A DNA stretch of 63,967 bases, filler included. It is 11 parts of 11 records of this genome, joined end to end, with 100 filler letters (N's around TTAATTAATTAA, not from the genome) between each part and the next. Parts side by side here need not be neighbours in the genome. Positions count along the whole stretch, not along the records: positions 60,008 to 63,967 come from SRR7504441_2966; 10 more parts are not named here. One strand, 5' to 3'. How positions within the stretch are numbered: the stretch's first letter is position 1; every line of letters begins with the position of its first letter. Positions 1 through 63,967 of this stretch are shown here, one piece after another. The position numbers and the translations under genes were made by a program. A model generated the notes under the pieces. The model worked only from the letters and a program-made list of their open reading frames with translations, was not told the origin of the DNA and searched no databases.

Positions 1-3000
1 AGCCGTCGAAGTGGCTTGCATCTTCATGTAGAGATGGCTACTAGTACTCACCTGGGTGGTACACTGTCTCAGCGACTAAAGCTGGCGGTTCAGACCATTG
101 TACTGCAGGCCTTAGCCTCTGTTCTGCGACATCTAGACGCCAATAGTAACCTTTTCTTGTACAGCCAATCTCCTGGTCTTTGGTGTCGCCTGGTACAGCA
201 CCCTGACACCATTTCTGTCGAGTCTCTAGCGCAACAGAGCCTGCTCACGCCCAAAAGGTCCGATACCTTCATATCTCCACTCAACATGGGCCTGCATGGT
301 CATCTTGGTGCATGCTTTCCCTTCAGCATGAATGTAATTCAGACCATCAGTGCTCTCCTTGGCACTCTCGAGTCGAAAAATTCGGGGCCTGGGGCCCTTG
401 AGGCTGCTGTCGATTTAGTCTATGGTTCAGGAGCGTGCAGTGAGATGGCGTCTGTCAGTCATTCGAGTTGTAAAATCCCTTACCTGCATGATTTTGTTGG
501 ACTGAAAGCGTCGCCGTATGCTCAGTTATCCTTTGAGCACCATTTGCAGGTCTATAGTTGCATCGTCATGGCCTCTCTCGGGGAACAGAACTACAAAAAT
601 CCAGCGTACATTCACTACGCGAGGCAGCAGCAGGAGCCGCGTATTTTCAACATCTGCTCTCTTTTGTCCACAATAGGCCCGGACAAGCAGCCTCAAATTC
701 TTGATGAAATCTCTAAATGCACTACTCGTTATAACGGTGCTGTGTCAGAGGAATGTCTCGTTTCGATTGATCTGGTAGTGGCTTGGCGATCGGTGCAAAG
801 CCTGTGGGAGGACGCGACCGAAACCATTAGCTCCGGGTCTTATGCCTGGATAGTGCAGCGAGAGCGGCTCGCTGATGACATTGAGGCTTTGCTCATACAA
901 GTTTGCTTGTTTGAGCAAGATTCTCTGGCCGATATCAAAGTCAGCGAAGTTCTAGACTACTGGCGGGCCCTCCAAGCCTTAGCGATTTTCTCAGAGGAGG
1001 TACTAGAGCAGTCGACGAGTTTGGAAGGCTCAGAAGTCCAGGGAGCACTTGAAAGATTTGTTGACGTCTCAGTGTCTGCATGTCCAAGCAAGCTCGCCTC
1101 CCTCGACTTGATATGCAAGAGTGCCTTGGAAGTATCAATGAGCTGTGGGGCTACCCTCGAGGACACCCTTGAGTTTATTCATCGATATCTCGCAGAGATT
1201 GTATTTGCAGACCTTCACGGTAGTCAGCTACCATCTGCTCGTGTAGAAGACGAACTGCTGGCTGCTCTTGCTCGTCTCATCAGTGGCGACATCTCTATCT
1301 TGTCGGGCGTCGATCTCAACTCGCATGAGAAGCAAGTCACGTCACTGCGCCGCAAGCTGCTTCAAATGTTGCTTAAGACCCCCTGGGGAAGTGACTATGT
1401 ACTCGGACAACTTTCGATCCAAGGCCTCGGACTTTACATGCAGCTCACTGCCCAAACTTGTGAGGTCGAGGACATGACAGCGCAGTGCGATTTTTCTCTA
1501 GTGGATGTATCTGTTTCAGACGCTTTGACTAGTCCAGTGCTCTTGAATTATATCAAGCAGGTACAGTGTTTGAAAACTATGGTCGAAAAGATTGAGTTCG
1601 ATGGACAGTTCGGCCCAGCAGCCGTGCCAGGCACAGGTTTGTACGACTTGCTGGTCCATACTGCAACTATGGGGCAGGATTGGCCGAGGATTTACGTGCT
1701 TCGGACATTAGTCCGCAAGCATGGTATCACAGGCCTATATCGTGCAATGATGGCAACGCCCCCTGAGCAAGCACAGTGGTTGGATGTTGAACTCATTGCA
1801 TTGCAAGGCCTTAATATCTGCCTGTCGCTATCCATAACTGTTGCAGTTGATATGCGTTTCGGCTACGAGGATGTCTACCATGTCATGGCTACTGCTCTGC
1901 AGCAAAATGCCAGCTCCACGAATTTGCAAGACATACTTAATTTGTACGAATCCCACACGACTACCAGTCACGATTGGGCGGGCTTCTTAAGCCGCATGGT
2001 TTGCTTGCTCCATATGCAGGGTTCGAACCCAGACAAAGACTCAAGACCCCATCCCAAAGCGTGGTGCGACGACTTTTTCACTGGAGCATGGGAACATGAC
2101 GTGCTTTACACTGGAGTAAGATGGGGTCTACCTGATGGGGCCGGAGCAGAAGACCAGGGCCAACTTGGTACTTCAGCCTGTACTCCTGTTGTGCAGGTCT
2201 TGCAGCACGCTGCTGCTGGAAACCTTTGTAAGACACTGGGCGTCGAGCATGACGGTATGAGATTAGGCGCCAAGGCACGGGAGACACGGGAGATGGTTCA
2301 TCCATCCAAGATCTCCCTGGTATCTTTCCACACATTCCGCACATACTCACACCCTGAACTGCAGGTATCGGGAGTCGTGTCGCATGTTGTGAGCATTGCA
2401 GTTGCCAATCCAGGTCACCATGTTTAGCGCTACATGTAAGCTGGTCTGACTAGGCTGCATCGCAGGTTGTTGGTTGCACACCCTACTTTTAAATCCGGGA
2501 GCTCTTTGGTATGCTGACGAAAATGGCGATCATTTATCCTACTTCCCGACAATGCCACTTAATGAGATGGCAACGCTGGCCTCTGCTTCAGGAGAAGTCG
2601 GGTGGTATGTGTGCCGCAACGGTCATCCATACTCTATTGGCAATTGCACGCAACCAATGGAGGTGTCAATTTGTGCTCATCCAGGATGTGGTGCCCATAT
2701 TGGAGGACGTGACCATGTCTCTGTTAAGGGGGTGAGAAAGCTTGGGGTTGGGGCCGAGGCGTTTAACCAGATCAGCGGCGATGTTGCCAGCATCTATACT
2801 GGATACCTTCTCTTTTGGACTGAAACAGCTGGTAATCAAGCTCCAGTCGCTGTTGGCGTGACTGTGCTACGGTTTATCATGCATGCTCTCATGCTGGTTG
2901 CGTTGGAAATGGGAGGTCCAAACGCCAGGATCATAGCAACTTTAATATATCCCAAGAGCGAAGAGCCAGAAATCAAGAAAGCTAAGGTGATAATGGGACA

Positions 3001-4939
3001 CCGCTGTTTGGCAAACTGGAGAGATCTCGGCTACAGCCTTCGAATGACTACTGCCGACAAAATTGAAGATCTTGCTGCAACCCTGCATCTATTTCTCTTG
3101 GCATTTGAAGCTACGTTCATGGAGAGCGCCTCGCCGTCGCTAGGATCAACTTTACCAGACGAATTGAAACATATCGTCAGAACAGATGGCCGTGTGCAGT
3201 TGCCAGCACTGTTTAGGGACTTTGAGGACGCAACCAACTTTGAGCGGGTAGTTTGCCAGCTGTGTGACGATCGTCTGGGGGTCAACCATGGAGCAGCACA
3301 TGTTGCAAAGCAGGCAGATGCTGTGCAAGAGCATCTTCAAAAGAAGTCTATCCGAGCTTACTTGGAAGCGTTACAATCAAGCATGGGAGAGAAACTAGAA
3401 CCAGTACTTAAAAGAACAGCGACACATCCGAACGCTGCGTCGATGCCCCAGAATGGGTCACTTGGGTGGGATTCTGCAATTTGGTCATATCATGAGCGAG
3501 TAAGCTTCGAGAACTTTGCGCAGGACTTCACGAACTCTGCTCAAAACATAGCCAGCTTTCCTGTACTGGCAGCCATTCTCGATGAAGAGCAGACCCTTGG
3601 AATTGTCCACGGCATTCAACAAGTCCTCGAGTGGCACCGGCTTCTATTTCGAGCGCTGAATGGCAGGAAGGCGATCACTCAGGAGGCTGCTCGTTCGATA
3701 ACAAATATCGACTTCGTCCGTGACTTTGTTGATCAAGGACAACAAGACCATGCACTCCAGGTGCTGGACGCGTTTTGTGCTGTATTCAACACTGTGCTCC
3801 CTCGGATTGAGAACCTGTATGAATGTCAGCGGAATCCATTCATTGGACCAAACGGCTCCGTTGACCTAACAGGCACTGGCACCCAGAATGCCCCGATGGA
3901 CCATTCCACTCCGCTCGTTTATTCATTGCCTCACCGTTCACGTACTGGCGAGACTGATGCATCAGGCCTATGCACAATCGGCCTTGTCCAATGGATGCAA
4001 GATCAGTCAAACCAGCTACTGGCTCGATTCGCTGGACTGACCAGGGGAATGGTTCGCACCACAGACATGCAGCAGGCAATCTCTTGGCTGACAGATCCAC
4101 GGGTGATAAAGCGTCGGCTGCTCTGGTATGACCGTCAAACATCATTGCTGCCTAGCATCGGCACCTACGTCTCACAGAGTATGGTGGGCGAATCTCCAGT
4201 GCTGGGTTACGATCTGGAGCGAATAGAGACTGACGTGGCCCGGAAACTGTTCGGTATGAAAAGTCCAATCGTGGTCCAGTTGCATCACTATGTGTACAGC
4301 GGCTCGGCTGGTACCTCGTCACTGCTGGGCCGTCTTCATGAAGTAATCCTGCAGCAACCACTACCGAACCAGCTTGAGCAGCAGATCTTATCAGAGGTGA
4401 ACACTCAGCATCACGCGACAGTGCTCATGTCTCTACTGCAAGACTGTGCCGCTTTTCTGATTTCAATGGGCGCTGCCAGAGTCAAAGGCATGGCTGGGAG
4501 CACATCTCTACAGGATTACGCCTTGCGAGTGCTCGAAGTAGAGGCCGCTGTGTGGGATGAATCTAGCTCCCCTGCCGTCAATCAGGCGTGTCTCAAGCAC
4601 CTGCGGGCCCTATTTATGACACTTGAAGAGCATCATTCTGGCAGTGCCCTCGACCGGATTGATGTCAAGTATCGAGACCCACTGCCCGAGGCCTTGCACG
4701 CCGAGCTATCAGCCGCAGCAGAATCGATGAATTTGGCCGAGCTGGAGCAAGGGCTCGAGAACTTTGTCCACGGCATGATGCAAGAGAGCCCGGCAGAGTG
4801 GGGACTCAAGATGTGCTTGGAGGACGTGCAGGTGCACAACAAGTTCCTTGGTGATTGCGAGTGGTTTGAGGAGTTGCCGGAAGGCTTGATGCTCCAACAC
4901 GCAGTCGCCACCCTGAAATTTGTTCGAAAGCTAGTGTAA
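1..4939 (+). CDS. C-terminal part of an RNF213/mysterin-like giant E3 ligase with an RZ-type zinc finger (5'-partial, spliced)
   Basis: ORFs 16-2427 and 2474-4939 join through a GT-AG intron at 2414-2465 (VANPG|CWLHTLL). The motif WYVCRNGHPYSIGNCTQPMEVSICAHPGCGAHIGGRDH (~2603-2716) matches the RZ finger and is followed by a long helical C-terminal domain as in RNF213. Further small in-frame introns are likely near 2100-2370. Confidence 0.75.
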
Positions 4940-5019
4940 AGCTTCTGAGCTCCTCTGACTAGAACTGAGTTTATTATCATAAGTAAGTTAATATTGTACT
5001 TGTACTAACTTGAATACCA

Positions 5020-5286
5020 TCAAGACATGTAAGAGTTTGGACCCGGACTTATTACCCCTGTTAGCGACCTGGTCCTCACACTGGTTTCTCCGGACGGCGC
5101 CTCATAGTCGGCCACTAACGAGTCGCGCATGCTGTCGCCGCCCTCTTTGAGCGTGACCGCGTTGCCGCTGTGCCTCGGGTCTAGTTCTGGGTCCTCCTGC
5201 CCGCTGCAGATGGTGGCGCACTTGTTCCGGGCCATCCAGACCGTGAAGGACACCGCCAGCACCATGCACACCACGCTCACGAGCTG
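5020..5286 (-). CDS. Last exon of an unknown membrane protein (5'-partial)
   Basis: A hydrophobic helix (LVSVVCMVLAVSFTVW) is followed by a polar tail. On the minus strand it is preceded by poly-G...CTGAGCGATGGGTGCAG, an acceptor typical of this genome. Confidence 0.45.
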   Translation of the reverse strand, partial: QLVSVVCMVLAVSFTVWMARNKCATICSGQEDPELDPRHSGNAVTLKEGGDSMRDSLVADYEAPSGETSVRTRSLTGVISPGPNSYMS

Positions 5287-5320
5287 CACCCATCGCTCAG
5301 CTCCCCCCCCCCCCCCCCCC

Positions 5321-5420
5321 NNNNNNNNNNNNNNNNNNNNNNNNNNNNNNNNNNNNNNNNNNNNTTAATTAATTAANNNNNNNNNNNNNNNNNNNNNNNN
5401 NNNNNNNNNNNNNNNNNNNN
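5321..5420. other. Artificial contig-joining linker N44-TTAATTAATTAA-N44 (stops in all six frames)
   Basis: The same 100-nt spacer recurs at 8531-8630, 14645-14744, 18533-18632, 25100-25199, 29999-30098, 34221-34320, 43286-43385, 46707-46806 and 59908-60007. Confidence 0.99.
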
Positions 5421-5421
5421 C

Positions 5422-8292
5422 CATGCCAAGCTCTGTCTTGCGCTCTTAGCCTGGCGCTGCTATGCCAGATCTCTTCAGGCATTTCACACGAGCGCTTCCC
5501 ATGCTGCCAGCAGATGGCAGAACATGGAGCTCTTCCGGGCCTGGTCAAGCTGGCGTCAGGGCTGTACTCTGGGACAAGAGGCTGAAAGCACATACCAGTG
5601 GGTTTGTCGCCATTGGTATTGCCGGGAGATGAACTGGAGCATCTGTGTTTGGAGACACCTGCATCTACAACAAATGCGCATCAAATTTTCTTTAGTACAC
5701 TGGATAAACCATGGGATTTCAACTGCTTTTCAGACATGGAGACAGTGCATGCAGAGATTTCTACAAGCTCAACAAAATGCACTTAAGGGTCTTCTTTTCT
5801 TATCCAACAGAAACATGTGCATGTGTTTCAATTCTTGGAGGTCTTGGTACGTGGACGCTTTATTGCAAAAGGATTTGCTCCTACGCTCTATCTCTCGGTT
5901 TGTGTATCATTATTTAAGCATGGCTGTGGCAACTTGGCGCGAGAACACGGTCATTCTAAGTCAGTTACAGACAGCAATGTTTTGGGCGTTGAGCCACTGG
6001 ACACTGCAGACTGCTGGTTATGCACTCAACCAATGGAGGACTGCAGCTGAAGATTTGTGTCAGCAACAAGGGTTCGTGTGCAGAGGTGTCATGAGATTCC
6101 TCAATAGCTTGATGGCAGCTGCTTGCTTCACGTGGCGGAGTAATGCTGTAAGACAGCGCCAGCAGGGCAGCGTACTAAATCGAGCAATCAACAGGCTAAT
6201 GCATGGCAAGTTGACTGCTGCATGGAACACTTGGAATTGTTTATGGAGGACCCTCAAGTTGCAACAGCAGAAGGTGCGTTCTACCTTGATGAGACTGGTT
6301 TACAGGAAGCTGACAATGGCCTTACTCTCATGGAAGGAGCAGGCCCTTGGTGCACTTGCTTCTCAGGCTAGTGCACAACGGGCTTTACTTCGCTTTCACA
6401 ACCAGAGGCTATCACAAGCTCTACAGACCTGGCAAGCGTGGTATGAAGATATGACTGCCCAGCAAGTCACCTTGTACAAATCACTTACCCGGTTGCTGAA
6501 CCAACAGCTTTCTATGGGCTTCAATTCATGGCGTGAGTGCACACTTAAATTAAAGATGCAGAAACAAGGTGTTGATAAGGCGATCAGATACATGAAGGTG
6601 CAAAAGGCAGCAATAGGCTGGAACACATGGAGGGATCAATACGAACAAGGCTTTGACTGCCAATCCACTGTAATGCGTGCCTTATTTTGCTGGACTCATC
6701 AAAAATTGTCTGCTGCTTTCAACTCTTGGATCAGCTTATTACGGCAAGTTCGAAATCAGACGCAGCTCCTGCGTTGGGCTGCAGCAAGGTTTCAGCACAC
6801 AAGATTAGCTGCAGTGTTCGATACTTGGATGGCATGGTATTGTCTTCGAAAGGAAGAACTAGCTCTGATTCTGCGGGGTGCTCATTTCATGGGTGCAACA
6901 AAGCACTCACGCTTGTTTGCTATTGCAGCCAGGATGCTGAATACATGGTGCTTTGTGACTTCAGAGCAGAGTATGAGGCAAGCATTGCTTGTCAAATCTC
7001 TTTTGATGTGGCAACATCAGTACCTTGCAGTGGCACTTCGTACATGGCGTATTGAAACAGCTATTGCAGTGGGTATGAATCAGCTGTATCGCTGGGTGTC
7101 GTACCACTGGATTCTCCGGGAGAAGGGCTGGGCTCTGCATATGCTGCAGCATACTGCAAAGCAATATCAACTGGCATCTCGCGCGGCAAAACACTGGGCA
7201 AACTTGCAGTTGCATGCTGCTTTGGAAACGTGGGGACTTGTTTGTGCCCATGATTTAAAAGTCACACGGATATCATCAACAGCCCACTGTCTGCAGCACT
7301 GGAGAGACAGGCAGACAGCATCCTTCTTGGTAACTTGGCACACAAATGCCATGACAACAATATGGCTTTCTATGCAAGTACACAGAGGTGCTTGCTTGTG
7401 GGGCCAAGTTCAGACTACCAAGGCCATGACGAAATGGCATCAAGATTGGAAGGAACTATCATGGATCCGATTGCAAACCTATAGGGGAGATTGTCTATGG
7501 AGCAGAGTTTGGGCTGTCAAGGCCATCGTAAAATGGCACGACGAGACACGGATGCACCAAGAGACGATGGAAGCTTTATATCAGGCCATGTTCAGGTGGG
7601 CTCGCAGTAGCTTGTCTGCAGGTTTTGCGACTTGGAGGCTGAAGGCACAGAACGAGCGTGTAAATGAAACGCTGCTGATTGCAGTGCAGCATTTTCGCTA
7701 TGCCAGCATCTTTGTGGTCTTGGATCATTGGCGTGATGCTGTGCAGCAGCTGGGACAAAGGGAGAGTCATCATGTCCAGAATAACTATAAGGCGTCCTCC
7801 CATCACCGATACTCAGTGCTAAGACTGGCATTTGACTCCTGGAAAGAGGTTTGGTTAGAAGACCAGGTGATACCAGAGCAGTTGGTAGACCAATCGGGCC
7901 CTACTTGTTTGCTTGCTCAAGCCTGTCATCCATACGGCATGTTCTCTGTGAGTATCACAGGAACAATGTATGGCAAGCAGGATAGGGCTCTCTACTATAT
8001 TGTTGAAGTCAACTTTGAGGGTCGTCCCGCATATGAGCTTAATAAGCGGTACCGCGATTTCGATGTGCTTAATAGTACGCTGCGAGAGAGATTTGCAAAT
8101 GTATTGAGAGTGGGCCCTGGAAGCCCGAGCTTTCCTCCTAAGAAACCGTTCACCAAGCTAAACCCAGAATTTTACGAATCCCGGGCATCTGATTTACATC
8201 AATTCATTCAAGATTTAGTCAAGCATCGTGAAGTGGCAGCAAGTGGTGAACTGTGTGAATTCCTGGAATTCCAAAATTACTTTTATCAATAG
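5422..8292 (+). CDS. Sfi1-like (centrin-binding) Trp-repeat protein with a C-terminal PX domain (5'-partial)
   Basis: The frame is open from the contig start. About 20 repeats of ~33 aa carry L-x2-3-A-F-x2-W. The C-terminus YYIVEVNFEG..YELNKRYRDFDVLNSTLRERF..SFPPKKPFTKLNPEFYESRASDLHQFIQDLV is a PX signature. Confidence 0.75.
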   Translation, partial: HAKLCLALLAWRCYARSLQAFHTSASHAASRWQNMELFRAWSSWRQGCTLGQEAESTYQWVCRHWYCREMNWSICVWRHLHLQQMRIKFSLVHWINHGISTAFQTWRQCMQRFLQAQQNALKGLLFLSNRNMCMCFNSWRSWYVDALLQKDLLLRSISRFVYHYLSMAVATWRENTVILSQLQTAMFWALSHWTLQTAGYALNQWRTAAEDLCQQQGFVCRGVMRFLNSLMAAACFTWRSNAVRQRQQGSVLNRAINRLMHGKLTAAWNTWNCLWRTLKLQQQKVRSTLMRLVYRKLTMALLSWKEQALGALASQASAQRALLRFHNQRLSQALQTWQAWYEDMTAQQVTLYKSLTRLLNQQLSMGFNSWRECTLKLKMQKQGVDKAIRYMKVQKAAIGWNTWRDQYEQGFDCQSTVMRALFCWTHQKLSAAFNSWISLLRQVRNQTQLLRWAAARFQHTRLAAVFDTWMAWYCLRKEELALILRGAHFMGATKHSRLFAIAARMLNTWCFVTSEQSMRQALLVKSLLMWQHQYLAVALRTWRIETAIAVGMNQLYRWVSYHWILREKGWALHMLQHTAKQYQLASRAAKHWANLQLHAALETWGLVCAHDLKVTRISSTAHCLQHWRDRQTASFLVTWHTNAMTTIWLSMQVHRGACLWGQVQTTKAMTKWHQDWKELSWIRLQTYRGDCLWSRVWAVKAIVKWHDETRMHQETMEALYQAMFRWARSSLSAGFATWRLKAQNERVNETLLIAVQHFRYASIFVVLDHWRDAVQQLGQRESHHVQNNYKASSHHRYSVLRLAFDSWKEVWLEDQVIPEQLVDQSGPTCLLAQACHPYGMFSVSITGTMYGKQDRALYYIVEVNFEGRPAYELNKRYRDFDVLNSTLRERFANVLRVGPGSPSFPPKKPFTKLNPEFYESRASDLHQFIQDLVKHREVAASGELCEFLEFQNYFYQ

Positions 8293-8631
8293 CACGAGTA
8301 TTCTGAGTACATCCCACATGAGGCTGTGTGGGTACAATCTGGGACGAGGGGTACAACTACCGAAGACTGTTGCAATGGCACGTAAATTAATTTATATTCG
8401 TAAGAACAGCCTCTGGCGGAGGCGCGTCGATCTCTTGCTGAAGGTAGCCTTTGGCTAAGGTCTGGTTTATTGAAATTTTACAAAATTTACAAATATATCG
8501 ATATCCAATTGTACAAATCCATGAAATCACNNNNNNNNNNNNNNNNNNNNNNNNNNNNNNNNNNNNNNNNNNNNTTAATTAATTAANNNNNNNNNNNNNN
8601 NNNNNNNNNNNNNNNNNNNNNNNNNNNNNNT

Positions 8632-11600
8632 GGTTCGCAGGCTGATCCAAGTATTGCAATGTGCTTACTTGCTTCTGTTATCCATCTTGGTGCTGATCAT
8701 GGATACCCCAAGCTCCCAATGAGCTCTGATGCCCGCGAGCAGCTCTCGAAGGGGTGCTCACTCGACTGGATCCCAGAGAAACTTAGCCAGGAGCATCGTG
8801 GTCTCAAAGAGGTCCAAAAGTTCTTTAGAGATCTGAAATCGGCTTACGATGCAGTCAAACGGGGAGAGAAGTTTAAAGCAACTTCATCTTTGGCACAGAA
8901 GCTGTTAGACAATCCAGGCATTGTCGGCATGTGGCTGTGGCTTGGATTCGAGTCCGAGGATGACTGGGTGGACACAATATACAAGATAAAAGCACTTCCA
9001 GACGCAGAAGAGCAATTCGAGAACTACATCCTCGAGAACTTTAGGCAATATGGAAGCCTCGAGTCTTTTGCGCTTGCAGTGCAGGAACAATGCTCATTTT
9101 CTCAAGTAGACGAGGACACTGCTGAGGCTGACACGTCCAAATCATTTCTCCATGATAAGATCATGGCAATGCAGCATTCTCTTAACGATGCCTTGGCTCA
9201 CAAACTATCATCGCCTGCCTCGGTAGTCCCAGGCGACACTGTACAACAGCCACGCCCAGTTGTGTCAAACCTTAGATCTGAGAGATGCGATCTCCTTCCC
9301 CTATTCACACACCACAAAGGTATGTCTGTCAGCGAACAGGAATTGGCTGCATTTGCCGGTGCGCCGCTATCACCTGTGGCGTTTGACAAATTTGTAGAGT
9401 ACATACCAGAGGAGATGAGCCCCCTCGAGACACTCCCTTTCTCAATCGCAGGACATCCTGAAGGTCGCACTAATGTCGCCAAAGAGCTCCTACAGAGGAT
9501 TGAAGGCGATTGCCGCGACGCTCATCAGCTGTGGGTAGATGGTGGTAAGATGCCCGTCATGATTGGCGTTGATCGGACTCAGATTGAAAGTTATACCAGT
9601 GGCAGTGCTGCGTTGGACCAGACAATCGAGCGTCAGCAGCAGCTGGTACACGATCTTAAGGCACTCCTGAGCCATGACGTCAAGTTTGTGTCCGAAGCTC
9701 AGAAGTTGATACTATCACATGCTTTTTATGTCGACTTGGACGAAGGCCATGCAGACATTGTTGATAGGATAGTGTTCTGTATGGAGCGTGGTTGTGGGCT
9801 TCAGCCAAGACCGACCATAAACTATCTAATTGTTGCTCTACTCTCTGAAGATCCATACGCAGAAGTGCACAAAGTCAATCCGTATTGTCAGGAAGTCCAG
9901 CTGGTTCTTGCTTTGGCTGTGTGGCTTCAATTGCACACCTCGCGCATGGCACATGCCAGCAGAGCCATTGCTCTGGTCGCAGAACTGGACAAAAAGTTGA
10001 AAAAGTTTCAGAGCAGTCTCGAAACTGGAGACGGACTACTTTTTGATCCTGCTCTGCTTGTAGATCAAATTTGCAATCTTTCACATTCAGCGGCAGCACT
10101 TCTAACGAGCAAGCGACACTATCTGAATCAAGACAAGGGATCGCATTGGTTTGATCCTCGCTTCTTGGCATTTGAGTACTCTGCTGACTTGCTGCTTCGA
10201 CGAAGGCAAGTGGAGATCGTGTCTGAGTTTGTCCAGAGCGTGCGCAATGGAGACTCAAGCTGTAGACAAATGATAATGGGGGCTGGTAAAACCACAGTCG
10301 TAGGGCCATTGCTGGTATTGATCTTGGCTGATTCCAACACGCTCGTGACGCAGGTATGTCCTCCCAACTTGGTCGAGATGACGCGAGGTTGTCTTCGACG
10401 TACTTTTGCCTCTCTGATTCCAAAGAAGATCTTCACGCTTACCTTTGAGCGAGGATGTTCGAGCGCATCCGTCATAACAGCTCTTCACGCTAAGTTCGAC
10501 TCTGCTCGTCGGCATGGCGGTGTTGTATGTTCACCTCCTGAGTGCATCAAATCATTGGAGCTCAAATTTGTGGAACTAGTTCACTCGGTCACTCTGAGCG
10601 CTACAACCACAACTGGCGAGGGGATGCGTGCAAAGCTAGAGGAAAAGAAGCTGGAGAAAGATAGGTACGAGAAATTACAAATGGCCCATGATATCGTTCC
10701 TATTCTTCGCATGTGGAAGTCAGGCATCCTCGTGATGGATGAGGTAGATGTTCTGCTTCATCCCCTGCGATCAGAGCTGAACTTCCCCATTGGACAGCGG
10801 CTGCAGATCGATATGCATGGAGTCAGGTGGGAGCTGCCCATCATGCTCTTGGACTTGATCCTAGGAGCGGGAGGTGGGCAGATCCAAGCGTTCCAATTCA
10901 CGGACGAATCATGGCTTACAGCAGCTGAGCGAGCAGGCCTTGATATGCCTGCTACCATAAACGATTTGCATCAGACCCTTCTTGATGGTGCTGGAGAGCA
11001 TAAAACCCAGACTGTGCCTCATCTTGTACTTTTGGACCATCAATGGTACAACGAAATGCTGCAACCTAGCATTGCCAAGTGGCTATGCATCTGGCTCTAC
11101 TATGCTTCTGAAGGACAAATCTGCAGGCTCAGTCACACTGATCATCTTCTTGAATACCTTCAGGGGAATCAGCCCGAGAGCATAGTCCAGTGTGCTACTG
11201 ATAGCTCATGTGACGTAAAGGATTGCTTCAAGATGCTCAACTTAGCCACGGAGTGGTGTGTCAGTGTCTTGCCTCACGTGCTCAGTAAGATCAATCGGGT
11301 GACGTACGGTTTGGTGGATTCACCAGGGCACGAGCAAACACAAAATGTGACGCGCAGCCTCTGTGCCGTGCCATTCGTTGGCAAAGATGTTCCTTCACGC
11401 AGTTCCGAATTTGCACACCCTGATGTGATCATAGGGTTGACGATCCTTTCATACCGATATGAGGGCTTAAGGATTCCGGATGTGAAACGGATTGTGACTC
11501 AAATGAAACACGACTTCGTTCAGCAAGTCGGGGCCAAGGACAAGCGCGATGCGCACATCAAGTTTGAGCTTTGGAAGACTGTTGGTTGCAAACACAACAA

Positions 11601-14181
11601 AGTCTCGACAAGAGGACTGCCATTGAGTCTCTTTAAACCGTCTGATCAGAGTCAAGTCAAGTGGCTAGCTCGTGTTCTGCACTGCACACCTCTCCCAATC
11701 AACTTTTACCTTCAGCAGCACGTGTTCCCGACGTGCCTGAATTTCCAGCAGCTCAAAATTTCTGCATGTGGACACGAGCTCGGCTCAAGTTTGTTATTCG
11801 GCTGTTCTGTTGGATTTAGTGGGACACCAAGCGATCTACTCCCTCTGGATTTGGACCGGTGTAAATATGAGAAGGGCTCTGACGGAATGATCTTGACTGT
11901 CCTCACCTCGCCCAAATGCGTCACCGCGGAGCAGCTTGGGAGCAACTGGACAGCTAGGTCTCTGCTAGAGAAAGTTGCACGGCGGAAGCCACCATTCCAC
12001 GCGCTGATTGACACAGGTGCACTAGTCACTGGGTTCGAAAATATCGAGGTGGCCACTGAGCTTCTCAAGCCCGACATGCTTCCTCGCCAGTTCGAGGGCG
12101 TGGTGTATCTAGACAAGAACGACGCCAAGCAGGTGCTCATGCGCTCGAACCACCGCTCTGTTGCTCTGGAACAATGTGGTCTGGAGCCTGGGCAGAGATT
12201 CTCCTTCTATGACCAGGTGTCTGCAATGCCGTGCTAGGGTACTAAGGCTGATGTGCAGGTGCATACCACCGGGATGGACATCAAGCAGTTGCCATCTGCG
12301 AGAGCTTGCCTGACCATCGGAAAAGATATGACATGGCGTGATTACGCACAAGGCGCATACAGGATGCGCGGCATCGGCAAGGGGCAGACCATACACTTGT
12401 ACATCATTCCTGAGGTTGCCAACCGAATAACAGCGGATCTGGAGGGCCAAGTCAGTGACAACGCGGGCTGGAGACTGTTGGTCCCAGCATGGCTTCTGGT
12501 CAACTCGATGAGAATGGAAGCAATGCAGTTTTCAATGCTTTCCCTTCAAGAAGTCGATAATTTGTTCAGGAAGAAGGCGCTACCAATGCTCCAACAATGG
12601 TTTGATGCAGGCTGCCCGCAGCACGAGGCAATACATAGGCTACTCAACGACAAGGAAGCAATGCAGATTTGCAGAGAAGCAGTTCATCAATTTGAAACAG
12701 AAGTGAATCATGAAGTCAATCCAGATGTCCCAAAGTCTGCAACTCTGACTGAAATGATTTCGAAGATGGTAGACCATGCACGCAAGCAGCTGCTTGGTGG
12801 AAGCTCGATCGATTCAGAGACAGAAGTGCTGATACAAACTGTAATCAAACGGCATGCGTGCACTTCTGAAAGTTCTCAAGGCGAAGTTCTCAACACTGCA
12901 GCATCCCTGGACAGCGAGCGCGAACAGGAGCAAGAGCAGGAGCAAGAGCAACAACAGCATCAAGAGCAACAGAAGCACCAGGAGCAGATGTCTCAGTACA
13001 GTCGGGAGAACGAAGATGCCAAACCGTGGGCACCCTCAGAACTCTGGAAATCTCCGGTTCTGCCCCCCAACAGTACACCATTCGAGGAGTTGATTCTGAA
13101 CTATCCCTTTTATCCTCTCAACCGGCTCGTGCTGTCAGACACGATGGACCCACTTCACTTCCCGAATGCCTTGATGGTCTCTGACAACTTCTTTAGACCA
13201 GTGTGGCTAGGCGGCGGACCAAGGAGATTGAAAAATGTGTCTGTCGTGCTCGAATGGTCCACGGAGCAGGACGAACGCCAAGCTGCAGCAATTACGTTGG
13301 CTGAAGCAGAATCAATTCGTTGGATGCTGCACAAGAAGCACGGCTCTATTCTTAAGTTGCAACTAGCTCTGCGCACTTTGGGTGGTAGCATAATAGATGC
13401 GACATCAAGATTCCTGGAGCGACGCAGTTGGATTATCCAAGGATTCCGGTTTTTCCATGGTGAAATGTATTACACTCCAGAACAGATGACCGGGCTGCTC
13501 GAGATGCTAGCACTAGACAAACCCAACGTGCGAGCTGAATTCTTCACAGAATGCATGCTCGTTCGACGGAGGGAGAGGCATAAGTGGATTGACACTCCTG
13601 TAGCCAAGCTCTTCTTTGAGGAAGTCGATTGGAGCAAGATCCATGAATTGGCTGTAGTGGAGGCTGTGAAGACCAAGCTATTGTCTCGCAGAGATGTGAC
13701 AAACGTAGAGAGTGCATTCAAGCACTGGGATACTAACAAGAATGGAGCGCTCGACCGATTTGAACTCAATGGAATGATGAAAGAACTTGGGCTCGGGCTT
13801 TCAACCTCCGACATCTCTCGTGTTATGGCTCTAGCCAGGACTAATGAGATGAATCAGATGCCTTTACAAGAGTTTCAGCGGTTGTTTGAACTGCCTGACT
13901 GCTGGGCTCAAGAAGAGTCACGAGACGAGGAAATTGAGAGACTCTTGGGACCTTTTGATTGCACAGTTTGTCATTATAAAAATACGCTGGAGGGGTTGCT
14001 GCACTGTGGTAGCTGTGGTGCTCATAGACCGAACTACGACTCCGTGCCTCCTGAGATTCGGGATATGATCATCCTTGAGTTCGGCCAATGGCAGTGTGAA
14101 TATTGCACTTTCATTAATGTGAGTGTCAAAAACAAGTTCTGTGAGTGTTGCCGAATGGCTCGCAAAGGTGCATGCCTCTAG
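8632..14181 (+). CDS. DUF3638/DUF3645-type SF2 helicase-like giant protein with EF-hands and two RanBP2/NZF-type zinc fingers (5'-partial)
   Basis: Motifs QMIMGAGKTT, MDEVD, AVPFVGKDVPSRSSEFAHPD, GFSGT, LIDTGA, TTGMDIK and YAQGAYRMR are present. An intron at 12217-12258 (GT-AG, 42 nt) joins YDQ|VHTTG. EF-hand: DTNKNGALDRFE. Fingers: CTVC..CGSC and WQCEYCTFIN..CECC. Confidence 0.8.
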
Positions 14182-14538
14182 TACGTACAAGTATGTTTCC
14201 GGCTACTGTGTACAGTACGTAGCCACGAGTATGTTAAGATTGTGAACCTCTATTACTCGTACTTAAATTCTACGAGTTACTTTCAATTTGCTTGTATCTG
14301 CCCTTGTCGCGAACTAGTCGCGAATAAAGACTTAAAAAAACATGGTTGTTGCTCCAAGTACATGATTGTCTTATAAAGCAATCCAAGTGCCACCAACTCG
14401 CCCGTATCTGATTTATTTGATGGGAAAATGCGCGACCCTAAAGGTTCATCGGCTGGCAATTTGAAGCTCACGTTGTCGACGTCACTCCTTGCTACACTCG
14501 CAGGCTTGCTTTCCACAGGCTGGCTCGGGTTTCTTCGC

Positions 14539-14643
14539 TTACTCAGCAGGCAGGTACATCTTTGCAAAGTCGTCCACAGCGTGTGCCAGAGCATCAGCCA
14601 CCGCAGCATCCACATTCTGCTTGGCCTTCATGGCGGCCTGCAT
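14539..14643 (-). CDS. Possible 3' end of an unknown gene (partial)
   Basis: The minus frame from the contig edge reads MQAAMKAKQNVDAAVADALAHAVDDFAKMYLPAE* and looks helical. No family is recognisable. Confidence 0.3.
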   Translation of the reverse strand: MQAAMKAKQNVDAAVADALAHAVDDFAKMYLPAE

Positions 14644-15236
14644 CNNNNNNNNNNNNNNNNNNNNNNNNNNNNNNNNNNNNNNNNNNNNTTAATTAATTAA
14701 NNNNNNNNNNNNNNNNNNNNNNNNNNNNNNNNNNNNNNNNNNNNCCCAGCATGTGCGCCGGAGAGAACAGCCGTTCGAAGCCGAACATTAACAGCTAGCA
14801 TGGCAACGGTCAAAGTCTGGTACGTCCGTTGAGAGCTAGAGTCGTGAAGGTTCTAAGTAGAGATCTAGACTGGCACCAGCCTTAATTAAGGGCTGGTGCT
14901 CCTAGAAACGTTACCTAAACGTAGTGTGGTGTTATTAGTGTGGTGTGATGAGTCTCGATCCATTCGCTAATAAAGAAGGTGTCCATAACGGAGTAGTGTG
15001 CAGACCTATGGAGTGTGTGGGCACTACAGGTACCCACTACAGCGACGATCTGCCAACGGCAACCTCGGAAAACTCACCGATATATATACTACTCGTACGG
15101 TCTACCTACACTTCGCCGCCCCGTGCTACCAACACCAGTTGATTGTTTGCTTTTACGGCCTTACACCCTTGCCTTGTAATAGAGTACAAGTAGAGTACAA
15201 GTAAGAATGCGATCTAACTTTCTGGCTATGGAGCGA

Positions 15237-18200
15237 CTACTGCATTCTAGTCAGGTGGCCGAGCAAGCACAAATTGTACTGCATCAAGTCCTCCATCCGT
15301 TCCCATTGCTCCTGGTGGCCTCGCCTCAACTCAGTAGCCAGCACCCTTAGCTCGGGCCGCGCCGCAATCTCCAGTCCATGCACCTTGAGTACTAGCCCAA
15401 GCTGCGCCTGCCGCCCCCGGATCACTCCACTTCCTAGGTGCGAACTCGCCTCAATCAGCTCGAAATTTGTCCCTTTTCGTATCTCTCCCAGCATTAGCTG
15501 CAGCAGCGCCTTCAGATCCTGCACCCTGCCATTCACCGCCACGCATGACGAGCGCACCTCGCCAGGCATCATCATCCTCACCTCGACGTCCACCGCGGAC
15601 GGCCCGAGCTTGCACAGCAGCGCCACCTGCCCATGCCTCAAGCCCTACCTCGCCCCTCAGCTACCGCTGGTGCAAAGTCCTGGTTCTCTGCCCCTTGCTG
15701 GAGCAGCTTGACCAGCTGGCTTGCGGGTCCTCGGCCCGACTCCCCTGGTACCTTCCGCTTCCGGGCCGGCGGTTCCATCTCAGCGTCACTGTCCTCCTCG
15801 TCGCCCGAACTGTCCTGCCACGCGCCCTCTGGCCCATCCCAGCCTTGCTCCTCTGGCTCGGGCGCTGCCACAAACTTTGGATCGAGCCCTGGCAGCATCG
15901 GCAGGAAGAAAGGCGCGTCCTTCTTGTCCTGGACGGCCTCAGCCGCCCGGTTCCGTTGCTTGATCTGATCGAGCAGTGCGAGGTTTGCCCACTGCGGCCG
16001 TGCAACGCCTGACAGGCAGACCGCGGTGCCATGCACGATGTCGAGCTCGGGAAGATCAAACTCGGTCGGTCCTGCGGCTGTGGCCTTGGAGCGGAGCTCT
16101 ACAGGCGAGAGTCGGTCGGTGTTGGTCCAGAGGTAGACGCCCGTCTTGCCCACATGGGTAGTGGCGATGAAGTCGCCGCTGGGACAGAAGCTGACCGAAC
16201 TTGGGGCTGCGTCGCACTCCGTGTGGTCGAGGAGTGTGCCAGACGGCAGATCTGGCCACACCGTCAGCACGAGCCATGTTATCTATGCGGCGGGCACCAT
16301 AGACGCGGATCGAGCCGTCCATAGAGCCTAGTACTACCCAGCGCGCGTCGGGAGAGAAGCAAATCCCCGATATCACGCCATCACATGGCTCAAACCTGCA
16401 AGCAACATGAGCAACTAGTCGCAGGTGCAATCGGCACCGGCGGACTAGGCACCGGCGGACTGGGTCAAACACCAGCAATGCCATTTTGTCGGTGGCCACG
16501 GCCAGCAGTTCATTCTCTCGATGCATTACAGCATGCGTCACGCCGGCGCCAACTTGCAGCACTCCTCGGTCGGCCAACTGACAGCTGCTGAAGTCCCAGA
16601 CCTTGATAGTTCCGTCTGTAGAGCCCGAAACAATCCAAGCATTCATCGCATCAGTGCACACGGCCGTCACACCGCCAGCATGCGCCAACCCAGCGCTGTC
16701 TGTGTAGCAGCCTCGGTGCTGGCCCGACTGCAAGTTGTACTTGTCCAACCGGCCACAAGACCAGCCGACCAATCCAAAGTGTCCACAGCTCGACACAGCC
16801 ACAGCCCGCGAGCTGCTCTCGCCCCCGCCACTGCAGGTCAGCTTGTGCGCGGTCAGCGCCTTATTCTGGAATGTCCAGCTCCGGGCGACCCCCTTGATGT
16901 GTCCAGTAACCACGTCGGCCCAGTCGCGAGACCGCACCCCAGACGAAGCCACTGCGAGCACCGCAGGCAGTCTCAGCTCCTCTGGGGATAGTCCGAGCTT
17001 GGCCGCTCCATTGAGCAGCCCGGGACCTTGCGACATCTCGCGGTTTTGATGGTCAGCGATTGTGGACACAAACCTCAGCGTGCGGTCAGGAGCTGCCGTG
17101 AGGAGGTGTCGGTGGTCGCCCCCACAGTAATGCACTAGTGTAGGGGGCAGGGCGTGCCCGCTGCGGGATCGGAGCATCCGGGCTGCCCCGGGCTGCTCTT
17201 GGTCGAACACCCAAATACTCAGCGCGTTGTCCTTCCCAACGGAGATCATCGCTGAACCGGCCATTCTCAGCCAGAACCACTGTGGCGGATGTTGGTTACC
17301 AGGTTCGCCGTTGAAGTGTGACATGGAGAGAACCGCGTGAGTGTGTGGCCGGAAGGAGGCCACCACTTCCTGCCCGGCCCGAATCAATCGAATCATGGGA
17401 CGGCTCAAGCAGGGCACCCTGTTGTCCAGATCAAACACAATCGCTTCACCTGAGGTGCAGCCAACACACAGGTGCGGGGTGCCATCGTTCCGAAAGCTCA
17501 GCGCCGTCACCTTGGTGCCTAATACGAACATTCACCCGGACAGGAGAGTCTGGCCGCACCTGCATCAAAGCAGACGATAGGCACGTCGGCTCTCATGTCG
17601 TGCACTTTCACAGCACCCGACGCAAACCCAGCAGCCAGCACGTCCACCACCGGCGACTGGACAATTGCAGTCACACTGCCTGGACCAGTTAGGCGGCCGC
17701 CCGCGCGATCCGGGCGCCTCGAGTCGTCGCGCAGCTGCTTGTACCGGTAGACCTTCTTCTCCGACCTCAGGTTCCAAAGCTCCAGCACGCCGGAGGCGGA
17801 CCCGACCACGATCTTGTTCAGGTAGGTGTCTGGGTGGCACATGTAGCACGGCACAAACCCCGGCCCGAACCGGAGGGTCCCGAGCTCCGATTGATCGTCC
17901 AAGTCCCACACCTAGCCCGCCACTAGGCCACCCTAACCCCGGCGGGGCGCCTTGACGGTCTGGTCTAGCCCGAGCGATACCAGATGCGACCCGAACGGCA
18001 GCAGCTGCACCACCCGCCCAGTGTGCCCCTCCAGCGCGAATTCCTCCACTCCGCGCTTGCATACGTGTATCTTGGGCTCAGTCTCCCCGGCGGCCGCGCA
18101 GCTGTAGTCAGCAAGCGCAGCGACCGCCGTCACTGGATGCTCCAGCTGCGGGCCTGTCCCAGGCAGGCTGGGCCCCAGGGCGGGCGGGCGGGCGGACCGA

Positions 18201-18404
18201 CGAATTTGAGGCGCAGCTTGGCGTCGTAGATCTGGAAAGAGTTGTTGGCCGCGGTGGTCACAAAGTGCCGAGTCCCTCGGCGCTGGATCGCAAACGGGAC
18301 CTGCCCCCCCTGAGCTAGCCGGGCGCCGGGCCGGCCCGCACCTCGGAGGAGACCACCCCGAGGCACCGGAACGGGGTGAACAGCCCGGAGCCCGGCTCCG
18401 TCAT
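15237..18404 (-). CDS. WDR36: U3 snoRNP protein WDR36/Utp21 (WD40 repeats plus Utp21 domain), about 12 introns
   Basis: Spliced N-terminus MTEPGSGLFTPFRCLGVVSSE|VPF; also HPDTYLNKIVVGS, QSPVVDVLAAG, RSRSGHALPP, LLDQIKQRNR...DAPFFLP and GPSAVDVEVR..NFELIE|AQL. Introns are 38-48 nt, including GC-AG at 17912-17950, 17676-17717 and 15408-15449. Confidence 0.92.
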
Positions 18405-18636
18405 CTCGCGCGCGGGTTTGCTTCCGACGTTCCACTTGCCAGTTGGTGGTGGTCCGTTATCTCAGGGTTCAGTCCAAGGTCAGCTGCTCAGTGCTGCACG
18501 TGTGCACGTGTATGCCAAACAAGAGGAAACCGNNNNNNNNNNNNNNNNNNNNNNNNNNNNNNNNNNNNNNNNNNNNTTAATTAATTAANNNNNNNNNNNN
18601 NNNNNNNNNNNNNNNNNNNNNNNNNNNNNNNNGCAG

Positions 18637-21600
18637 GTGGTGCTCCAGGCTATAGCGCTCATGATACTGGTCTCATCAGTAGTTCTGGTCATAGTAGAAG
18701 TGTGCGATGCAAGCCCTTCGACCAAGTCCATCGTCTTCATTGGACAAGACTTCAAGCCGATCCGAACCATCGTGTTCGCGATTTTGGTTGTCCTCATGGT
18801 ATTGCAACTCTGTGAGTTCTATGTCGAAATTAGGAGCATCAGGCTGCACCTTGGGAGAATTGACGGCCTCTGCAGAGATGAAGTTGCGCCAATCCTGGAA
18901 GCTCGTCTCGCTCAATACCCATACATGCAGCCAATCACCAGGGGCGGGTGTGCAGCTCGAAGTCTGGAGTATAAAGCTGATCCAGGCCTCACCATAGCGG
19001 CCAACATCAAGTCTGCTATTGCAGCTGCGTTGACAGCGGCGCCAGACGCCACTCAGGAAGACCGTGCAAGGATTGCTTCTGCAACAGCTGTCGAGGTGCT
19101 CATACCCTACCTTCTCGCGGCCCTAAAGTTTATGCCCAAAGAGGGCGTGTTTCCACTCGACACCGAAGTAGAGGAGCAGCGGGAAAAGGCACGAACCTGC
19201 TGGTTTCCAGTGGCGGAGTATCTGAGAGATGAAGGGTTTCCCGACCTCGAATTGAATTATTCAGAGATTGGGATGCGCGTTTCAAACTCGGCTGTCAAAT
19301 CTCCTAGATCGTCCCAGCAACACTCGCATGCCAGTACATTGGTTCACCTTGGCGACGGCCCAGTATTTAGCTCGGCTTCTTGGAGTGGCCATCCCTTGTT
19401 CCCATTGAAGACCCTTCTCCACCTGCTACTGCAGATGGCTGTACCTGTTTGCATTCACGCATCACAAATGGCAGCAAGAGAGCAGGGCGCAGCAGGCTAC
19501 TCTCTGTTGGCAGCCTCTCTTTATGGTGCAGCCTATGGCTACACCAAACTCGCGGTTCATTTTACGCGCGAGGGCGCTCCATCTATGACACTCAAAGCAG
19601 CGAGGGCCCAGGCAGTGGCGTGCCACCCAGAAATCGATCTGAGCGCGTTAGAAGTGAAGCGAATTCAGATGGAAGGGGAGTTAGGTTGCATCTCAGATGA
19701 GATGCGAAAGGAGGTACTCAGGATAGCGATGGATCCAGACCTTTGGCCTGATGATTATGGGTTGATGAGAGGCCGTGGCGAGCTCTCCAAGACGTACGAC
19801 GCTGTCCTTCGTCATCAACTCGCACTGCGCGTCAGCATGTTTTCTGCAATTTCTGCGATTGTGGTATACACGCTGATAGTAGGGGTCCATTCAACATTGG
19901 TCGGAATCGATTTCTACGATGCAGTTTGGCTTCCGTTTGAATGCGTGTTCTTTCTTGGAGGCTTTTGCAAACCTTACCCTGATGACAATGAATGGCGGTC
20001 CCCTACGCTGGGAAATATTGTCATCTTTCTCATGGTTCCTCTTTTGGCGGTCCTGGTTTTTACACTGAGACAAGGCTTAATAGAGAACAACTATCTGCTC
20101 TTTTGCAACGCCAAGACCACACAACTCAGGCGTGCATATTCTAACAAAGAGCTGAGACTTCAAGATATGTTCACAGCCACGCTGGTTGCCTTCCTCATTC
20201 TGTTCTTTTCCATCATTGCACTTCTTCTTGCAGTGTCTGTTGGTGGAATGGATGCTGCAGGGTTCATCTTTATTGTCACCATCTACTGCACCATTCACAC
20301 ACCAATGGTCTGTGCGCTGTTCCGAATGCGTGCGACTTCCTTCTCCACACCAATTTTCCTGCTCGGATTGCTCGTTGTTGTCATGCTTTCAATGTTCTTG
20401 CTGTCATCGCAGAAGTATGTTACTGGATTCATGATGATATTCATGCTCTATCTCACAATTTACTGTGCTTACCTTGGATCACAGGCACGCTCCAAATTCC
20501 CGGATAGAGCACAAAACACGTTCGTCCACTATGCCCAACCAATAGCGGTGATCCCATTCATTCTTCACTTGATTGCAGTCTATGTCACAGTGGATCATTG
20601 GTTTGGGACTTCAAATAGCTATGCTGAGACTGAAATTGCCGTTTCCATGGTATTTGTGGTGACATTTTACATCTGCTTTGGCCTGGCCCTATTCTATCAG
20701 TACAAATGGCTTCAGGGGGGTCATTCTGACGAAGATAAACGGTTCTATCTCCGGATGATATGGATCCCGCTCCTACTATTGCTCTTGGTTGCGGTTGGTA
20801 TTGTATTCTACCTCAAGAAGACCCATATCGATATTTCAACAAGCCAATCGTTGTTTGTTTATGCAACGGCGATATTTGGCATATTGTTCATATTCTTTGC
20901 ACTTTCAGGGTTTTTGGCATTTACTGTATCGTGGAACATGCCATCTCCAAGTCCAGATTCACTGTTCCTTGGTCAGCCTGTTTATCGCCTTCACGACTCA
21001 AACCTTGACCACGACCAGCCTCTTGAGGGAGCCCGGCTGCTGAGAGATGATGCTGACGATAACAAGGATCTGCGCAAATTTGCGAAGCCGTGGGCTCTCA
21101 CTTACGTTGCTGTTTTAATGCTTTTCTTCTGGAGCATTGCAGGACTGGTCCTTACTCCGCGCATCCCGGAATTCATGAGCTACAGTAAAAGTCCTGTCAC
21201 TCTGTCAACGCTCTGCTTCACCTTGATGCTGCTATCCTGCGGCCCGTATTACTCTGCACTTCGTGTCCCATTGGCGCTGTCGCAGTTGTTTGGCCGACTT
21301 ACAAAGCGGTCGGAGTGTACTATGCTCTCTGCAAGCATCGGCAGGCTATGCGACGAGGGGTACAAGTATGCGCAACTAGAGGAGCATATCATTGGCACTG
21401 CAGAATTCTATGTATCACTCGGTAGCGCGCTTGGGATGCCTTTCAAGCAGTGCACGGGCAAGCAAATAGGTCTATTATTCTGGGACAAGAATGGAAATCG
21501 TGACGAGCAAGAGGTGCAGCGTCGATTTGAACACTGGCACCAACAACATTTCGAAACGCTGGCGGAGGAGAGGGACGATATCTTGACGGAAACAGACTTT

Positions 21601-24600
21601 TCCGAGTTTTTCAAGACAGTTTATCTTGGCTTCGGGTCTGCAGATTATGATCCTTCACTTTTGCGAATGTTTACACAGGCCATCCATGAGCTCAGAACAA
21701 CGATCCAGAATAGTCAAAAGGACCAGACTATGCGATCTACGCTGCGGGCATTCAAGTCTATCTGGACCACTAAGAGTGACGATGTCATCCGCGCTGAAGT
21801 TCTGCCAGATCGAGATAATCTCGAGAGCCCAGAATCAACGGGCTGCTGGTATTGGATGACCATGTGGTGGCAAGCTAGTTTAGAGCAACTGGAAGCCGGC
21901 TATTCAGCTATCACGGAGCACTATTTGCTGCACTCTGAGTTGATGCGTTTTGTGTGCCATTTTATGCTCAATGTAGTAGAGTCGTTGATGGCGGCTCAAG
22001 AGGTGGAGGCTCGAGCTTACGCGGCACTCACAGAAGATACAGAGGCTGAAGAAGAGGGAGAGGCGGCCCACCAAGATCTAGACACCGGGCGGATAGAGAT
22101 GCCAACGCTGGCACAATTGAGCAACGCTGGTGCGGTAGCACTATATAATGGGGAAGTTGACATGATCTATGATAAAAAAAAGGGAGTTTGGCGTCAAGAC
22201 CTTGTCCATGGGAAACACGATGAAACCGAGGCCCTTCTTGCGGAGCAGTCTGCTCGAGCTCTGAGGGCGCTCTCAGAAAACTGTCTTCCGGCATTCCGAA
22301 CCATCCGAAATTCGCTGGCCTTGATTGTACGCTACATAGCAGTGCCGTCGCGGCCATCCATGCAGGCTAGTGTTCAAGAGCACATCCTTACTCTTGACAA
22401 GTGGAACGAGATCTTTGGAATCCCATGTGGCTCTAGTGTAGCGTCGATTAGTGAACTGCTCGATTGCTTTTTACACCTTGAAAGCGACACAATCAGGTGC
22501 CTAGTGTGTTGCCCAGACAACCGGATGTGAGTCTGAATTTTTGGTTGTGCAGATGGAACAATGCTGTGCAGCTGCATATTGCTAAGGCGCCGATTGTGTA
22601 CTTCTGTGCCTTGATATTCGAGCACATAGACTTTGGTGCCGTCTATGAATCCTCCCCAGAAGTCATTGAGCCCAAATTGGTGGCAGATTTATTCGCCTAC
22701 TTTGCTGGGAGCGGAGAGTGCAGATTTGATACATTCTTGGGTATGAGGAATAGATCTGTGGCCTTCGATAGCATGGTCGATAGAATGATGGACAAAGCCA
22801 AAGAAGATCGAGCCCCTGTACAAAGCCTAATGCGCTGTTTTTCAAATCTGCACCAGGTTTCATCCTCGCCTTATTACTCTGTGATCACGCTGTGCACAGG
22901 AACTAGAACCGATCCAGGTCGGACTGATTGAAGCTATGAAGTGTGTCTCTCCAGAGGATAGGCCAAAGTTTGCTCCTTACTTTGGCCCAGCTGTCTTGCA
23001 AGAGGCTAAGATGGTCCTCTACAGTGAGGCGGCATATGACCGGCTGTTCACCCTCTGTGCTGATAGCGCTACTGTCAACAAATCCTCGCGTGAGAAGTGC
23101 AACGAATGGCTCCGCTATGTAGTTTGGGATGTACCACAAGCTGGCCATTCGGCAATCACAACTACGATCAATTCTGCATTTAATCAATGGCTTGATAACC
23201 AATGCAACACTCCAGGTGAAGGCGGGTTCATTACTCGGGAGGCTTTTACAAAGTTGCACGGCGTGATCTATCGATCAGCCCATGGAATGATAAGCTCGGA
23301 CTCGCCGCTTGGCACTTTGTGCATGGGTGACGCATGCGGCTGGGAGCTCTGGGAAGACCTACTTGCATGCATCAAACGGTGCATCCAGTCAATGAAGTAC
23401 TCGGGAGATTTAGTCGAAGACATGCCCGAGCCAAGAAAGGCACAGTTTGCATTCGCCTGTACTGCAGCCAAGCTGGCGGAAGACCATTTTGAGCGCACCT
23501 TTTTTGTCTCGACCAGATCGCACCTGTACCACAATATTCGTCATGGAAAATACTCATCCAAGCCCAAACAATATGATAACGCTGCAGCTGCGCTGAGTGA
23601 CGTGATCGAAAACCCGTTATTTGATCAAATCAAACCATACCTGTACAAGGAACAGTACGTTCACGATATGATTTTTTACCTGAAGCTCCCAGAATTCCAA
23701 CGACGCGACTACTCAGCATTGTATCGCTCCCTTTGCGGAGTGAAGCACCTGCGTGCCATGTGTGATGCGGAAACAGGCCGAGCAAGAGCCAGTAAGCAAG
23801 AAGGGAAGATCTCGGAGGTGCTATCTGGGCTGGTGTGCAACAATATTTCAGTGAGAAGAGCTCTAACCGCCGCATGCAGAATAGACTTCAGTGGGCGCAT
23901 CTATGATTGCCAAGGTTCTTGGGAGCAGATTGAGGCAGCTATCATAATCCAGCGTACCTGGCGTAGGATGCACAACAGAAGGCACCGGGAAAGTATAGCC
24001 AACCTAAATCGTGGTTCTTCTGCTGATTTTGCCCTCCGAGAAACCTCACGACACTCGTCCGAGGGTGAATTGGGTCGAGATAGACTTGTTTCGGAGATGC
24101 CAAAGCTTAGCGTTCCTGGGCTAAGGACTGTAGAGACACAGGTCGTACTACTAGACACTCTTCTGATCGCTACTCAACCCGTCACGTTGGAGTTTGTATT
24201 TGGGTCCAACCTGCGGTATCATCCCGAGCAGCATGCGATCGGTAGACCCAAAGAAGCGTGCGAAAAACGCGTCTTTACCCAACTCAATGCATGCGCCCTT
24301 TTGCCATTCCATTCTGTTGAAGTTGTGCTCCTGACACAATCAGGAGGGGACGCAGAGCTTCGCCGGCCTCAAGTCGCAATGCAGATCATAAGCCATATTG
24401 TGGATGGTTCCAAACACACATGTTATGAGCATCTGTTTCTGCTTGAAGGAAAGATGACGGGTCAGGGCAGGTGCGTCCATTGATTTGAGTTGCGTTCTAA
24501 GTGTGCTGTGCAGCGATACTGTGTTTGCTCTCGAGCGACAATCAGCACAACTGCTGGAAGCCTGTTCTTCTCGGCTCAAAGTTGTCAAGTGCGAGCAGTG

Positions 24601-25071
24601 TGAAGCTCAACTGGCCAGTGCCGAGTTTTGTGTCAGGCACCACTCCCACTCTGCGGTGAACCCACAGACATTAGATGCGTACTCACTCGCCTTTCTTCTT
24701 TTCAGGCTGATGTGGAAGGCCCCGACGCGACTCATCTGGAACATGAATATGGAGCTCCAAGGACGTGCGTGTATACATCCAGCCGGCCTGCGGACATGGG
24801 GATCACATATTTCGTCCCTTATAGGCGCCACCAAGCAGCTGCATGTTCGTCAAATGAGGAGATTGAAGACGAGGACAACTGGATTGTGAACCCCGAGGAT
24901 ATCGAAGTGAGGGCCTCGGGTCGTCACGATAGTTCAGTTCAAGCAGTCGGTGTGACCATGGGGGGAGAAAATGGGGTGGCGGATCTAACATTAGAGCCTG
25001 AGGCAAAGGGTGGTGCTGATTTTGATACAAATGGTTGGTTAGAGGACGAGAATAGTGTCCCGGTTGGATAG
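18637..25071 (+). CDS. Very large polytopic membrane protein of unknown function with a cytosolic IQ motif and a CxxC..CxxC finger (5'-partial)
   Basis: Many hydrophobic helices lie in 18637-21260. Introns 22497-22552, 22857-22899, 24471-24513 and GC-AG 24637-24674 link five frames. IQ motif AAIIIQRTWRR is at ~23935-23967; the spliced product reads CEQCEAQLASAEFCVRC. Confidence 0.65.
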
Positions 25072-25199
25072 TAATTAGTTAGATTTCAAAGCATAAAAAN
25101 NNNNNNNNNNNNNNNNNNNNNNNNNNNNNNNNNNNNNNNNNNNTTAATTAATTAANNNNNNNNNNNNNNNNNNNNNNNNNNNNNNNNNNNNNNNNNNNN

Positions 25200-26885
25200 A
25201 GCAACCTGGGCGACCGGCTGAGCGACGGGCTGGAAGACCAGCTGGAGGACCTGGCCGGGGGGCTGGCCAACGTCGACTGCGTGGGGGACATAATGCAGGC
25301 CGGGGCCAACTGCAACCGTCTGGCTCGGGAGACCGTGGGGCTGTGCCGGGATACAGTGGCCATGGGCCAGCAGATGGCAGACTTCGCCGGCCAGATCAAG
25401 TCCACCCTAGACCTGACCGCCGGGCCGACCGGCCGGTGCGACGCTTCGGTGCTCAAGACTGTGATGGAACTCGTCAGCGGCCAAAAGGTGCAGACCGCGG
25501 TGCGGCTCGGCGGGGAGATGGGCGAGCTGGGCAAGCAGTGCGTGGGCAAGGCGGTGGAGATGATTGGGCAGATGCAGTCGGGGCTGGACCAGCTGCCGGC
25601 AGTGGTTGTGGATGCGATCGACCAGCAGGGGCGGGACGGCACGCAGCCTCACGACCCTAGCCTCGGGGACATCGATCAGGACGTCGCCACGCTCAGCCGG
25701 TGCATCGAGGCCATACGCCAGCTCAACCTGTTAACGGCGATTGATGCCGGCATTGACGGGTTCAACTCGCTGAGCGCCAAAGCGGAGGTCTGCAGGCAGC
25801 TCTTTGAAGCAGTGATGGGTTTCGCGGACGCTGTGATGACTATAACGGACGCGTTCATGAACTTTGACGTGGCGGCGGTGGTGAGTAAGGCCAAGGACAT
25901 GTGCCGGTGCATCCATCTGAGCGAGCTGATCAAGCAGTTTGCCGAGGCCGCGGGAAAGCTGATCGTAGTGATTGTAGATCTGTTCAACGAGGCCTCACAG
26001 AAAATCGGGGCGCTGTTCAAGGCCCTAGACTTTGCGAGGGAGTGCTTGGAGGCCTGTGCGGCCGAGGCCAGCCAGGCGTGGGAGCAGTGCAACGACTGCG
26101 TCGAGCAAGGCGCCCAGCTGATTGCAAAGAGTCAGTGGGTCGTCGAGACACTGGACGAAGCTTCGGGCCTGAGCCCCGCGGCGCTCCAGAAACTGGCAGG
26201 GCTGTGCAAAGGCCGCGAGATCCGGGAGGCGATCGAGCTGGGCCGGAGCATGGACTTGCTGGTGGTCGGGTGCACCGAGGCTAGTGGGCGGATGGTAGAC
26301 AAGGTATCCGATGGGTATAACAATCTGCCTAGCATCATCACAGACGGGATCGCCGATAAGAGACAAGCCGGCAAGCAGAGCGAGGACCCGGCCCCGGCAG
26401 AGGTGGCGGCTGACATCGCTGAACTAGAACGGTGCACTCAAGCAATCGAGAGCTCCGATGCAATGGGAGCCATCAAGACAGGCTCCGCAGGCTTCTCGGG
26501 GGTGATCTCCAAGTCAGACCTGTGTCAGCAGATGCTAAGATCGAATATGCAGTTTGCGCGAGGGTGCAACCAGACCATCGACGCATTTATGGGCACCTGG
26601 AACCTGCGGAAGGCAACGGAAAAGGTGATAGAGATGTGCAGGATTGTGAATCTCGGCGAGATGATGAAACAGTTCGCCCAAGAGACCAAGCGGCTCGTGC
26701 TCGTTATGATCACTTTGATGGAAACCGCACTGACTAAATTCAAGACCATCAACCCGCAGCTGCTGCTCGATGCTGACATCTCGAGGATCGCCAAGGATAA
26801 GGAACTGCAACGGCAAGCTGCTCAAGCTGCCTCACGAGCTGCAGAGGATTTGGCCGGCTCGTTCGGCATCAAGAAGTTTTGGTGA
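25200..26885 (+). CDS. All-helical protein built from two tandem ~240-aa repeats, unknown function (5'-partial)
   Basis: The frame is open from the contig edge. Internal duplication is visible: GLDQLPAVVVDAI vs GYNNLPSIITDGI, and KDMCRCIHLSELIKQFAE vs IEMCRIVNLGEMMKQFAQ. Confidence 0.7.
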   Translation, partial: SNLGDRLSDGLEDQLEDLAGGLANVDCVGDIMQAGANCNRLARETVGLCRDTVAMGQQMADFAGQIKSTLDLTAGPTGRCDASVLKTVMELVSGQKVQTAVRLGGEMGELGKQCVGKAVEMIGQMQSGLDQLPAVVVDAIDQQGRDGTQPHDPSLGDIDQDVATLSRCIEAIRQLNLLTAIDAGIDGFNSLSAKAEVCRQLFEAVMGFADAVMTITDAFMNFDVAAVVSKAKDMCRCIHLSELIKQFAEAAGKLIVVIVDLFNEASQKIGALFKALDFARECLEACAAEASQAWEQCNDCVEQGAQLIAKSQWVVETLDEASGLSPAALQKLAGLCKGREIREAIELGRSMDLLVVGCTEASGRMVDKVSDGYNNLPSIITDGIADKRQAGKQSEDPAPAEVAADIAELERCTQAIESSDAMGAIKTGSAGFSGVISKSDLCQQMLRSNMQFARGCNQTIDAFMGTWNLRKATEKVIEMCRIVNLGEMMKQFAQETKRLVLVMITLMETALTKFKTINPQLLLDADISRIAKDKELQRQAAQAASRAAEDLAGSFGIKKFW

Positions 26886-27081
26886 GCGTTGCGCATTATT
26901 CTCCATCAGAATTACATGATTACATTGTGTACAAAATTGAACGCCTCGTTTCGATTTGATTTAATTTTTAATAATTAATATACATGGCGTCGGTAATCAA
27001 TACTCTGACATTGCCTATGATAATGCCTATGACAAAGGACATGGATACATGTATGGGATTGGTGAACGTTTGGCCGACGCT

Positions 27082-29673
27082 TCACCAGCCTCGATTCTGT
27101 GGTTGACTCATCACGCTGTCGTATTGTGACATGATGTGAGCACCAGTCCTGTCCGCCTGCCTGTCCGAGTATGCCCCGGTCGAGCCGCCATAAGAGCTGC
27201 GTGCGGGCGTGTTGCCATATTGTGAATACTGGCCATCGTCCTGCTGGTAGCTGCTTCCAGGCCGCTGACGCGATGGCGAGTTGCTCCGGGATGAGGCCCC
27301 GCCATATTGAGACTGCTGGCTGGGGCCCCAAGATTGGTCCTGATACTGTCCCTGGCCCTTGCCACCCTGGCTCTTGCCGCCTTTGCCCTTGCTGCCTTTG
27401 CCCTTGCTGCCTTTGGAACCAAAGCTGCCCTGCTGAGAGTACTGGCCCTGTTGATCCTGATAGCGCTGGCCTCCTTTGCCCTTGCCGCCGTGGCGAGGCT
27501 GGCCTTTTGACGAGCCTTCGTACTGAGCATACTCGGATGCCTGGTCCCAGGTGGCATCCTGCTGGTAACGGTCCATCCCAGGACGCTGACGGGACGGAGA
27601 GCTTCCCCGCGACGGAGTCCCGCCGTACTGAGACCTTGGTGTCATCTCCTGGTAGTCGTCGACGGCGCAGCCGCCCTTGCCCTTGCCCATGCCCTTGCCC
27701 ATGCCCATGCCCATGCCCTTGGAAGAACCGAATTGGGGCTGAGTTTGTGGCGACCGCAAGTACTGAGAATACTCGGATGGCTGACCTGGGCGCTGGCGCG
27801 AAGGCGAACTGTCTTGCTGGTAACGATCGGTGCTCATGCCACCGGGACGCTGATGGGAGTTGCTCCGTGAAGGAGGTCCGCCGTATTGAGACTGCCCCCA
27901 CGATTGATCCTGGTAGGAGTCGCCGCCCTTGCCCTTGCCGCCGTACTGCGATGGGGTGTCTTGGCTCCATGCGAGTCCTTTTGAGAATTGCGAAGCCTGG
28001 TCCCATGCCTGGTCCTGGAACCTGTCCACTAGGTACGACTGATCCTGGGACGAGCCGCCGTACTGTGACCGCCCGCCCTCGTACTGGGCCGGCTCGTGCC
28101 TGTAGGGCGAGGTCATGCTCCAGTCCGTCTCGTCTTGGTATCTGCCCACGCTCCCGGGTCGTTGGTGCGGCACTGATTGGCTTCGCGACTGTCCGAATTG
28201 AGACTGCTGCGACTGCTGGCCCCATGGCTGCGACTGCCGGTACTGCCCGCCCTTGCCGCCGTGACGTGCGTCCTGGTAGCCCTTGCCAGCGCCCTTGCTC
28301 CGGGTGCCGAGGGGCGAGCCGCTCCGTGCTGGCAAGCTTCCATATTGAGCCGAGCCCTGGCTGTAGTCATAGCCATTGCCCTTGCCCTTGCCCTTGCTGC
28401 CAGTGGCACCCCAGCCGGAGCCATAGCCGAAGCCCTGCTCACCGGCCGAGTAGCGGTCGGTGCCGTAGCCAGAGGTGCTGAACTGATCATACTCGGGCTG
28501 GTACAGGCCCGCCATGCCATGCCCTGGCTGCCCGTACCGACCCTGGCTCATATCCTGGAGCTGAGAGTCCATCCACTTATTCAGCCGCGAGTCGCCCTGC
28601 ACCGGGTCGTCCCAGCCATTGGACAGCGGCCCGGCTCGCCGCCTGGAGTCTCCTAGCCGGTCCCGAGTCTGGGATAACTCTCTCTTCAGTATAGCGTTCT
28701 GCTCCGCAAGTTCCTTGCAAAGCCTGCACCCACACCGCTCAGCCGGACCCAGCCAGGCGCACGCACTGCCAGGGCTCCATCCGCTCCTCGGGCGGCTCCT
28801 CAGGCTCGGCCACATATTTCTGGATTCTCGGCTCGTGCACTGGTGTCTGCTCAGTCTGGTCATCCAGATTTTGGATGTCGAGTGCGGAGATCCTCACTGA
28901 GCCACTCATGTCTTGCGCGCGCAACTCGACCCGGAAGCTCCAGCACTCGGAGGGCACCCTGAACAGCGCCTGAAGCTTGTGCTGATTGACCCCCGCAGGG
29001 CTGGTATCGGTGCGCTCCTGCGCCACGGCTCACACTCGGGGCTCACTGCCAGGCATACCTTCATCCCCACACCACGCACTGACAGCTTCATCCGGCCGGC
29101 CGACTTGTCCAGCCGGACCCGGACCGACACCCGAATCTCCTGCCCCGGCTGGCACCCGAACTCGCGGTAAAGCCCTCCGTCCCCGTGGGGGCCGAGGTCC
29201 ACTGCCATGCTCCGGTCGCAGCCTTCCCAAAACTGGAGTTGGCCGGGGGCTCGCTTGCTGAGCGAGATCCCCGCCCGGTGGATCGCTTCACTCAGCTGCC
29301 GGCGCACGCCCGCGCTGACCTTGCTCGTGGGGGTGGAGAGGAGGTGCTCAGCCGCCCGGGTCCTGCCTAGCGGTGAGCCGATGCAGCCCGGGGAGGGGCA
29401 CTGGGTGTGGATGGCCATCCGCAGGTCAGCGGTCTGGTGGGCCGGGCGCTGGCTGGGCGAGCCGAGCTGGTTGAGCATGTCTTCGAGTTGCTTGTGCAGG
29501 GTCTCTGCTTGCAGCTCGGCCGGTCCAGTCACCACTGTGGAGGGATCGGCCACCATCTCCGCGGTGAGCTGCCAGGCCGCCGACGAGCGCACCCGGTCTT
29601 GGGTGTGCTCCCGCGCGACCGTCCGCCACTGGCCGGTGTCCTCGTCTTGCTCTTGCAATAGCAGCGTCTTCAT
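27082..29673 (-). CDS. Protein with a small beta-rich domain, a coiled coil and a long G/S/Q/Y-rich low-complexity repeat tail
   Basis: Two GT-AG introns (41 nt GMK|ERT; 43 nt PWQ|LCKEL) join three ORFs. The tail repeats SQYGG, RQRPG, YQQD and GKGKG. The start codon is uncertain. Confidence 0.6.
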
Positions 29674-30237
29674 GTGGATGCGGCGCTGCTTCGCAGCGGA
29701 GGCTAACCGTCATGTACCCTGGCTCAGTGCTACGCAGTAGCTATAATAGTTGATGAGGGCGGGCTACCCCGCACGATCTATATAAGTGCACGCTTGGCGT
29801 GAGGGGGTCGATGTACAGGAAGGCCGTGCATGTTTATGCACTAGTGTTCAATCTTTAAATCGAGATCTAGAGCCGGATCGACTACCTGTGCTTGTCCGTT
29901 TGTTAGAAATCCATGTTTCTTTTTGCCCGGGCGAGGTCAATTCTTGATGGATTTGGATGCGGATTGATGCAAATCGCACCTACACAACATGTGCTTTCNN
30001 NNNNNNNNNNNNNNNNNNNNNNNNNNNNNNNNNNNNNNNNNNTTAATTAATTAANNNNNNNNNNNNNNNNNNNNNNNNNNNNNNNNNNNNNNNNNNNNGT
30101 TTGAGTTGGTTTCAATTACCTACTAGTATACTACTACTGAGTATACCGTGACATTACTAGTACATGACATTGTAGTTAACATGTAGTGAACCGGTCGGGC
30201 GCCTGGCAGGGCCCACGAAACGAGTGCTCACTAGACG

Positions 30238-33071
30238 TTAATACGTACCTTGGAACCAGCCTCCCTCTGCTGAAGGCGCAGCCTCTGCCTTTACCTCCTC
30301 TCTTATTGTGCCCGCCAAATCGTCCTCAATCTGCTCTAAAGATCTGCCTTTCATCTCAGGCACATAGCAGTATATATAGACGATCGACAATATGCAGATG
30401 CCGGAGTACATCCAGAAGTTGCCTTGTGTCGTGATTGCCTTCTCAAGAGGCAGGTAGGTCCAGGTCATCACCAGGTTAGCACCAAAATTAATCACAACGG
30501 CTATGGCTATTGCGCTTCCTCTCACGTGGAGTGGGAATATTTCACTTACTACCACCCAAGATACTGGCCCAAAGCCCACCTGCAACACACATTCAGCTGT
30601 CGACGAGACAGGCGCAAGCTGCCTGGTATCCCGTCACGAAGCCCATCAGACAAATCACCACCAGTGCTTGCGAGCTGCCCGAAAAGTTGTACCGATCCTG
30701 CCCCAGAGAGTTGTGCCCGTCCTCGACACTCGGGGGAGAGAGTTGGAATAGTAGCCCCAGCCCAGACAGCGAGATCGCCATCAGTGTGGTGCCGACCACT
30801 AGGAGCACTCGCCGGCCGAGCCTGTCCACGTTAAATCCCGCCCCAAGCGTAACGAGCAGCTTCACAGACGTAATCAGCGCCGCCGCCAGGGCAGCATTCC
30901 CTTCAAATCCAGCGTCCTGCAGAATGCTGGCTGCGTAGTACAGCACCGCAGGCTGCCCGGTCACTTGCTGCAGGAATACCAGTCCAAACCCCGCTGCCGT
31001 GGCCTGCTTGTGCTGCAGCACGGCTCGCAGGCGATCCCATAGTCCATCACTGGGGGTTTGGTACGCGCCCTGCTCCCACAGCCCATCGCCCCCGGGCACA
31101 GGCTGGCCAGCTGCTGCTAGCAGTGCTTGTTCTATTTGGGCCATTTCCCATTCAAGTTGCACCTCGCTGCCCAACCGGTAGCTCCTAAGCGCTGCCAGTG
31201 CGTCGTCACGGGAGCAGCGCTCCGGCTGCAAGAATCCTTGAAGCCGCAGCCATCGAGGGCTAGCAGCCATTAGGCTGAACCCCACAGCAACTGCCAGAGC
31301 CGGCACGCCCGCCAGGCTAAAGCACCATCGCCAGCCGGCCGCTGTGTGGCGGAAGCCGTATGCAACGAGGAATCCGACAACCATCCCCAGGACGATTGCA
31401 GCCTCCTTGAGTGCTACCATCAAGCCGCGCTGAGAAGGTGGCGAGACCTCCGCGATGAACGCTGGTGCCGAGTGCATGGCAAAAGCGATGCCCACTCCAT
31501 ACACCATCCGACCCAGCACCACCAGCGGGTATCCATCCTGGTCCCACGCCACACTTGAGAGTGCAGATCCGAGCAGATAGAGCACCCCACTCAGAACCAA
31601 TTCTTTACGGCGCCCGAGACCGTCCCCGATGATCACACAGATGCACGAGCCCAACAGCGCCCCGATCAGCGACGAGCTCAGCCCGAGCGCCCTGAGCTCC
31701 TCGTTCAGGTCGAACCATGCGGTCACTGTGGTGGCGTCATGCCCGTCTTCCTTCCTTGACAACACTGAAGACGTCACACCTATATCATACCCAAACAGGA
31801 ACCCAGCTGTCGCTGCCAGAGCCACCCCTGTGTACGCCAGAGCGGAGGCCGACGGTTCTTCCAGCTTGCTGCCCTCAGTCTGCGGGTCTGACGAATTGAG
31901 CGGCACGTAGCAGCTTCCTTCCATGCACGCGAGTGGCATGAAGTCGTTCTTAAACCTCCAGAGCAGCCCGCACGAGTTGCACCGGAGGCACTCGGCGGCC
32001 GCCTCCATGTACTTGACCGCCCAGAAGTTGAGCAGGCAGTACCAGAGCACCGCAAGTAAGCAGCCGGCCAGCGCTCCGGCCCCCACCTGAGCCCACGAGT
32101 GATCCTCCAAAAGCTCTCTGCTAAACGGCACAGGCAGCAGCAGCACGTTCACGGCCAGCAGGGTGGCCAGATTCCGCCAGGCCGGCCAGGCCCGCCGGCC
32201 GTCGTCCCAGTTCTGGCCGCAGCTGCTCCGGTTGGGTGTGAGGCCAGAGTTCCACTTGGTAAGCACTTCGACGTGCAAGTACACCCAGACTGCTGCTGCC
32301 AGCTCGGCGTGCGACGAGGGCATGCCACTAGACTCGAGGCACGAGCCGGCCGGCCGGGACTGGTTCACTATCCGCTTGACGCAAGCCTCGTTGAGTAGCA
32401 CAATCAGCATCGCCAGCCCGAGCAGCACCAGGGGCCACATGGACTGACCCCAAAACTGCGGCCCCATCAGCCCGGCCCGGCCCACCACGCACCAGCTGGA
32501 CCGCGCAGAGCAGCCCGAGCGCGTATGGCACGAAGCCATACACCACCGCCACCGCTTGCCAAAACCCGAGCGGCGAGGGCGCCGTCACGTCGCCTGGGCC
32601 GCCGGTCGGCCTTGCCCCCGGGGGCGGTACCTGGCAGCGCGGTGCCGTGGTCGCAGTGGTGGGTGTCCAGGTACCGGACAGCGTACACAATCACCTGAGT
32701 CGTATCAGCCCACTGCCGGCCTCGGCGGGCCACCCCCGCCAGCCCGGCCGCCACCAGCGTTCCCCAGAACAGCACCAGGCACAGGCAGCTGGGCTCCGGC
32801 GCTGCCCGCCGGTCGGCCGCAGCCAGCCCCGAACCGGGTTACCAATCTCTCGGGTCTTGGGCTCCGACACCCTGAGCCGGTCCTCGAGCGCGCTCGGGCT
32901 ATCGGGCTCGGGCGGGGGGCGGGCGGGCGGCTCGAGTCGTGTGGCCTGGTTGGAGGCAAGGCTCTGGCGGGCCACATCCCACTCGTCGTCCGCCTCCCGC
33001 TCCCGCGTCCAATGATCGAACTGAGACCCGCCCGGCCCGTCAGACGACACGGCCGTGTGACCCGACGACAT
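30238..33071 (-). CDS. Fusion of a PAP2 (DOLPP1-like) phosphatase and an MFS sugar porter
   Basis: One stop-free ORF (30593-32539) contains the PAP2 motifs KRIVNQSRP, GMPSSH and SRELLEDHSWAQ, then the sugar-porter motifs GFLFGYDIG, DGLGRRK, IAEVSPPSQRG, LQQVTGQ and DRLGRR. A GC-AG intron at 30580-30622 gives GYQ|VGFGPVSWVVVSEIFP..VPEMKG. Four upstream introns are inferred. Confidence 0.8.
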
Positions 33072-33143
33072 GGCCGGTGCCGGCTGGCCGACGGTAACGG
33101 CATCGAGTTTGCGTCCGCCCGAAGTCGGACGAAGCTTCCAGGA

Positions 33144-34100
33144 ATGCGACCGCCGCTCCTCGTCGTAGCTGTGCTGGTGCACCTGGCGGCGGGGGCCTCC
33201 CAGAACCACACGCTGACAGTTCAGGACCCGATGCTCGGGCCGGTGCCCCGTCGGTACCTGCTCACCCTGCCCGCAAACCACACAAGCATGCCGCTTGTGC
33301 TCGGCTTCCATGGACAAGGCCATAGCCCGGAAGACTGGAACCCCCGGGCCCGGCTGGACGCCCTGGCCGAGCAGCATGGTTGGGCGGTGGCCTATCCGGC
33401 AGGCATCCTGGAGGCCGGCGATACTGGATGGAACTGCGGGCTGGCTCAACAGGATGAGAGCACCTGCCTACCGCACACAGCCGGCACCCAGTGCATGCCG
33501 TCCTGCCGCCGGCTCAAGGCGTGCGGCCGGTGCAACTGGGCCACCTGCTACGATGACTTGGCGTTTGTGCAGCAGCTGCTGGCCGAGCTGGAGCGACGGC
33601 ACCCCATCGACACCAACAGGCTCTTCCTTATCGGCGAGAGCAACGGCGCCATGTTCGTCTACCACCTGATCACCCAGCTCCCTGGCCGGTTCAGGGCAGC
33701 TGCCCCGGTGTTTGGGCTTCCGTTGCTCGGGTACACTGCCGGGCCGCACTTTGAGCTGCTGCGGCGTCCTGCGCTGGCACGGCATACCTCGCTCCTGCAC
33801 CTGCATGACCGGTCCGACCAGACAATCCCCTGGCAGGGCGGCCCTAGCACCGATGGCTGGCTGTACGAGCCGGCTAGCCGGGTGGTGGGCGCATGGGCGG
33901 CTGTGCACAACTGCTCAGAGAGAGAGAGCACTTGGAGACCAGTGGGTGCAGGGCCGACAAACCTGACATGCTGGCGGCACGCTGGTTGCAGGGCCGGCAG
34001 CGCTGTGGGCCGCTGCATGTACGATGGGAATCACGGCGATTGGCCCGACCAGCCTCGGGCCGCCAACCTGATTTGGAGCTTTTTCAGCTCATTAAAGTGA
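33144..34100 (+). CDS. Secreted alpha/beta-hydrolase esterase (PHB depolymerase/LpqC/feruloyl esterase-like)
   Basis: Signal peptide MRPPLLVVAVLVHLAAGAS; motifs PLVLGFHG, VAYPAG, DDLAFV, IDTNRLFLIGESNGAMF (nucleophile elbow), HDRSDQTIP and GNHGDWP. Confidence 0.8.
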   Translation: MRPPLLVVAVLVHLAAGASQNHTLTVQDPMLGPVPRRYLLTLPANHTSMPLVLGFHGQGHSPEDWNPRARLDALAEQHGWAVAYPAGILEAGDTGWNCGLAQQDESTCLPHTAGTQCMPSCRRLKACGRCNWATCYDDLAFVQQLLAELERRHPIDTNRLFLIGESNGAMFVYHLITQLPGRFRAAAPVFGLPLLGYTAGPHFELLRRPALARHTSLLHLHDRSDQTIPWQGGPSTDGWLYEPASRVVGAWAAVHNCSERESTWRPVGAGPTNLTCWRHAGCRAGSAVGRCMYDGNHGDWPDQPRAANLIWSFFSSLK

Positions 34101-34362
34101 TTGAATCGTCGAATACATCGAGCCCCGTGAAAACGGATTGATCATGATTGGCAAGGCACTCGTGTTGTTTTAACAATGTCTGAATTTCGCTTGGGGACAA
34201 TGATATAAAGGTTAAGGAGANNNNNNNNNNNNNNNNNNNNNNNNNNNNNNNNNNNNNNNNNNNNTTAATTAATTAANNNNNNNNNNNNNNNNNNNNNNNN
34301 NNNNNNNNNNNNNNNNNNNNATTGTGAATTCCGTCAATCCAATCGGAGTAGGCCTATGTGAT

Positions 34363-36333
34363 TCAGCGCACTCGGACCAAATGTTGGACCCGCCGCTTAC
34401 TCATCGCTCTCCTCGCCTTCGCCTCGCCAGCGCTCATTCTCGGTCGGCCAGACTTCTCCTCTTGTTGTGGCTCTCCAGCAGCCACTGAGTGCCGTGCTAT
34501 TGATTCGTTCATCGCCGCTTGCCACGGATCTCTGTTATTCTGACGCTTCTTTGGATCCCACTTCTCGCCCGCGGTCTGCTCCGTCATGAGCTTGCCCTCT
34601 CTGTAATCGACTCGAGTGATGAGCACCGCTGTAGCCCCATTGGCCAATTTAATAGTTTCGTGCCCAGATCGGGTGATCCTCTCGGGCACGGCCTTGCGCA
34701 CATCCAACACCGCCTCCAAAGAGCTGTCGCGCGCTGCGGCTAGGTCGGTTATAATTCGGCGAGGGTAATCGCGGCCTATCACTACACCCGCGCCTGCAAG
34801 CACCGACGGCGGCGCCTGCCACGGGCAGTGAATGTACTCAACCGGCAATCGAGCCAGCTGCGGGAGGAACCAGCGAACATAATCGCCTTCAGGGTCGCAG
34901 CTTTTGGCTGCGTTGACCGGGTGCATTACAAAATTCCACTGGTCGAGCCCCGAGTGACCTCCGTTCTGCCACATGTAGGCGTTGATGGCCACGTCGGCGT
35001 CCACCAGCGTATCATGGAACCACCGCTCACCATGCCTCCAGTCAAGCTCAAGGAACTCGACAAGGAATCCGGCAACAACGTGCCTCATATAGTTAGGCAT
35101 CCAGCCCACCTGCCCACCGGTTGAGTACGCAGACTCTCCCGTGCTGAACCTGCCAGAGCTGGCGCATGGCTGCGTCCACCAGAGGGAACCCAGTTCGGCC
35201 CTTCTGCCAGGCCTTCAGCTTGAGTCCACCTGGATCGTCGGCCCATCGCTGGCGCTCGTACCAAGGCCGGAACGACAAGTCAGGCAGCGTGGGGAATCTA
35301 TCTAGCGTCCAGTAAGCCAAGTCTCGCCAGCACAGCCGCCGAAGGAAGGTCGGAGAGAAGTCCTCACCCAGACGCTCCAGCACCTGCCGCTCGGCACTCA
35401 GCGGTCCGGCCTGGCTGCTGTGTACCGCTTGCACTACAGAAATGGCCGAAAGCTGCCCGAACCGCAAGTATGGTGAGATCTCCGCCGTCGAGCTCCAATC
35501 TGCCCTGAAGCGAGTCTGCAGCTGGGTCAGCTCAGGCCGTCACAGCCACACACCGTGCGCGATCCAAACCTGCGTGCGGCGCCCTCCTCAATAAACCGGT
35601 CGAGCGCAGCACGGGCTCCTGCTTCAGTCATGTCCCATGCCTCCCGGATCGGCGCGCCCCAGTCTATGACGGACCCGTCCTTCCTGCGCGGCATACGATC
35701 CAACCCCGCGAGCTGCAACGACCGATCCGCTGGCTCAGTCACTGCAGCCGCAGCCCGGAGCGACGTCGGCCGCGCGACAGGGGCGCGGGGCGTGGGCAGC
35801 TGCTCACAGGCGCGCATGAAGAAGCCGACAGATCCGAATCCCATCTGGAGGCATTCGGGCCTCGTCTCGGGCCGGGCGTCGTCAGGCTCGTAGAGAAGAT
35901 GACCGTTGAAGCTGCGCAGCTCGAGATCTGGGAGATCAATGGACAGTTGCAGGTCCCGCGCGGTCAGCCAGGGCTCGTACACCCGGTTAAAATACAGCGT
36001 GGTGGCGCCGGTCTTTTGGAGGAACCGAGCGAGCGCCTGGATGCTGCCTTGGCTGCCGTCCAGCAGCTGCAGCTCACACCCCAGCTCGCTCCAAAGGTCT
36101 TTAGCTAGCGACGCCAGCGCGTGGTGCAGCCACAGTTTGGCCGCCCCGGTGACCCCCCATCCGTTGGTCTCGTCAGGGCACTCGGTGATGAACAGCGCGT
36201 GCACAGGCCGGCCGCTGGCCGCCGCGTCGGCCAGGGCCGGGTTGTCATCCAGGCGCAGGTCCTGGCGGAACCAGACCACCACTGGTGGCCCCTGCGGCGC
36301 CTCCACGGCCGGCTTCTTGCGTCGGCGGGGCAT
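34363..36333 (-). CDS. Cryptochrome/photolyase family flavoprotein (probably the plant-cryptochrome-like subgroup)
   Basis: Motifs VVWFRQDLRLDDNPAL, ISPYLRFGQLS, WQKGRTGFPLVDAAMRQLWQ|VGWMPNYMRHVVAGFL, TLVDADVAIN and DPEGDYVR. Two GT-AG introns of 38 and 40 nt. Confidence 0.9.
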
Positions 36334-36410
36334 GATCCCAAGTGCCGCGACCCTCCTTTGGCGACGACTTGACTTTTTTTTGCCGTTGCCAGCTCGAGCT
36401 GCAGTGCTGT

Positions 36411-36475
36411 GCCTCCTTGCCGGCTCATGGGCGGGTGCGCCTCCTTGCCGGCTCATGGGTGATTGCGCCTCCTTG
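36411..36475 (+). repeat. 28-nt tandem repeat (2.3 copies) overlapping a start codon
   Basis: GCCTCCTTGCCGGCTCATGGGCGGGTGC / GCCTCCTTGCCGGCTCATGGGTGATTGC / GCCTCCTTG. Confidence 0.9.
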
Positions 36476-37303
36476 TGCGTCGCCCCATGCTACGCCTGCG
36501 GAGGGTGCAAAGGCAACAGCAAAGCCAGCGCTCCTCTCTGCCGGCCGGACCGTCAGAGCGACCGCCGGCGACCGATTGCGGCCGCTGGCCCTGAACGTCC
36601 CCCCAGGGACAGCCGCCGGCACAGATCGGCCCGATTCACAGTTGGGGATTGTGACGGCTCAACGGCGCAGCTGCAGCGCGAGGGGGTGCCATCGGAGTCT
36701 AAACTCCTCCCGGTGCCGGATGAGATCCAGCTGAGTGGTTTCCGGTCGGCGGAGGCCAACGGACTGTACACGCGGCACTCGGTGCTGGTGAACGGCCAGT
36801 ACGCGTTCCGCGGCAACAGCCGGCGCGCCAGCGCCAGTGGGCACATGGTTACAGCGTACTGGTGCTGCCGGGTTGGAGGCTCCTGGTATTTGCAGTTGAC
36901 GGCCGACAAAGGCAAGCCAACAGGGTATGCTCGTACCAGTGGCATGCCGTGGGAGCCCAGCTCGGTCTGGGTGGAGAAGGCCAGCGTGATTCAAGGCTCT
37001 CGCACCATGGCACTCCAGCGAGATTGGGCGGCAGAATTGCGTTCGATGCTCGAGCTTTACGATGAGCTCGACACCGATCACCACAGCCAAGTGAGCAAGT
37101 CACAGCTCTGCGCGCGGCTCAGAGCGCAGAGTGAGCAGGTGAGTGCAGTGGGTCAGCTGCACGCCGCTGTGGCCGCTAACTGCGCCGATCCGGTTGGGCG
37201 GGCCTACTTTGAAGCCACCGTAGAAAGCTGGTTGGCCTCACGAGCCAAACATGGAGCCAAAAGCTCCCACCCAAAGAAAAGTCCAGCCCATCGAAGGGTA
37301 TAG
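36455..37303 (+). CDS. Unknown protein with a possible N-terminal acylation motif and an EF-hand-like loop
   Basis: Starts MGDCASLCVAPCYAC; contains LYDELDTDHHSQVSKSQL. The 3' end is uncertain. Confidence 0.5.
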   Translation: MGDCASLCVAPCYACGGCKGNSKASAPLCRPDRQSDRRRPIAAAGPERPPRDSRRHRSARFTVGDCDGSTAQLQREGVPSESKLLPVPDEIQLSGFRSAEANGLYTRHSVLVNGQYAFRGNSRRASASGHMVTAYWCCRVGGSWYLQLTADKGKPTGYARTSGMPWEPSSVWVEKASVIQGSRTMALQRDWAAELRSMLELYDELDTDHHSQVSKSQLCARLRAQSEQVSAVGQLHAAVAANCADPVGRAYFEATVESWLASRAKHGAKSSHPKKSPAHRRV

Positions 37304-37537
37304 ACGGGATGAGTGACGAGGAGCGGGCTGTCTTGCGAGGACTGACTGGAGAAGGCGGACCAGGGAGGCCCAGGCTTTAAGAACCGGCTGAATCAAATAA
37401 TTATTGTTGCATTGAACGAATTTTGAGGTTGAGTTTTTAGAGCGACTAAACGTGAGTTACGTGACAAACAGCGTTATTACTAGATGAAGGGGAAAACTCT
37501 GGAGAGAGCCGTGGGTTCATTGCAGGCTTAGACTACA

Positions 37538-38365
37538 CTATTGGCTGTCGTGCTCCCCTTGGGCGGTCGGGTCATCCTTGGCCTCACTCAGCTGTGAATT
37601 GGCGCTATCCATCAGCTGATCGAGCCGCTCCTCGCTCCCAAGCAGCTCCAGCAGCACCTCCCGGGCGTCGTCGCTCCGGACCTCGGTCTTGGCCAGGGTG
37701 ACTTCGTTCATCACGTTGCTCACAACGCTCCACGCAGCATGGAAGATAAAAGGCACATTAATAATAAAACACTTGCGCATGTTCTCTGGATAGTGCGCCT
37801 GCCCGATCGACAGCACCCGGCTGAGCATCTGGAGCGCGCCCACATTGCAGTGGCTCCAGGACAGCCCAGACATGTCGTAGACCTCTACCATCGCCTTCCA
37901 CTCCCGGCTCGGGGTGCCAGGCTTGTTGGTCTCGTTCTGGAGCGCGAGCCCGGCCTCCATCCACCACACGTAGAACGTGCACAGCTCCTGCTCCGACACC
38001 GCCTCCAGCAGCTTCCCGGGGTCGAGTCGGCCCACTGAAAAGACTTGCAACGGCGAGCCGTCACACGTGTGCCCGCCAAAGCTGCCAGGCCAGTGCGGAC
38101 GGACCTTGGCGAGCACTAGGTCGATCTCCGGGCTGCGCGGCGCGTCGTCCAGCGCGTGCTCCCGCCGGAAGTCGACCGTCTCACGGAACATGGCCGCCGC
38201 CTGCTCCGGGTCTGAGCCCCGGGCGAGTAGGAACCGCTCCAGGGCCCGCTGCTCCCCGCCGTAGGCCTCCAGGGTCCTAGGCATCGTGTCGCTATCGGTG
38301 AACAGGTCGGCCAGCAGCGTGCGCAAGGCAGCCCGCGCGCCAGCCAGCGGTTCTTCGTCATCCAT
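37538..38365 (-). CDS. CRAL-TRIO/Sec14 lipid-binding protein
   Basis: Motifs LERFLLARG..AAAMFRETVDFR, VYDMSGLS and QAHYPENMRKCFIINVPFIFHAAWSVV. Confidence 0.9.
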   Translation of the reverse strand: MDDEEPLAGARAALRTLLADLFTDSDTMPRTLEAYGGEQRALERFLLARGSDPEQAAAMFRETVDFRREHALDDAPRSPEIDLVLAKVRPHWPGSFGGHTCDGSPLQVFSVGRLDPGKLLEAVSEQELCTFYVWWMEAGLALQNETNKPGTPSREWKAMVEVYDMSGLSWSHCNVGALQMLSRVLSIGQAHYPENMRKCFIINVPFIFHAAWSVVSNVMNEVTLAKTEVRSDDAREVLLELLGSEERLDQLMDSANSQLSEAKDDPTAQGEHDSQ

Positions 38366-38432
38366 CGCCAGGCCGCGCTGGGAGATCTTGACCGGGTCGA
38401 GCCTGATAATCCGTTATTGTCAACACTCATCA

Positions 38433-40727
38433 ATGGCTGTCCTCCGAGCTGGGCTGTCTGGTCTGCTCCTGCTGCTGAGCTGCTGCCACAGGGCGGCGGC
38501 TGGGGCTTACTCGCCGTACAGCATCGCACAGACCGCCTTTGACCAGCTGCTCCCCGTCCTGGCCGCTCGACGTGCCCAGGGAGCCGACCGAGGCAACCAG
38601 ACCGATCGCTGGCGCATCCGGCAACAACAGGTGCGCACCGCGCTGAACCGGCTTTTTGCTCCGCTGCCGGGCGCGATGCCGGCCAGCCCCCCGCGCCGGG
38701 TGGACCGGGGGTCAGTTGACGGCGACGGTTTCTCTGTGCGCAAATTGCTGGTGGAGACCTTACCGGGCTACTGGGCCAGTGCTGCGCTATGGGTCCCTCC
38801 AAACGCAACCGAGGGAAGGGCCCCGGCCGTGCTATTCCCGTCGGGCCACTCGGCGAACGCCTTCCGCGAGGAGTCAGCGCAGCTCGTGGCTGCCAACTTG
38901 GCCCGGCGGGGGTTCTTTGTGCTAGGGTACGATCCCGTCGGGCAGGGCGAGCGCGACATGCTGCAGGACCTGGACGGAGGCGGGAGCGTGCCCAACGGGA
39001 GCGAGCACCACTCGCCGGCGTTCGAGCATGAGTACATGCAGCGGCAGTTGGGGCTTCTTGGGGTGAATGCCGCGAGCCTTTGGCTGAGAGACCTCACGAG
39101 GATGTTCGACCTTCTGCAAGATATCCCGCAAGTAGACCCGGCAAGAATGGGCGTGGCCGGCTGCTCCGGCGGCGGCGTGCAAGCCGCATATCTGGCGGCC
39201 ATGGACCCTCGCGTGGCGGCGGCCTCGATTGCGTGTTACATGTCCACGATCACCGTTGACTACGCGCCGTCACCCGAGGGCGGCGGCGGTCCTGCTGAGG
39301 GAGAGCAGCAATGGGGACCGTTCGTTGGCGCCAGGCCGGTGCTCGACAAGCCGGACCTGCTGGTGGCGCGGGCGCCCCGTCCGACGCAAATTTTACTCAC
39401 GACGCAAGACCAGTACTTCCCGCTCACAGGTGGAAAAGCGGCCATTGCAGACGCCTTGCCTGCGTTCACGGCGCTCGGTGGCAGTGCCGCTCTGTCGAGT
39501 GCGGTTGGGGTGAACAAACACGGCTACGTGAACAGCACTAGGCTGGCGCTGTACGATTTTATGATGCGAGAGCTTCAACAGACGGCCGACAAAGGCACTG
39601 AGTTCCAGCCACCGCAGTACTTCACATTCCATCAGATGCGGGTCACCTCCACCGGCAGCGTCGTAACAGCGCCCGAACTCAACGGCGGGGCCGGCTCGCT
39701 CACTGCCCACCAAGCCTATGTTCTGCCAATTGCACAGCAGGCACTCACAGGATTGGCACGTGCTCGTCAGGAGCCTTCGTTCACGCGTGATGTGGCTGCA
39801 CAGCTCGCAGATCGGATAGGCTACCGCTCGAGGTCGAATGTTACACCTGTCAAGCCCGCCAACGTGACCGAGCACTCGGCGGTTTATTTGCTCGCTGGCG
39901 AAGGCCGGTGCCAGGTGGCTCTTGAAGTGCTCAACTGTACAGGCGGTGCAGCCAGGGAGCAGGCGGTGTTGTATGTATCGAGGAAGGGATCTACCTTGCA
40001 GGACCCCAAGCCTGGCCAGCTGAGCTCGGCGGAGGCAGACCGGGTGGACGCACTCCGCGCGGATGGCTACACGGTGGTCCTGGTGGACGTCTGTGGATTC
40101 GGGAGCCTGGGTGACAAAGCAGGGGATGCTTTCGGGTTGTTCACGCTGCCGTCTTATGATTATCGCGTTCACTTGAGCGTGCCAGTAGATGTCGCCTTCA
40201 ATATGAATCGCTCTCTGGTCGGATACCATGCAGCAGACACGATCCAGGCTGCCCGGGCTGTGGCCACAGGCTTGCTAGTAGGGCAACCCCCGAGGCCTGT
40301 TGTTGCCACGATCAGCGCCAACGAAACTGCGGCTGCTGTGCTGAGCGCAGCTCTGATTGCCCAACACAGCGGTGCCTCGACGGACAGCCTTGGAGGTGTT
40401 GCAGTTCTTTCTTCGGTGGCTTCATGGGCAGATATTGCTCTATTGGCACGGTACGAGATGAGTTTCTATTACTCGTTTGTCTGGGGAATTCTTCAAGCCT
40501 TTGATCTCCCAGATCTGTGCGCTGCATTGACAGGGCCTGTCCTAATGGCTGCACCGCTGAATGCAAAGCAAGTGCAGCTGACTGCTGCAGAAGTCAATAG
40601 CACATTCAGCTTTGCTCGGCGGTCAAACCAAAAGCTTACCATGCAGACCAACCCCGATCCTTGGATGATAACTCAACAAGTTCTGAATTGGTTGTCCGAA
40701 GTTTCGTCCTCATTGGCCGCTCCTTAA
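38433..40727 (+). CDS. Secreted acetyl-xylan-esterase-like double alpha/beta hydrolase
   Basis: Signal peptide MAVLRAGLSGLLLLLSCC; motifs APAVLFPSGH, YDPVGQGER, VDPARMGVAGCSGGG and LVARAPRP; a second degenerate hydrolase half (VDVCGFG, FDLPDL). No introns. Confidence 0.8.
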   Translation: MAVLRAGLSGLLLLLSCCHRAAAGAYSPYSIAQTAFDQLLPVLAARRAQGADRGNQTDRWRIRQQQVRTALNRLFAPLPGAMPASPPRRVDRGSVDGDGFSVRKLLVETLPGYWASAALWVPPNATEGRAPAVLFPSGHSANAFREESAQLVAANLARRGFFVLGYDPVGQGERDMLQDLDGGGSVPNGSEHHSPAFEHEYMQRQLGLLGVNAASLWLRDLTRMFDLLQDIPQVDPARMGVAGCSGGGVQAAYLAAMDPRVAAASIACYMSTITVDYAPSPEGGGGPAEGEQQWGPFVGARPVLDKPDLLVARAPRPTQILLTTQDQYFPLTGGKAAIADALPAFTALGGSAALSSAVGVNKHGYVNSTRLALYDFMMRELQQTADKGTEFQPPQYFTFHQMRVTSTGSVVTAPELNGGAGSLTAHQAYVLPIAQQALTGLARARQEPSFTRDVAAQLADRIGYRSRSNVTPVKPANVTEHSAVYLLAGEGRCQVALEVLNCTGGAAREQAVLYVSRKGSTLQDPKPGQLSSAEADRVDALRADGYTVVLVDVCGFGSLGDKAGDAFGLFTLPSYDYRVHLSVPVDVAFNMNRSLVGYHAADTIQAARAVATGLLVGQPPRPVVATISANETAAAVLSAALIAQHSGASTDSLGGVAVLSSVASWADIALLARYEMSFYYSFVWGILQAFDLPDLCAALTGPVLMAAPLNAKQVQLTAAEVNSTFSFARRSNQKLTMQTNPDPWMITQQVLNWLSEVSSSLAAP

Positions 40728-40999
40728 AATCGCGCACATAAGAATCACAACAAAGCACGAGATCCGGTGCTTGGTTTAACCGCCACCCCGCCGCCGCCTG
40801 TGCATTCGTGCATTGTACTTGTTACCAAGTCTTAATTAACCAAGTCTTACTCGTACGAGTACAATCATGTACAACACTCATTCGAATGAATTTATTTAAT
40901 TTTGTCGTAGTGTACAAGTGGTCTTGTTGCTGTTTCTAAACGAGCCGTCAGACCGATCATCGATCCCACGCCGGGCTAGATCGATCTTAGAACGCCGCC

Positions 41000-41519
41000 T
41001 CAGTACAGTGGCCGTTGCAGCTGCTCATATCCGCCCGCCTGCCCCCCTCTGAGCCCCCCCCTTTGACACACAACCTCCAGGCTGTCTAGCGCTGTGCCCG
41101 CGCCATAGTAGCTGTACCAGCCCCAGGCATCCCACCCCTTCCCGCACCCCGCCGTCCGCCTTCGGCGGTTCTCCCGCTGCCCCCGCGGCGTCGGCGGCCG
41201 CCCCCATCCCTCCTACCCACCCGCCGCGCCAGCACCACCACCGCAGGCCGGCAGACCACGTCCAACGGCTCCTCAGGGCGGAGCACTCGCCCTGCCCCCC
41301 GCTCAGCCGCCCCGCCCCGCCCGGGACACCTCGGTGCACCAGCCGCTGCAGAGCCAACGGGCATGCCTGCCTCCGCTGAGCGGGCAGCCCGGCCAGGGCT
41401 CTCACCCCGCGCCGGTCGATTTCGTCCATGAGTTCGGCCACGGAGCCGAGCCCGGCGGTCGAGTAACGCTCGCCGTCCAGCTCGTCGTCGCCCGGGGTCC
41501 GGAGCACGATGGCTGCCAT
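41000..41519 (-). CDS. Small protein with an N-terminal ubiquitin-like domain (4 introns; missed by the ORF track)
   Basis: Removing introns 41367-41405 and 41292-41329 gives MAAIVLRT..SVAELMDEIDRRG|ACPLALQRLVHRG|RVLRPEEPL..VVVLARR, which resembles the ubiquitin pattern QRLIFxGKxL. Two further introns are inferred. Confidence 0.55.
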
Positions 41520-41677
41520 CCGCAGGGACCTCTGCCTGGTTTGGCGCGCCGCAGATAGATGAACGGCAGTCAGCACAAGTTCGTTCAACGACAAAGTCTA
41601 ACGGCACCGGCATTTTACGGGGCTACACCGTACTGCTCCCACCCGTGCGCCCTTGGCAACCGCGACACACTGCACAC

Positions 41678-43285
41678 ATGCACTCGCTCCGGACCGGTCT
41701 CACGCTGCTCGTGGCGCTGCTGGGCTGCACCCCGGCCGTCGGGGCCGGGCCGCATCTGATCCTGCTGGCCCTGGATGACATCGGATGGGCCGACGTGGGC
41801 TACCACGGCTCCGACTTCCCCACCCCCAACATCGATGGGCTGGCACGGTCCGGGCTGGAGCTCGACCGTATGTACGCCATGCCCCAATGCTCGCCCACGC
41901 GGGCCGCGCTGCTCACAGGACGGTACTCGTTCCACACCGGGATGCAGGCAAGCTGGCGCGGGGGCCGACTGTGTGAGCTCGGGTGTCAGCACTACACCAC
42001 CATTTTCCCCGGGGCTACCCCCGGGATCCCGATGGATGCGCCCACTGTGGCCGAGCTCCTGGGGAAGGCCGGGTATGACACCGCCATGGTCGGCAAGTGG
42101 TGAGCCCAGCAGGCTGTAGCCCGCCCGCTCAGAGGGTTCTCAGGCACCTGGGCTACTCGTCGTGGGCACAGACACCGACCAGGCGCGGGTTCGACTCTTA
42201 CCTCGGATACCTGCAAGGCCAGACCGACTACTACAACCGGACCCTTCCATCCTGCGGCAAGGCCCAGTGCCTATATAAGCAGAACAGCGGGTCGGCAATG
42301 CCAGCCACGGCCGGGCGGCAAGGCGAGGCTTACGACTTTTGGCGCGACGAGGCGCCTGCGTTCGACCTTTTTGGACAATACACGTCCGACACTTACGCGG
42401 ATCGGGTGGACACCTTGATTGAACAGCACGCCAACAGTAGCTCACCGCTGTTTCTTTACTACGCTGAGCAGCAGTTGCACATCCCGTTGGAGCTTCCGCC
42501 AGAACCGGAGCATCTGCGCAAATGCCGCGGCGTGACGGGCGGGTCTGCCGCCGTGAACCGAACTGTGCTGTGCGCGATGGCCTCCCGGCTGGATTCGTCT
42601 GTTGGCCGGCTCGTGGAGACGCTTAAGAGGACGGGCATGTGGCAGGACACGCTGATATGGGCGATCTCCGACAACGGGGGGATGACCCACTGGGGTGACG
42701 GGTTCCCGGCCTCGGCCTCTTCTAACTGGCCGCTCCGGGGAGGCAAGGCCACGCTGTTTGAGGGAGGAGTGCGGTCGGTATCTTTCATGGCCGGCGGAGC
42801 GCTACCTCAAGGGTTGCCCTCCAAGTATAATGGGTTGCTGCACGTATCTGACGTGCTGCCAACGCTGCTCCAGGCGGCCGGGGTGAGGCTCCCGGAGGAT
42901 GGCACGTTTGATGGGTCCAACGCCTGGCCGGCGCTGCTGGGTGAGGCTGGGGCTGTCAAGCGGACTGAAGTGCCGCTTAATATTGACACCAACGGAGGTT
43001 AGTGCTGCCATAAGTATGCCTGTCACCACTAGTGGGCCAGGTCTGAGCATGGTGCCGCATCTGGTCCCGCGGTCGGGCGATGCCAATGCCAACTTCTCTG
43101 CACTGATCACTTGGCCATGGAAATTGATTCTGGGCACCACCTGCAACCCGGGGATCCCTCACGCCGACGCTCTCATGGACGGGTGGTGGACGATCCGGAA
43201 CTACTCCCGGATCATGCCGCCAGCTGCCAGCGTCCCGGGCGGCCAGGCGCTGCTCTTCAACATCGAGGATGACCCCGAGGAGAGA
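41678..43285 (+). CDS. Secreted arylsulfatase (ARSB-like, formylglycine-dependent; 3'-partial)
   Basis: Motifs LALDDIGWADVGYHG, CSPTRAALLTGRY, GKW|HLG and SDNGG..SNWPLRGGK. Introns 41948-41989 (GC-AG), 42100-42143 and 42998-43040. Confidence 0.92.
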
Positions 43286-43385
43286 NNNNNNNNNNNNNNN
43301 NNNNNNNNNNNNNNNNNNNNNNNNNNNNNTTAATTAATTAANNNNNNNNNNNNNNNNNNNNNNNNNNNNNNNNNNNNNNNNNNNN

Positions 43386-46300
43386 TGTGTGCTAGCCGTC
43401 ACCATCGACGATTGGTACAGGCTGCGGAGCTGCTCGAGGTCAAATGGTCCTTGAGGTGAACCGTCTCCATCAACATAATGGTATTGAGCTGTCTGCTCAT
43501 GAACTTGAGATGCTGTGCGCTCATGAGCGGCGTGATGCTCAACCAGAGGGTCTGGTGGTTGCTCAGCTACTTCAGAAAGGACTTCAGGTGGTTGAAGAGA
43601 CGGCTGCGAAACCGGAGGAGAAACTGGTCGAGCTTCGGGTGCCTGATCCAACATGCGCTTTTGCTCCTTCAATGCATCAATTGCCACCTCTGCGCTCGGC
43701 AATGCTAGTGTAATGCTTTGCTCACTCTTCTTGATATGTTTAGTAATGTCTACAAGATCCTGATACTCTGCCTGGCACAGAGGTAAAAGTTGAGAGTGTG
43801 CAATTTCCACTTTTGTCTTTATATCGAGCATGTTCCTCAACCAGATGTCCTCTGGATGTGGGTCGTCAAACAAGCAAACCAAATCTGAGTCATTCTTATC
43901 TACTAGAGAACCGTTCTGCAGTTCCTCTTTCAGTTCCATACGCAGGATGGTTGCTTGATGCAGTTCATTCAGTATTGCTGAAACCTGCTCCATGTTTGCA
44001 GTGAGCTGATGAGAGCAGTTGTCGAGTAGATGAATATTATTCTTGCATTCGGCAACGCGTTCGGGAGTCGCCACAAAATTTTCATTCTTCACTTGGTCCT
44101 TCCACTCGTTCGACTTTTTGACCTGAGATTTGGCTTGCTCTTGGAGGTTAACTGACTGCAGCAACTGCTGCACTTGTGATGTGAACATGCTACATTTTGA
44201 TACGAGTTGATTTGCAGGTTCACCGGCTTTTTCCCATTTGTCTTTAAGATCTTTCAGCTTTCTTTCTGTTTTGCTTTGCTTCTCTGAAATTAAGTTCTGA
44301 TATTGCTGAATCAAGTCTGCTGCCTCATCTAAGGAGGTTTGTGCAGTCTGAACTTCGTGCTGATGTTCTTGTAATCTTGTATCAAGCTGATCAAAATCGA
44401 CCTGGAGCTTTGCACAAGCCTGATCATCAGCTTGAAGCTGTTGTTTGAGACATTCCAAATCATTTTGGGTGGCATCTGCTTGGTTCTGCAGCTTAGCCTG
44501 CCAATCGGCCAATTCTTCGATGAATGAACATTGAATGCCTTCAAGATACGGCTTTGAGTCTCGCATGAACTCACTGAGGTTCTGCTTGAGTTCGCAACTC
44601 ATACTGTCCACGTCAACCTGCAGTTCTGTGACTGCCTTGGTGGTTTTCTGGATCTCTCCACTCATCAACTCAATCTTACATGCGTCTTGTGTTGCATCGT
44701 ACCAGAGCTGTTTGTACTGCGCTTTGTCCACCAAAACAATGGAATGATAGATACGGTGTGCTGCGTTCTTCTGTTCCATAAGCTTGCAGCTAATATCATT
44801 TGCTCGGTTTGGAAGATCTTTTATGATTAAGCTCTGCGACTCCAAGCTTGACTTGACATCGTGAAAGTTTTCTGTAAGGCTGTTCGGCATGAGCACCTGC
44901 TGGCGTTTTTTGAGCCCAACAAATCTGAGATTTAGTGCATCCATGAGCATTTGAAACGTCTCGAAGAGAGATCGCTGATCTTGCTTCTTCTGCTCGAAAA
45001 CTTCATATTCTTCTTTCCGCGCCTGTTGACCCTTACGCCAAACCTCTAAGTTCTCCTCTGCTTGCTGTTCTCCATCTCTCAGTTTTAACAAAATTGACGA
45101 CAGATGTTCTTGCTGGTCATGTAGGGACACGGTTAGCGTGTTTAGCTCAGAATCCTCTTCTTTCAATAAATCCGCTTCTTCTCTAAGGTGCCCCGACAGA
45201 AGTTGCTGCCAGCGCGCCTGCAGATCCAACGCAAATGCATCACTGGGGTGCACATTTCCCAGCTCAACTCTCGAGTCGCATTCTGACACATATTTGTCAT
45301 TCTGCCCTTGGTCATTTCGATTCTGCTCAAAATGCAGCTGATAGATGGATTGACACTTATCAAGTGGGTCCTGTCTACACACCAACTCCTCAGCATTGTT
45401 GGACCACTTGTGCTTGATGATAGTTAGTTTGTCCAGTTCAGCCAACTCGTCTTCCTCCAAACACCGATCAAAATCGATAACAGACGCTTGCTGCTGCTGC
45501 TTTGTGAGCCTTTCTGCTGCTTTTGTCACCTCTGCTCGTAGCGCTTGATGTTCTTGCTGCCCTTGCTGTAGGCGATGCTCGAGCTTGCCACCAATGGCAT
45601 CGCACCACTGATCCACTTCCAGCTGAGTCTCTTTCATCTGAAGCCTGTCCTGTAGTCGTTCTGTTGCGCAAGACCTTCGCCATTCGCATGCCAATTCTGT
45701 ATCGTCGATCATACTGATGGCTGCAGACTCCTTTTCCTGGCGAAGCTGGGTTTCCGCCGCATGAGAGACGGCCTCCTTTTCGAGAAGAGCCTGCTCGATT
45801 TCTAGCGATTCCATGACTGTGTACACTTTAGCCTCATCTTCTGCATACAATTGCCCAAGATGCTGAACTTCCGTTAGCTGCTCCAAGAGCTGATTTTTTT
45901 CTACATTGAGAGAAGCGTCATTTGCAGACTGGAGCTCAGCCAACATTGCCCTCCGTGAGTCAAGCAGATTGCCACTCTCCATTGCACACCACGTTAAAAT
46001 CCAGAGAAGGACATCAGGAGGGACATCTGCCTCGTCTCGAGCCAAGGCTGCCTGCTGTGAATCGTGCTGTGCGGTGGCTTGGCGGAACAGTGCCGTGTCA
46101 CTCTCTAACGACGACTGCTGGTCTTTTACAACCTTGAAGACGTCATCTGCCACCTGAGACAGGGTGCGATCAGTACCAGCCTGGCCATCATCAGGGTACC
46201 TGCTTCTGCATGCTGTGTTGTTCACGACTTGGGGCCCTATCAAAGTGCAGCATCTGTACAGAGCCCTGCTGTTGTATCAAGCAGGCCTCTGCTTGCGCCA

Positions 46301-46706
46301 CTCGGATCTCACACTCCTCTATTCGATGTTTGGCAGGCGCTGGTGCCTCTTGGATTGTCTCCATTCTTTCTTTGTGACGCTCAAGTTGGGCATCAAGCTG
46401 CTTCGAGATCTGATGAAACTGCTGCATTCGTGTCTCGTGATCAACTTTATGTCGCTCAAGAGTACCAATGCATTGATCCAGCTGCGTCTTCTCTAAAATA
46501 TAGCAAAGGTATAGAGGCAATGCGCTTAATACATCTATGGCACTTGCAAGTTCTTCTGGAATGCGCATCTCCTTGGCGAGTGCCACGTATTCAGTAGTAC
46601 ACAGCCAGGCCTTTAGTACCTCGTTGTGCTGAAGCTTTGGGTGACAAATGAGACCATTGAGGTATTGCTGCAACTGAATTCGCCGTTGCTCCCTGAACTT
46701 TTCGTT
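43386..46706 (-). CDS. PX-domain end, long coiled coil and GYF-like domain (partial at both ends)
   Basis: NEKFREQRRIQLQQYLNGLICHPKL..VLKAWL matches the PX C-terminal helices. A 46-nt intron gives QKQ|VADD. The heptad-rich middle is followed by YHYVDGDGSPQGPFDLEQLRSLYQS (GYF-like). Confidence 0.65.
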
Positions 46707-46820
46707 NNNNNNNNNNNNNNNNNNNNNNNNNNNNNNNNNNNNNNNNNNNNTTAATTAATTAANNNNNNNNNNNNNNNNNNNNNNNNNNNNNNNNNNNNNN
46801 NNNNNNGGGGGGGGGGGCAG

Positions 46821-48528
46821 CTATGCCGCGTACGGCGCCGCGCAAGGTGGACTGAATGGCGCCCCAGCCGAGCTGTCCGAGAGGACGTTGCGAGAGGTCT
46901 TCCTGAAGCCGTGGCGTGCTTTCGCAGCCGCCGGGGGCAAGGCAGTGATGGCGGCGCATAACAGTGCGTGTAGTTTTGTCGGGGGTGATAGGGGGGCAGC
47001 TGTGCTTGGCCGACCGTGCCACGCGCACCCGTGGCTGGTTAACACTGTCCTGCGGGATGAGATGAACTTTGGCGATGGGTTTGTGATCTCGGATTGCAAC
47101 GACATTGACGCACTTGTCTCATTCAGGACTGCTGCCAATTTATCTCACGCAGCCGCCCAGGCGTTGCTGGGCGGTGTGGACCTTGACCTGCAGTGCGGCA
47201 GCCAGGCGGCGTATACTCAGCTTGAGCAGGCGATCCGCGAGGGTCTTGTCAATCGGTCCACAGTCGAGCTAGCCGCACGCCGGGTGCTAACAGCCAAATT
47301 TGCTCTTGGTCTATTCGACCAGCCGTACGCCGACGAAAGCCTGGCAGCTGGTCTGAATTCTGCGGCTCACCGGGCACTGGCGCTAAAGGCTGCTGAGCAA
47401 GGGATTGTGCTTCTTAAGAATCAGGCACAGACGCTGCCATTGGCGCACCCCGCCACCAGCCCAGCCCAGCACCCACTCCGCCAGATTGCAGTCCTCGGGC
47501 CAAATGCGGGCGGACACGGCGCAGCGGCCAACCTGCTCGGCAGCTACACTCAGTACGATGGGAGCGTGGCTGTCATGACGCCGGCAGATGCGCTGGCTCA
47601 GGTATACAATGGTACTGGTACTGTCGTGCGGTTCGCCCGAGGGGCTGAAATCGGCTCGGATGACCGGTCGGGGCTGCGGACTGCGGTGTCACTAGCTGAG
47701 TCGAGTGACGTTGCTGTGCTGGTGCTCGGAGACGACCTGCGCTCGTCGGCTGAGTGGGGCGACCGCGATGACCTCACGCTCCCGGGCTCACAGATGAGTC
47801 TCCTTCAGGCAGTCGCTGCGACTGGGACACCAACTGTGCTTGTGCTAGTCTCTGGCCGCACTGTGACATTTGGCGACCAGAGCGTGCTCAGCAACGTCTC
47901 AGCAGTGCTCTCCAGCTTCCGACCGGGCCAGATGGGCGGAGTCGCGATTGCCAATCTGCTCACCGGCAAGGCGACGCCGTCGGCTAAACTGGCGCAGAAC
48001 TGGGTACGCTCGGCGGGCCAATCGATGTCTGGAGCCTCGCCCTGGCTGCAGTGGCGGGTGGGCAAGTGGGTGGCCAACTCTCGCGGGACAGTGGATCCAG
48101 ACGGAAGACGCTACGATGACTATAACGGCAGTCCAGCCAACCCATTATTTTACTTTGGGAGCGGGCTGAGTTATACGAGTTTCAATCTGTCGGACTTCAA
48201 GGTGGTGGCTGGAGCAAGTGGCGGTGCCCCGATGGTGGTGACAGTGCGCTTGAGCAATACTGGCGAGCGGCCAGGCACGGAGACCGTGCAAGCCTACGTG
48301 ACAGATCCGATCATGGAGTTTGTGAGGCCTTGGAAGCGGCTGGTTGGCTGGAAACGAGTCGAGCTGCAGCCTGGCGGCATTGAGACGGTCCGAATTGATC
48401 TCACCGAAGAGGCGCTGGCGTTCCACGATGATCAGATGAGGCTGCGAGTGGTGCCTGGTCAATACATTGTCAGCGTGGGCTGTGACAGCTACGATGCGGG
48501 GTACAGGCAAGCCAACTTTACGATTTGA
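46821..48528 (+). CDS. Glycoside hydrolase family 3 (beta-glucosidase/xylosidase; 5'-partial)
   Basis: Motifs YAAYG, LREVFLKPW, GFVISDCND (nucleophile), IVLLKN, EWGDRDDLTLPG, FGSGLSYTSF and a Fn3-like tail. In-frame intron at 46964-46999. Confidence 0.92.
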
Positions 48529-48641
48529 TGCCTGGCATCCAGGATCTAGTTGGGGTTAAGCTGGGCTAGCACCCCAAATGCACAATCCCGTAACAATCCC
48601 GTGCGCGCTCCCATGCAATGGTTAGATCATGATTAAAGTGC

Positions 48642-48803
48642 CAGCGCTAGCTAGCGCTGCGTGCGTAAATGCCGAAAGCATACAGTCCTACTGTACATGT
48701 AGTTTGACGTTTCCACATAACTATATACTTGTACTGTAGGACGGTACCTGATACGAGTACCTGTTAACAGGTACTACTAATTAAAGTACCTGGTACCAGG
48801 TAC
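48642..48803. repeat. Cluster of perfect intergenic palindromes
   Basis: CAGCGCTAGCTAGCGCTG (48642-48659), AGTACCTGTTAACAGGTACT (48756-48775) and GTACCTGGTACCAGGTAC (48786-48803). Confidence 0.85.
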
Positions 48804-48892
48804 CGTAGTCTACGTTTCCCAAGTAATTATTTTCGATTTTCGATTTATGGAGAAAGGTCCGCGGAGACTCCGGGATCACCCGTGTCAGCGAA

Positions 48893-49921
48893 ATGAACGT
48901 CCCGGTGCGGCGAGTGGTGCTTATCGTGGCGATGCAGGAGGAGGCTGAGCCGTTCATAGCGACGCACCAGCTGCAGGAGCAGCGCCCGAGTCCGTTCGCG
49001 TCCGGGATGCCGATGGTGTGCTTTAGCGGGGTGGTGGGCGGCGTTGAGACGCACCTCGTCTGGTGCTACCCACGGCCACCAGTCCTCAGCGGCGGGCAGG
49101 ACCGGGCGGGACGAGCGGTACAAGGTCAACAACGTGGCCACAACGGCCGCCGCTGTCGCCTGCTACGGTGCGCGCCGGGCCTGGCCGCACCCACCGCTGC
49201 GGCAGCGGCATGCACGGCGCTTCGGCCCGACCTAGTGCTCAGCGCGGGCACCGCCGGCGGGTTTGGGGCGACATCCGCCGCGATCGGAGACGTATACCTC
49301 TCAACCAAGTGCGTCTTCCACAACCGGAGGATCCCAGCCGGCGCTGACTACGAGGAGTATGGATTCGGGCACTTCCGGTCGCCGCCGATGCCGGGTCTGG
49401 CCGGCAGCCTAGGGCTCAAGCAAGGGGTGGTGAGCACGTCGGATTGCCTGGACTTTGCGCCAATCGACCTGGATCTGATGCGGAGCGAGGGGGCTTCGGT
49501 CAAGGAAATGGAGGCCGCCGCGGTGGCGTGGGTGTGCCAGCAGCTGGCCGTGCCCTTCCTGGCCGTGAAGAGCATAACAGACATCGTCGACGGGCCCAAG
49601 TGCGTCGAAAAAGAGTTTCTGAGCAATCTAAAGATGGCCTCGGACCGGCTGCAGGTTAAGCTCAGCCAGATGATTCCGTTGCTAGCTGGCAAGCCGCTCA
49701 GCCACTGGGCAACGGGCACCCAAACCGAGGCAGAGCCGGTTCGGGGGCAGCAGAAGCCGGAGCCCCCAGCCACGCCGAGCGTTGTGCCGGGCCGGGCGGC
49801 CACTGTTGCTGTGCCGAGCGATGGGCAGCCACTGACGGGCGGGCTCAATGGTTATTACGTCGTGCTTGGTATTGCTCTGAGCTTGTGTGTCGGGGTCATC
49901 CTCGTTCGAAGACGCCAATGA
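48893..49921 (+). CDS. 5'-methylthioadenosine/S-adenosylhomocysteine nucleosidase with a C-terminal transmembrane tail
   Basis: Motifs IVAMQEEAEP, PDLVLSAGTAGGF, KEMEAAAVAW and KSITDIVDG. Introns 49063-49099 and 49168-49205 restore LVW|TGRDERYKVNNVATTAAAVACY|A. Confidence 0.9.
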   Translation: MNVPVRRVVLIVAMQEEAEPFIATHQLQEQRPSPFASGMPMVCFSGVVGGVETHLVWCYPRPPVLSGGQDRAGRAVQGQQRGHNGRRCRLLRCAPGLAAPTAAAAACTALRPDLVLSAGTAGGFGATSAAIGDVYLSTKCVFHNRRIPAGADYEEYGFGHFRSPPMPGLAGSLGLKQGVVSTSDCLDFAPIDLDLMRSEGASVKEMEAAAVAWVCQQLAVPFLAVKSITDIVDGPKCVEKEFLSNLKMASDRLQVKLSQMIPLLAGKPLSHWATGTQTEAEPVRGQQKPEPPATPSVVPGRAATVAVPSDGQPLTGGLNGYYVVLGIALSLCVGVILVRRRQ

Positions 49922-50244
49922 TTCAACCGACGGCATATAGACGGCATACATGCATGTATAAACAGAAGCACCCATTACAGTGTATGCCTATACGTGCATC
50001 AATTTTATGGGAGCAGTCGGGGCTCCTTAGTTAAGCTTCCAACTGGTCATGATACATGATTGTAATTATGAGGACGATATAAATTACAAACCCGGTGATC
50101 ATGGATGATAACATTTAGAAGTTCTAAAAGGCTAAGAAAAGACTACATGTACAATGTCGTGCAGTGAGCGAAATCCGCAAATGTTGACTTCTCCAAAAGC
50201 ATGCCATTGAAGTGATTGAACGCGCAGTCGACTTGCACTCGGTC

Positions 50245-53117
50245 TCAATTCTCATCAGCAGCGAAAAAGTCGACAGGCTTGCCTGCGGAGGCCTCGGCAA
50301 CAGCAAGAACAGACGCAGAAGCTGCATCAGTCGAGGTCGGGATCGAGAGCTGCACAGGGCTGAACCCATCGGCGCTCGCCTCGACCACAATCGGATCCGT
50401 GCTGCTGTGGATTGCGAGCGCGTTGGTTGACATTGGCCCAATCACGTCGATCTGCTGAAGGAGCGAATGCTCATGAAATGGCCGACCCGCAGTGGAGGCG
50501 ACTCTCACGATGCCTCTTGCCAGCCCATGCCACGCCGTAACCTGCCAACAGACGTGAGGTGGGAGCAGGGATGGGCACGCACCCACGGGGCATTGTTCGG
50601 GTGATGATTGTGGGGATCGCCATTGTGTGCGCCCTGCACGTAGCCTGGGCCGCTCAGCACCTTGAATGTGATGTTGCTGCTGTCCAGGGTCATGCGACGA
50701 CCGGCAGAGTCCACCACAGTCGCCCGCAGGAGTGCCACGTCGTCGCCGTCCAGCAGGAGCGCATCCCCAGTGCCGGTGAGCTTGCTCGGAGCGTCGAGTG
50801 TGAGCTTGAGGCCCGAAGCCTTGCCATTGGTGATCCGGCTGGTTGAGGCCACTGTCTTGCCAGCGGCGTCCTTGGCCAGCGCTGTCAGGTTGCCAGCTTC
50901 CCACGGCACTGCCAAGAATTCGGCGTACGAGCCCGGCCCCTTGGTCATCGCAGTGATGGGACGCGAGCCCTGTGACTTGCCGTTGACCAGCAGCTCGACC
51001 GTGGGGGCTGACGAGTACACGTGGATGTCGCGGGTGGTGTTTCCTTTGGTCGAAGGGAAAGAGTCCGGGCTCTCCCAAGACTCAACCAGATGCACTTCTT
51101 GCTTGCCGTTGGTATAAAACGTCTTGTCTGGGCCGTCTGGGATCGTAGTAAGCCACTGCATACGGTACCAAAACGCAGCGGCCTTGGGGAAGCCGGACAG
51201 GTCGTACTGCCCGTATGTGGAAGACACCTCGCCTTGACCAGTCGCCCCGCCCACAGGAGGCTCGCCATAGTAATCGAAGAGGGTCCAGACCATCGTGCCG
51301 ACTGCATAGTCGACGCCATCGGACGCATTGGTGGCCGAGTTGGACTCAGCGCAGCGAGCGTTGAAAGATTTCTGGATGCCCGTCTTGTGCGGGTTGTCGG
51401 ACACGGTCTCAGTCCCTTCGTCCTCGTCACGCATGGTCTGCCAAACGGATCAGACAGCGACCCAAGCACAGTCACTCACATTGCAGCTGCAGCATTCGCT
51501 CATAAAGATCGGTTTCTTGGGCATGGCCGCGTGGCAAGAGTCCAGCTTCTGCCGGCTCTGATGAGAGAAGCCCTGCACGTCGATAGTGTTGGAGAGCAGA
51601 TCGTTGAACGTAAACATGTTGGCAAGCACCGGCCGGGTACCGTCAAAGTGAGTGCTGATGTCCTTGAACCGTGGCCCTCCATTCTCGTGGCTACCCTCGC
51701 ACCCGCCTTCGTTGCAAAAAGACCAAATCACCACGGCAGGGTGGTTCCGGTCGCGCTTGACTAGAGTGCCCATGTTGTTTACGTACGCCGTGTTGTTATC
51801 AAACAAACGATTCTCGTCCATCACAACAACGCCAACTCGGTCATAGATATCGAGCAGCCGCGGGTCCGGAGGGTTGTGCGATGTGCGTCTGCCGTTGCCG
51901 CCTACCGCCCTTGAGGCCTGGGCCCGGAACAGGTTGATCCTCGGTGGAATCGCCATCCCGACAACAGCAAAGTTGGTGTGATCGCAGAACCCACGCACCT
52001 GTCATGCCCGACTCAGCCCAGGAGCGCCCGGACCGGCCACCTTGAAATGCTCCTGGTTGAGAGCAAACCCGTCGGTCGAGTCGTAGTGCAGTGAACGGAA
52101 GCCAGTGGTGATGTTCTTGGCATCGAGCATCGCTCCGTCCGACCCGTGGACTGATACCGCCACTGTGTACATAGTCGGGGATGCCGAATTCCACAGCTTG
52201 ACGTTGGCCACTTGCATGGAGGCCGCCGCAAGCCCAGTAGTGCCCGGTTGGACTGTGATCTTGGCCGAGCTGGCAGTGGCCACTGTGCTGCCCTGGTTGT
52301 CGATGAGAGCGAACTCGGCTGTGATCTCGCCCGCCTGAGAGCGGTCATTCTGCATTTCAACCGAAACGTGCAGCGCCGCGGACTCGGCCGACATCTGGCG
52401 GGGCCGCCCCCCGTTCCAGGCCTCCAGCCCGGCTGCAGAGTGAGATATGTTCGAGTAAGCAAACACGCCATCTTCCGCAATGTGCATCTTGCTCGCCTTC
52501 ACCAAGGTCACGTGCCGGTACAGCCCGCCGCCCTCGTACCACCAGCCGGAGCCCGACTCGCGGCCGCCGCTGTCGCCGTTGTCAGGGTCAATGAAGAGAG
52601 TGATGGCGTTCTTGCCGCTCATGCGGACCGAGGTCGTGTTGTCCAGGCGGAGCCGGAACGGTGTGTACCCGGAGGCGTGGGTGAGCACCTTCTGGCCGTT
52701 CAGCCAGACCACGGTGCTCCGGAAGGCCCCCTCGAAGTCCAGCCAGATGTCCTCGTCCTCGTCCCCGGCCCAGCTGGAAGGGAGAGTGAACTCCTTCCGG
52801 TACCAGAGCACCTTCCGCTGGATGAAGCTCTTGCCGCTACACCCGCCCGGGCAGCCGGTGGCGGTCGGGGCCGAAGCGATCAGCCCGTCATGCGGCAGTT
52901 GCACTTGCTCCCAGCCGGAGCTGTCGTAGCTCAGCGCGGCCTCGGGCGGCGATGCCCCAGGGTCCGGGTTGGCCGGCGGCTCAGTGCCGTACGGCTCCGG
53001 ATGTACCGAGAGCCCGGAGGTGTGCCGCCAGCCGAAATCGAACGGCACGCTCTCCCTCGCGTGCGCGGCGCACGCCAACAACGCCAATGTGGTCAGGGTC
53101 CGGCTTCGCAATGCCAT
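50245..53117 (-). CDS. Secreted glycoside hydrolase family 2 (beta-galactosidase-like)
   Basis: Signal peptide; motifs WYRKEF, LDFEGAF, GGGLYRHV, RRTSHNP, RDRNHPAVVIWSFCNE, PIFMSEC and WTLFDYYGEP. Introns 51999-52040, 51438-51479 and 50542-50582. Confidence 0.92.
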
Positions 53118-53253
53118 TGGTGGCCTGCTCGGTTTGTGGTCTCGGGGGGCTTCTCAAAAATAACGGCGGTTCAACGGACCTGTAGCCCCCACGCGCGAGC
53201 CTCGCTGGACAAGGGCTCGCTGAACAGGCGAAGGGAGTCTGCTTTGTAGACCT

Positions 53254-54438
53254 ATGCCGGTGGTACCGCTCGAGCGGGCGCGTGAATGCGGGTACTGGCG
53301 GCAGCTGTGCCCCGGGCTGAACCTGATGGGCTCGGAGCCGCTCGAGCCGTCGGCGGGCTTCCAGCCAGACCCGGCGATCAGGGCACAGATCGACGCTGAC
53401 GGGTACGCGGTCTTGCAGCAGCCGGCCTCGCCGCTGGTGCGCCGGCTGCGCGAAGGCGTGGCCCAGTTGGTGCGGGCGGGCTGGCCGGCCAGCTTCGTGC
53501 TGCTGTACGACGAGGCCTGGCAATTAGTCCGCCTGATGAGCCGACCGATGGCCCGGGCGACCGGCAACCTCCCCAACATGGACATCGTCGCGTGGCACGT
53601 GGACCACGCCGCCGGTCAGAGCGGGTTCTCCCCGCACCGCGACCGCCAGCCTGACGACGTGCCCGGCTCGTTCCGGCCTGACGGGAGCCCGCGCTACAGT
53701 ACCTGCTGGGTGGCGCTGTCCGACGCGCTGGCCGAGAACGGCTGCCTTTACGTGATCCCTCGCGGGGGCGACCCGGGGTACTTTGAAGGCGACGCGGACG
53801 AGCTGGACGCGCCGAACCCGCTCGCGCGCTGCCTGAGTTCCAAACAGGCGCATCAGCGGATCATGGCGCTGCCCTGTCCGGCTGGGAGCGCTGTGCTGTT
53901 TAGCCACCGCGTCATACACTGGGGCTCCCAGGGCCGCAAGAGCTCGCCACTCCCGGCCCGGGTCTCGTTCTCGTGCGCGTTTGCGGACGACAAGTTCGAA
54001 CCGGCCTATTTCGACAGGTCGCTCCTGGACGGATCGGTGCCATGGGAGCATCGGATGGCTCTCGCCGCGGGGCAAATGATCGTCTACTGCCAGAGGTTCG
54101 ATATGAGGCCGGACCAGCTGCTCTGGTACTGGAGGGCGCACTGCCAGGCGGCCGAGCAGGCCGAGATGCACCCGAGCTATTTGATGAAAGTGCGGGAGGA
54201 GTTTGCAAAGGCTGCGAGCAGCGCGCTCCGAGGCCGGGACCACCGGGGGCTAGCGCTCCCTGATGCGATGATCTGCCCGGACGGTCAGCTGGCGGATGAG
54301 CTGGCCGAGGCCGGGATGGACGCAGCGGCTCATTGCCCAACAGATGTTCTGGAGGCCCTTGAGTCTGAGCCCGAGCCCGAGCCCGAGCCAGCCAGGCCGA
54401 AGAAGCGGAAGAAGAAGGTCACCTGCGAAGCGTCATGA
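53254..54438 (+). CDS. PhyH-like Fe(II)/2-oxoglutarate dioxygenase
   Basis: Motifs PHRD, TCWVALSDALAENGCLYVIP and AGSAVLFSHRVIHWGS; basic NLS-like PKKRKKK tail. Confidence 0.8.
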   Translation: MPVVPLERARECGYWRQLCPGLNLMGSEPLEPSAGFQPDPAIRAQIDADGYAVLQQPASPLVRRLREGVAQLVRAGWPASFVLLYDEAWQLVRLMSRPMARATGNLPNMDIVAWHVDHAAGQSGFSPHRDRQPDDVPGSFRPDGSPRYSTCWVALSDALAENGCLYVIPRGGDPGYFEGDADELDAPNPLARCLSSKQAHQRIMALPCPAGSAVLFSHRVIHWGSQGRKSSPLPARVSFSCAFADDKFEPAYFDRSLLDGSVPWEHRMALAAGQMIVYCQRFDMRPDQLLWYWRAHCQAAEQAEMHPSYLMKVREEFAKAASSALRGRDHRGLALPDAMICPDGQLADELAEAGMDAAAHCPTDVLEALESEPEPEPEPARPKKRKKKVTCEAS

Positions 54439-54855
54439 TGGTTTCACGCTACCGGAAGGTGGACACGGAAACCACCTGTCCAGCGATCGTGAATAAATCA
54501 ATCACTAAGTACGTAGCATTCTAAGTAGCGTTAGTGTTCGTTGCATAAATTATCGCGCCACGGATACGGGCAATGATTACTGTGTCAGATAATATTAATC
54601 ATGATTGTAAATACATAAGCCGGCCTTGTTGCACGGTGGCCACGCTTAGGGAGAACTGAACATAAACTGGACACAGTGTTATACCCACGTGGGCATCGCC
54701 CGCACGTCTCATCGGTCGCAACTTGAGGATTCTGCGGCACCGCGACGCATCTGCATTGGGCGATCAGCCCCGGAGCTTTGGCATTTTTCTTCACTTGCCG
54801 TTGACGATCTCAGCTAGCTGTGTGACAGGCGGGCCCGGACGGCAAGTCGAATTCC

Positions 54856-56874
54856 ATGGACCCGCGCTCGGCCAAGCGGGCCCGGACCTGCGACCAGGCG
54901 GACGAGGACAGGGCGCTCCAGTCCTTGTTTGGCCAGTTTGACCGGAACGGGGACGGGGGGCTGGATGCTCAGGAATTCGAGCGACTGATCTGTCGGCTGG
55001 ACGTCGGAGTGACTGGGCTGGAGGCCCGTCGGATGTTCGGCCGGCTGGACCGGCAGGCGGAGGGAGTTATTGGGCTGGGGCTGTTCAAGCAGGAGCTGCA
55101 GCGCAACCGATTCCTCCAGATGGCGGTGCAGCAGCTCATCGCGCCATGCACGCTGGAGGTGCCCGCCAGCTACGACTACAGCCAGCCGAGCTTCATGGCC
55201 TGGAAACACCCGTCGTATCGGACAGGCCAGGCGGGCGGCACCAGCCAGACCAAGGAGTGGGACGAGGCCGAGCACGGAGAACTAGTAGGCCAGTATGTTG
55301 CGGCCCGGCGGCGGGTTGACTATTCGTGGCACACTAACTTTGCTCCGGACAGGCAGCGCTGGCAGGACTGTGTGATAAGCGGGGTGGTGTCCAGGCACAG
55401 GGAGGACACGGCGCTCCAGCAGTCCTGGATAGTCTTCACGGCGGGCGCGATGGGCGCCGGCAAGGGGTATGCGATGCGCTGGATGTCCGACCACGGGCTT
55501 ATGGAGCTGGAGACGATGGTCCGTATAGACCCCGACTACTTCAAGCGGAAGATGCCCGAGTGGTCGGGATACGTGGAGCGCGACAGGGAGCAGGTCAGCC
55601 GCTCAGCCGGGATGCCATGACTGTGATGTTCAGGCCGGAGCTCACTGCCACAAAGAGAGTGGCTTGATGCAAGAGCTGGCGCAGGAGGCCGCACTGCAGG
55701 CCGATCGCAAGTGCGCGCGTGCTGGCCGGCCCAAGTGCTGATTGGGTGCAGTGTGTGGGTGGACGGCTCACTTGGCGACCACGCCTGGTTCACGCGAGTG
55801 TTTGAGGACATTCGGCTCCGGTTCCCGCAGTACAGAATCGCTATCGTCTACGTATCCTGCACAACCGAGCAAGTGCTGGCACGCGCAGCCCGGCGCGGGG
55901 CGGTCACTGGTCGTGTGATTCCTGAAGCCGCGCTGCTGGATTCGATCAGTAAGACTGCTGAGTCTATCAGCGTGCTCGGGAATCAGGCCGATTGGCTGGC
56001 CGTGCTTAACACAGAGAACAAGACCCCGCGCGTGGTCCGAATCGAGGATCGGACCCATTCCTTCGCCCCAATCGCGGCTCGGTTCGCGCCCGGCAGGAGA
56101 TCAGCGTTCCCACGAGCGCTGCCCGCGATCAAGCTTTTGCCGACTGAGGGCATGCTGCTGCAGTTACCAACGGCGGCTGGGTGGCCCCAGAGCAGCACCG
56201 GGCAGCGGTTGAACCTGGAGCTGGACACGAGTCAGGCTGTGCCCGAGCCGGTCCGATCAAGCAAGTTGTTTGCCAGTGCGCTGGGCGAGGCGGCCTGTTG
56301 TGACAAGTATAAGATGGTGCTCTCTCCGATCTCTGAGGTGCATGCGCTTGGCTGGCCAGCTTAGCTTGGATACTAGGTGAACCTAGACATTGAGAGTCGA
56401 AGCCAGCTGGGCATCCCAGCCGAGGCCAGCCACTTTGCGTACTGCTTCGGCGCAGTGGACAAGGCCAGCGGCGGCCGGATGCCCAGGCAGAGTCTGGAGG
56501 GCCTCCCGCTCTGTCAAGTGAGGTCGACCCTCCAGCTGATGTTACATGGCGGTTTTGTCTACATCAGCGACAAGCGGATGCTGCAGGCCAACATTTGTGC
56601 CTCGCAGCAGGAGCTCGACGGCAGCAGTGCCGGGCAGCCGGTCAAGGCCCTGCAGTTTGGGAAACCCATCCAGGCGCCGCGGGATTTCGAGCTGCGGGTC
56701 ACTGAGTGCAGCCGTTGGGCTCCGACGGTGTTCAGCTTTGTGGTCGAGGGCCGCTCAAACCACTTCACTTGGGTTGGACCCGGCGAGACGCCGACCGCGC
56801 CATTCGGAGGTTTCTACTACCAGCTCGGCGAGGATGAGAGGCCCGTGTTGTTTCCGGTTCTTGTGCACACGTAA
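54856..56874 (+). CDS. EF-hand plus zeta-toxin-type P-loop kinase
   Basis: EF-hand FDRNGDGGLDAQEF; kinase motifs FTAGAMGAGKG, IDPDYFK, HKESG, VWVDGSL and VLARAARRGAVTGRVIP. Introns 55594-55633, 55711-55751 and 56338-56376. Confidence 0.8.
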
Positions 56875-57163
56875 AAACGTAATGAGTGCTCGATTAATAT
56901 ACGATTAATAGGTGTTCGAATCTATGTTGCACAATCATGAGAAGCTTAATTAACATATGAGTTACTTCGGATCCACCGTCCATTAAGCTACAATTAAGCG
57001 TTCTTTAAAATATTATACGTCCATGACAGCGTTCCAATTCACCGAGTTCGTGGACAATGGCCGAATGGCGCCGGAGTGTTCCGAATTTCAACACACTGAG
57101 CCAAGGCTTTAATCAAGGGATAATCATTGATTTCTAAACCGAACGCTCTTGCTGACGCTATCA

Positions 57164-57730
57164 TCAGCATAGAGGCCCTTCGAAAGTACCGCGCCAGCTC
57201 GAACTAGGTTCAAGCGGCTGTACGCCCACCCTTCGCTGGGGCTCTGAGCTTGGGACCGGAGGAAGCTGCGAGCCATAACCAACCGCTTGAAAGGCCCGAA
57301 GCCTGAACCCACGCGGTAGGAATCAGCTGGCAAGGCTCTCCCAGGCGCACCGGCCACGCCGTACTCTGGCCTTGATAGTCCTTCGCTCGGCTTCGGCCAC
57401 CCGCTGGGCAGCTCCATGGTAGCGCAACGCTTTTTCGCGGGCCTCAGAGTCTGTGCCAACTGCGTAGTGCGCCGCAGCAATGTTGCCGAGTGCACATGAA
57501 GTACTCAGGGTGTCACCGCTCTCAGCGGTTCGGCGGTAAATCTCGGCCATCCGAGGCGCGATCGCCACCGGCAGGCTGGCGGTGTACTCCTGGCTGCTCT
57601 GGCACTCGTGTGCTGTTCGGCCAGCCCCGTAGCGGCAGCCGCGGAACTGGCGCTCGCCGTCGTACTCGATCGTTGCCCTGCTCCAGCCCTGATTTTGCTG
57701 ACACTGCAGGCTGAGCGTATGGCTGACCAT
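57164..57730 (-). CDS. Small unknown protein with a TPR-like helix pair
   Basis: Contains CALGNIAAAHYAVG..AREKALRYH. One inferred 48-nt GTGCG..CAG intron. The boundaries are uncertain. Confidence 0.35.
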
Positions 57731-57840
57731 CCCAGGGGCGGCTGCCGGCTCCTGCAGCGGAAGCTGCGCCCTCATCCCAGGTACGAGGCCCCCATGCCTA
57801 TTTACAAGGCCGGTTCTGATTTTTTTATTCGTCCACGAAA

Positions 57841-58740
57841 ATGCCAGGGGGTGGATTGCTCGACAGAGATCCGGTGCGGTCCACGCCAGGGGTCGACTCG
57901 GTGCTCGCGGGGGTGCAGCGACTCCGGAAGCTGTGTCATGCCAGCGAGGACAGCGCGCACGTGCAGCAGAGCTGGCTGCTCACGTACATTACGATCCTTT
58001 TCGCGCTGGGGGCGCTGATATCTCTCGGGGTGAAGCTTACTGACAAGACAGTGCTCAAGACCGCGATCGGCAACTGGGGAGTCCGGGTCAAGAAGTTGGC
58101 CCGGACAGTGCAGGAGATCGAGCGCAAGACCTTCCACGCCGCCGGGCTGCTCGTGCCGCTGATTTTTAACTTGTTGCTCCAGCTCGGCTGGTCCGAGGTA
58201 CAGTGTGCGCTCATCTGCTGGTGCGTGACCGCGTCCGGGTGGGCGGCGGACCTAGCGCGGATCAATATACCGGTGGTGCGGGACAACTGGCCACTAGCGA
58301 GCATCCTGCGCGAGAAGGAGCAGCAGCAGCTCACCGGCGGCTGCTTCTTCAGCCTGGGGTGCACGCTGGCCATCAACCTCTTCTCGCCAGCCACCGCGAC
58401 GGCGGCCATTTCCTTCCTGGTGATTGGTGACATGTCGGCCGCGCTGATCGGAGTGGCGTTTGGTGGGGACGCGTGCATCGTGAAACTCGGCCGCGAGGGC
58501 AAGAAGAGTCTGGAGGGCTCTGTAGCCATGTTCTGCGCCTGCTTCATCACAGGGATGATTGTGTTCCATCAGGAGCCGCTGGCTGAGTATCCAGTCTTTC
58601 TAGGCTCGCTGGCGGCCACACTTGTCGAGCTCTGGGAGCCTTTTGCCATCAACGATAACCTGACTATACCACTGATGTCCGGCCTGGCGCTGCACTTTGG
58701 CTTTGCCAGGCTCGACTCCTTTGCGTTGGCAAGGGCGTGA
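57841..58740 (+). CDS. CTP-dependent lipid kinase (DGK1/phytol/dolichol kinase family)
   Basis: Motifs ERKTFHAAG, ILREKE, IGDMSAALIG..GKKSLEGS and INDNLTIP; multiple TM helices. Confidence 0.85.
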   Translation: MPGGGLLDRDPVRSTPGVDSVLAGVQRLRKLCHASEDSAHVQQSWLLTYITILFALGALISLGVKLTDKTVLKTAIGNWGVRVKKLARTVQEIERKTFHAAGLLVPLIFNLLLQLGWSEVQCALICWCVTASGWAADLARINIPVVRDNWPLASILREKEQQQLTGGCFFSLGCTLAINLFSPATATAAISFLVIGDMSAALIGVAFGGDACIVKLGREGKKSLEGSVAMFCACFITGMIVFHQEPLAEYPVFLGSLAATLVELWEPFAINDNLTIPLMSGLALHFGFARLDSFALARA

Positions 58741-59176
58741 GCGGAGCCAGTTCCAGCCGAGTGCATAACCGTTGAAGTATCGAGCAGGGCTGGGGCGTGC
58801 AGGCCTGGCCACCCTGCGCTGCAGCGGTGTTGACGGGCGGAGGTGTTGACGCTATAGCTGTACCATATAGCTGCACGCCTCGAAGCTCTACCTGGATGTG
58901 ATGGCGAGCGAGCATGCAATAATCAATGTTCGAGCCTTTTTATGCATGCATGCATGTTGATTAATCATTGACCATCTACGTACGAGCAGATTATCAAGTA
59001 GTCTTTTGTGCTGCAACTACCACTCATGAATAAAGCCCACGCCATTCGTCGCTCTTCCGGTCGCTTGCTGCAAGGTCATACTCAGGGCCCGTCTCCACCC
59101 GAACTGCAGGCCGGGACCGATCCGTTAGGAGTCTTCCGAAGTTCCGTCCCGGGGAGGCGACCGTGCTTGGTCGCCG

Positions 59177-59907
59177 ATGGGCAGCTGGGCCGGGGTGGCA
59201 CCTCTGGGCGAGGAGGCCGCGGTGCAGCTGCAGGCTGGGCTGCAGCTGCGGCAGGGCTCCTCGCTCCGGCTGATGCTGCAAGCCACGCAGCTCTTCCGCA
59301 GCGACGAGCATTTTCAAACGGTGGCACCCGGGGTCGCAGCGGTTTCGAGCAGGGCCGGCAGGTCGACCCGACCAAGGACTGGGGCAAGAACCTCAAGCTA
59401 GGGCGGTTGCTCTGGTACCTGGCCTTGCAGCCGGTGGGCGCGCAGGAGGTGTGGCCAGTCTGCCGGCGGCCCGGGATCCGGACCGCAGGTGTGCTGCGCG
59501 ATGCGCTGCGTCGTGGCCAACGCCAGCGCGCCCGGGCGGCTAATCATCGAGTATGTCGAGACCGCTGAAGAGCACCGCGGGCGCGGGTGACAACCAGGCT
59601 GGGACGCCGGGCGGAGCGGCGGGCAGGTACGCGCGGAGTCTTACCGACGAGGCGCTGCGTGTGGCCCGGGAGGCGGGTGCGGACGTCTATGTGGTGAGCC
59701 TGGAGGAGAGCGCGTCGTACTGGATGGGGCGTGGATTTATCCTGGAACAAGACCCGGTAAGCTATTCATGTGCTGGTGGCGGGACTGAGAAGCGACCGCA
59801 GGAGCTGAACGAGCTGTATAATCTGTATTCCGACACCCATCTGCTCAAACTGCCCTCCAACGCCACCGGCAGCGCCTGCTCACCCGCCGCCGCCGCCGCC
59901 GCCGCAC
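59177..59907 (+). CDS. GNAT-family acetyltransferase (4 introns; runs into the gap)
   Basis: The spliced product contains LIIEYVETAEEHRGRG|YARSL (motif A) and ASYWMGRGF. Confidence 0.7.
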
Positions 59908-60090
59908 NNNNNNNNNNNNNNNNNNNNNNNNNNNNNNNNNNNNNNNNNNNNTTAATTAATTAANNNNNNNNNNNNNNNNNNNNNNNNNNNNNNNNNNNNN
60001 NNNNNNNCGTTCAATGCTCTAAGAGTCTATGAAATTATGAGTCTAGATGCCAAACGCTTGCTATTGTTAGTGCGTCTTTAGAAGCCGCTG

Positions 60091-62137
60091 TCATGAGTTG
60101 TGACTGAAGATCCGGATCACCGACTCTACTTGCTGGCCGCAGAACGGGCACCTGCCCGGCCTATCAGCTTCGGTTTCCACTAGCATTCACCCGTCCTGCC
60201 CGTTTCTCCGATTATTGCCACATTCCTCACAGCAGCACCTGTTTGGGCTGAGTGCGGCTCAGGGGTGGGCTGCCTGTGTCCGCAGGGCATTACGATGCAA
60301 TTGATGTCAGCTCGCATGCAGCTGGAGCATCGGAGCTCCTGCTTGCGCCTGTGCAGCTCGCGCTCGAGCGCCTTGGGGCTGTCCGGGGTGGCCGGGTGCT
60401 CGCCCTGGCCTTGGTCGTCCAGTTGGACCCCCATGCTCCGGGCTAGCTCCCTGGCGGCCTCCATGTCATCCATGGCCACGGTGATGTGCCGCTCGACTGG
60501 TTCGCGGCAGATCGGGCAAGTGTCCATCGCGCACTCCTTGCAGGTGGCCAGGTGCCCGCACGGGATGGCCACAGTGTTGGACCGGGCCTCCATGCACACC
60601 ACGCACTCCTCTCGCTCGTCCAGACCGGCGAGCTCCTGCTTGATCTCTGTCGCTGATCGGACGGGCCGGGCCGACTCCGGAGCGCATCCGATCAGTTTGA
60701 GCACTTGCTCTAGCACCAGCTCCTGGTCCTGGCCCTGGGCGATCTGGTCGGCCAGCCCAGCCAGCAGCTGCTCCTCAAGCGGCTCGGCCCCATGGCACTC
60801 GACCTGCCCCGGCTCGGCCCGACCACCGCCCGCGCACCAGCTCGCGCAGCATGGTGATCGTGTCGCTCGGCGGCGGGCTGTCCATCTCTGCCTGCAGCTG
60901 GGCCGCCATCTGCTGGTCCCGTTCTATTGCCTCGAGACGCTCGCGCTCGGCCGCCAGCGGATTGCCAAACTGGGCCGGCGGGGGGGGTGGGCTGCTGGTG
61001 GTGAACTGAGTGAGCAGCTCGAGCGCCCTAGGCAGCATTAGGGTTAGGCTTAGGGTTAGGGCTAGGGTTGCCTGGGCAGCCCAGGCTCGCGGCCTGGTAG
61101 CAGCTCGAGCCGGGTGCCCTGGACCGACCGGAAGCCCATCGCGTCGAAGGTGGCCAGCCCGCCGTCGGCCGAGGCGAGCTGCTTGAAGTTTGGGTTCGAT
61201 AGCATGATCACCTGGGTTAGGGTTAGATCAGCTGCGAGCGTCACCAGATCGATCCGCACCTGGAACTTCTTATCGCCCGGATGCTTGAGCGAGTTGGTCA
61301 AGTACTTTTTGAGCAGCTCAAAGCACTTGCCCGCGTTGGCCGCCCGGCTCAGCCGCTGCAGCCCGTCGGCGAACTGCGGCTCATCGAGCTCGCCGGCCAT
61401 TCGTGGGGGAGCGCCCGACTGGAACTGGGGCTTGCCCTGCTGGAACTCGCCAAACTCTTGGCCCGGGCTTCGGACGGTGGGCTGCATCACCTGCCCGGCA
61501 GTCGGCCTGATGCTCCAGCCGCTGGGCACCGGGGCCGAGTTGTTGGACGGGCTGCTCAGCAGGTCGTCGAGCTGCTCGGCCCCGCGTCGCTGCTCGGCCT
61601 GTGCAATCGCCTGGATGGCCCGGCCCTCCACCGCCGCCTCGGTGGGCTCGGCCAGGCCCGCCGACACACTCGGCCGCTCTGGAGGCCGCAGCTGTGCGCT
61701 GGTCAGCTCCCGAAGAGTCCAGCCGGTCCGGCCGGTGGCTTTGCTCACGAAGTAGCTCTGACCGGTCTGCGGGTCGGCGCACCTGCCACCACTGGTTGGG
61801 CGGGGGCCGCGGGGGCAGTCGCTTTTCTATCCCGTCGTCTGGAAGCTGCCAGGCCGTCCGCTTCAGGTGGTGGTTGACAAAATAGGCCCGGCCTGCCGCT
61901 GGCTAGCACCGGGCCGGTCGGCGGGGGCGGCCTGTGCTCGGGTCGCTGAGCCGCTCCCAGTAGTCTGGGGCCTGCTCGGACTGGCTGCCCGGGTGCACCC
62001 ACGAAGTGGTCCTGGACAGGTTGTCCACGTAGTAAGTCCGGCCCGATCGCGAGTCCATCTGCCCTGGCGCTCAGCCGGACCAGCCGCCGACCCACCCGGG
62101 CTTCCCAACCCGCAGGCAGCGCCGGCTCCGAGGCCAT
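60091..62137 (-). CDS. 3xWW - PUB - 2xRING protein (putative E3 ligase), 8 introns of which 4 are GC-AG
   Basis: WW1 LPAGWEAR|MDSRSGRTYYVDNLSRTTSWVHP; WW2 YWERLSDPSTG|RAYFVNHHLKRTAW; WW3 EK|CADPQTGQSYFVSKATGRTGW; PUB LLKKYLTNSLKHPGDKKFQ|VIMLSNPNF..AMGF; RING1 CVVC..PCGH..CKEC..CPIC; RING2 CSSC..PCGHR|CCCEEC..G|CPFC. Confidence 0.85.
61028..61071 (-). other. GC-AG intron made of telomere-like (CCCTAA)n repeats
   Basis: Minus strand GCAACCCTAGCCCTAACCCTAAGCCTAACCCTAATGCTGCCTAG. Removing it restores the frame GLPR|ALELL. Confidence 0.85.
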
Positions 62138-62489
62138 CACGCCCGGAGCAGCACAGGCGCCGGTCGGCTCGACAAGGCCTGCTCCTTACAAAGGCACCGC
62201 GCCCGGGGCAGCCAGGCGCCGTCGGTCTCAAGGACACCAGGATACCAACAAGCCGTTGCCTTCATGACATCACAACCAGGTCAGGGACTAGTCAGGGACA
62301 TCAGGCCTACTACGGCAGGACTGCGCATACGGTCCTCATTCAAATGCAAAGAGTCACGCAATCTCGAGTACGTCATTAAACTTTAAAGGCTGCTTGCAAG
62401 AACGTTGCAAAGGTACGCATCTAGAGGCCCTGCCGCGAGTGATTCTGAGGCGCAAAAGTGGGTCACACTGAGTGGGCGCGGTCTAAGGC

Positions 62490-63536
62490 TCACTGCGGCG
62501 GCAAGATGGGCAGACGGCCGGGCCACTCGGTGATCTTTAGTCGAAGCACCCGGAGCATGCTCTGGTCCTGCTCCGACTGCTGCTCGCGCGGCTGGTGCGC
62601 CCATTGGACTGCGCAGTGCGGTGCACTCACGTCCTGCTCGGCCACCAGAGCCTGCACGATCGCCTGCCCGTTGGCGGCGCGCATCTTGTCCAGCAGCCTC
62701 GGTCGGAGGCTGACTTCGAACTGCTGTCCGTCCTCCAGCTCCAGGCTGATCTTTGCCAAGGATCGGCTATATGCTCCCGGCTCCGCATCCGGATCTAGAA
62801 TGAACGGGTACATTTTGAGCTCACAGTTGCCCTCTAGCACGCACTGGATGGCCATCAGCCTGGGAGGCTTCACCGCCACCTCATACAGGCACATCCACTG
62901 CTTCCTGCCGGCCGGTGAGCCAGCCAGCCAGGCTGGTTCAGGCTCACCCGTTGCCCAGATCCAGCTTGCGGGCTGACCACTGGTCGGATCGCACGCAGAT
63001 CTTCTCCACGGCCTTGCCGTGTGCGGTGCGCAGGTGACTGATTAGCTCCGAAGGCTTCAGCTGCTCGGTGCAGTGATCGTCCCACGGACAGCCGCAACGC
63101 CTGTGTTCGCACCTGCGGGCCGGCTCAGCCCCTGCGGACCCAGGCAGGGTATTACTCCTTCTCGTGTGCCAATCGGTCAGGGCCGGCCGCCTTGTGCTGG
63201 CAGCCGTGCTCGCGCCACTTGCACGGGAACTCCATCCCGGCGATCAGCTGCTCCATCGCCCGGTTCCTCACCGCGCCCACCACCTTGCGGCAGGACGGGC
63301 ACTTGTTGCGGGGCAGCCGGTCCTTGCACGGCCCGCACACCAAGTGGCCTGCCCATGGGCTCAGCCGCTGTCAACCAGCTGGTGGCACCCTCGGCACATT
63401 GGAAGATCTCGCAACTGAAAACCTCCAGGCACACGGGGCACTCGGCTAGCGACTCGTCGATGCTCCCTGAGATCATCCGGGACGGCGCCGGCCGCGGCCC
63501 CTCCGGCGACCGGTTCCGCTTCCCTCCGGCCGGCAT
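62490..63536 (-). CDS. SINA/SIAH-like RING E3 ligase with TRAF-type zinc fingers
   Basis: ECPVCLEVF..IFQCAEG|HLVCGPC..CPSCR..RNRAMEQL..FPCKWREHGC..HEKE|CEHRRCGCP..HLRTAH; three GT-AG introns of 40-44 nt. Confidence 0.85.
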
Positions 63537-63675
63537 ATCTAGCCCCAAGTCTGGTCTCCCCCTTGTCTCTTCGCCCTCGGACCCCCCGGAACCTTGGCGC
63601 AAGCCTCCCACACGTTTGTGTTCGTACAAACACACCTTCAAGCCGCGGCCAATAAACGTCAGCCCAACGGCATCG

Positions 63676-63967
63676 ATGCCTGCGGCGCTGCTGCCCTGGC
63701 AGGTGGGCTGCTGGGGGATCGTGTGCTTCTGCGGGTGTTTATGGGTGGCCAGAGGCACGGTCCCGCCCGCGAGCACGTCCACGGCCGATGCGTCTGGGAA
63801 GAAAGATCTGCGCAAGAACAAAATCCTCGCTCTGTTCTCGCGCCACTTCACCCACCATTCGACGAGGGTTCAGAAGAGGAGCAATCACAGGAGCCGCCAC
63901 AAGAGCCAACACCAACGGCACCAGTACCCGTCACTGACCGAGCAGTAGACCTGGATGGGATCAATGC
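63676..63967 (+). CDS. Possible start of an unknown gene (3'-partial)
   Basis: ATG, then CAG|GTGGG...CAG, then an open acidic/Pro-rich frame (PFDEGSEEEQSQEPPQEP) running to the window end. Confidence 0.3.

What the first reader, a model, noticed from the sequence alone, without database searches (positions are those of the whole stretch)
61027..61080. Intron built from telomeric repeats and flanked by a target-site-like duplication
Seen: the + strand reads CCTAGGCAGC [A TTAGGG TTAGGC TTAGGG TTAGGG CTAGGG TTG] CCTGGGCAGC. That is 34 nt of TTAGGG-type repeat between two 10-nt direct repeats (9/10 identical). On the sense (minus) strand this is a 44-nt GC-AG intron (61071-61028) that must be removed to keep the frame between the PUB and RING regions. 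One repeat copy supplies the exon end and donor (GCTGCCCAG|G); the other supplies the acceptor (GCTGCCTAG|G). Known: TTAGGG is the widespread eukaryotic telomere repeat, telomerase can add repeats at double-strand breaks, and CCCTAAC contains the branch-point core CTAAC. Inference: a staggered break repaired with telomeric filler would create donor, branch point and acceptor in one step, giving a telomerase-driven route to new introns.
Basis: partly seen in the sequence, partly recalled or inferred. Interest (0 to 1): 0.85.

Follow-up and report, generated by a model that had tools for sequence, protein, structure and literature searches.

The report
Spliced intron made of telomere repeats
A 44-base intron in a gene of an uncultured marine microbe is made almost entirely of chromosome-end (telomere) repeats, sits between two copies of a 10-base stretch of the gene, and really is spliced out; dozens of similar insertions in other marine DNA suggest that repairing broken genes with telomere repeats can create new introns.

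Summary
Window 61027-61080 reads as described. The TTAGGG-type array is far beyond chance (5 matches, 0.36 expected).

An RNA contig from a marine metatranscriptome joins 61026 to 71, skipping 44 bases. Only the placement 61071-61028 gives GC..AG on the minus strand. The same contig also skips a neighbouring 48-base intron that ends in two telomere-like units.

No orthologue, intron-less allele or genome could be obtained, so the origin of this one intron is inferred, not shown.

A pattern scan of metagenome contigs found at least 110 stretches with similar arrays.
- **Flanking duplications:** 112 of 507 arrays in GC-rich contigs lie between non-telomeric direct repeats of 12 bases or more, against 39 of 459 controls.
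- **Coding phase:** excising array plus one repeat copy restores it in 14 of 15 informative cases.
- **Splice sites:** 71 of 82 allow an exact GY..AG intron, against 8 of 32 controls.
- **Orientation:** all 21 mixed-orientation inserts run head-to-head, as expected if 3' ends on both sides of a break were extended.

Verdict: a real intron, most likely born from a break repaired with telomeric repeats. Telomerase itself is not demonstrated.

The parts
61028..61071 (-). 44-nt GC-AG spliceosomal intron (i44), the finding itself
   Evidence: RNA contig X9 record 21 joins 61026|61071, skipping 44 with ambiguity 3. Only this placement gives GC..AG. Removing it links frame f0 to f2.
61037..61070 (.). 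34-nt filler of TTAGGG-type units (G-rich on the + strand, C-rich in the transcript): 3 perfect TTAGGG units, 2 variant units (TTAGGC, CTAGGG) and partial ends
61027..61036 (.). Direct-repeat copy B. In the sense strand it holds the last 9 nt of the intron (with the TAG acceptor) plus the first base of the downstream exon.
   Evidence: 10 nt with 1 mismatch, spanning positions -9..+1 of both junctions
61071..61080 (.). Direct-repeat copy A. In the sense strand it holds the last 9 nt of the upstream exon plus the G of the GC donor.
61212..61259 (-). Neighbouring 48-nt GT-AG intron (i48). Its 3' end is CTAACCCTAACCCAG, and it is flanked by a perfect 7-nt direct repeat (CCAG|GTG). It splits the PUB-like domain.
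   Evidence: The same RNA contig skips 48 nt at 61208|61257, cut +3. Sequence; repeat. PUB profile 5-28 ends at the exon end before it and 30-61 starts after it.
61072..61211 (-). 140-nt exon between the two telomere-like introns (C-terminal half of the PUB-like domain plus linker)
60838..61027 (-). Exon downstream of i44 (linker before the first RING)
62059..62095 (-). 37-nt GT-AG intron in the first WW domain
   Evidence: joint 62058|62096 in X9; sequence
61783..61822 (-). 40-nt GC-AG intron
   Evidence: joint 61781|61822, ambiguity 1, in X1; sequence
60804..60837 (-). 34-nt GT-AG intron
   Evidence: joint 60801|60836, cut +2, in X8; sequence
60239..60273 (-). 35-nt GC-AG intron in the second RING
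   Evidence: joint 60237|60273, ambiguity 5, in X1; sequence
61893..61928 (-). Predicted 36-nt GC-AG intron in the second WW domain (no RNA support)
   Evidence: frame reading; coordinates
60008..63967 (.). The contig that carries the gene. The window is 11 contigs joined by N44-TTAATTAATTAA-N44 spacers.
   Evidence: GC 0.651

Best explanation
The 44 bases at 61071-61028 (minus strand) are a working GC-AG intron of a WW / PUB-like / double-RING gene in an unidentified GC-rich marine eukaryote.

The intron most likely did not exist before. The likely sequence of events is:
1. The coding exon suffered a staggered break.
2. The 10 overlapping bases ended up on both ends.
3. One 3' end was extended with TTAGGG-type repeats by telomerase or a telomerase-like reverse transcriptase.
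4. The ends were rejoined.

The duplicated 10-mer contains AG|G. The first copy therefore offers ...CAG|GC as donor and the second ...TAG|G as acceptor. Splicing removes exactly the filler plus one copy and restores the original message. In the transcript the filler reads CCCTAA-type units, which contain CTAAC-like branch-site candidates.

**Shown:** the sequence, the non-random array, the duplication, the splicing, and the existence of a recurrent class with the same anatomy elsewhere.

**Inferred:** that this intron is an insertion rather than an old intron, the staggered break, and the enzyme.
For: **At the locus**
- Sequence and repeat statistics.
- Splicing of i44 and, on the same RNA contig, of i48.
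- Only 14 of the 44 nt are not telomere-like, and 10 of those are the duplicated target.
- Among 10 introns on this contig (6 with RNA support, 4 predicted), the longest junction-spanning repeat is i44's (10 nt, 1 mismatch). Next are i48 (7 exact) and the non-telomeric i35 (7 with 1 mismatch). The other seven have 2-6 nt.

**The class in metagenome contigs**
- In 80 loci of GC 0.58 or more there are 507 telomere-like blocks. Non-telomeric flanking duplications of 12 nt or more: 112 against 39 of 459 pseudo-block controls. Of 15 nt or more: 68 against 17.
- GC3 coding phase is continuous only after excision in 14 of 15 informative cases (1 without excision, 0 neither). Controls: 0 of 2 and 0 of 19.
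- Among 82 unique inserts not selected by my pattern, 71 allow a GY..AG intron whose length equals the duplication period, against 8 of 32 controls.
- Of 148 unique inserts with a duplication of 10 nt or more, 65 and 61 have a single orientation and 21 are mixed. All 21 run (TTAGGG)n then (CCCTAA)m; none run the reverse way. Two pairs come from overlapping contigs, so about 19 are independent.
- Two contigs differ only by one extra [duplication + array] unit.

**Literature, passages seen**
- Telomeric repeats inserted at break sites in mammals, with target duplications in 4.6-16% of loci (PMC2246262).
Against: - No empty site, orthologue or polymorphism was found for this locus, so an old intron cannot be excluded.
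- Four of the 10 repeat positions are splice consensus.
- The array has 2 variant units and the duplication 1 mismatch, so the event is not fresh.
- i44 has no in-register microhomology between the target 3' end and the first repeat. Most mammalian telomerase insertions do (PMC2246262).
- The organism's telomere repeat is unknown, and no telomere or telomerase gene is in the window.
- The metagenome loci share no sequence with the window, so they may be other organisms. They were also picked with a pattern that demands splice-like borders. I excluded the triggering arrays but not.
- Single-orientation arrays show no anchoring to the presumed primer side (62 against 68 of 126).
- Splicing rests on one contig in one run.
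- No RNA evidence exists for any metagenome locus.
Confidence: 0.6

Rival explanations
1. An old intron invaded by a microsatellite. A pre-existing short intron had a CTAACCC-type branch-site motif that expanded by replication slippage and replaced the rest of the intron. The 10-nt flanking repeat is coincidence plus splice consensus.
For: The neighbouring intron i48 ends in just two such units. Other introns on the contig have CTNAS-like motifs 12-18 nt before the acceptor, by my reading. YAGG at both borders is expected from splice consensus. No orthologue could be examined.
Against: Only 4 nt at the 5' end would be left of the old intron. The remaining 6 repeat positions match at a background of about 1e-3. 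No other telomere-like tract exists in the other roughly 60 kb, so it is not a general intron motif. Slippage cannot make the head-to-head arrays or the 12-38-nt duplications of the wider class.
Confidence: 0.13
2. An insertion, but not by telomerase. The filler was made by another route: capture of telomeric DNA or of cDNA from telomeric transcripts, templated copying by an end-joining polymerase from the nearby i48 tract, or a small mobile element (introner-like) built of telomere-type repeats.
For: i44 lacks in-register microhomology. i48 lies 140 nt away in the same orientation and could have served as template. Arrays cluster within genes. Head-to-head arrays look like terminal inverted repeats. 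Introners of unknown mechanism exist (PMC12130899, passages).
Against: Duplication length varies from 10 to 38 nt, unlike the fixed 3-9 nt of DNA transposons (PMC9860276, passage). Random capture predicts both orders of mixed arrays, but 21:0 was seen. No template for the non-telomeric part of i48 is in the window. No conserved non-repeat core is visible among the inserts.
Confidence: 0.22
3. An artefact. The telomere-like stretch is an assembly error in a metagenome-assembled contig, and the RNA contig shows the true, uninterrupted gene.
For: The window is a stitched set of contigs. Telomere-like reads are very abundant in the runs (depth about 1000 in the bin holding the array). No DNA contig bridging both borders was seen.
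Against: A chance mis-join would not give GC..AG borders, a length typical of this gene's introns (34-48 nt) and an exact duplication of the target. A DNA contig in run X2 matches 61040-61071, variant units and border included, without a difference (record 14). Five other introns of the gene are skipped in the same way.
Confidence: 0.03

Closest known systems
Short interstitial telomeric sequences inserted at double-strand breaks, attributed to telomerase, in primates and rodents (Nergadze et al. 2007, PMC2246262; passages seen)
   Same: Short TTAGGG arrays at internal sites, inserted during break repair and sometimes with target-site duplication (6 of 130 rodent and 4 of 25 primate loci). Telomerase was inferred from sequence signatures.
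   Different: Those lie in non-coding DNA or existing introns and are not reported to create introns. Here the insert sits in a coding exon and is spliced. The duplications in the wider class are longer (median 14 nt). i44 lacks the in-register microhomology typical there.
Intron gain during repair of staggered double-strand breaks (Daphnia, Drosophila, Aspergillus; PMC4202315, PMC3020277, PMC3443670; passages seen)
   Same: A direct repeat of the exon end reappears at the far end of the new intron (4-12 bp in Daphnia) and overlaps the splice sites. The message is restored exactly.
   Different: The source of the filler there is unknown or heterogeneous. None of the three papers contains a telomere term relevant to intron filler ('telomer': 0, 0, and 1 in a reference title). 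Here the filler is telomeric repeat, which names a candidate enzyme.
Introners: transposon-derived intron families (PMC9860276, PMC12130899; passages seen)
   Same: Many similar short introns in GC-rich marine protists. The target duplication contributes a splice site. Some genes carry tens of copies.
   Different: Introners have a family-specific sequence, often terminal inverted repeats, and a fixed 3-9-bp duplication. Here there is no unique core and the duplication varies from 10 to 38 nt. 'telomer' occurs 0 times in both papers' main text.
Pervasive interstitial telomeric tracts in the coccolithophore Calcidiscus leptoporus genome (PMC13518057; passages seen)
   Same: A GC-rich (59%), intron-rich marine alga with TTAGGG telomeres and frequent internal TTAGGG tracts.
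   Different: In the passages seen, the tracts are treated as an assembly nuisance and a possible sign of rearrangement. They are not linked to introns, duplications or splicing. Whether the window's organism is a haptophyte is not shown. Supplementary figure S5 could not be seen.
Intron gain by tandem duplication of an AGGT-containing segment (model summarised in PMC3443670; passage seen)
   Same: Two copies of an AG|G-containing exon segment supply donor and acceptor.
   Different: In that model the intron is itself duplicated exon sequence. Here 34 nt of foreign repeat lie between the copies.

Membership tests
Spliceosomal (U2-type) GC-AG intron | Absent from mature RNA while flanking exons are joined | tested here: met
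   One RNA contig (X9, 243 nt) joins 61026|61071 with 0 differing letters on both sides.
Spliceosomal (U2-type) GC-AG intron | GY at the 5' end and AG at the 3' end | tested here: met
   Of the 4 placements allowed by the 3-letter ambiguity, only 61071-61028 gives GC..AG.
Spliceosomal (U2-type) GC-AG intron | Branch point / lariat | not testable with these tools
   CTAAC occurs in the intron, but no lariat data are available.
Break-repair interstitial telomeric sequence (Nergadze class) | Tandem telomere-type hexamers at an internal site | tested here: met
Break-repair interstitial telomeric sequence (Nergadze class) | Empty orthologous site in a relative | tested here: inconclusive
   No relative of the gene region was found. 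The DNA run laid did not bridge the site.
Break-repair interstitial telomeric sequence (Nergadze class) | [quoted passage not shown] | tested here: not met
   For i44, the target ends ...GGCAGC and is followed by A then TTAGGG. For i48...CCTGG is followed by GTTAGGG, which is in register.
Break-repair interstitial telomeric sequence (Nergadze class) | The repeat equals the organism's own telomere unit | not testable with these tools
   No genome is held and the organism is not identified.
Intron gained by staggered-break repair | [quoted passage not shown] | tested here: met
   10 nt with 1 mismatch spanning -9..+1 of both junctions. Background is about 1e-4 per position-spacing.
Intron gained by staggered-break repair | Recent origin: presence/absence polymorphism or absence in relatives | tested here: inconclusive
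   No data for this locus. In the wider class, one copy-number difference of a [duplication + array] unit between two contigs, and one insert shared by contigs 92.6% identical.
Introner (transposon-derived intron family) | Fixed-length target duplication and/or terminal inverted repeats, with a family-specific sequence | tested here: not met
   Duplications range from 10 to 38 nt with median 14. There is no unique core. Only the 21 mixed inserts are palindromic.

The most novel reading that the evidence does not exclude
In a lineage of GC-rich marine protists (possibly haptophytes), telomerase works as a transposon-free intron generator. Breaks in coding exons are capped with TTAGGG repeats on one or both 3' ends and rejoined with a 10-38-nt duplication of the target. 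Whenever that duplication holds AG|GY, the scar is spliceable at once. Such scars cluster and accumulate, up to dozens per gene; about a third of the 7.2-kb contig L095 is telomere-like. The window's i44 and i48 are two members whose splicing is seen in RNA.
Probability: 0.45. Interest if true: 0.92.

Novelty: new variant of a known kind. Interest (0 to 1): 0.8.

Why it matters
How new spliceosomal introns arise is a long-standing open question. Two routes have sequence evidence: transposon-like introners, and repair of staggered breaks with filler of unknown source.

Here the filler has a recognisable maker's mark. Telomeric repeats, with head-to-head polarity when both ends carry them, point to telomerase. 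A target duplication carrying AG|GY explains how the scar can be spliced at once.

If this is right, a universal eukaryotic enzyme can seed introns without any mobile element. It could also explain why some intron-rich marine algae are full of internal telomeric tracts.

The idea is directly testable: induce breaks in a reporter exon of a culturable haptophyte, with and without telomerase. It also warns annotators that masking simple repeats hides a whole class of introns.

Tried and rejected
**Relatives and the genome**
- No whole genome is held for the window.
- Relatives of the gene: the search for homologous proteins gave nothing with longer or near lengths.
- The representative search gave 15 hits. 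All lie within query residues 1-114, the WW part; none reaches the PUB-like region or the intron site.
- The search for related loci on metagenome contigs matched 445 pattern stretches, none a relative.

**Organism identity**
- The sugar-transporter ORF has a best hit of 55% identity, unnamed. Named hits are land plants at 35-41% and Chloropicon at 36%.
- Cluster look-up gave no organism.
- The protein atlas gave only RING clusters below 0.9.
- The Mamiellales 'BOC1' small AT-rich 40-65-bp introns (PMC3491373, passages) do not fit these GC-rich 34-48-nt introns.
- Pelagomonas (10.1101/2021.10.25.465678, passages) has about 210-nt introner peaks, also a poor fit.

**Analyses that failed or were uninformative**
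- My ORF-linking scan for tiny introns gave 60 and 70 clusters on the two strands, including inside known exons. It is too unspecific for a denominator.
- The joined-ORF test with 120-nt flanks gave sense 18, antisense 14 and unspliced 5 of 102. It is uninformative because other arrays or introns lie nearby.
- ORF length before and after excision is uninformative in GC-rich DNA.
- Strand calling by stop codons was unreliable.
- Single-orientation arrays show no anchoring asymmetry.
- No template for the non-telomeric part of i48 is in the window.
- The window and the metagenome loci share no similarity.

**Read data**
- Parts of the stretch without cover in the laid runs say nothing.
- No DNA contig bridged the intron, and no RNA contig showed retention.

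**Earlier notes of this scan**
Nothing on this genome.

**Literature**
Nine searches found no paper linking telomeric repeats to intron gain. The library lacks most subscription journals, and supplements were closed.
- The E. huxleyi genome paper is not held.
Full report
**1. What is there**

A 10-nt copy is followed by 34 nt of TTAGGG-type units (three perfect units, the variants TTAGGC and CTAGGG, and partial ends). A second copy follows that is 9/10 identical.

- Tandem Repeats Finder reports period 6, 5.3 copies and score 50 at 61038-61069.
- The 11-mer with up to 1 mismatch occurs 5 times against 0.36 expected. None of 100 shuffles reached 5.
- The fifth match is not in this stretch. It lies at 61217-61227, which became important later.
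- A 10-mer repeated with up to 1 mismatch at a fixed spacing of 30-70 nt is found at 249 of 2,555,957 position-spacings. At spacing 44 it is found at 3 of 62,383 positions, this one included.
- YAGG at both borders is what splice consensus gives anyway. The repeat by itself is therefore worth about 1e-3.

**2. The window and the gene**

The window is not one piece of chromosome. Ten spacers of 44 N, TTAATTAATTAA and 44 N join 11 contigs. These fall into two GC classes, 0.48-0.52 and 0.61-0.65. The focal contig is 60008-63967, with GC 0.651. No whole genome is held.

On the minus strand lies a gene with these domains:
- WW domains, the best at 38.8 bits.
- A PUB-like region at 24 bits, under Pfam's 34.3 cut-off.
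- Two RING fingers (zf-C3HC4_3, 53.1 bits).

Coding exons have GC3 of 0.85-0.89.

**3. Is it spliced?**

The run search listed 22 runs, all marine or seawater metagenomes or metatranscriptomes. No share of the sampled words exceeded 0.13. I laid three RNA runs and one DNA run on 60008-63967.

One RNA contig of run X9 (243 nt, depth 3.7) lies on 60992-61026, 61071-61208 and 61257-61326, with 0, 0 and 1 differing letters. It skips 44 nt, with a 3-letter ambiguity, and then skips 48 nt. Only the placement 61071-61028 gives GC..AG on the minus strand.

Four more joints in the same gene are each carried by one contig:

| Skip | Splice sites | Run |
|---|---|---|
| 37 nt | GT-AG | X9 |
| 40 nt | GC-AG | X1 |
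| 34 nt | GT-AG | X8 |
| 35 nt | GC-AG | X1 |

The gene is therefore full of tiny introns of 34-48 nt, and half of the RNA-supported ones use GC donors. Three further tiny GT-AG introns in the neighbouring SINA-like gene, and one GC-AG intron in the second WW domain, are predicted from frames only.

Support for i44 is a single contig in a single run. No DNA contig bridged the site, and none showed retention.

**4. The second telomere-like intron**

The 48-nt intron (61259-61212) ends in CTAACCCTAACCCAG and is flanked by a perfect 7-nt repeat, CCAG|GTG. It splits the PUB-like domain cleanly. Profile positions 5-28 end at the exon end before it, and 30-61 begin after it.

On the + strand it reads: target ...CCTGG, then GTTAGGGTTAG in register, then 30 nt of other filler for which the window holds no template.

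These two tracts are the only telomere-like tracts in the 64 kb. The six other near-matches are 12-14 nt with 2 mismatches. Telomere-like units are therefore not a general intron signal of this organism. Two events 140 nt apart in one gene are unlikely to be independent.

Among the 10 introns on the contig, the longest junction-spanning repeat belongs to i44 (10 nt with 1 mismatch). It is followed by i48 (7 exact) and the non-telomeric i35 (7 with 1 mismatch). The remaining seven have 2-6 nt.

**5. Relatives**

No relative of the gene region could be found.
- The word-index searches gave nothing.
- The exhaustive HMMER search gave 15 hits, all to the WW part.
- The metagenome locus search gave none.

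The organism stays unidentified. A transporter ORF has a best hit of 55% identity, unnamed; named hits are land plants and Chloropicon at 35-41%.

Frequent GC donors recall Emiliania huxleyi, with 56-65% GC donors (PMC4028052, passages). That is more than pelagophytes, at about 14-17% (10.1101/2024.10.30.620910, passages). This is a lead, not a test.

**6. Is it one of a kind?**

I scanned the metagenome contig collection with a pattern that i44 itself fits: CAGGY, up to 12 nt, two and a half telomere units, up to 30 nt, YAGG.

Most are GC 0.59-0.76. Many show long direct repeats across both borders. A repeat of 10 nt or more with up to 1 mismatch occurs in 41 of 116, against 103 of 2,296 mismatched donor-acceptor pairs.

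Many contigs carry many arrays in both orientations. Overall there are 616 perfect arrays of 2 or more units in 364,785 nt, and 55 of them are in the 7.2-kb L095, a third of which is telomere-like.

Reading L095 shows coding-like sequence interrupted again and again by [duplicated target]-array-[duplicated target].

**7. Tests on the class**

I took all 507 telomere-like blocks in the 80 loci of GC 0.58 or more. As controls I used pseudo-blocks of the same lengths, placed away from arrays.

(a) **Flanking duplications.** Non-telomeric duplications of 12 nt or more: 112 of 507 against 39 of 459. Of 15 nt or more: 68 against 17.

(b) **Coding phase.** I used cases where both flanks show clear GC3 periodicity, are free of other arrays, and the period is not a multiple of 3. 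The phase is continuous only after removing array plus one copy in 14 of 15 (1 without removal, 0 neither). With duplications of 8 nt or more the counts are 22, 3 and 1. Controls never needed removal (0 of 2; 0 of 19). Dropped before the 15 were counted:
- 58 with telomere hexamers in the flanks
- 22 without clear periodicity
- 10 with a period divisible by 3
- 6 at contig edges

(c) **Splice solutions.** I excluded the arrays that triggered my pattern (29 skipped). Of the 82 unique inserts that remain, 71 allow a GY..AG intron whose length equals the duplication period, against 8 of 32 controls:
- 53 with the C-rich strand in sense
- 36 with the G-rich strand in sense
- 18 on both strands
- 11 on neither

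With duplications of 10 nt or more the figures are 91 of 110 against 19 of 79. Solutions only on the C strand (35) outnumber those only on the G strand (18), binomial p = 0.027.

(d) **Orientation.** Of 148 unique inserts with duplications of 10 nt or more, 65 and 61 have one orientation, 1 has no clear tract, and 21 have both. All 21 read (TTAGGG)n then (CCCTAA)m; none the reverse. Two pairs come from the overlapping contigs L031 and L043, so about 19 are independent.

(e) **Sizes.** The duplication has median 14 nt and range 10-38. The period has median 88.5 and range 24-183, and 29 of 148 are 60 nt or shorter, like i44. Twenty-one of 61 loci carry three or more such inserts.

(f) **Variation between contigs.** Two otherwise identical contigs differ by one extra [duplication + array] unit of 30 nt. 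Two contigs 92.6% identical share a 44-nt telomere-like GC..AG candidate at the same place.

**8. What this means**

- telomeric filler between two copies of the target,
- inside coding sequence,
- with the duplication carrying AG|GY, so that one copy gives the donor and the other the acceptor.

The 21:0 polarity is the most telling point.
- Random capture of telomeric fragments predicts both orders.
- Slippage cannot make inverted arrays.
- Fold-back copying would make mirror images, and by my reading of the inserts printed they are not.
- G-strands running away from both target copies are what extension of both 3' ends of a break by a telomerase-like enzyme gives, followed by end joining.

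Earlier notes of this scan read back-to-back telomere repeats in bdelloid rotifer introns the same way. I did not test those.

**9. Limits**

- The metagenome loci share no sequence with the window and may be other organisms.
- They were chosen with a pattern that asks for splice-like borders. Only test (c) excluded the triggering arrays.
- None has RNA evidence.
- Single-orientation arrays are not anchored to the presumed primer side (gap of 3 nt or less on 62 against 68 of 126).
- i44 itself has no in-register microhomology.
- The cause of 10-38-nt staggered breaks is unknown.
- The frequent junction ...CCCTAACCA|GG contains an A that is neither target nor telomeric. This may be selection for an AG acceptor, and it is partly favoured by my pattern.

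**10. Compared with what is known**

- Telomeric repeats inserted at break sites, attributed to telomerase and sometimes with target duplications, are described for mammals (PMC2246262, passages).
- Introners are transposon-derived, with fixed 3-9-bp duplications (PMC9860276, passage).
- The two large introner surveys do not contain the word stem 'telomer' in their main text.
- A 2026 coccolithophore genome paper reports 'pervasive interstitial telomeric tracts' in an intron-rich genome of 59% GC with TTAGGG telomeres. In the passages seen it does not tie them to introns (PMC13518057). Its supplementary figure could not be seen.
- Nine full-text searches found no paper linking telomeric repeats to intron gain. 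The library lacks most subscription journals, and two likely sources could not be read.

**11. Verdict**

- **Observation:** confirmed, including splicing.
- **Interpretation:** partly supported. The insertion-with-duplication origin is the best reading (about 0.75 for insertion of any kind, about 0.6 with a telomerase-like enzyme). It remains unproven for this locus.
- **Novelty:** a new variant that combines two known kinds, break-repair intron gain and telomerase-made internal telomeric sequences.
- **Scale:** the class may be large in some marine protists.

Noticed in passing
window 5321-5420, 8531-8630, 14645-14744, 18533-18632, 25100-25199, 29999-30098, 34221-34320, 43286-43385, 46707-46806, 59908-60007: Ten spacers of 44 N + TTAATTAATTAA + 44 N. 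The window is a stitched series of 11 contigs in two GC classes (0.48-0.52 and 0.61-0.65), so neighbours across spacers need not be adjacent or even from one organism.
   Followed up: partly
window 60008-63967: All 10 introns read on this contig are tiny (34-48 nt) and GC-rich (0.55-0.85 for the six with RNA support). Four of the 10 use GC donors (3 of the 6 with RNA support). Likely branch motifs are CTGAG, CTCAC or CTAAC, 12-18 nt before the acceptor.
   Followed up: partly
window 62400-63900, minus strand: A SINA-like (seven-in-absentia type) RING/zinc-finger gene with three predicted 40-43-nt GT-AG introns lies next to the focal gene. There is no RNA support.
   Followed up: no
window 1-24483, + strand: A run of very long open frames (532-1313 aa) lies in the low-GC contigs. 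One carries DUF3638 and DUF3645, so this is probably one giant gene spread over several contigs.
   Followed up: no
window 61040-61071 (DNA run X2, record 14): A 106-nt DNA contig matches the array, its variant units and the border without a difference, and then 'goes back 33'. It may be an allele of this intron with a longer array.
   Followed up: no
window 61034-61069 (loose ends in RNA runs X1, X8): RNA contigs that match only the array continue into GC-rich, coding-like sequence with splice-like borders on the C-rich strand. This hints at other telomere-repeat introns in the same samples (table 7).
   Followed up: partly
L095:1-7175: About 34% of this 7.2-kb GC-rich contig is telomere-like, in 40 blocks. 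Fourteen inserts have duplications of 10 nt or more, and some sites are hit twice in tandem, for example the same 15-nt target three times around 1030-1220.
   Followed up: partly
L045:1573-1637 vs L110:1122-1156: Two otherwise identical contigs differ by one extra 30-nt unit of [10-nt target copy + AT + three CCCTAA]. This is a copy-number polymorphism of the insert.
   Followed up: yes
L041:9392-9440 vs L109:6400-6448: Contigs 92.6% identical share a 44-nt telomere-like GC..AG candidate intron flanked by a 9-nt duplication. Their differences pile up in the 3' part of the insert.
   Followed up: partly
L002, L008, L009, L024, L028, L044, L052, L070, L071: Low-GC contigs (0.32-0.44) also matched the pattern, with only two units and no coding periodicity. 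They are probably unrelated internal telomere-like motifs of other organisms.
   Followed up: no
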